Virus record (IMG/VR): IMGVR_UViG_2563366990_000016
Coordinates: 1 to 8,320 of that record
Source of the DNA: a virus
Lineage: Duplodnaviria > Heunggongvirae > Uroviricota > Caudoviricetes
DNA length: 8,320 nt
Direction: 5' to 3' (one strand)
Shown: piece by piece, positions 1 through 8,320 of the stretch
Layout of the letters: every line of letters starts with the position of its first letter
How positions within the stretch are numbered: the first letter of the stretch is position 1
Made by a program: the position numbers and the translations under genes
Notes under the pieces: model-generated
Seen by the model: the letters and a program-made list of their open reading frames with translations, nothing else
What the model was told of the DNA's origin: nothing
Databases searched by the model: none

Positions 1-1305
1 TATCCCAGGGACGGCATTCAGCAATATTTTTATGCCATCGCTGAAATTGATGAAGACGGCAACGTGACTGACCTGCGCCCCAGAGGAACCCCGGAAGAGC
101 GCCGCAGTCTGGACGCCCTGAAAAAACACGAGAAATCACGCAACCACCCGGACGCAACGCTGAAAGAAAAGGGCTTCACACAGTTAAGCAGCGCCACCAC
201 CAGTACATCAGAGACACAGGCAGCCACGCCAAAGGCTATAAAGATCGCCATGGACAACGCCGATGGCCGGCTTGCGAAAAACCGCAATGGTGAGGACATC
301 CCCAACAAAGAGCTGTTCCTGATCAACGTGGGCGCACCACGCGTTTATGCAAAAGACGGGTACGTGGGTGAAGCAGGGCAACGCTGGACAACAGAACAAT
401 TCGTGGAATGGCTGAATGAGCGTGGCGCCTTCAGACCAGGACTCTGGATATTCAAAGCCAATATTTCACTTTCCCGGCACAGCGTGCTCACTGATACGGG
501 CTATGGTGATATCTGCCTTGGAGGCTGCCTTATCGAAGTATCAGGCGACATCAACGGGGGGATCATCAGGATCACAACAGGTCTCGAAAGCCCAAACCCT
601 GCCGACATGTACCTCCGCACACAGTTCACCGGGGTTGTTTTAAATAAAGGGAAAAGCACCATCTGGTACCGCACTTACACGGACAAAAACAAACCCACAC
701 CACAGGACATCGGCGCACTGCCTGCAAGTGAGTTGTTACCCGCAGGCGTTCCCCTGCCGTGGCCGTCAGACACCCCGCCTGCCGGTTACGCCATCATGGT
801 GGGGCAGACATTCGATAAAGCACGATATCCCCTGCTGGCAAAAGCCTATCCGGATGGTCGTATCCCGGATATGCGTGGCTGGACAATCAAGGGAAAACCT
901 GCCAGCGGTCGTGCGGTATTGTCACAGGAACAGGACGGCATCAAATCCCACACCCACGGGGGGAGTGTCTCAAATACTGACCTTGGCACGAAAACGACCT
1001 CATCATTTGACTACGGAACCAAAACAACCTCTACAAACGGACAACATGAACACAGCGTCCCCCTGAGAAGACAAGATGGCGGAGGCATAAACTTTGACTG
1101 GCTGGATGGTTCATCGTCCGGTTCTCATATTGGTAATGGATACGTTCCTGCCGCAGGTGACCACCAACATACCGTACCCATTGGCGCACACACCCACACG
1201 CTCGCACTGGGTTCACATGGTCACGGCCTGACCATTAACCCCACCGGTAATGCCGAAAACACCGTTAAAAATATTGCATTTAACTACATCGTGAGGCTTG
1301 CATAA
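1..1305 (+). CDS. Phage side tail fibre protein, C-terminal ~435 aa; 5' end lies upstream of the window
   Basis: Frame 1 is open from nt 1 (no stop before the annotated GTG at 64). Translation carries the conserved tail-fibre motif block [52 protein letters not shown] (nt ~745-895), then five His-x-His motifs (HTH, HEH, HQH, HTHTL, HGH; nt ~950-1230) and a C-terminus [11 protein letters not shown], as recalled for P2 gpH / Mu S / lambda Stf-type fibres. Stop TAA at 1303-1305 overlaps the next start. Confidence 0.85.
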
Positions 1306-1901
1306 TGACCTTTAAAATGAGCGAACACCCACAGACAATTAAAATCTACAACCTGTCAGCCGGAACAAATGAATTTATCGGCGAAGGCGATGCCTGGATC
1401 CCTCCGCATACCGGACTGCCTGCGCACTCAACGGACATTGCCCCGCCTGACATTCCTGAAGGACACGTGGCTATCTTTGATGAGGATGAAAACACCTGGC
1501 AGCTCATGGAAGATCACCGGGGTAAAACCGTCTGGCGTCTGGAGTCGGGAAGCGCCTTACTGATTACTGAGCCGGGCCCGTTACCGGAAAACGTGACCAT
1601 AATAAAACCGGACGGGGAGTTCTGCCGCTGGGACGGGTCATCATGGGCTAAGGATGAAGCGGCAGAACAGGCTTACCGGGTGAGCGAGGCGGAGAATAAA
1701 AAACGGGAATTAATACAGGAAGCAACAAATACAATAAACATCCTTCAGGATGCCGTGGATTTAAATATGGCGACCGACGATGAAAGCGCCCTGCTTCCCC
1801 TGTGGAAAAAATACCGGGTATTACTGAGCCGGACAGACACGGGCAACGCGCCGGATATTGTCTGGCCTGAATCCCCTTCGCCGGATCATCACGCAGGCTG
1901 A
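1305..1901 (+). CDS. tfa: Phage tail fibre assembly protein (Tfa / gpG-like chaperone), 198 aa
   Basis: N-terminus [51 protein letters not shown] and the later [26 protein letters not shown] closely resemble Tfa proteins of E. coli prophages as I recall them. ATG overlaps the fibre stop by 1 nt (taATGa), the usual fibre/chaperone coupling. Confidence 0.85.
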
Positions 1902-1912
1902 CCGGAGGCACC

Positions 1913-2638
1913 ATGACGTGGACAAGAAAAACAATCAGCGTCAGCGCTGACATGCCCCCGCTGAGCTGTTCCGTCATCCCCGTCACACCGTGGACTTACG
2001 GGCTGGGACGATATGAAGAATCGGGGGTATATTTAAGCCCTCCGAACGCCATAAACTGGCTGGCCGGGAAAATGGCCGGAAGCCGTGCATCCGGCGACGT
2101 GACCATTATCATGATTGCCGAAAACACCCACGATCTTTTTATACAGTCAATGGCGGCACTGACCGCCGTTCTGCCCGTGCCGGTATTCACGCAGGCACAG
2201 CGCATGGCACAGGCTGCCGCCAGTCTGAGCACTGACAAAATGCAAATCCCGATCACCACCGACACCCTGCCCGCACCTGTGCATCTTTCCGTTGCCACAA
2301 TGCGCAGCGCAGTCAGTGCCGCCCGTGCAGCACAGGCCAGGCAGCTGGCAGCACAACGCCCGGATGCCGCAGGGCTTCGCCGCCAGATAAGCCGCTTTAT
2401 CAGCAGACGGGCTGGCGCACTTGCCGGACTGGAAGAGGGGATCAGAACACTGGCAGAACAGAAGGCGCAGGCCTGGGTATTTCAGTACCGGGGGTATCAC
2501 CGCGCCGCAGCGGCGGCCATGGTGAAGGATATCCCGGCACCGACCGCCGTACATACCGTTGCCGCACTCCTGGCGGCAGACTCATTAACTGAACTGGGGA
2601 AAATGATCCATGAGCCAGACCGCACTGCTCGCCCTTGA
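1913..2638 (+). CDS. Hypothetical protein (241 aa, Ala-rich), co-transcribed with the tail fibre genes; function unknown
   Basis: ATG at 1913 preceded by GGAGG (1904-1908) and only 11 nt after the tfa stop. Same strand as flanking genes. The antisense ORFs across this span are Cys/Arg-rich and look spurious. No motif I can assign. Confidence 0.5.
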   Translation: MTWTRKTISVSADMPPLSCSVIPVTPWTYGLGRYEESGVYLSPPNAINWLAGKMAGSRASGDVTIIMIAENTHDLFIQSMAALTAVLPVPVFTQAQRMAQAAASLSTDKMQIPITTDTLPAPVHLSVATMRSAVSAARAAQARQLAAQRPDAAGLRRQISRFISRRAGALAGLEEGIRTLAEQKAQAWVFQYRGYHRAAAAAMVKDIPAPTAVHTVAALLAADSLTELGKMIHEPDRTARP

Positions 2639-3152
2639 TGGTGAGGGTATTTTCATGCAGAACATGGTGATTTCGCCCTCGATGCAGTTCCAGGAAAAGG
2701 ACCAGTCCGGCCAGACATCGAGCACCGCGAACGCCGAGCAGGGCATCAAGGCCAAAGAGCTTCGCGTAACCGGGATGATCACCTTTGACAATGAGCGGGC
2801 CCTTCAGCGCATTTTCCAGCTGGCCTCTGCCACCACCGGGGACGGTGCCCTGAAAGTTTACCGTATCGCAAACGCCACCGCTGCCGCCATTAACTTTCGT
2901 GAAGGGACATTTTCCGGGCAGATAGACGCACAGCAGCAGACCGACCGCCTCGCCTGGCAGGTCAGCTTCACATTACGCGAAAGACGAAGCGTACCGGAAA
3001 AACGCCAGGCACGCGCCACCCCCGCCAGCAGCCGTAAACAGACGCCGCAGACGCCCGGCGCAAAAGGCGGGACCGTGGCCGACGAAACACCGGAGAAAAT
3101 GACCTGGTTCGAAGAAAAGGTCCTCAAACCCGTCAATGATGCGCTGGAGTAA
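2610..3152 (+). CDS. Hypothetical protein (180 aa): ~120-aa N-terminal domain plus a charged, Pro/Gln/Lys/Arg-rich C-terminal tail; function unknown
   Basis: ATG at 2610 lies inside the 3' end of the previous ORF (29-nt overlap, different frame) with a purine-rich stretch GGGGAAAA upstream. Stop TAA at 3150-3152 is 2 nt before the next ATG, consistent with translational coupling. Confidence 0.5.
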   Translation: MSQTALLALDGEGIFMQNMVISPSMQFQEKDQSGQTSSTANAEQGIKAKELRVTGMITFDNERALQRIFQLASATTGDGALKVYRIANATAAAINFREGTFSGQIDAQQQTDRLAWQVSFTLRERRSVPEKRQARATPASSRKQTPQTPGAKGGTVADETPEKMTWFEEKVLKPVNDALE

Positions 3153-3154
3153 CC

Positions 3155-4828
3155 ATGAACCCCACTAAACGTCTGTTACTGGGTAACGACACCATTCAGC
3201 TGGTCAGTTGTTCCGTCATGCTTGAGCTGAACGCGTGCGGACGCGGATTTATCACAGCCAGAACAGAGCAGAACTACACCGGGCGCCCCGTTCGTCTCGA
3301 TATCGGATACGGAAACGACCTGGTGCGCTGGTTTACCGGATACGTTGAACGCAGCCAGCCCGCTGAAAACGGCTCGGTGCGGCTTCTGATTCGTGAAATG
3401 GCGGGGATCCTTGATCACCCCTTCCCCTGTTCATTTCAGCACCCGACAATGCGCACGGTCACACAGTGGCTGAGTGAGACCAGCGGGCTGGAAATCATCC
3501 TGCCGGACAACGCGGCTTACACTGACAGACCCGTTCCGCATTTCACACACAGCGGCACGGGCTACGAACTGCTGGCCAGTCTGGGGCGTATTTTCTCCGT
3601 ACCGGATTACATCTGGCATCCGTTACCGGACGGCGGCATTATGGCCGCTGCTGCCGCGCAGGGGATGTTTTCCGGTCGCCCCGTCACCATCCCGCACGAG
3701 TTCAGCCAGGCATCAACGGGCGGGCACAGTATGACCCTCCCGATGATTCAGACGCTGCGACCGGGTGTGGAGGTGAACGGTCAGCGCCTGACGATGGTCA
3801 TGCTGGAAGATGACAACATGACCATCACGTGGACACCACGCAATAAAGCCACCGGCGCCCCCCTCCAGAAGTCCCCTTTCCGTCGCCAGGCTGAAAAGGC
3901 CTTCCCTGAACTGGCATCAGGGCTTCACCTGCCCAAACTGGCACGTGTTGAGGCACCGACCGAAGCCGTCAGCGCGGGCAATATTGCCGACCCGTTCAGA
4001 CCCCGCTACGCGGTGAATCTCCAGCTGCTTGACGAGAACGGCAACCCGGCAGCAGATACGCCCGTCTATAACGCCGTTCCCCTCCCCGTTCCCATGGCGG
4101 GCAGTGAGTCCGGCATGTTCCAGTTCCCGCCACCCGGAACCCTGGTGGAAGTGGGATTTGTGGAAGGCCGGGCGGATAAGCCCTTCATCCGCCAGATAAT
4201 GGCAGAGGGCCACAATCTGCCCGACGTGAAGCCGGGCGAGCAGTTGCAGCAACAGCGCGACGGCGTATCGCAGCGCGTGACGGTCGCCGGAGACTGGGAG
4301 CGCCAGACAGACCAGCGGATACAGGAGACATCACGCGAGCGCGTGGTGAGCGCAGACGAGGAAAAGCGGAGCCTGACCAGCCGGGAGACCACCATACAGG
4401 CAACCGACACAACCACCGTCCTGGGCGTATCCACGCTTCAGGCTGGCGCGGTCACCCATATCACTGAAGAGAACTACAGCATCAGCACGGGCGGGCACAT
4501 GATGGTGGTTGCCGGTACCTGTGAGCGCGACGTGGAAGGCGACACCCAGGACACCGTGGGCGGCAGCCTTACCGAAAGGATTAAGGGCGTCCGTCACAGT
4601 ATTGCGCTGGCGCAGAAGCTGGTTGGCGATACGGTGAAGCTGGGAAACGAGGGCATTAATGTACTGACCATGCTGACGGACCTTGCCGATGTGGTGGAAG
4701 AGCTGGCAGATATTACGGCATCACATACCCACCCCAAAACGGGCACGTCTCCGCAGGCCGCACAGTTCAGCCAGGTCGCTCAGGAGTGCCGCCAGCTTAA
4801 AAATAAATATTCACCAATAATCGAGTAA
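3155..4828 (+). CDS. Putative phage baseplate central spike / hub-like protein (557 aa) with gp5/gpV/VgrG-type OB-fold and His-x-His C-terminal tip
   Basis: Residues ~305-355 (nt ~4070-4220) read VPLPVPMAGSESGMFQFPPPGTLVEVGFVEGRADKPFIRQIMAEGHN, matching the recalled OB-fold signature of gp5/gpV/VgrG spike proteins (P..G..V.V.F..G..D.P.I....N). The C-terminal part has Gly/Val/Thr-rich segments (VLGVSTLQAGAVTHI, GGHMMVVAG, VGGSLTERIKGV, VGDTVKLGNEG) and ends ITASHTHPKTGTSP. The N-terminal ~280 aa are unassigned. No Walker A or nuclease motif seen. Confidence 0.55.
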   Translation: MNPTKRLLLGNDTIQLVSCSVMLELNACGRGFITARTEQNYTGRPVRLDIGYGNDLVRWFTGYVERSQPAENGSVRLLIREMAGILDHPFPCSFQHPTMRTVTQWLSETSGLEIILPDNAAYTDRPVPHFTHSGTGYELLASLGRIFSVPDYIWHPLPDGGIMAAAAAQGMFSGRPVTIPHEFSQASTGGHSMTLPMIQTLRPGVEVNGQRLTMVMLEDDNMTITWTPRNKATGAPLQKSPFRRQAEKAFPELASGLHLPKLARVEAPTEAVSAGNIADPFRPRYAVNLQLLDENGNPAADTPVYNAVPLPVPMAGSESGMFQFPPPGTLVEVGFVEGRADKPFIRQIMAEGHNLPDVKPGEQLQQQRDGVSQRVTVAGDWERQTDQRIQETSRERVVSADEEKRSLTSRETTIQATDTTTVLGVSTLQAGAVTHITEENYSISTGGHMMVVAGTCERDVEGDTQDTVGGSLTERIKGVRHSIALAQKLVGDTVKLGNEGINVLTMLTDLADVVEELADITASHTHPKTGTSPQAAQFSQVAQECRQLKNKYSPIIE

Positions 4829-4842
4829 TTATTCACTTTAAC

Positions 4843-4867
4843 AGGCCGCGCAATGTGGCCTTTTTTA
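4843..4867 (+). terminator. Weak rho-independent terminator candidate after the tail operon
   Basis: AGGCC-gcgcaatgt-GGCCT short stem followed by TTTTTTATT (4861-4869), 15 nt after the stop at 4828. The stem is only 4-5 bp, so this is marginal. Confidence 0.35.
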
Positions 4868-4949
4868 TTCCCCCGACAATAAAAAATATTCATCACCGGA
4901 CATCACCCGCCACGAAAAAACCGTCCGCAGCAGAAAAAAAGATGGACGA

Positions 4950-5530
4950 AACGCCCCACGTAATCCCCACGTAAAACGTCGCGTAACGCCACGTAACGAA
5001 GAAATAATCCCGCCAGCCCGATTCGATCCCCTGACATCAGAAAACGATTTCTGCGCCCCAAAATCGCCGCAAATGGCCGGAAATTTTCGGGGGCGACGTA
5101 ACGCGTAAAGTGACGTAATCGGCGCTACCCCGCACACGCCTCCGGTATTTGTGTACGATAAATTTTGCAAATCGAAAGGGGTGCAAAACACCCCTCCAGG
5201 GCGCGCCATTACTGAGGTTTTCCCTTCTGAATGGTTTTGCACTTTGTGCAAGGTTTTGCAAAAGTGTGCAAAAACTCCGGCTTTCTGAGGATCCCGAAAA
5301 ATTTTAATGCACTGAATAACAAGAGATTTTTAAAATTACGTCACGATCGAAGATCTGAAAAAGGATCCGGTGACGAAAACGGAAAAATCAGGAAAACCAG
5401 AACTGGCGCGGCCTGGCGGGGAGTGGCAGCAAAAATCACTTTTGCACACTTTTGCACAACTGCTCCGAAAAAGGATGGCGAAGGGGAAGGAAAACAGCCG
5501 GATCATCCGTTGCACGTAACGGACGTAAAA
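4950..5530. repeat. Repeat-dense non-coding region: array of (C/G)ACGTAA heptamers, TTTTGCA(C/A) palindromes and phased A-tracts
   Basis: (C/G)ACGTAA at 4957, 4968, 4980, 4990 (spacing 10-12 bp), 5095, 5102, 5112, 5338 (inverted), 5513, 5522. TTTTGCA / TGCAAAA at 5163, 5182, 5235, 5247, 5254 (perfect palindrome TTTTGCAAAA 5254-5263), 5268, and a tandem CTTTTGCACA x2 at 5439-5458. Hairpin AGGGGTG-caaaa-CACCCCT at 5176-5195. A5-7 tracts roughly every 10-11 bp at 5372-5400. No convincing ORF. Confidence 0.5.
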
Positions 5531-5538
5531 GGTAAATT
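5510..5538 (+). promoter_or_regulatory. Putative sigma70 promoter for hok-like unit 1
   Basis: TTGCAC (5510-5515), 17-nt spacer, TAAATT (5533-5538), placed just 5' of where the duplicated unit begins (~5540). Pattern match only. Confidence 0.4.
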
Positions 5539-5690
5539 ACGCGCGGGTGCCTTTCGGCTGACGGCTGGAAGGAATACCTGAAGGCCGGATGTGAAAAGGC
5601 CCCGAGTCAACTAACGTTAACCCGAGGCCCTGACACTTCCTACCTGACAAGTGGAAGGTTAGCGCCTCCCTGTAAAAGGAGTCAAGCGCT

Positions 5691-5831
5691 ATGCCGCAAA
5701 AAACGATCATAGTGAGCATTTTATGCATAACTATTTTGATGATTGTCTGGATGATACACAAGTCACCGTGTGAGTTCAGGCTTAACATCATGTGGTCACA
5801 ATTTGCGGCGTTCTTGCAGTGTAAACAGTAA
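5691..5831 (+). CDS. hok: Hok/Gef-family type I toxin, HokA/PndA-like small membrane peptide (46 aa), copy 1
   Basis: Not in the ORF track (too short). AAGGAG at 5677-5682 sits 8 nt before ATG 5691. Translation MPQKTIIVSILCITILMIVWMIHKSPCEFRLNIMWSQFAAFLQCKQ has the Hok architecture: N-terminal MPQK, one hydrophobic helix, then K-S-x-C-E and AAFL-x-CK, resembling HokA/PndA as recalled. A ~145-nt leader precedes it. Confidence 0.75.
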   Translation: MPQKTIIVSILCITILMIVWMIHKSPCEFRLNIMWSQFAAFLQCKQ

Positions 5832-5921
5832 GAAACCGCAGCGGGGGTGAAAGCCCCCGCTATCCGGTTGCCGGGTTCGGTCGATATGGCACCCCTTTCT
5901 CCATTGGATTACAGACGTATT

Positions 5922-5947
5922 TGCCCGCAATATGCGGGCGTTTTTTT
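5922..5947 (+). terminator. Rho-independent terminator of hok-like unit 1
   Basis: GCCCGCA-ata-TGCGGGC stem-loop (5923-5939) followed by GTTTTTTT (5940-5947). Confidence 0.65.
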
Positions 5948-5964
5948 ACCGTCCCCCTCAAGCA

Positions 5965-5993
5965 TTGCGCACACAAAGGGAAATCAGTACATT
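5965..5993 (+). promoter_or_regulatory. Putative sigma70 promoter for hok-like unit 2
   Basis: TTGCGC (5965-5970), 17-nt spacer, TACATT (5988-5993), just 5' of the second unit. Confidence 0.4.
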
Positions 5994-6148
5994 ACACGCG
6001 GGTGCCTTTCGGCTGATGGCTGGAAGGATTACCTGAAGGCCGGATGTGGAAAGGCCCCGGAGTCAACTTTAATGTTAACCCGAGGCCCTGACCATCTACC
6101 CTAAGCAAGTGGAAGGTTAGCGCCTCCCTGTAAAAGGAGTCAAGCGCT

Positions 6149-6289
6149 ATGCCGCAAAAAACGATCATCGTGAGCATTTTATGCTTAACCATGTTGTTGA
6201 CTGTCTGGATGATACACCGTTCTCCGTGTGAGTTCAGACTTAACATCATGTGGTCAGAATTTGCGGCGTTCTTGCAGTGTAAACCGTAA
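6149..6289 (+). CDS. hok: Hok/Gef-family type I toxin, HokA/PndA-like (46 aa), copy 2
   Basis: AAGGAG then ATG at 6149. Translation MPQKTIIVSILCLTMLLTVWMIHRSPCEFRLNIMWSEFAAFLQCKP, a handful of substitutions from copy 1. Not in the ORF track. Confidence 0.75.
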   Translation: MPQKTIIVSILCLTMLLTVWMIHRSPCEFRLNIMWSEFAAFLQCKP

Positions 6290-6486
6290 GAAACCGCAGC
6301 GGGGGTGAAAGCCCCCGCTATCCGGTTGCCAAAGGTTCGGTCGAAAGTCGCACCCTCACACAAAAGGCACAAAGAAAAATAAATATCCTCCGGCATAGCC
6401 GGAGGTTTTTCAAATGCGCCTATAAGGCTCTCTTACCAGCCGCGCCCTAACAGGCGCACACGATCTGACATTTGCATCCAACTTCG

Positions 6487-6945
6487 TTACTTACGGCCCG
6501 TAAACGGGCTGCCCGGATAGGGAATCGATAACTGCTCTCCCATTTTATCCTCTTCAAGCTGGTGCTTTATGTAATCCTGTATCTTCGCCGTGTTCTTACC
6601 CACCGTATCGACGTAGTACCCTCTGCACCAGAACTCTCTGTTCCTGTATTTGAATTTCAAATCACCAAACTGCTCGTAAAGCATCAGACTGCTTTTCCCT
6701 TTCAGATATCCCATAAAGCCGGATACACTCATTTTGGGCGGGATCTCCACAAGCATATGGATATGATCTGCACAGCATTCAGCTTCAAGAATCCGTACGC
6801 TTTTCCACTCACACAGCTTTCTCAAAATACTGCCTATTGCTCTACGCTTCTCTCTGTAGAACACTTGTCTTCGGTATTTTGGCGCAAAAACTATGTGATA
6901 TTTACAGTTCCATCGGGTGTGCGCTAAGCTCTTTTCGTTCCCCAT
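6487..6945 (-). CDS. tnpA: IS200 transposase TnpA (Y1 HUH transposase), 152 aa
   Basis: Translation from the internal Met (MGNEKSLAHTRWNCKYHIVFAPKYRRQ...HIHMLVEIPPK...GYYVDTVGKNTAKIQDYIKHQLEEDK) carries the HUH motif (HIH) and the catalytic tyrosine region, and matches IS200 TnpA as I recall it. The annotated ORF start at 6996 is an upstream extension. The ATG codon spans 6943-6945 and is preceded by GGGGG. Confidence 0.9.
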   Translation of the reverse strand: MGNEKSLAHTRWNCKYHIVFAPKYRRQVFYREKRRAIGSILRKLCEWKSVRILEAECCADHIHMLVEIPPKMSVSGFMGYLKGKSSLMLYEQFGDLKFKYRNREFWCRGYYVDTVGKNTAKIQDYIKHQLEEDKMGEQLSIPYPGSPFTGRK

Positions 6946-6950
6946 TGGGA

Positions 6951-7020
6951 CCCCCTTTTGATTTCTTGTTTGACACTTGCAGTTGCCAGACCGCAAGGTG
7001 TTTTAACAAATCAAAAGGGG
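6951..7020 (-). promoter_or_regulatory. IS200 5' leader stem-loop that sequesters the tnpA ribosome-binding site
   Basis: CCCCCTTTTGATTT (6951-6964) is complementary to AAATCAAAAGGGG (7008-7020). The arm next to the start codon contains the GGGGG Shine-Dalgarno on the minus strand. This fits the known translational repression structure of IS200. Confidence 0.5.
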
Positions 7021-7094
7021 TTTTAATAACTGGCTCAAAGCTGAAAGCTTTCCGGAACCCCCAGCCTAGCTGGGGGTTTTCTGTGCACAACAAA

Positions 7095-7123
7095 GCCCGC
7101 AGCGTAAAAACTGCGGGCTTTTT
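7095..7123 (+). terminator. Rho-independent terminator-like hairpin just outside the IS200 left end; possibly the displaced terminator of hok-like unit 2
   Basis: GCCCGCAG-cgtaaaaa-CTGCGGGC followed by TTTTT (7119-7123). The stem sequence GCCCGCA is the same as in the unit-1 terminator at 5923-5939. Confidence 0.5.
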
Positions 7124-7160
7124 CTATATCTCGAAAATGTGGTCATTGCGTGGACAACAA

Positions 7161-7184
7161 TTGATATAAATCCTTTTATATCAA
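7161..7184. promoter_or_regulatory. Perfect 10-bp inverted repeat in the flk upstream region
   Basis: TTGATATAAA-tcct-TTTATATCAA, ~140 bp upstream of the flk ATG in an AT-rich stretch. Function unknown. Confidence 0.3.
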
Positions 7185-7324
7185 AATGTTAAATAATTTT
7201 CATTTTTCATCAACAAGGATTTTCACGTTTGTGTTACCTGTATGAGACGAGAGTTAACCGGACAAGTGTGCCATAATCTCGCGGCCAGGCATACTTGCGA
7301 AGATTTCAGGTATAAGGATACGTA

Positions 7325-8320
7325 ATGATACAACCTATTTCCGGCCCTCCTCCTGGGCAACCACCAGGTCAGGGAGATAACCTGCCGTCTGGCGCGGGCA
7401 ATCAGCCTTTATCCAGTCAGCAACGTACTTCGCTGGAAAGCTTAATGACGAAAGTGACCTCACTGACGCAACAGCAAAGAGCAGAACTGTGGGCGGGTAT
7501 CAGGCACGATATTGGTCTGTCGGGAGATTCACCGCTGCTTTCGCGTCACTTCCCTGCCGCTGAGCACAATCTGGCGCAACGTCTGCTGGCCGCGCAAAAA
7601 AGCCATTCTGCCCGCCAGCTTTTAGCGCAATTAGGGGAGTATTTACGTCTGGGGAATAATCGTCAGGCGGTCACGGATTATATCCGTCATAACTTTGGTC
7701 AGACGCCGCTGAATCAGCTCTCACCGGAGCAATTAAAAACCATTCTAACCCTGTTGCAGGAAGGGAAGATGGTTATTCCGCAACCGCAGCAGCGCGAGGC
7801 GACCGACCGTCCGTTATTACCGGCGGAGCACAATGCGCTCAAACAGCTGGTGACCAAACTTGCGGCGGCAACGGGAGAACCCAGCAAACAGATCTGGCAA
7901 TCGATGCTGGAACTTTCCGGGGTGAAAGATGGCGAGTTAATTCCAGCGAAACTGTTTAACCATCTGGTGACCTGGCTGCAGGCGCGTCAGACGCTAAGCC
8001 AGCAAAATACGCCGACGCTTGAATCACTACAGATGGCGCTGAAACAACCTTTAGATGCCAGTGAACTGGCGGCGTTATCGGCATATATCCAGCAAAAATA
8101 TGGCCTTTCTGCGCAATCATCGCTTTCTTCTGCCCAGGCCGAGGATATTCTTAATCAGCTTTATCAACGGCGGGTTAAAGGGATTGATCCGCGTGATATG
8201 CAACCGCTGCTTAATCCTTTTCCACCGATGATGGACACGTTGCAAAATATGGCAACGCGTCCCGCGCTGTGGATACTGTTAGTCGCGATTATCCTGATGC
8301 TGGTCTGGCTGGTTCGTTAA
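7325..8320 (+). CDS. flk: Flagellar regulator Flk-like protein (331 aa), C-terminally membrane-anchored
   Basis: AAGGA at 7311-7315 precedes ATG 7325; stop TAA is the last codon of the window. Pro/Gln-rich N-terminus MIQPISGPPPGQPPGQ and a single C-terminal hydrophobic helix (ALWILLVAIILMLVWLV) match what I recall of enterobacterial Flk. The identification is from memory and not verified. Confidence 0.65.
   Translation: MIQPISGPPPGQPPGQGDNLPSGAGNQPLSSQQRTSLESLMTKVTSLTQQQRAELWAGIRHDIGLSGDSPLLSRHFPAAEHNLAQRLLAAQKSHSARQLLAQLGEYLRLGNNRQAVTDYIRHNFGQTPLNQLSPEQLKTILTLLQEGKMVIPQPQQREATDRPLLPAEHNALKQLVTKLAAATGEPSKQIWQSMLELSGVKDGELIPAKLFNHLVTWLQARQTLSQQNTPTLESLQMALKQPLDASELAALSAYIQQKYGLSAQSSLSSAQAEDILNQLYQRRVKGIDPRDMQPLLNPFPPMMDTLQNMATRPALWILLVAIILMLVWLVR

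Follow-up and report, generated by a model that had tools for sequence, protein, structure and literature searches.

What are the three genes that follow the tail fibre assembly gene tfa in the window, the 8,320-nucleotide stretch of viral DNA analysed here (positions 1 to 8,320 of IMG/VR record IMGVR_UViG_2563366990_000016), and why are sheath and tube genes absent from the same position? The features that frame this question are as follows.

64 to 1305, + strand: tail fibre gene, C-terminal part (Phage_fiber_2, Collar, PHROG 295)
1305 to 1901, + strand: Tfa, tail fibre assembly chaperone (Caudo_TAP, PHROG 105)
1913 to 2638, + strand: ORF-A, 241 aa, HP1 orf33 orthologue
2610 to 3152, + strand: ORF-B, 180 aa, HP1 orf34 orthologue
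3155 to 4828, + strand: ORF-C, 557 aa, HP1 orf35 orthologue
4843 to 4871, + strand: intrinsic terminator that closes the late tail operon

The fibre ORF displayed Pfam matches to Phage_fiber_2 (E 8e-20) and Collar (E 3e-10) and a match to the tail fibre family PHROG 295 (E 1e-137), and the gene probably extends past the left edge of the window. Tfa matched Caudo_TAP in Pfam (E 1e-37) and PHROG 105 (E 5e-86). An earlier note on this DNA had described operon-like spacing after tfa, and the ORF list agreed with it: a gap of 11 nt (1902-1912), an overlap of 29 nt between ORF-A and ORF-B (2610-2638) and a gap of 2 nt before ORF-C (3153-3154). Shine-Dalgarno sequences were found 5' of ORF-A (GGAGG) and ORF-C (GGAG). 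The trio was also confirmed to end at a terminator. Its hairpin (4843-4861), whose 8-bp stem contains 5 GC pairs, lies 15 nt past the ORF-C stop codon and precedes a run of T (TTTTTTATT). No sigma-70-like promoter was found in 1200-5400. The trio and the fibre genes would be co-transcribed from an upstream late promoter, and the three genes may be translationally coupled.

Judged by sequence conservation, ORF-A, ORF-B and ORF-C are real genes and not chance ORFs, because each has homologues in other phage genera and matches a PHROG family (E 9e-59, 3e-66 and 2e-241, respectively). Homologues were present in 75 phage records for ORF-C, 76 for ORF-B (both by tblastn) and 40 for ORF-A, in the same taxa.

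In the HP1 subgroup of Peduoviridae, the late operon canonically closes with orf33-orf34-orf35, and these are the genes of the trio. ORF-A, ORF-B and ORF-C were 27%, 43% and 38% identical to orf33, orf34 and orf35 of Haemophilus phage HP1 over essentially their full length, 100% in the case of ORF-C, with E values of 6e-20 for ORF-A and 3e-39 for ORF-B and a range down to 2e-123. The order Tfa-33-34-35-terminator was found in HP1, SI7, K139 and vB_YenM_324, and the orthologous genes (HP1 orf33-34-35, K139 orf37-39, SI7 gp22-24 and vB_YenM_324 gp33-35) are arranged identically. In K139, the annotated terminator T39 lies after orf39, at a position matching that of the terminator in the window. 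The differences from these four trios lie in the level of identity (27-74%) and in the horizontally swapped fibre/Tfa genes upstream. In phi3 and ACA2, the same order follows the fibre chaperone, with ORF-C divided into two genes. A megablast search of 1305-4900 against the phage collection gave no near-identical phage DNA, and relatives were reached at the protein level only. For ACA1 and ACA2, HHpred has been reported to find a gpU-like protein and a cell-puncturing device in the tail module, which is of the HP1 type (PMC10612066). The papers on phages XM1 and MMNM do not deal with the HP1-subgroup lineage. Neither the literature searched nor the PDB matches contained virion proteomics, a mutant or a solved structure for an HP1-subgroup baseplate.

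Positions 1-5945 of the window were 98.4% identical to a prophage adjoining serS in E. coli strain Bongo, and the upstream part of the window's own prophage was inferred from this 98%-identical relative. The genes of the Bongo prophage include R, S, a DUF2586 sheath, an HP1_Orf24 tube, a chaperone, the tape measure, DUF2590, J and I. In the region beyond the window, they belong to HP1-type families and are ordered as in HP1, the sheath and tube genes preceding the tape measure. The absence of sheath and tube 3' of tfa is thus explained, since HP1-type order puts both of them upstream of the tape measure. The earlier expectation that they should lie directly downstream of tfa holds for the P2 subgroup, but not for the HP1 subgroup. 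We found no gpV-, gpD-, gpU- or gpX-like gene elsewhere in the Bongo prophage. As no other V-, D- or U-like gene is available, the trio must supply the hub. From the orthology, the conserved gene order, the matching folds and the lack of any further hub or spike gene, we consider it very likely that the trio comprises the last three late-tail-operon genes of an HP1-subgroup prophage of the P2 family (Peduoviridae), and propose that these genes supply the centre of the baseplate, for which P2 has gpU, gpD and gpV, encoded at other places.

The Bongo match continues past the terminator. As part of the 98.4% match to the prophage next to serS, the segment 4860-5945 and the hok/gef gene within it move together with the phage. 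The description of the DNA after the trio as non-phage was therefore wrong for the next ~1.1 kb.

The primary structure and the AlphaFold2 (AF2) model of ORF-C were then compared with known hub and spike proteins. The relevant segments are listed below.

3155 to 3859, + strand: ORF-C hub module, gp27/gpD-like, aa 1-235 (AF2 model, Foldseek)
3872 to 4828, + strand: ORF-C spike, gp5/gpV-like, aa 240-557 (Foldseek, alignment to split spike genes)
4724 to 4732, + strand: H-T-H codons (His524, His526), putative iron-binding residues at the spike tip

On the basis of its model, we propose that ORF-C, a member of PHROG 2258 ('baseplate protein'), is a VgrG-style hub-plus-spike fusion. The pLDDT of aa 1-235 was about 80-90. 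The best Foldseek matches of ORF-C were VgrG (9jg9_G, E 2e-13) and the spikes of extracellular contractile injection systems (eCIS), namely Pvc8, Afp8 and AlgoCIS (E 2e-13 to 7e-11 for the group), and the matches to VgrG, Pvc8 and Afp8 were full-length. The hub part matched Mu gp44 (1wru), the E217 hub (8eon_E), the pyocin R2 hub (6u5h_A), which is a gpD homologue, and the N-terminal halves of VgrG proteins. The gp27-like N-terminal fold was found with a Foldseek probability of 1.00 (VgrG, Pvc8, Afp8, Mu gp44, E217 and pyocin hubs). In phi3 and ACA2, the hub is a separate gene of 232 aa and 234 aa, respectively, and the C-terminal part of ORF-C aligned with the separate spikes of these phages, annotated as 'Gp5 domain-containing' in phi3 and 'cell puncturing device' in ACA2. 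The spike part of ORF-C consists of an OB-fold region (pLDDT 60-70), a stretch that the model does not resolve and that is presumed to be a trimeric beta-helix, and helices, with H-x-H near the C terminus; the pLDDT was below 50 over aa 351-487.

At the sequence level, aa 310-345 of ORF-C matched Phage_base_V weakly (E 0.0025; 18.6 bits against a cut-off of 23.8), and aa 313-362 weakly matched the VgrG family TIGR01646, below the family cut-off (17.9 bits against 121.8); the score for TIGR03361 was 14 against 186. ORF-C falls outside these sequence families, even though its proposed mode of action is that of a VgrG. BLASTP against P2 gpV gave a best E value of 0.033 in an unrelated stretch, and hhalign of the ORF-C family against gpD gave a probability of 0.6%. 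The links of ORF-B and ORF-C to P2 gpU, gpD and gpV thus come from fold, position and necessity, with sequence tests that fail or stay below cut-off.

The translation around the H-x-H motif reads ASHTHPKT. His524 and His526 were invariant in 39 enterobacterial homologues, and likewise in HP1, K139, phi3, ACA2, SI7 and YenM_324. The ORF-C homologue of Smhb1 has been described as a tail spike that bears the same H-T-H motif (PMC8537503). The H-x-H-P of ORF-C resembles the HKHP at the tip of gpV, whose C terminus in P2 is LHTHKHPGD. In ORF-C, H-x-H is followed by about 30 residues, among them a predicted helix, compared with about 12 residues in P2 gpV. The motif probably holds an iron ion.

ORF-B was assigned to PF25759 (HP1_ORF34, baseplate complex protein) with an E value of 4e-54 and 183.4 bits against a cut-off of 27, covering profile positions 3-175 of 180. 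The earlier note could not place the first two proteins in any family, but both have one, ORF-A falling in PHROG 1677. The ORF-B model can be divided into three parts, all encoded on the + strand within 2610 to 3152.

aa 1-127, + strand: tube-fold domain (structure model)
aa 128-161, + strand: disordered basic linker
aa 166-179, + strand: conserved C-terminal helix

The best matches of the model were tube initiators or ripcords, including pyocin PA0626, a gpU homologue. From the model, we propose that ORF-B is a tube initiator or 'ripcord' analogous to P2 gpU. The tube fold and a C-terminal arm are shared with these best structural matches (P2 gpU and PA0626, Pam3 gp17, the Pa193 and E217 ripcords and Mu gp43), and the gene adjoins the hub gene, as U adjoins D in P2. 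ORF-B differs from these proteins in having no sequence-level relationship to them and no LysM domain: there was no Phage_P2_GpU match in Pfam, and the hhalign probability for the ORF-B family and gpU was 0.07%. PDB sequence and profile searches with ORF-A, ORF-B and their family alignments returned only chance matches or coiled-coil noise. In several phage records, ORF-B orthologues bear unexpected labels, for example 'adenine glycosylase' or 'nucleoid DNA-binding protein'.

In the baseplate that we propose, the first ~235 residues of ORF-C would form the hub, presumably as a trimer that initiates the tube, and ORF-B would sit atop the hub in the role of tube initiator or ripcord. The conserved C-terminal helix of ORF-B would extend to a neighbouring baseplate component. 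The remainder of ORF-C, with its OB-fold, presumed beta-helix and H-x-H near the C terminus, would be the spike that pierces the outer membrane upon sheath contraction. This is the same inferred job as that of P2 gpD and gpV and of the corresponding part of pyocin R2, whose hub the ORF-C model matches. On the other hand, ORF-C has no significant sequence similarity to gpD or gpV and fuses both functions in 557 aa, its hub is ~235 aa compared with the 387 aa of gpD, and its gene follows the fibre genes, whereas the P2 hub and spike genes are in the V and F operons. With VgrG of the type VI secretion system and the eCIS spikes, ORF-C shares a fused gp27-like hub, OB-fold and spike. In contrast to these proteins, ORF-C would be a phage virion protein and not part of a secretion system, and the histidine motif takes the place of their PAAR cap; no PAAR gene was seen.

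We considered the possibility that the trio is instead accessory cargo (moron, defence or lysogenic-conversion genes) that the late operon carries at its slot after tfa. P2 does have a cargo slot after tfa (fun/Z), a diversity-generating retroelement (DGR) separates the fibre from the trio in ACA2, and ORF-A has no known function. However, the trio was present, in the same order, in every HP1-subgroup genome inspected (HP1, SI7, K139, phi3, ACA2 and vB_YenM_324), and tblastn placed ORF-C and ORF-B homologues in 75 and 76 phage records. Furthermore, the trio has no promoter of its own, its GC content (0.58-0.64) is close to that of the structural core (0.57-0.63), PADLOC gave no defence-system matches, and Pfam and NCBIfam gave no accessory domains. 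The baseplate folds of the ORF-B and ORF-C models and the lack of another hub or spike gene in the Bongo prophage also count against cargo. Real cargo sits past the terminator, in the form of hok/gef here and HicAB in phi3. The cargo explanation is close to refuted.

An accessory role of the trio in host range or at the tail tip, for instance through fibre-attachment or receptor-binding helpers that co-evolve with this particular fibre/Tfa pair, is also very unlikely. The location of the trio in the same operon directly 3' of tfa would fit, as would the fast evolution of ORF-A, the fastest of the three, and spike tips can play a part in interactions with the host. Nevertheless, in comparisons with HP1 and K139, fibre/Tfa homology is nearly gone, whereas ORF-A, ORF-B and ORF-C are homologous over their whole length. 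The trio shows the same levels of identity as the sheath, J, I and the tape measure, and the compositional break falls between Tfa and ORF-A, with GC contents of 0.48-0.55 in the fibre tip and Tfa; the region downstream of the trio is at 0.48. Seen in these alignments, the fibre cassette is a mosaic, and the trio remains linked to the tail core when fibre/Tfa is swapped. A tie between the trio and this fibre/Tfa pair, which the earlier note had suggested looking for in relatives, is contradicted by HP1 and K139, which keep the trio with unrelated fibre/Tfa genes. Of its reading of the trio as an unusual tail-tip or host-range module or cargo, the tail-tip element survives in substance through the baseplate assignments of ORF-B and ORF-C, while 'unusual', 'host-range' and 'cargo' do not. 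Full-length homology to routine baseplate parts in a standard gene order, the outcome it had set against its own reading, was found as regards the order, ORF-B and ORF-C, but not ORF-A.

Returning to the trio as the supplier of the central baseplate, the weakest step in this explanation is ORF-A. By sequence, ORF-A is placed in PHROG 1677 (E 9e-59) but in no functional family. Its orthologues are HP1 orf33 (27% identical), K139 orf37 and SI7 gp22 (47%), and its relatives number 99 cluster representatives among 1.8 billion proteins. The N-terminal region is conserved, and the Ala-rich stretch after it resembles a coiled coil. Pfam gave no match above threshold, NCBIfam and PADLOC gave none, PDB sequences gave nothing significant, and PDB sequence and profile searches detected no relative of known function or structure. 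Distant relatives displayed no informative domain fusions. Two distant matches were discarded, one being a Tfa read-through fragment and the other, of 1165 aa, appearing spurious. The identities of ORF-A to its relatives (47/27/26%) run parallel to those of the tape measure (48/30/33%). ORF-A is probably a lineage-specific partner, a structural or assembly protein associated with the hub or the tape measure.

A non-virion role of ORF-A, either as a dedicated hub or tape-measure assembly factor or as an unrelated non-structural protein kept by operon history, is a reasonable possibility, though not the one that we favour. Sequence comparison gave no structural relative in solved baseplates, the sequence is helical and Ala-rich, and identity levels that track the tape measure fit a partner or a chaperone alike. 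Against this, the depositors of Yersinia phage vB_YenM_324 label the orthologue 'structural protein', a label given with no stated basis, and the 29-nt overlap with ORF-B suggests stoichiometric co-production. A more specific and rather unlikely version of the partner role is that ORF-A is associated with the baseplate or tape measure, has a fold unseen in solved contractile tails, and replaces the absent LysM-type 'glue' (P2 gpX) alongside a compact ~235-aa hub that is either spike-fused or split.

These results correct the earlier reading of the locus, in that both the lack of sheath and tube genes at this position and the presence of three further genes 3' of tfa reflect ordinary HP1-type gene order; as this order explains the locus, there is no case for pursuing the trio as a cargo or host-range cassette. 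The orthologues of ORF-C, mostly labelled 'hypothetical', can be named as hub-spike proteins, and those of ORF-B as tube initiators. ORF-A is a genuinely uncharacterised protein conserved in the HP1 subgroup. If it does act as a substitute for the gpX-type glue, the HP1 subgroup would have one of the most minimal phage baseplate cores.

Downstream of the tail fibre chaperone gene tfa lie three genes, designated ORF-A, ORF-B and ORF-C (together, the trio), which are arranged as follows.

64-1305: C-terminus of the tail fibre, with Phage_fiber_2 and Collar domains
1305-1901: fibre chaperone (Tfa), with a Caudo_TAP domain
1913-2638, plus strand: ORF-A, 241 aa, PHROG family 1677
2610-3152, plus strand: ORF-B, 180 aa, PHROG family 1398 and Pfam PF25759
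3155-4828, plus strand: ORF-C, 557 aa, PHROG family 2258
4843-4871: hairpin and T run (terminator)

As the earlier note had described, ORF-A follows tfa after 11 nt and overlaps ORF-B by 29 nt, and ORF-C begins after a gap of 2 nt. Shine-Dalgarno-type sequences precede ORF-A (GGAGG) and ORF-C (GGAG), and no sigma-70-like promoter was found across window positions 1200-5400.

All three proteins matched PHROG profiles, ORF-A with an E value of 9e-59, ORF-B with 3e-66 and ORF-C, over its full length, with 2e-241, the last to a family named 'baseplate protein'. ORF-B is also a clear member of PF25759, 'Bacteriophage HP1 ORF34 baseplate complex protein' (E 4e-54). By tblastn, 75 phage records contained ORF-C, among them HP1, HP2, K139, Kappa, phiO18P, F108, ESSI-2, SI7, vB_YenM_324 and phi3, nearly always close to a genome end; ORF-B (76 records) and ORF-A (40) were found in the same taxa at adjoining coordinates. 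Pairwise comparisons with HP1 orf33, orf34 and orf35 confirmed the orthology of the trio. Identities to the SI7, HP1 and K139 counterparts were as follows.

ORF-A: SI7 47%, HP1 (orf33) 27% (E 6e-20), K139 26%
ORF-B: SI7 74%, HP1 (orf34) 43% (E 3e-39), K139 38%
ORF-C: SI7 66%, HP1 (orf35) 38% (full length), K139 36%
Tape measure: SI7 48%, HP1 30%, K139 33%

The maps of HP1, SI7, K139 and vB_YenM_324 all (4/4) run tape measure, DUF2590, J, I, fibre, Tfa and then the trio, and in K139 a terminator is annotated directly 3' of the third trio gene. Homology and synteny make the module a member of the HP1 orf33-35 set. The arrangement is already known, being present in HP1 and K139, with Pfam and PHROG families in existence and in silico roles published. 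In several phage records (NC_070917, NC_047775, NC_027368, NC_030940 and NC_055862), the ORF-B orthologue carries a label such as 'adenine glycosylase', 'nucleoid DNA-binding protein' or 'DNA-binding protein'. These labels are at odds with both the tube-initiator fold and Pfam HP1_ORF34, and look like propagated mis-annotation.

E. coli strain Bongo carries a complete prophage with 98.4% identity to window positions 1-5945. Its genes follow the HP1 order, running from portal, terminase, scaffold and capsid through gpR-like, gpS-like, sheath (DUF2586), tube (HP1_Orf24) and lysis genes to chaperone, tape measure, DUF2590, J, I, fibre, Tfa and the trio. The split of the tail module between HP1 and P2 subgroups across Peduoviridae genera was described in 2023 (PMC10612066). 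The expectation in the earlier note that sheath and tube genes should lie 3' of tfa applies to the P2 subgroup, in which FI and FII come after G, whereas the HP1 subgroup has both genes upstream. Outside the trio, nothing in the Bongo tail module corresponded to P2 gpV (spike), gpD (hub), gpU or gpX. As is established for the T4, P2, pyocin and T6SS baseplates, no contractile tail can do without hub, spike and tube-initiator components, so the trio would have to be structural.

The AlphaFold2 model of ORF-C (mean pLDDT 63) was good for residues 1-235 and 490-557 and poor for 351-487. Its best Foldseek matches were fused hub-spike proteins, namely T6SS VgrG (9jg9_G, E 2e-13), the Streptomyces CIS spike, Pvc8, the AlgoCIS spike and Afp8, followed by the hub-only proteins of phiTE, Mu (gp44), E217 (gp41), P1 and pyocin R2, the last a sequence homologue of P2 gpD. 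Residues 310-362 gave weak sequence signals for the gp5/VgrG OB-fold region. The gene is fused in HP1, K139 and enterobacterial phages, occurs as two fragments in many phages of Vibrio cyclitrophicus (tblastn), and is split into two overlapping genes in Pseudomonas phage phi3 (L005 11983-13637, 16 nt overlap) and Pseudoalteromonas phage ACA2 (L006 11971-13601, 28 nt). In these two phages the hub gene encodes 232-234 aa ('gpD-like' in the ACA2 annotation) and the spike gene 317-323 aa ('Gp5 domain-containing' or 'cell puncturing device'), which places the domain boundary of ORF-C near residue 240. His524 and His526 (SHTHP, nt 4724-4732) were conserved without exception across 39 enterobacterial homologues and the HP1, K139, phi3 and ACA2 proteins; P2 gpV ends in HTHKHP. 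Browning et al. in 2012 reportedly found that the iron ion at the tip of the gpV spike is coordinated by an H-x-H motif. The equivalent point has been made for a homologous spike in the Smhb1 paper (PMC8537503). As a set, the trio would work like P2 gpU, gpD and gpV and like VgrG, but failed the tests of sequence membership in those families. No solved HP1-type baseplate was among the PDB matches.

ORF-A had no Pfam match reaching threshold, nothing in NCBIfam or PADLOC and no relative in PDB sequence searches, and profile searches matched only coiled-coil proteins. An exhaustive search yielded just 99 cluster representatives (230-310 aa), and none of them had a domain fusion that was informative. 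Its identities to SI7, HP1 and K139 parallel those of the tape measure (L001 14980-17166 in the Bongo prophage), unlike those of other baseplate proteins, which may hint at a functional link.

We infer that a late transcript starting upstream would cross the fibre genes, tfa and the trio and stop at the terminator, with translation coupled through the overlapping stops and starts. ORF-C, as a trimer, would make up the axial hub and spike of the tail, and an ORF-B ring would start tube polymerisation, its C-terminal arm touching adjacent baseplate components. ORF-A is probably a partner of the hub or the tape measure, or an aid in their assembly. Sheath contraction would then drive the histidine/metal-capped spike through the outer membrane.

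Beyond the terminator, the window contains the following.

5231-5581: 116-aa ORF, 'hypothetical' in the annotation of the Bongo prophage
5527-6356: two tandem hok/gef-type loci of ~370 bp each (ORFs 5691-5831 and 6149-6289; Pfam HOK_GEF, E 7e-6 and 2e-6)
~6380-7089: IS200 element (tnpA 6487-6996, minus strand, Y1 transposase, Pfam E 5e-38; 5' sRNA, Rfam STnc490, 6955-7078, minus strand)
7089-7123: 35-nt sequence directly upstream of flk

The 116-aa ORF, between the late terminator and the first hok/gef locus, had no Pfam or PADLOC match. A cos site or attP arm could lie within 4870-5500. The two hok/gef loci are ~88% identical to one another, and the Bongo prophage, which adjoins serS, has three copies. 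As 4860-5945, including the first copy, is 98% identical to that prophage, the phage carries at least one of the hok loci as cargo, 3' of its late terminator. The IS200 element, between the hok array and flk, was absent from this position in the aligned E. coli relatives. The 35-nt sequence recurs 3' of hok arrays, with 100% identity in the Bongo prophage at serS (L001 27107-27141) and 94% in strain AR_0085 (L009 2887-2918), where the same flk site is occupied by a true P2-type prophage (sheath, gpD, ogr), with a 75%-identical hok after it. Hok-type loci, or the 35-nt sequence, may thus mark an attachment site common to Peduoviridae.

The earlier note had proposed that the trio was either cargo or an unusual tail-tip or host-range module. 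We compared the fibre, Tfa, trio and tape measure with their SI7, HP1 and K139 counterparts. The trio kept whole-length homology to all three phages, ORF-B and ORF-C at levels like those of sheath, J and I, and its GC content (0.58-0.64) equals that of the structural core (0.57-0.63), so the cargo reading was rejected; the trio shares its ancestry with the tail core. The fibre and Tfa have essentially no homology left beyond SI7, and GC is 0.48-0.55 in the fibre tip and Tfa and 0.48 in the DNA 3' of the terminator. Since the fibre and Tfa are replaced in HP1 and K139 while the trio keeps its homology, the host-range reading was also rejected, and the swapped, horizontally exchanged cassette is the fibre and Tfa. 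The Tfa/ORF-A junction (64-1901 versus 1913-4828) is a break in both composition and phylogeny, the fibre tip and Tfa being without HP1 or K139 homology.

The true accessory slot is 3' of the terminator, occupied by a hok/gef gene in the window, HicAB in phi3 (L005 13680-14294, 3' of the trio) and small ORFs in SI7. In ACA2, a diversity-generating retroelement (antireceptor, avd and reverse transcriptase; L006 7664-10590) lies between the fibre and the trio. The ACA2 retroelement and the phi3 HicAB mark the places where real accessory genes are inserted in this lineage.

Follow-up and report, generated by a model that had tools for sequence, protein, structure and literature searches.

What function resides in the short stretch of DNA that separates a tail operon from two hok loci, at positions 4900-5530 of the window (the whole stretch analysed here, 8,320 nt)? 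An initial annotation had recorded a dense array of short repeats at this location and had interpreted it as a multi-site protein-binding region, naming integrase or excisionase arm-type sites, replication iterons, an operator array and an RNA gene as candidates. The general reading is supported, as both motif families are strongly enriched and even distant relatives carry them at conserved positions. The evidence points to an option that was absent from those four candidates, namely a cos packaging site. Based on sequence comparison, we consider it about 90% probable that 4900-5530 is the cos packaging region of a peduovirus prophage of the HP1/ESSI-2/SI7 type.

The window is the right end of such a prophage. 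It comprises, in this order, tail fiber genes, an orf35-like baseplate gene, a terminator, the repeats, two hok/sok cassettes and the host junction at ~6383. The orf35-like gene (3155-4828, + strand) is the last late gene and encodes a baseplate/spike protein of 557 aa (PHROG 2258 'baseplate protein', E 2e-241). This protein shares 38-66% identity (tblastn) with orf35 of SI7, ESSI-2, phiO18P and HP2, in all of which it is located at the right end of the genome, and the homologue of its gene is the one preceding cos in HP1-like phages. The gene is followed by the intrinsic terminator of the late (tail) operon (4843-4868, + strand), composed of a stem at 4843-4861 and TTTTTATT. At the other side of the repeats, two tandem hok/sok toxin-antitoxin cassettes (5532-6330, + strand) are present as direct repeats with 93-94% identity, with sok matches at 5545-5702 and 6000-6160 and hok ORFs at 5691-5831 and 6149-6289. 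The repeats are thus flanked by the tail operon and the hok loci, as described initially. Similarity to hok loci in 650 E. coli genomes begins at 5527-5532, and the cassettes are cargo inserted between cos and attR, outside cos.

The approximate prophage/host junction (attR, 6375-6390), with a DUF4875-like remnant and flk to its right, was placed at ~6383, where identity ends in a comparison with this same prophage as integrated at serS/dmsA of E. coli 04-00955. The latter prophage is ~98% identical and starts with int, an HTH regulator gene, cox, an A-type replication endonuclease gene, ogr, the portal gene and terminase, followed by P2-type capsid genes, gpM, tail genes, the orf35-like gene, the repeat region, two hok copies and host DNA. 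Genes for a P2-type terminase, with gpM as the small and gpP as the large subunit, are present in this prophage, elsewhere than in the window, and a DNA methyltransferase is also encoded by this prophage type. The full repeat region was detected in 12 of 5426 complete genomes, and published work likewise describes ESSI-2-like prophages as uncommon in E. coli (PMC6969025).

The repeats belong to two families, labeled A-sites (SACGTAA family) and B-sites (TTTTGCA(A/C) family), and signed positions are counted from the cosN block at 5125-5140. SACGTAA has nine exact matches in the 8,320-nt window against 1.24 expected, a number reached by none of 200 shuffles, and eight of these nine are located in 4957-5528 (+ strand, 4957, 4968, 4990, 5095, 5112, 5513 and 5522; − strand, 5336-5342). 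Nine matches to TTTTGCAM were counted in the window against 1.11 expected, eight of which fall within 5163-5457. The enrichment beyond chance that had been claimed is therefore confirmed, as are the proposed minimum of seven TTTTGCA(C/A) elements and the perfect palindrome, tandem pair and hairpin, all three of which were located. The reported ten (C/G)ACGTAA copies are only reached when two one-mismatch CGCGTAA variants (4979-4985 and 5103-5109) are added to the eight exact copies. A/T tracts are numerous, and the phasing ascribed to them initially is putative.

From left to right, the layout begins with a distal A-site array (4957-4996, + strand), composed of CACGTAA at 4957, 4968 and 4990 and a CGCGTAA variant at 4979. 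The four sites at helical-turn spacing that were noted earlier indeed show an exact 11-nt spacing, provided that the variant at 4979 is included, and they occupy -168, -157, -146 and -135. The same array is found in three other contigs with the cosN 16-mer of the window (L047, L050 and L053), and a fourth such contig (L076) has its middle copy at -145 instead of -157. Relatives have at most one A-site near -158 to -169; the 11-nt phased array has expanded in this lineage specifically. The proximal A-sites (5095-5118, + strand) comprise GACGTAA at 5095 (-30) and 5112 (-13), with the CGCGTAA variant at 5103.

To the right of the nick block, the first B-sites (5163-5193) are TTTTGCAA at +38 on the + strand and TTTTGCAC at ~+55/+56 on the − strand. 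The latter belongs to a local hairpin (5177-5193, GGGGTG-CAAAA-CACCCC) that is not conserved among the relatives compared. A central B-site cluster (5235-5273, +110 to +141) contains the palindrome TTTTGCAAAA at 5254-5263 and occupies positions common to relatives. An inverted A-site, GACGTAA, follows on the − strand (5336-5342, +211), next to three GATC sites (5345-5367; 5345, 5352 and 5364, or +220, +227 and +239), with another GATC at ~+165. Across relatives, GATC recurs at +27, +154, +165, +201 and +222 to +241. An AT-rich conserved element, ATAAC...TGTTTTTAAA, is found at ~+185 to +205. The tandem B-sites (5439-5458, + strand) form a CTTTTGCACA pair, i.e. two copies of TTTTGCAC, at +315 and +325. 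The right distal A-sites (5513-5528, + strand), CACGTAA at +388 and GACGTAA at +397, are the last element before the hok cassette. A-sites thus flank the nick site on both sides, the inverted copy being located ~225 bp from the -13 copy, and B-sites lie to its right.

The block on which this layout is centered, CTACCCCGCACACGCC (5125-5140), is predicted by homology to be the equivalent of cosN, i.e. the staggered-nick site and cohesive-end sequence. Searches of the region against a phage collection with megablast and blastn gave no matches, and homology only became visible once the flanks of the neighboring protein gene were collected. The block is identical at 14 of 16 positions to CTACACCGCACCCGCC, which corresponds to both the terminal redundancy of ESSI-2 and the breakpoint of the SW5 record, and at 11 of 16 to CTCATCCGCTCCCGCC, the annotated cosL/cosR of phiO18P. 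The 16-nt cohesive ends of phiO18P are annotated at 1-16 (cosL) and 33970-33985 (cosR) of NC_009542.2, ~200-300 nt past its orf35-like gene, with int at 609. The linear ESSI-2 record carries CTACACCGCACCCGC at both ends, a terminal redundancy of 15 nt. The SW5 record opens with GCACCCGCC and closes with ...CTACACCGC, and the SI7 record lacks exactly CTACACC at the nick block. The window carries CTACCCCGCACACGCC at the position aligned to these record breaks. The 16-mer CTACACCGCACCCGCC is invariant in another 18 loci from enterobacteria and in Yersinia phage 324, all of which have an A-site-like heptamer ahead of it and TTTTTCAGT at +38. As the 16-mer of the window differs at two of 16 positions from this nearly invariant block, the site could be either altered or co-adapted.

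All sequences were anchored on the cosN block to compare positions. A-sites, in the form SAC(G/A)(G/T/A)AA, recur at -30, at -13 and, inverted, at +209 to +222, and B-sites, as TTTTGCA(A/C) or TTTTCAGT, at +38, ~+55, +110 to +141 and ~+318. The full anchored layout is common to the window and prophages of Citrobacter, Buttiauxella, Rahnella, Erwinia and Kluyvera. The -13, ~+212 and +38 positions are kept even in phiO18P (Aeromonas) and HP2 (Haemophilus), the latter also keeping -30. SACGKAA occupies -30 and -13 in the Citrobacter, Buttiauxella, Kluyvera and MAG prophages, and the -30/-13/cosN pattern was found in 57 IMG/VR viral contigs, of which 37 also have an inverted SACGKAA at +209 to +213; as these contigs were chosen by the -30/-13 pattern, they measure its spread rather than providing independent conservation. 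The inverted SACGKAA at +209 to +213 is shared by the Citrobacter, Rahnella, Erwinia and Kluyvera prophages, is replaced by a variant (AACGGAA) in the Buttiauxella prophage, and is positioned at +214 in phiO18P and +222 in HP2. Every relative compared has the +38 B-site, either as TTTTGCAA or as TTTTCAGT, and a further B-site is present in relatives at +314 to +320. Counterparts of the right distal A-sites occur as a direct copy at +370 in phiO18P and at ~+403 to +415 in Erwinia and a MAG.

The fixed positions of both motif families around the cohesive-end block lead us to read the region as the cos packaging site. Its location is in agreement with an HP1-like cos, between the orf35 homologue and attP/int and not beside the portal gene, based on synteny with SI7, ESSI-2, phiO18P and HP2. 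In HP1 and HP2, cos adjoins attP, whereas in P2 it adjoins the portal gene (PMC2771037).

The A-site letter differs between lineages. The window, AJ1 and SI7 lineages each keep to a single form, ACGTAA or ACGGAA, and the HP2, ESSI-2 and Ewingella types are mixed. We considered a concerted ACGTAA/ACGGAA change, since 52 of the 57 contigs are uniform, but rejected it: these represent few lineages, and neither HP2 nor the ESSI-2 and Ewingella types obey the rule. The mixed letter in these three types makes the case for a co-evolving specificity weak. The gpM protein aligns with its counterparts in SI7, ESSI-2, phiO18P and HP2, and six gpM proteins, which are too few for a co-variation analysis, align end to end with 38-66% identity and no domain swap.

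Among the alternatives, regulation is the one that survives best, although we consider it improbable. The repeats would then regulate a promoter that drives hok/sok, a leftward transcript or int, with the B-sites as operators of a regulator, a role that could coexist with cos. The palindromic B-sites (TTGCAC-N3-GTGCAA and TTTTGCAAAA) resemble dimeric HTH operators, the conserved stretch exceeds known cos sites in length, and a terminator-like hairpin on the − strand (5193-5177) is followed by a T-rich run. However, no sigma-70-like promoter was predicted in 4700-6500, where 1.8 were expected, and this absence of promoter-like sites speaks against the operator array suggested initially. In addition, the B-sites keep their distances to the nick block regardless of what follows it (hok, attP or other cargo), the hairpin at 5177-5193 is not kept in relatives, and hok/sok cassettes have their own promoters in other genomes that lack this region.

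Even less probable is that the repeats are integrase and/or excisionase (Cox) arm-type sites of attP, now in attR. The region does lie within the last 1.5 kb of the prophage, and a Cox-family protein is encoded by this prophage type. P2 and 186 have Cox/Apl binding arrays of direct repeats at helical-turn spacing, which the one-turn direct repeats at 4957-4996 resemble. Arm-type sites are expected within ~100-250 bp of the crossover core or junction, whereas the nearest repeat (ending at 5528) is ~850 bp away from ~6383, with two hok/sok cassettes intervening, and the phased array is on the side of cos that faces away from attP. Moreover, the register of the repeats follows the cohesive-end block despite different integrases and insertion sites (serS/dmsA, flk, and tRNA-like sequences beside int in phiO18P and HP2), and it is a different repeat, TGGACA pairs, that flanks int in SI7, ESSI-2 and the 04-00955 prophage. 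We therefore do not retain this initial proposal.

Two further candidates of the initial annotation are hardly tenable. Iterons of a replication origin, or of a plasmid-type maintenance element tied for instance to hok/sok, would account for the short direct repeats, GATC sites and AT-rich stretches, which are typical of iteron origins, and for the neighboring hok/sok, a plasmid-stabilization module. Yet no initiator (Rep) gene is present in the window, and the ORFs over the repeat region have no Pfam or PHROG match. This prophage type replicates by means of a P2 A-type rolling-circle endonuclease, the gene of which is ~25 kb away, and the same layout, centered on a known phage genome-end sequence, is present in relatives without hok (SI7, ESSI-2, phiO18P and HP2). 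A structured non-coding RNA gene is equally hard to sustain. A long conserved non-coding phage region with several inverted repeats might suggest one, but apart from noise no Rfam match was obtained in 4900-5530 at E up to 10, and the long inverted repeats are not nested. RNAalifold on seven genera (333 columns) gave -27.5 kcal/mol with a covariation term of +0.41, i.e. no support, and the predicted pairs mostly link copies of the palindromic B-motif. Promoter-like sites are also absent from 4700-6500 and terminator-like elements from 5000-5530. Mu- or Tn7-like transposon ends, considered in view of the ACGAAA-like repeats in the region, were dropped given the P2/HP1-type integrase and replication genes present.

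Under the preferred reading as a packaging site, the cos region is positioned between the orf35-like gene and attP/int in the excised circular genome. The phage terminase, composed of the P2 gpM/gpP homologues encoded outside the window, would assemble on it and nick CTACCCCGCACACGCC at 5125-5140 in a staggered fashion to start DNA packaging. Nicking would leave 5' cohesive ends, presumably of a length similar to the 16 nt of the relatives phiO18P and PV94. The overhang of HP1 is 7 nt. The A- and B-repeats are most likely the terminase-recognition sites, judged by their arrangement; they would seat the terminase nucleoprotein complex, possibly together with an accessory or host protein, in a role like that of lambda cosB and cosQ. 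We infer that the cos of this particular prophage is functional, with cleavage and overhang length as predicted for 5125-5140.

The conserved ~570 bp exceeds characterized cos sites, and part of the region may serve another function. A more tentative and rather doubtful idea is that the HP1-type cos is an unusually large (~570 bp) two-motif signal, in which two DNA-binding specificities loop the nick site. These could be the small terminase and a second phage or host factor, with a loop from the -13 to the inverted ~+212 A-site. By analogy with P1 pac, adenine methylation might in addition control cos cleavage, considering the conserved GATC sites around the nick site and the Dam-like methylase of the phage. 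The lineage of the window would then represent a variant form in which the nick block has changed, ACGTAA is uniform, sites are more numerous and packaging specificity is distinct.

Of the named systems, the cos of phiO18P is the most direct comparison. CTCATCCGCTCCCGCC is homologous to CTACCCCGCACACGCC and likewise located after the orf35-like gene and before attP/int, with A-site CACGGAA at -13, inverted at +214 and direct at +370, and TTTTGCAA at +38. It differs from the window by its ACGGAA instead of ACGTAA A-sites, by the absence of the phased array (-168 to -135) and the +388/+397 doublet, by having two overlapping B-site matches (+38/+40) compared to eight, and by the absence of hok/sok cargo between cos and attP. 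The closest sequenced phages are ESSI-2, SI7 and SW5 (Peduoviridae: Seongnamvirus, Irrigatiovirus), with an orf35-like protein that is 58-66% identical and with record ends or anomalies that fall in CTACACCGCACCCGCC. SI7 has TTTTGCA B-sites at the same positions as the window but GACGGAA A-sites, ESSI-2 has GACAAAA A-sites and TTTTCAGT B-sites, and in both phages hok does not adjoin cos.

HP1 and HP2 have the same genome organization as the prophage in the window, although they infect a distant host and their flanks have no detectable nucleotide similarity to the window beyond the motifs. In line with the layout of the window, HP2 has CACGGAA or CACGTAA at -43, -30 and -13 before its right end, an inverted CACGGAA at +222, TTTTCAGT at +38 and an end block CT...CCCGCC. 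Unlike the window, its G and T forms of the A-site are mixed and its only B-site is the one at +38, in the TTTTCAGT form. HP1 has cohesive termini, and the ends of its reference record are its physical ends (PMC4893331); for the cohesive termini of HP1/HP2, that source cites Fitzmaurice 1984 and Esposito 1996. Run-off sequencing revealed 16-nt 5' overhangs in PV94, which is related to K139, a phage of the HP1 group (PMC3986222).

The cos of P2/P4, served by the same terminase family, has a 19-nt overhang and lies beside the portal gene (Ziermann and Calendar 1990, as cited in PMC9122126), not beside attP as in the window; both sequence and overhang length differ. Cargo hot spots directly adjoin cos in P2/P4 (Rousset et al., PMC9122126), as the hok/sok cassettes do here. 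Lambda cos is organized as cosQ-cosN-cosB and includes gpNu1-binding R sites as well as a site for IHF, as outlined in PMC4669245. The likeness to the window is one of analogy, namely a nick site between repeated elements on both sides that would be recognized by the small terminase. There is no sequence or protein homology. The prophage type in the window has a P2 gpM/gpP-type terminase, and the window has two motif families and a conserved span of ~570 bp compared to ~200 bp in lambda. None of the 11 anchored sequences contained a strict IHF consensus (WATCARNNNNTTR) between -260 and +470.

The repeats thus mark an ordinary phage feature, the predicted cos of an HP1/ESSI-2-type prophage, of which the internal layout has probably not been studied before. 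A repeat cluster that lacked an explanation becomes a landmark for the packaging site and the ends of the virion genome in a prophage type seldom found in E. coli, and the 'hypothetical protein' genes that pipelines place over it are probably spurious. Some phage reference records contain small errors exactly at cos, SI7 lacking 7 nt and SW5 having 2 nt in excess. A limited literature search yielded no footprinting or cos-plasmid packaging work on the two-motif layout, for which this layout, conserved from Haemophilus to Escherichia, is a concrete map. Read as cos, it defines the requirements for satellite or cosmid packaging by HP1/ESSI-2-type phages.

By every sequence-level criterion tested, the repeat region (window 4900-5530) is a member of the cohesive-end packaging site (cos) family of HP1-type peduoviruses. 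It occupies the position of such a site, is homologous to known genome ends and carries two motif families that are conserved position-specifically over a very wide host range. The initial annotation was right in its general reading of a multi-site protein-binding region, which the position-specific conservation of both families supports, whereas none of its specific candidates (att arm-type sites, an iteron origin, an operator array or an RNA) held. In HP1-like peduoviruses cos adjoins the attachment site attP, while in P2 it lies beside the portal gene (PMC2771037).

The repeats exceed chance as proposed. Motif A, a SACGTAA-type heptamer, has nine copies in the 8320 nt of the window where 1.24 would be expected, a count that 0 of 200 dinucleotide-preserving shuffles reached. 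Eight of these copies fall in 4957-5528, of which only that at 5336-5342 is on the - strand and the other seven are on the + strand; the ten (C/G)ACGTAA copies originally claimed are reached only if CGCGTAA, with one mismatch, is included at both 4979 and 5103. The four sites described as about one helical turn apart (4957-4996) are an A-type set with an exact 11-nt period (4957, 4968, 4979 and 4990). Motif B, a TTTTGCA(A/C)-type element, had been counted at least seven times on first inspection; as TTTTGCAM it is present nine times in the window (1.11 expected), and all but one of these copies lie in 5163-5457. The palindrome (5254-5263), the tandem CTTTTGCACA pair (5439-5458) and the hairpin (5177-5193) were each located in the sequence.

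The last late gene of the window (3155-4828, + strand; 'baseplate protein', PHROG 2258), followed by a terminator (4843-4861), is orf35-like: homologues of its product are HP2 orf35 and the last late gene product in phiO18P, ESSI-2, SI7 and SW5. The flanks of this gene were gathered from 26 genomes, and the seven closest were aligned with the window. Downstream of the gene lies a conserved non-coding element of ~450 nt, present in Escherichia, Citrobacter, Buttiauxella, Rahnella, Erwinia and Kluyvera, with its peak of conservation at the block CGCTACACCGCACCCGCCTGC. Four phage records indicate that the virion genome ends in this block. CTACACCGCACCCGC stands at either end of the linear ESSI-2 record, and the SW5 record starts with GCACCCGCC and finishes in ...CTACACCGC. 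In SI7 precisely CTACACC is missing at the block, and for phiO18P the annotation gives cohesive ends (cosL 1-16 and cosR 33970-33985, CTCATCCGCTCCCGCC) ~200 nt past the orf35-like gene and places int at 609. The window block CTACCCCGCACACGCC (5125-5140) is identical to the enterobacterial consensus at 14/16 positions and to phiO18P at 11/16. The exact 16-mer CTACACCGCACCCGCC was found in 18 further enterobacterial loci and in Yersinia phage 324, each time with an A-like heptamer before the block and TTTTTCAGT at +38, counted from the first base of the block. A 16-nt 5' overhang has been demonstrated experimentally in PV94, which is related to phage K139 of the HP1 group (PMC3986222), and HP1 has cohesive termini, the ends of its reference record being the physical ends (PMC4893331).

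Two of these records show irregularities at the block itself. In SI7 (NC_049460.1; locus L031, ~5890) the 7 nt are missing precisely at the block start compared with prophage relatives, and in SW5 (MK972713.1) the record break falls within the block, where 2 nt are duplicated. Each is probably an artefact of assembling across cohesive ends. Alternatively, the SI7 gap could hint at a 7-nt overhang, the length of the HP1 overhang.

When the block's first base served as the common anchor for all sequences, the positions of both motifs coincided among them. Motif A (SACGKAA here, SAC(G/A)(G/T/A)AA in general) lies on the + strand at -30 and -13 in relatives and inverted at +211 to +214 (+222 in HP2), with additional copies in some near -158 to -169 and +370 to +415. 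For motif B, the window, phiO18P and prophages of SI7 type have TTTTGCA(A/C), whereas ESSI-2, HP2 and the majority of other genera have TTTTCAGT; enterobacterial sequences carry it at +38, +54 to +56, +110 to +141 and +314 to +325. The -13, ~+212 and +38 positions also hold in phiO18P and HP2, the latter having -30 as well. A pattern scan of IMG/VR for the -30/-13/block arrangement picked 57 contigs, of which 37 also carry motif A inverted at +209 to +213; the window's own 16-mer occurs in four, three matching the full site map and the fourth differing in one distal copy. The window lineage is set apart by a block with two base changes, by a consistent ACGTAA form of motif A, by additional A copies (those of the phased array, 11 nt apart from -168 to -135, plus a doublet at +388/+397) and by a doubled B-site (+315/+325). 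Just left of the inverted A-site, an AT-rich element, (G)ATAAC-N3-5-TG(A)TTTTTAAA (window ~5305-5335, +185 to +205 in relatives), is kept from HP2 to E. coli; it has no strict IHF consensus match and may be a bend or host-factor site.

The repeat region is complete in just 12 of 5426 complete E. coli genomes. Strain 04-00955 carries a ~98% identical copy in a prophage between dmsA and serS, ordered int, an HTH regulator gene, cox, an A-type replication endonuclease gene, ogr, portal, large terminase, scaffold, P2-type capsid, gpM, tail genes, three genes of unknown function, the repeat region and two hok. In the window the same prophage right end meets another host locus, a DUF4875-like remnant (truncated ORF, 6487-6996, -) and flk (7325-8320, +), and the match to the 04-00955 copy breaks off at ~6383; the repeat region therefore travels with the phage. 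Between cos and this junction lie two tandem hok/sok cassettes (5532-5872 and 5987-6330; repeats 93-94% identical, Rfam sok matches under the gathering score), the first starting directly past the last A-site and so bounding the element on the right at ~+400. Other P2-like prophages integrated at flk also have a hok adjoining attR (L003, L004), and a related prophage there, that of E. coli AJ1 (NZ_OZ547217.1; locus L045, 5189-6467), carries parM and a partition/stability gene as cargo after the replication endonuclease gene, plasmid-type segregation genes being unusual for an integrating P2/HP1-type prophage. Left of cos, the distance from the orf35-like gene to the block varies from 178 to 2203 nt (as in L009, L010, L013, L016, L022, L028 and L040), which indicates a second cargo insertion point; Yersinia phage 324 has an annotated gene there. 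Since the host flank is merely ~92-93% identical to E. coli genomes, the window may derive from a non-coli Escherichia; close ESSI-2-type prophages are mentioned in E. albertii (PMC6969025).

Among the other readings, an operator array is disfavoured, as a search for promoter-like sites in 4700-6500 found none and the layout is constant whatever lies downstream, though part of the 570 bp may have a secondary regulatory role. Against a structured RNA, the local hairpin is not kept in relatives, no covariation was seen and the repeat region has no Rfam match. Iterons of a replication origin fit poorly, as no initiator gene is close by, replication proceeds via a rolling-circle endonuclease encoded ~25 kb off, and the array also occurs in relatives without hok. 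Three observations exclude arm-type sites: the prophage junction (~6383) is too far away, the motif register follows cos and not att, and a different repeat adjoins int. A coding region was ruled out, as ORFs over the repeat region gave zero Pfam or PHROG family matches. RefSeq annotates 'hypothetical protein' genes over cos in the 04-00955 prophage (locus L001, 20064-20207, -, and 20416-20751, +; ~ window 4894-5037 and 5246-5581), and SI7 has two small annotated ORFs across it; given the missing matches and non-coding-like evolution, these calls are probably spurious.

The layout resembles lambda cos in that a nick site is flanked by repeated, here predicted, recognition elements, whereas the repeat region is unrelated in sequence, lacks an IHF consensus and has two motif families spanning ~570 bp. 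The strict IHF consensus was likewise absent between -260 and +470 from all 11 anchored sequences searched for it. Although cos is a well-known kind of element, a limited literature search yielded no account of a conserved motif map for the HP1-type family. GATC occurs in the window at 5290, 5345, 5352 and 5364 (+165, +220, +227 and +239), and many relatives (L005-L030) have it at recurring positions: 15 of 27 anchored sequences at +27, 12 at +154 and 9 at +165, besides copies at +201 and +222 to +241. A DNA methyltransferase gene is part of this prophage type (04-00955 prophage locus L001, 8119-8871), and the combination recalls the P1 pac site, where cleavage is controlled by methylation.

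Homologues of gpM and gpP were found in the sister prophage of 04-00955. A P2-type terminase would recognise the repeats, nick inside 5125-5140 and package from there; its oligomeric small subunit may bridge the facing A-sites at -13 and +212, and the B-sites may be bound by that protein or a second one. The motif letter is uniform within the locus in 52/57 contigs, but co-evolving specificity was given little weight on this ground, as the pattern reduces to few lineages and is broken in HP2, ESSI-2 and Ewingella types. The type of motif B is out of step with host phylogeny, TTTTCAGT being common to HP2 and ESSI-2 and TTTTGCAA to phiO18P and E. coli, which mildly favours a phage-encoded binder of the motifs over a host factor.

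Follow-up and report, generated by a model that had tools for sequence, protein, structure and literature searches.

What do two tandem units of about 456 bp each, lying at 5507-5947 and 5962-~6379 of the window (the whole stretch of 8,320 nucleotides analysed here), encode, and how could their expression be held in check when neither has the mok frame found in the hok system of plasmid R1? [quoted passage not shown] Tandem Hok/Sok loci are real but already known, and the array is a member of one of the best-studied toxin-antitoxin families. Since both the peptides and their arrangement have already been catalogued, the finding is largely ordinary, and its remaining value is that of a test case. 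Three features of it, the absence of a conserved mok, the divergence of the Sok tail and loop, and the placement of an IS200 element, appear unexplored.

The two toxin genes lie on the plus strand and start with ATG: hok-1 at 5691-5831 (46 aa, MPQKTIIVSILCITILMIVWMIHKSPCEFRLNIMWSQFAAFLQCKQ) and hok-2 at 6149-6289 (46 aa, MPQKTIIVSILCLTMLLTVWMIHRSPCEFRLNIMWSEFAAFLQCKP). An earlier reading of the letters (the sequence-only reading) had described 46-aa frames that are led by a Shine-Dalgarno sequence and have the Hok architecture, and had called for a Pfam search. Both peptides exceed the gathering score of the HOK_GEF profile (PF01848; 26.0 and 27.8 bits, respectively, versus 22), with peptide residues 9-44 aligned to profile positions 7-42 of 42, and both match PHROG 251 (E = 2e-19). 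The description itself was accurate, as AAGGAG is found at 5676-5681 and 6134-6139, each time 9 nt before the ATG, and C12, T14, C27-E28 and position 37 of both peptides have a spacing identical to that of the published Hok logo (C16, T18, L30-C31-E32 and E41 in the 2026 catalogue numbering, for proteins of ~50 aa with an N-terminal hydrophobic helix). The Leu of the logo is Pro26 in both peptides, and at position 37 copy 1 has Q and copy 2 has E. The 46-aa frame is intact in 40 of the 46 homologous units, and the variable columns of the coding sequence number 24, 11 and 30 at codon positions 1, 2 and 3, position 2 being the least and position 3 the most variable. Frameshifts in a poly-G tract are present in some relatives. 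These sequence comparisons support the assignment of both frames to the Hok/Gef family. The same reading had called the frames unannotated, which is correct for the six-frame track that it used but not otherwise: the genes are already annotated by PGAP, in RefSeq the peptides of hok-1 and hok-2 have identical entries, WP_001135716.1 and WP_001135720.1, respectively, each under the name 'Hok/Gef family protein', and each peptide occurs on ~1000 contigs (RefSeq identical proteins).

Two more precise identities were rejected. The peptides share the MPQK N-terminus and the AAFL.CK C-terminal motif of HokA of E. coli K-12, and HokA (NF007290) is the best NCBIfam match of both, but their scores of 36.3 and 37.9 bits are far below the equivalog cut-off of 89, so that the window peptides are not HokA. 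A hokW identity, suggested by the PHROG label 'MokW-like', was also ruled out, HokW being 51 aa long, 44% identical to R1 Hok and thus in a different peptide cluster; on the 46-aa peptides this label is a family label only. Both window peptides are present verbatim in the Hok catalogue of Escalera-Maurer et al. (bioRxiv 10.1101/2025.08.07.668861), as entries >1293 and >1307 (the latter being hok-2) of the 60%-identity cluster 82. The toxicity assay of that study included a clone of the cluster representative, 82_1289 (80% identity to copy 2), and the three homologues that it reports as non-toxic do not include 82_1289 (bioRxiv 10.1101/2025.08.07.668861), from which we infer that the window peptides would be toxic when expressed. 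The catalogue set aside Mok, Sok and the mRNA elements on purpose, and it does not deal with the lack of mok, the variability of the Sok tail or the insertion of IS200.

The arrangement was also read correctly from the letters, as two tandem units of ~455 bp that are not a recent identical duplication. A repeat finder returned direct repeats of 225 nt (5648-5872 and 6106-6330, 94% identical) and 73 nt (5532-5604 and 5987-6059, 93% identical) at an offset of 455-458 nt, the two units are 87% identical overall in pairwise alignment, and the peptides are 85% identical, with seven substitutions (I13L, I15M, M17L, I18T, K24R, Q37E and Q46P). Homology within the family covers 5532-5899 and stops at ~5899, a few nucleotides downstream of the 3' fold-back element of hok-1. 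The chromosome that carries the prophage is of the E. coli type. Related prophages have one, two or three hok units at the same end, which adjoins serS, zapB or, in this window, flk. A Mu-like transposable prophage, prompted by repeated TTTTGCACA motifs, was dismissed because the gene set of the related prophage is P2-type (integrase, Cox, replication endonuclease, Ogr, GpO, P2-family capsid and gpM proteins). A third, inverted hok remnant was considered for a 16-nt inverted match at 5059-5074 to the FAAF-coding segment, and since no Hok-like frame was found on the minus strand around 5059-5074, the match was treated as chance. Relatives of the hok unit adjoin tail and lom genes in Stx phages.

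Such a setting has precedents. Islets of 2-6 genes account for 13.5% of chromosomal hok in Escherichia, and hok is enriched in prophages (bioRxiv 10.1101/2025.08.07.668861); type I loci are known for occurring in tandem (PMC4147584, PMC3919570). [quoted passage not shown] The R1 system is a single plasmid copy, whereas the locus of the window is prophage-borne and tandem.

The predicted hok-1 promoter is at 5510-5538 on the plus strand (-35 TTGCAC at 5510-5515, a 17-nt spacer, -10 TAAATT at 5533-5538, predicted start G5545) and that of hok-2 at 5965-5993 (TTGCGC, a 17-nt spacer, TACATT, predicted start G6000). The sequence-only reading had noted a promoter-like element in each unit; a strict sigma-70 consensus scan of 5400-6480 found no promoter, and our calls are based instead on hexamer conservation across homologues, the TTG of the -35 being invariant in 46 homologous units and the -10 TA.ATT being kept in nearly all of them (one has TACAGT), with a spacer that varies freely. 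The predicted full-length hok-1 mRNA of ~403 nt (5545-5947) ends at an intrinsic terminator at 5922-5947, as indicated by a terminator scan and fold, and the predicted hok-2 mRNA (6000-6410) now enters the right-end hairpin of IS200. The leaders of the two units are 146-149 nt long. Rfam RF01794 aligns to 5545-5702 in hok-1 (E = 2.7e-5, score 35.8) and to 6000-6160 in hok-2 (E = 1e-8, score 48.7), both scores being below the gathering value of 59; model position 1 falls at 5545 and 6000, and the match is full length, from predicted transcription start to start codon.

In the full-length MFE fold of both copies, the two ends of the RNA pair with each other. The tac-like 5' element of hok-1 (5545-5561) pairs with the fbi-like 3' fold-back element GGTCGATATGGCACCC (5879-5894), and in hok-2 the fbi-like element GGTCGAAAGTCGCACCC (6339-6355) pairs with 6000-6014. 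When the 3' side is truncated, the 5' end is predicted to refold into a local hairpin, formed in hok-1 with 5563-5579. Across 43 distinct homologues, fold-back helices 1-2 are paired in 99% of cells with one-sided changes only and no compensatory double changes, so that the comparative support for these helices is one of conservation, not covariation. The consensus structure is paired in 99.5% of cells (versus 31-45% in slid controls) and includes ten pairs with changes on both sides. A further hairpin at 5661-5690 (predicted -11.2 kcal/mol, z = -3.0; helices 6-7 conserved) would sequester the Shine-Dalgarno sequence of hok-1, and that of hok-2 is likewise predicted to be held in a hairpin. 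The conserved 3' hairpin that had been reported for each unit corresponds to a post-stop hairpin at 5840-5861 (z = -3.6; helix 15, in which four pairs are changed on both sides among homologues) and at 6298-6319, where it is identical to copy 1. In these respects the locus is like R1 hok/mok/sok (parB), which has a small hydrophobic toxin of Pfam HOK_GEF, a ~150-nt leader, a ~400-nt mRNA, a 5'-3' fold-back and a sequestered Shine-Dalgarno sequence, the RNA features being predicted in the window. The distinctions are that the window peptides are 30% identical to R1 Hok, with 46 aa versus 52, and that the toxins have their own strong Shine-Dalgarno sequence, AAGGAG.

On the opposite strand, each leader is predicted to encode a Sok-like antisense RNA. 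Putative Sok-1 (~56 nt, 5593-5648, minus strand) would have a single-stranded 5' tail of 17-19 nt (5648-5630), a 16-bp terminator stem-loop (5629-5598) and a UUUUC tail, with a predicted fold of -26.7 kcal/mol (z = -5.0), at a position equivalent to that of R1 Sok in the Rfam alignment. Its predicted promoter (5656-5685, minus strand) comprises a -35 TTGACT at 5685-5680, an 18-nt spacer and a -10 TAACCT at 5661-5656. Both TAACCT, a weak match to a -10, and the -35 TTG are the same in all 46 units; as these bases also lie within mRNA helices, their conservation does not uniquely indicate a promoter. Putative Sok-2 (~59 nt, 6048-6106, minus strand; fold z = -3.5) has its -35 at 6143-6138 and its -10 at 6119-6114, and again a free 5' tail and a 16-bp terminator stem, the latter followed by only UUU. 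The putative Soks would resemble R1 Sok, a ~60-nt cis-antisense RNA in which a free 5' tail precedes the terminator stem, whose target is in the leader well upstream of the toxin start and whose promoter, at the corresponding location, has the form TTG...-17/18 nt-TA.CCT.

A further distinction from R1 is that neither window copy has a mok frame overlapping the toxin gene. In R1, translation of hok requires translation of mok (PMC4147584). Here, there is no upstream ATG, GTG or TTG in either alternative frame of either copy; the open part of the -1 frame starts only at -28, and the -2 frame meets a stop at +22/+25. The sequence-only reading was therefore right that no mok-like frame overlaps the toxin gene and that both alternative frames meet stops near its start. 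An invariant AUG (5589 in copy 1 and 6044 in copy 2) is found 45 nt into the mRNA. In copy 1 the frame that it opens is stopped at once (AUG-UGA, one codon), and in copy 2 it runs for 15 codons; its length in the 46 relatives varies between 1 and 61 codons, and just 6 of them have it overlapping hok. A conserved short leader frame ending at the invariant UAG at 5660-5662 was also considered and rejected, its frame and start codons not being conserved. Because neither copy has a mok frame, repression most likely occurs through occlusion of an upstream ribosome-entry site together with RNase III cleavage, and not through mok-hok coupling; candidates for this entry site are the invariant AUG described above and a standby site. 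If this is true, Sok would block an entry site next to its own target, with cleavage by RNase III. As mok is needed in R1 and absent here, repression is the step of our model that is least secure.

The greatest divergence between the two copies is found where antisense pairing would begin. Hypervariable segment 1 (5630-5648), which corresponds to the Sok-1 5' tail and its mRNA target, has 19 alleles among 46 units, and its mean pairwise difference of 0.35 exceeds both the 0.27 of third codon positions and the 0.005-0.09 of the tac element and the adjoining Sok-terminator stems. Between segment 1 and segment 2 (6088-6106; Sok-2 5' tail and target), 8 of 21 aligned positions differ, versus 35 of 337 elsewhere between the copies (Fisher p = 0.0014). 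Predicted duplexes between Sok and its target reach -35 kcal/mol for cognate pairs and -13 kcal/mol for non-cognate pairs. Since the divergence is concentrated in those parts of Sok that are predicted to be single-stranded, its tail and its loop, cross-regulation between the copies is improbable, each antisense RNA probably acting on its own hok alone. Diversifying selection on the tail was considered and is not demonstrated: complementarity of a cis-antisense RNA is automatic, so that an unconstrained single-stranded segment would also be expected to drift fast. Ibs/Sib, Ldr/Rdl and ZorO-OrzO/ZorP-OrzP are similar in having tandem copies with antisense RNAs that differ in their recognition regions; they belong to unrelated toxin families, and copy-specific repression is a prediction in the window. 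A broader and more doubtful proposal is that in this Hok cluster without mok Sok acts directly, that the tails and loops of co-resident Soks are kept different, and that prophages thereby stack orthogonal addiction modules, which, if true, a competitor's Sok would be unable to neutralise. The interest of the locus lies in two things together, namely that the cluster has no conserved mok, without which hok of R1 is not translated, and that its variation is concentrated where antisense pairing starts. If confirmed, it would mean that Sok can be coupled to Hok expression by a second route, and would illustrate how type I systems become mutually insulated after duplication.

Our model of how each copy could work is as follows. 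A weak constitutive promoter would produce a stable mRNA of ~400 nt, whose full-length form, with the 5' end paired to the 3' element, is predicted from folds and conservation to be inert because the Shine-Dalgarno sequence and the AUG are each locked in helices. Trimming of the 3' end would remove the fold-back element and allow the 5' end to refold, as indicated by the predicted fold and by analogy with R1 hok. An unstable antisense RNA of ~56-59 nt from the opposite strand would then pair, via its single-stranded 5' tail, with leader nucleotides ~49-104, blocking expression and marking the duplex for RNase III, as in R1 hok/sok and hokW/sokW. Upon loss of the antisense RNA, for example through loss of the prophage or shut-off of host transcription, the 46-aa peptide would be translated, and it may insert in the inner membrane and kill or arrest the cell, in line with the reported toxicity of the representative of its cluster.

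The loci could instead be active with a main role other than prophage addiction, such as aiding lysis on induction or abortive infection against other phages, a possibility that we regard as tentative. The hokW-sokW pair of Sp5 raises lysis and phage release after mitomycin C (PMC8621323), hok is about four-fold enriched in prophages (bioRxiv 10.1101/2025.08.07.668861), and the Stx phage relatives next to tail and lom genes would also fit, but HokW, at 51 aa, belongs to a different cluster, and according to a section heading of the catalogue hok is not enriched near defence systems (bioRxiv 10.1101/2025.08.07.668861). The sequence itself does not discriminate between these roles.

It is considerably less probable that one copy or both have decayed into inactive relics, as most K-12 hok loci of E. 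coli have, and would still be recognisable but unable to kill. Copy 2 is the stronger candidate, because an IS200 element separates it from its own terminator. This element of ~709 bp (6380-7088, minus strand, ends ambiguous by 2 nt), whose tnpA matches NCBIfam transpos_IS200 with 147.7 bits and which contains an STnc490 match at 6955-7078 (146 bits), is inserted 24 nt downstream of the hok-2 fold-back element. It has pushed the native intrinsic terminator, GCCCGCAG...CTGCGGGC followed by TTTTT, ~709 bp downstream to 7095-7123 (plus strand). Uninterrupted prophages read ...GAAAAACAAAGCCCGC... across the insertion point, and in relatives L001 and L002 the native terminator directly follows the last hok unit in the alignment. 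An uninterrupted prophage end is present, for example, in E. coli 04-00955. Loss of this terminator might alter 3' processing of copy 2, and in K-12 disruption of the fbi element and of mRNA processing has been attributed to an IS186 that lies downstream of gef/hokC (PMC3562002). The absent or truncated mok, with an upstream frame that is just AUG-UGA in copy 1 and 15 codons long in copy 2, and the poly-G frameshifts of some relatives also point towards decay. Against this, both toxin frames, Shine-Dalgarno sequences, fold-back elements and antisense modules are intact, and IS200 lies after, not before, the fold-back element of copy 2, whose predicted fold is unchanged; the right-end hairpin of IS200 (6387-6405) and its T-run are terminator-like and can serve as a terminator. 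Moreover, the presence of each peptide on ~1000 contigs and the toxicity of 42 of the 45 catalogue homologues tested, the representative of this cluster not being among the exceptions, count against inactive relics.

Long antisense frames over the array had been reported and do exist on the minus strand (84 aa at 5537-5791 and 134 aa at 5992-6396), but the notion that these, the longest frames of the region, are the real genes and the 46-aa frames incidental can be set aside almost entirely, as their open length varies from 48 to 119 codons among homologues and is thus not conserved, RefSeq does not annotate them, the codon-position variation fits the plus-strand frame, and the plus-strand peptides match a curated family. 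Length-filtered tracks of open reading frames miss small genes such as hok and show spurious antisense frames in their place. Finally, a scan of species-representative genomes with the peptide alignment as query returned a single locus, an E. coli phage-type hok on an 857-bp contig labelled Xanthomonas pisi, which is probably contamination.

The tandem duplication proposed in the sequence-only reading, with a 46-aa Hok-type ORF in each unit, is confirmed as an observation, and its interpretation is supported. A repeat finder returned a 225-nt direct repeat (5648-5872 and 6106-6330, 94% identical) and a 73-nt one (5532-5604 and 5987-6059, 93% identical), at a spacing of 455-458 nt, and pairwise alignment of the two units gives 87% identity overall. 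The ATG-started ORFs lie on the plus strand (hok-1, 5691-5831; hok-2, 6149-6289), each with the expected Shine-Dalgarno (AAGGAG, 9 nt upstream), and their peptides differ, as had been noticed, at several residues (seven; 85% identity). The suggested Pfam check was run, and both peptides exceed the HOK_GEF gathering score (26.0 and 27.8 bits against 22); both also match PHROG 251 (E = 2e-19). They are 30% identical to the toxin of plasmid R1. HokA identity was rejected, since they reach 36-38 bits on the NCBIfam HokA equivalog, below its cut-off of 89; they are thus members of the Hok family, not HokA. The description of these genes as unannotated holds for the six-frame track only, because RefSeq already has identical proteins (WP_001135716.1 and WP_001135720.1), annotated for E. 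coli 04-00955 under the name "Hok/Gef family protein", and each exact sequence is recorded on about 1000 contigs. Long antisense ORFs are indeed present on the minus strand (84 aa and 134 aa). An alignment was built from 46 homologous units, 43 of them distinct, taken from the window, from three E. coli loci and from 59 viral contigs; homology consistently covers window positions 5532-5899. Across this set the open antisense frame varies in length between 48 and 119 codons, and the plus-strand 46-aa ORF is intact in 40 of the 46 units; its variable columns at codon positions 1, 2 and 3 (24, 11 and 30 of 46) follow the pattern of a coding frame.

The tandem Hok finding as such is already known, since the peptides, the islets and the prophage enrichment are all found in a recent catalogue of 1264 Hok peptides (Escalera-Maurer et al. 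2026 preprint, 10.1101/2025.08.07.668861). There, islets (2-6 copies within 2 kb) contain 10% of Hok genes; they are ascribed to local duplication and comprise 13.5% of chromosomal hok in Escherichia; prophages are four-fold enriched in hok, and 42 of the 45 homologues tested were toxic. Both window peptides stand verbatim in its supplementary alignments (>1293 and >1307), and 82_1289, which belongs to the test set and shares 80% identity with copy 2, is not one of the three homologues that lacked toxicity. The authors state that Mok, Sok and the mRNA were left unanalysed. Three points appear unexplored: the absence of a conserved mok, the clustering of variation within the recognition parts of Sok, and an IS200 insertion.

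Positions 1-6383 are 96-98% identical to prophage right ends in several complete E. coli genomes. In strain 04-00955 the genes of the full prophage are of P2 type (integrase, Cox, replication endonuclease, Ogr, portal, terminase, GpO scaffold, P2-family capsid, tail genes, tail fibre and assembly protein, plus three further proteins, one baseplate-like); the two hok genes come next, and then the host gene serS. The neighbour of this prophage end depends on the strain: in another it is zapB, with three hok units, and in the window it is flk (97-99% identical to E. coli flk). Versions with a single unit were also found. Since one, two or three units occur at the same end, the array is variable-copy cargo, located on the attR side of a P2-like prophage in a chromosome of Escherichia or Shigella. 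Stx-converting and other phages carry single units of 74-90% nucleotide identity. At window positions 1-4828 and in L064, this P2-like prophage has the tail fibre and tail-fibre assembly genes, then three further genes of 241, 180 and 557 aa before the array, the last product being baseplate-like (PHROG 2258). Between this gene and the array, a stretch of about 700 bp without a convincing gene holds six copies of TTTTGCAMA on both strands (5163-5458; 0 of 200 shuffles reach six), with inverted arrays at 5243-5274 and 5437-5460; together the copies may be a protein-binding array. A 116-aa plus-strand ORF (5231-5581) overlaps the hok-1 promoter and leader; it has a RefSeq counterpart ("hypothetical protein", WP_225276694.1), gave no match in a PHROG search, and is probably a spurious call.

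A promoter-like element for the toxin mRNA (TTGCAC or TTGCGC, 17 nt, TAAATT or TACATT) lies 5' of GGGTGCC; its TTG is invariant, the -10 reads TA.ATT in nearly all units (TACAGT in one) and the spacer varies freely. A strict promoter scan called neither of the two window sites. Position 1 of Rfam RF01794 aligns at the predicted transcription starts, 5545 and 6000 (E = 2.7e-5 for copy 1 and 1e-8 for copy 2, both under the gathering score). Although named "sok antitoxin", this family, as aligned here, models the hok leader and not only the short antisense RNA, since the match runs on the sense strand (5545-5702 and 6000-6160) from the mRNA start to the toxin start codon. In minimum free energy folds of the full-length RNAs, the 5' end (5545-5559; 6000-6014) pairs with a 3' element (5879-5894; 6339-6355), and in RNA cut before this element the 5' end of both copies is predicted to refold into a local hairpin, the behaviour described for the tac and fbi elements in the hok mRNA of R1, whose refolding is triggered by 3' processing (PMC4147584). 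The 81 pairs of the consensus structure are kept in 99.5% of cells; sliding the partners by 1-3 columns lowers this to 31-45%. Ten of these pairs have changes in both partners, and such compensatory changes fall in the post-stop hairpin (four pairs) and within helices of the coding region; the fold-back helices show one-sided changes only (G-C/G-U, U-A/U-G). The Shine-Dalgarno is locked in a predicted hairpin (5661-5690, z = -3.0), and the start codon region (AUGCCGCAAA) is predicted to form helix 8 with the segment that codes for the conserved FAAF motif (5691-5700 with 5802-5811; 6149-6158 with 6260-6269). As this helix persists in 99.5% of cells over the homologues, the peptide's most conserved part may also be under constraint at the RNA level.

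On the minus strand, a promoter-like pair (TTGACT at 5685-5680, an 18-nt spacer and TAACCT at 5661-5656; equivalents at 6143-6138 and 6119-6114) has its -10 hexamer and the TTG of its -35 invariant in all 46 units; these bases also lie within mRNA helices, so that their invariance is not specific to a promoter. If transcription began near 5648 or 6106, the products would be RNAs about 56 and 59 nt long (Sok-1, 5593-5648; Sok-2, 6048-6106), with the predicted Sok layout of a free 5' tail, single-stranded over 13-17 nt, and a terminator stem-loop of 16 bp (z = -5.0 and -3.5, respectively). Mean pairwise difference is highest in the terminator loop (0.46) and the 5' tail (0.35; 5630-5648 and 6088-6106), against 0.27 at third codon positions and 0.005-0.09 in the tac element and flanking terminator stems. 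The tail has 19 alleles in the set of 46 units, and within arrays the tail diverges far more than the remainder of the unit: the window copies differ at 8 of 21 tail positions versus 35 of 337 elsewhere (p = 0.0014), and one viral contig shows 7 of 20 tail differences with identical coding and 3' regions (p = 3e-6). Diversifying selection is not proved by this divergence, because complementarity is automatic for a cis-antisense RNA and an unstructured segment is free to drift. As the predicted tail-target duplexes are far weaker for non-cognate (-13 kcal/mol) than for cognate pairs (-35 kcal/mol), the copies are probably insulated from one another, a property already known from other tandem type I loci.

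The absence of a mok-like overlapping frame was borne out in both window copies: the -1 frame, used by mok in R1, does not open until -28, the -2 frame ends at +22 or +25, and no ATG, GTG or TTG precedes the hok start in either. An AUG located 45 nt into the mRNA (5589; 6044), directly 5' of the stretch that is complementary to Sok, is invariant in the 46 units. Its ORF is AUG-UGA in copy 1 (5589-5594), 15 codons in copy 2 (6044-6091) and 1 to 61 codons overall; five Stx-phage relatives (L030, L033, L037, L039, L053) have a mok-like 61-codon frame that ends at +83, overlapping hok. This ORF may represent a mok in decay or a ribosome-entry element. Since it overlaps the hok start in only 6 of the 46 units, these five included, mok is not conserved in the cluster. 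In R1, hok translation requires mok translation (PMC4147584), which makes control of Hok by Sok the least secure step of our model. Sok would repress by occluding an upstream ribosome-entry site, together with RNase III cleavage; hokW-sokW depends partially on RNase III and Hfq (PMC8621323). That mok-independent control operates with orthogonal Sok alleles stacked in prophages is a tentative proposal, and we consider it rather unlikely.

The last hok unit of uninterrupted prophages has the sequence ...CACAAAGAAAAACAAAGCCCGCGGCG...CTGCGGGCTTTTT, an intrinsic terminator. A 709-bp IS200 (6380-7088; tnpA on the minus strand; STnc490 146 bits, at 6955-7078; NCBIfam transpos_IS200 147.7 bits) has inserted in the window 24 nt 3' of the copy 2 fold-back element and parted copy 2 from its native terminator, now at 7095-7123. 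The IS200 end hairpin (6387-6405), followed by TTTTT, scores as a plus-strand terminator and occupies the terminator position. This junction was not found in any complete E. coli genome of the collection. The predicted fold of copy 2 retains the fold-back. An IS186 that lies 3' of gef/hokC in K-12 is considered to disrupt both the fbi element and the processing of the mRNA (PMC3562002), whereas here the element is spared; inactivation of copy 2 is possible but not indicated.

Two minor observations concern the relatives. In some phage-borne relatives (L059-L063), a poly-G tract of 4-8 G inside the hok ORF (A4 alignment columns about 254-262) varies in length and so shifts the frame, leaving the peptide truncated or extended; either slipped-strand on/off variation or a sequencing error could account for this. 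An 857-bp contig of the Xanthomonas pisi DSM 18956 assembly (L004, NZ_JPLE01000227.1) carries an E. coli phage-type hok unit with a peptide identical to that of the Stx-phage group, and is most likely assembly contamination rather than a Xanthomonas hok.

Follow-up and report, generated by a model that had tools for sequence, protein, structure and literature searches.

In the window, that is, the whole stretch of 8,320 nucleotides that was analysed, a P2/HP1-like prophage that is integrated upstream of flk in Escherichia coli has its right end, and this end carries two tandem hok-family type I toxin units. Genes for phage tail-fibre, tail-fibre-assembly and baseplate-type proteins extend to position 4828; a non-coding stretch, the two hok units, an IS200 copy on the minus strand, a hairpin and flk follow in this order. 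Every complete E. coli genome contains a match to the flk region, with identities that reach at least 99%; the host is therefore E. coli itself or one of its very close relatives. Homology to the pdxB-flk spacer of K-12 begins at about 7210; this spacer is 98 bp long and has no prophage, hok or hairpin. The same spot is occupied in other strains by P2-like prophages or by a type VI secretion-associated islet. The hok-IS200-flk arrangement and its junction were absent from the 5,426 complete RefSeq E. coli genomes searched, and the IS200 insertion at hok-2 is strain-specific. Tandem hok islets and the enrichment of hok genes in prophages have already been described in the literature.

The 557-aa baseplate-region protein has exact matches only in prophage copies at the tamB/ytfP site, which do not carry IS200; exact matches to the Flk protein are very common and mostly come from empty sites. 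The features of the phage and hok regions, and flk itself, are the following:

64-4828: phage tail-fibre, tail-fibre-assembly and baseplate-type proteins (Pfam Phage_fiber_2, Collar, Caudo_TAP, HP1_ORF34)
5545-5947, plus strand: predicted transcript of hok unit 1 (Pfam HOK_GEF, Rfam, RNAfold, terminator scan)
5691-5831, plus strand: hok-1 ORF, 46 aa, intact, stop codon at 5829-5831 (HOK_GEF 26.0 bits, cut-off 22)
5839-5862, plus strand: post-stop stem-loop of unit 1
5877-5894, plus strand: fold-back (fbi-like) element of unit 1 (RNAfold pairs nt 1-17 with nt 333-350)
5922-5940, T-run to 5947, plus strand: terminator-like hairpin of unit 1 (terminator scan)
6000-6379, plus strand: body of the hok unit 2 transcript up to the IS200 junction (Pfam, Rfam, RNAfold)
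6114-6143, minus strand: candidate Sok antisense promoter, TTGACT-18 nt-TAACCT (relaxed consensus scan only)
6133-6138, plus strand: Shine-Dalgarno sequence of unit 2, AAGGAG
6149-6289, plus strand: hok-2 ORF, 46 aa, intact (HOK_GEF 27.8 bits, cut-off 22)
6297-6320, plus strand: post-stop GC stem-loop of unit 2, intact
6337-6355, plus strand: fold-back (fbi-like) element of unit 2 (RNAfold pairs nt 1-17 with nt 338-356)
7325-8320: flk, to the right of the hairpin

The two hok units repeat directly at a period of 455-458 bp and share 93-94% identity. In unit 1, where the earlier note had counted about 115 nt from the stop codon to a terminator, the T-run ends about 116 nt after the stop codon. 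The start of hok-2 mRNA was placed at position 6000 by homology with the Rfam hok-leader model. The unit 2 fold-back was predicted by RNAfold in both the minimum free energy and the centroid structures, with a fold z-score of -8.4, and a 5′/3′ duplex of -27 to -33 kcal/mol was predicted in 11 of 11 related units, which are too alike for covariation. In hok mRNAs, the tac/fbi closure keeps the full-length molecule untranslatable and 3′ processing activates it (PMC9841398); the long-range fold-back predicted for unit 2 would be the equivalent of this closure. The stem-loop that follows the hok-2 stop codon corresponds, by analogy, to the hok stem-loop described in the literature, which guards the processed, active mRNA from exonucleases. 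An A-rich spacer lies between the fold-back element and the IS200 junction.

The antisense side of the two units is less clearly defined. The Rfam sok model scored 48.7 bits on unit 2 (6000-6160) and 35.8 bits on unit 1 (5545-5702), against a gathering score of 59. The candidate Sok promoter listed above is opposite the unit 2 leader, and a weak candidate is kept also in unit 1 (5656-5685); a stricter promoter scan detected no Sok promoter. A search for a mok-like gene found no plus-strand ORF of at least 20 aa overlapping the hok start, and an in-frame stop codon is present 18 nt upstream of the hok ATG. Thus, since Sok and its promoter are only tentative and a mok-like ORF was not found, the regulation of these units may differ in detail from that of R1 hok/sok. 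Membership in the Hok/Gef family stands.

The region downstream of hok-2 is occupied by the following features:

6378-7088 or equally 6380-7090, minus strand: IS200 (IS200C type), 711 bp (empty sites in the three IS200-free alleles L001, L088 and L089; four-copy comparison)
6387-6410, plus strand: subterminal hairpin of the IS200 right end, CCTCCGGCATAGCCGGAGG (6387-6405), then TTTTT (flagged as terminator-like on both strands)
6487-6945, minus strand: tnpA, intact, coding for a 152-aa Y1 (HUH) transposase (Pfam Y1_Tnp, E = 3.9e-38, profile positions 2-121 of 121)
6955-7078, minus strand: IS200 left-end RNA region, i.e. the tnpA 5′UTR, Rfam STnc490 (RF01405), also the art200 region (146.4 bits, E = 2.6e-31; gathering score 56)
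7056-7078, minus strand: IS200 left-end terminator hairpin (IS200 nt 12-34)
7092-7121, T-run to 7125, plus strand: native intrinsic terminator of hok-2, stem AAAGCCCGCAG / CTGCGGGCTTT, 8-nt loop (terminator scan, IS-free alleles)
7126-7209, no strand assigned: probable right end of the prophage, attR arm-like (similar sequence 3′ of the hairpin at the serS, cycA and prpB sites)

The sole gene of the IS200 copy is tnpA, whose product is identical at 152 of 152 residues to the TnpA of an E. coli IS200C (in L003) and has its HxH motif as HIH at residues 61-63. The hairpin at nt 12-34 of IS200 has been described as a terminator (PMC4513863). Other Rfam matches in the window (Thr_leader, trpB, ncr1015, Ysr202, Esr41) were far under their gathering scores and reflect terminator hairpins. 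The length of 711 bp is also the distance from GT to ATT in 13 of 16 full IS200 copies. An AA flanks both junctions, which leaves a boundary ambiguity of 2 nt, and the comparison with the three empty sites revealed no target-site duplication beyond these two nucleotides. IS200 breaks the hok-2 3′ region at 6379/6380 or at 6377/6378 and is located 90 nt 3′ of the hok-2 stop codon; the earlier note had correctly recognized this interruption, but it had put it at about 6386, and position 6387 is where the right-end hairpin of the element starts. DNA identity to annotated IS200C copies is 98-99%, and the block 6378-7090 is invariant across four independent copies, with essentially no differences between the copy in the window and the other three. 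As it is identical to other IS200C copies, the insertion looks recent, and this IS200C copy would apparently be a young one.

A hairpin starts 2-4 nt past the left end of IS200, where the earlier note had indicated a terminator just beyond the element, at 7095-7123; the boundaries found here, 7092-7121 with the T-run to 7125, confirm it with a small shift. Three IS200-free alleles of the same prophage end were identified, each at a different chromosomal site: one by serS in strain 04-00955 (L001), one by cycA in JNEC-KY177 (L088) and one by prpB in JNEC-KY171 (L089). Their Hok-2 proteins are identical to that of the window. All three run unbroken through ...GTCGAAAGTCGCACCCTCACAC.AAAG.CACAAAGAAAAA|CAAAGCCCG..GCGTAAAAACTGCGGGCTTTTT, and the uninterrupted junction across the insertion point reads ...CACAAAGAAAAA|CAAAGCCCGCAGCGTAAAAACTGCGGGCTTTTT; the window contains exactly the left part of this allele before IS200 and exactly the right part after it. 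The loop GCGTAAAAAC is common to the hairpins of the window and of the three alleles, and the hairpin by prpB is identical to that of the window. A lack of contiguity between the two IS200 flanks in IS200-free alleles had been named in the earlier note as the result that would overturn the claim of a displaced hok-2 terminator, and the claim survived this comparison. The alleles diverge only 3′ of the hairpin, where they still share an arm-like motif; therefore, the hairpin lies inside the mobile element and not at a chromosomal junction. Because the three IS200-free alleles read through to the same hairpin, the comparison of sequences identifies 7092-7125 as the native hok-2 terminator, now parted from hok-2 by IS200.

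The consequences for hok-2 depend on what lies on the two sides of the junction. Promoter, Shine-Dalgarno sequence, ORF, post-stop stem-loop and fold-back element are all upstream of it, the junction being 22-24 nt 3′ of the predicted fold-back element; no regulatory part of hok-2 would therefore be truncated. Transcription of hok-2 is predicted to enter IS200 for 7 nt and most likely to end at the right-end hairpin and T5, which are found at this distance inside the element. The resulting transcript would be of about 411 nt, compared with about 413 nt for the native one, and it would carry a new terminal hairpin. This hairpin has a short loop of 3 nt, compared with the 8 nt of the native one, and, at -15.5 kcal/mol, it is predicted to be less stable than the native hok-2 terminator (-19.6 kcal/mol) but more stable than that of hok-1 (-13.5 kcal/mol). 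The predicted fold of the mRNA was unchanged when the 3′ end was taken from the right end of IS200 in place of the native hairpin, as reconstructed. On the other side of the element, the displaced hok terminator would shield tnpA from flk-side transcription.

Taken as a whole, the data make it probable, in our judgement, that the inserted IS200C element had homed to a terminator-type target and that, for hok-2, the event amounted to a near-neutral exchange of terminators. The exchange is judged near-neutral because the regulatory parts are upstream, a replacement hairpin is available 7 nt inside the element and the transcript length is close to the native one. Little or no change in hok-2 control would follow, at most an altered rate of 3′ exonucleolytic processing. 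The exchange could still alter toxin activation, since how fast hok mRNAs are processed at the 3′ end depends on the structure found there.

The earlier note had proposed that the insertion may inactivate or deregulate this copy, with reference to the IS elements inserted near the hok loci of K-12. According to this explanation, hok-2 would be affected as hokC, hokE and hokA are by IS186 and IS150: loss of the native terminator would lead to read-through or unstable transcripts, or to altered 3′ processing, and Hok-2 would never be made or would be made inappropriately. The precedent itself was confirmed in the MG1655 annotation, where IS186A ends 19 bp past the hokC stop codon, IS186B starts 18 bp past the hokE stop codon and IS150 interrupts mokA/sokA at hokA. 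IS insertions at the chromosomal hok loci of K-12 were reportedly described by Pedersen and Gerdes in 1999. Also in favour of an effect, the terminal hairpin is altered, in both stability and loop size, and the 3′ end of hok mRNA governs translation through the tac/fbi pairing and a slow 3′ processing (PMC9841398). However, the K-12 IS186 insertions strip the entire 3′ UTR, whereas here both the stem-loop after the stop codon and the fold-back element lie 5′ of IS200, the mRNA body keeps its predicted fold and a terminator-like hairpin of intermediate stability is provided within the element. Inactivation or deregulation of hok-2 is thus possible, though unlikely, and less likely than a harmless exchange of terminators; the suggestion of the earlier note keeps this limited standing, since the regulatory parts are upstream and a substitute hairpin is supplied.

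The location of the insertion can be related to that of other IS200 copies. A survey was performed on one genome per species, using an internal 30-mer of the IS200 left end, and it yielded 78 loci with 78 unique left-end flanks; a flank was scored when a GC-rich hairpin with a perfect stem of at least 6 bp ended at most 12 nt from the IS. Such a hairpin was found in 70 of the 78 flanks, compared with 5.8% of random positions in the same loci, and the mean number of T in the last 8 nt was 6.4 in these flanks and 1.9 at random positions; visual inspection of the remaining 8 flanks revealed imperfect hairpins. The left end of about 90% of the 78 copies begins 0-8 nt past the hairpin, within the T-run. 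Among the full copies for which both flanks were available (n = 16), the hairpin was at the left end in 15 and at the right end in one, and the lone right-end case is explained by another IS200 in direct tandem, whose left end lies there. In the surveyed pattern tnpA points in the same direction as the terminated transcript. The IS200C copies of E. coli at sbcB/plaP, at leuD/sgrS (after the sgrS terminator) and near ycdU all have their left end directly 3′ of hairpins that differ from one another.

On the minus strand, the copy in the window conforms to this pattern, reading GCCCGCAG-TTTTTACG-CTGCGGGC-TTTG(TT)|GTGCACAG. Indeed, the hok-2 terminator is two-sided, with an A-tract upstream and a T-tract downstream, and its minus-strand reading is GCCCGCAG-loop-CTGCGGGC-TTTGTT. 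As the reading that was used makes the A-tract side the T-run, IS200 is found between the UTR and the hairpin and not beyond the terminator. The element would have landed at hok-2 by homing to hairpins of this type.

The general association between ISs and terminators is already in the literature: an enrichment of terminator-like sequences is found immediately 5′ of ISs, and the IS200/IS605 family shows it most strongly (ISME J 2026, PMC13548323; first in bioRxiv). A literature search found this general IS-family observation only, and no statement of a target preference specific to IS200 or IS1541. A preference for terminators could partly reflect the survival of harmless insertions. In its full form, this explanation attributes the association to selection, with insertion occurring at random and only the copies outside transcription units persisting, and the position at hok-2 would then be uninformative on mechanism. 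Any IS is expected to be under purifying selection against insertions within genes, and the ISME J 2026 paper reads upstream terminators as limiting transposase expression and so favouring persistence (PMC13548323). However, the precision at the left end is hard to obtain by selection alone; the hairpin invariably stands at the left end and in the orientation of tnpA, and almost never at the right end (1 of 16); and the IS200 at hok-2 is inside a transcription unit, in the gap between UTR and hairpin, a place not favoured by selection for sites outside genes. Moreover, insertion in the IS200/IS605 family is known to proceed via single-stranded DNA and to occur on the 3′ side of a short, specific target, which lies beside the left end (PMC2806898). 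An origin of the association by selection is therefore improbable in our estimate, and target choice is favoured over the survival of harmless insertions because of this nucleotide-level precision together with the left-end-adjacent targeting known in the IS family.

Two other origins were tried for the hairpin and rejected. A chromosomal or att core is ruled out by the K-12 empty site and by the alleles at other integration sites; a part of IS200, suggested by BLAST matches that run about 35 nt past the left end, does not agree with the flanks, which are differing, look-alike local terminators. The corresponding reading, i.e. that 7092-7125 is chromosome (flk/pdxB or att) or IS200 and that its resemblance to the unit 1 terminator is due to chance, is highly improbable and, by these comparisons, essentially refuted: it could draw on BLAST matches to other IS200C copies that span such a hairpin and at first resemble IS sequence, and on E. 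coli core matches that in some strains start inside or near the hairpin, but a hairpin with the same loop is directly 3′ of the hok-2 3′ UTR in IS-free alleles at three other sites and closes the hok units of two P2-like prophages at the flk site (L002 and L008), the hairpins beside other IS200 copies differ in sequence and are local terminators such as that of sgrS, and the absence of any such hairpin between pdxB and flk in K-12 indicates that it is not chromosomal. The GCCCGCA stem shared with unit 1, from which the earlier note had started, is indeed present, but by itself it does not go beyond chance, with five matches in the window compared with 2.3 expected and 16 of 200 shuffles reaching five.

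With the hairpin assigned to hok-2 by its alleles, the exchange of terminators can be taken one step further, although tentatively. Terminator-like hairpins are present at both ends of IS200, and the insertion would therefore replace or preserve termination for both neighbours. It may be, and we regard this extension as somewhat less likely than not, that a type I toxin mRNA, activated in dependence on its 3′ end, now terminates with a transposon hairpin and is still correctly controlled, as a natural exchange brought about by a terminator-homing IS200 with hairpins at both ends. If this were true, it would help to explain the tolerance of high IS200 copy numbers in spite of very rare transposition, and nature would have provided at this locus an experiment on the way in which the terminal hairpin determines the processing rate of hok mRNA.

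For annotation, the presence of IS200 is no evidence that hok-2 is dead, and the hairpin at 7092-7125 belongs to hok-2, not to flk or IS200. The finding that about 90% of 78 independent IS200 copies are at the foot of an intrinsic terminator, on their left-end side, bears on the choice of single-stranded hairpin targets by Y1 transposases and on the benignity of IS200. The insertion at hok-2 is an ordinary instance of IS200 landing at terminator hairpins, and current understanding is not overturned.

Compared with R1 hok/sok, the units have in common an mRNA of about 410 nt (predicted here) that encodes a small toxin of the Hok/Gef family, a strong predicted 5′-3′ fold-back resembling tac/fbi, a stem-loop rich in GC that directly follows the stop codon and a terminal terminator hairpin. 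An antisense promoter opposite the leader, for which there is a weak candidate, may be a further common feature. They differ in that a mok-like overlapping ORF was not found and hok has its own Shine-Dalgarno sequence, in the Rfam sok score, which is under the gathering threshold, and in their location in a prophage, where they are tandemly duplicated. As at the K-12 hok loci, the IS is in the non-coding part and the hok ORF is intact. However, the K-12 IS186 insertions cause the loss of the whole 3′ UTR, including the stem-loop and the fold-back element, and IS150 cuts mokA/sokA, whereas IS200 here removes only the terminal hairpin and brings a substitute; the K-12 analogy holds for the presence of an IS beside a hok gene, not for its consequence.

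The element itself is a typical IS200, of about 710 bp, with a single 152-aa Y1/HUH transposase identical to IS200C TnpA, a left-end terminator hairpin, a structured 5′UTR and a right-end subterminal hairpin, and with neither terminal inverted repeats nor a target duplication. Its left end abuts a hairpin and a T-run, an arrangement shared by about 90% of the other copies surveyed; unlike most IS200 sites, the T-run of the target is interrupted (TTTGTT) and weaker, and there is no structural difference otherwise. Group IIC introns are other mobile elements that target terminators. Like such elements, IS200 inserts right after the hairpin of an intrinsic terminator and co-oriented with it, a position that silences read-in and spares genes; unlike the group IIC introns, which are retroelements, it is a DNA transposon that moves via single-stranded DNA.

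The flanks of IS200 were surveyed at 78 loci carrying its left end, with one genome scanned per species (L010-L087), and at three Escherichia coli IS200C copies (L003-L005). A GC-rich hairpin followed by a T-run directly precedes the left end in 70 of the 78 independent copies, compared with 5.8% of random positions, while the right-end flank is without such hairpins (1/16 only). One of the E. coli copies (L004) lies directly behind the sgrS terminator. Two copies were also found in tandem, in a Salmonella locus:

L030, 5100-5850: two IS200 copies, direct head-to-tail tandem, Salmonella enterica subsp. diarizonae

At the junction, the right end of one copy, ending in GGATATTTATT, is followed immediately by the left end of the other, GTCTATGG; here the right-end hairpin of one IS200 appears to be the target used by the next copy.

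The enterobacterial-type left end also occurs on contigs from genomes classified as Firmicutes or Oxalobacter:

L015, L021, L046, L079: IS200 left end, Vagococcus sp. WN89Y
L038, L041, L043, L077, L087: IS200 left end, Peptococcaceae MAG
L040: IS200 left end, Oxalobacter MAG

The enterobacterial look of the flanks in Vagococcus sp. WN89Y suggests that these contigs are contaminants or were misbinned. In the Peptococcaceae MAG, the tip of the left end is distinct, TTGTATGAAG, and in two of the copies no T-run follows the hairpin.

The right end of the prophage consists of the hok units, the terminator and then an arm roughly 85 bp long; the arm contains the motifs TGGnCA...TGGACA and AAATCCnTTTTAT.

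Window 7126-7209: probable right-end arm of the prophage
L001 (strain 04-00955, serS site), 4030-4100: the same arm
L088 (JNEC-KY177, cycA) and L089 (JNEC-KY171, prpB): equivalent arms

In differing E. coli strains this same right end occupies at least five chromosomal sites (flk, serS, cycA, prpB and tamB/ytfP), suggesting either that one P2-like integrase can use several secondary att sites or that several related integrases are involved.

Upstream of the hok units, and opposite the leader and Shine-Dalgarno region of each, the window contains the following elements:

4829-5540: long non-coding stretch between a baseplate-region gene and hok-1
5656-5685 and 6114-6143, minus strand: candidate Sok promoter, TTGACT-18-TAACCT

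The non-coding stretch is rich in ACGTAA/CACGTAA repeats (about 4958-5010, 5095-5125 and 5512-5530) and includes inverted repeats of the TTTTGCACA type (5243-5274 and 5437-5460); it may harbor binding sites or an origin-like region. In relatives, a hypothetical ORF of 96-111 aa is annotated in the equivalent region. The candidate Sok promoter is kept in both hok units, neither of which contains a mok-like ORF, and hok has a Shine-Dalgarno of its own, AAGGAG.

In E. coli K-12, IS186 lies 19 bp past the stop codon of hokC (L098) and 18 bp past that of hokE (L109), the place taken in the hok units of the window by a GC-rich post-stop stem-loop (GGGGG-N-CCCCC). GGGG-N6/7-CCCC is the preferred target of IS186; thus, two unlike types of IS may each be drawn, for a reason of its own, to structural features in the 3' UTR of hok.
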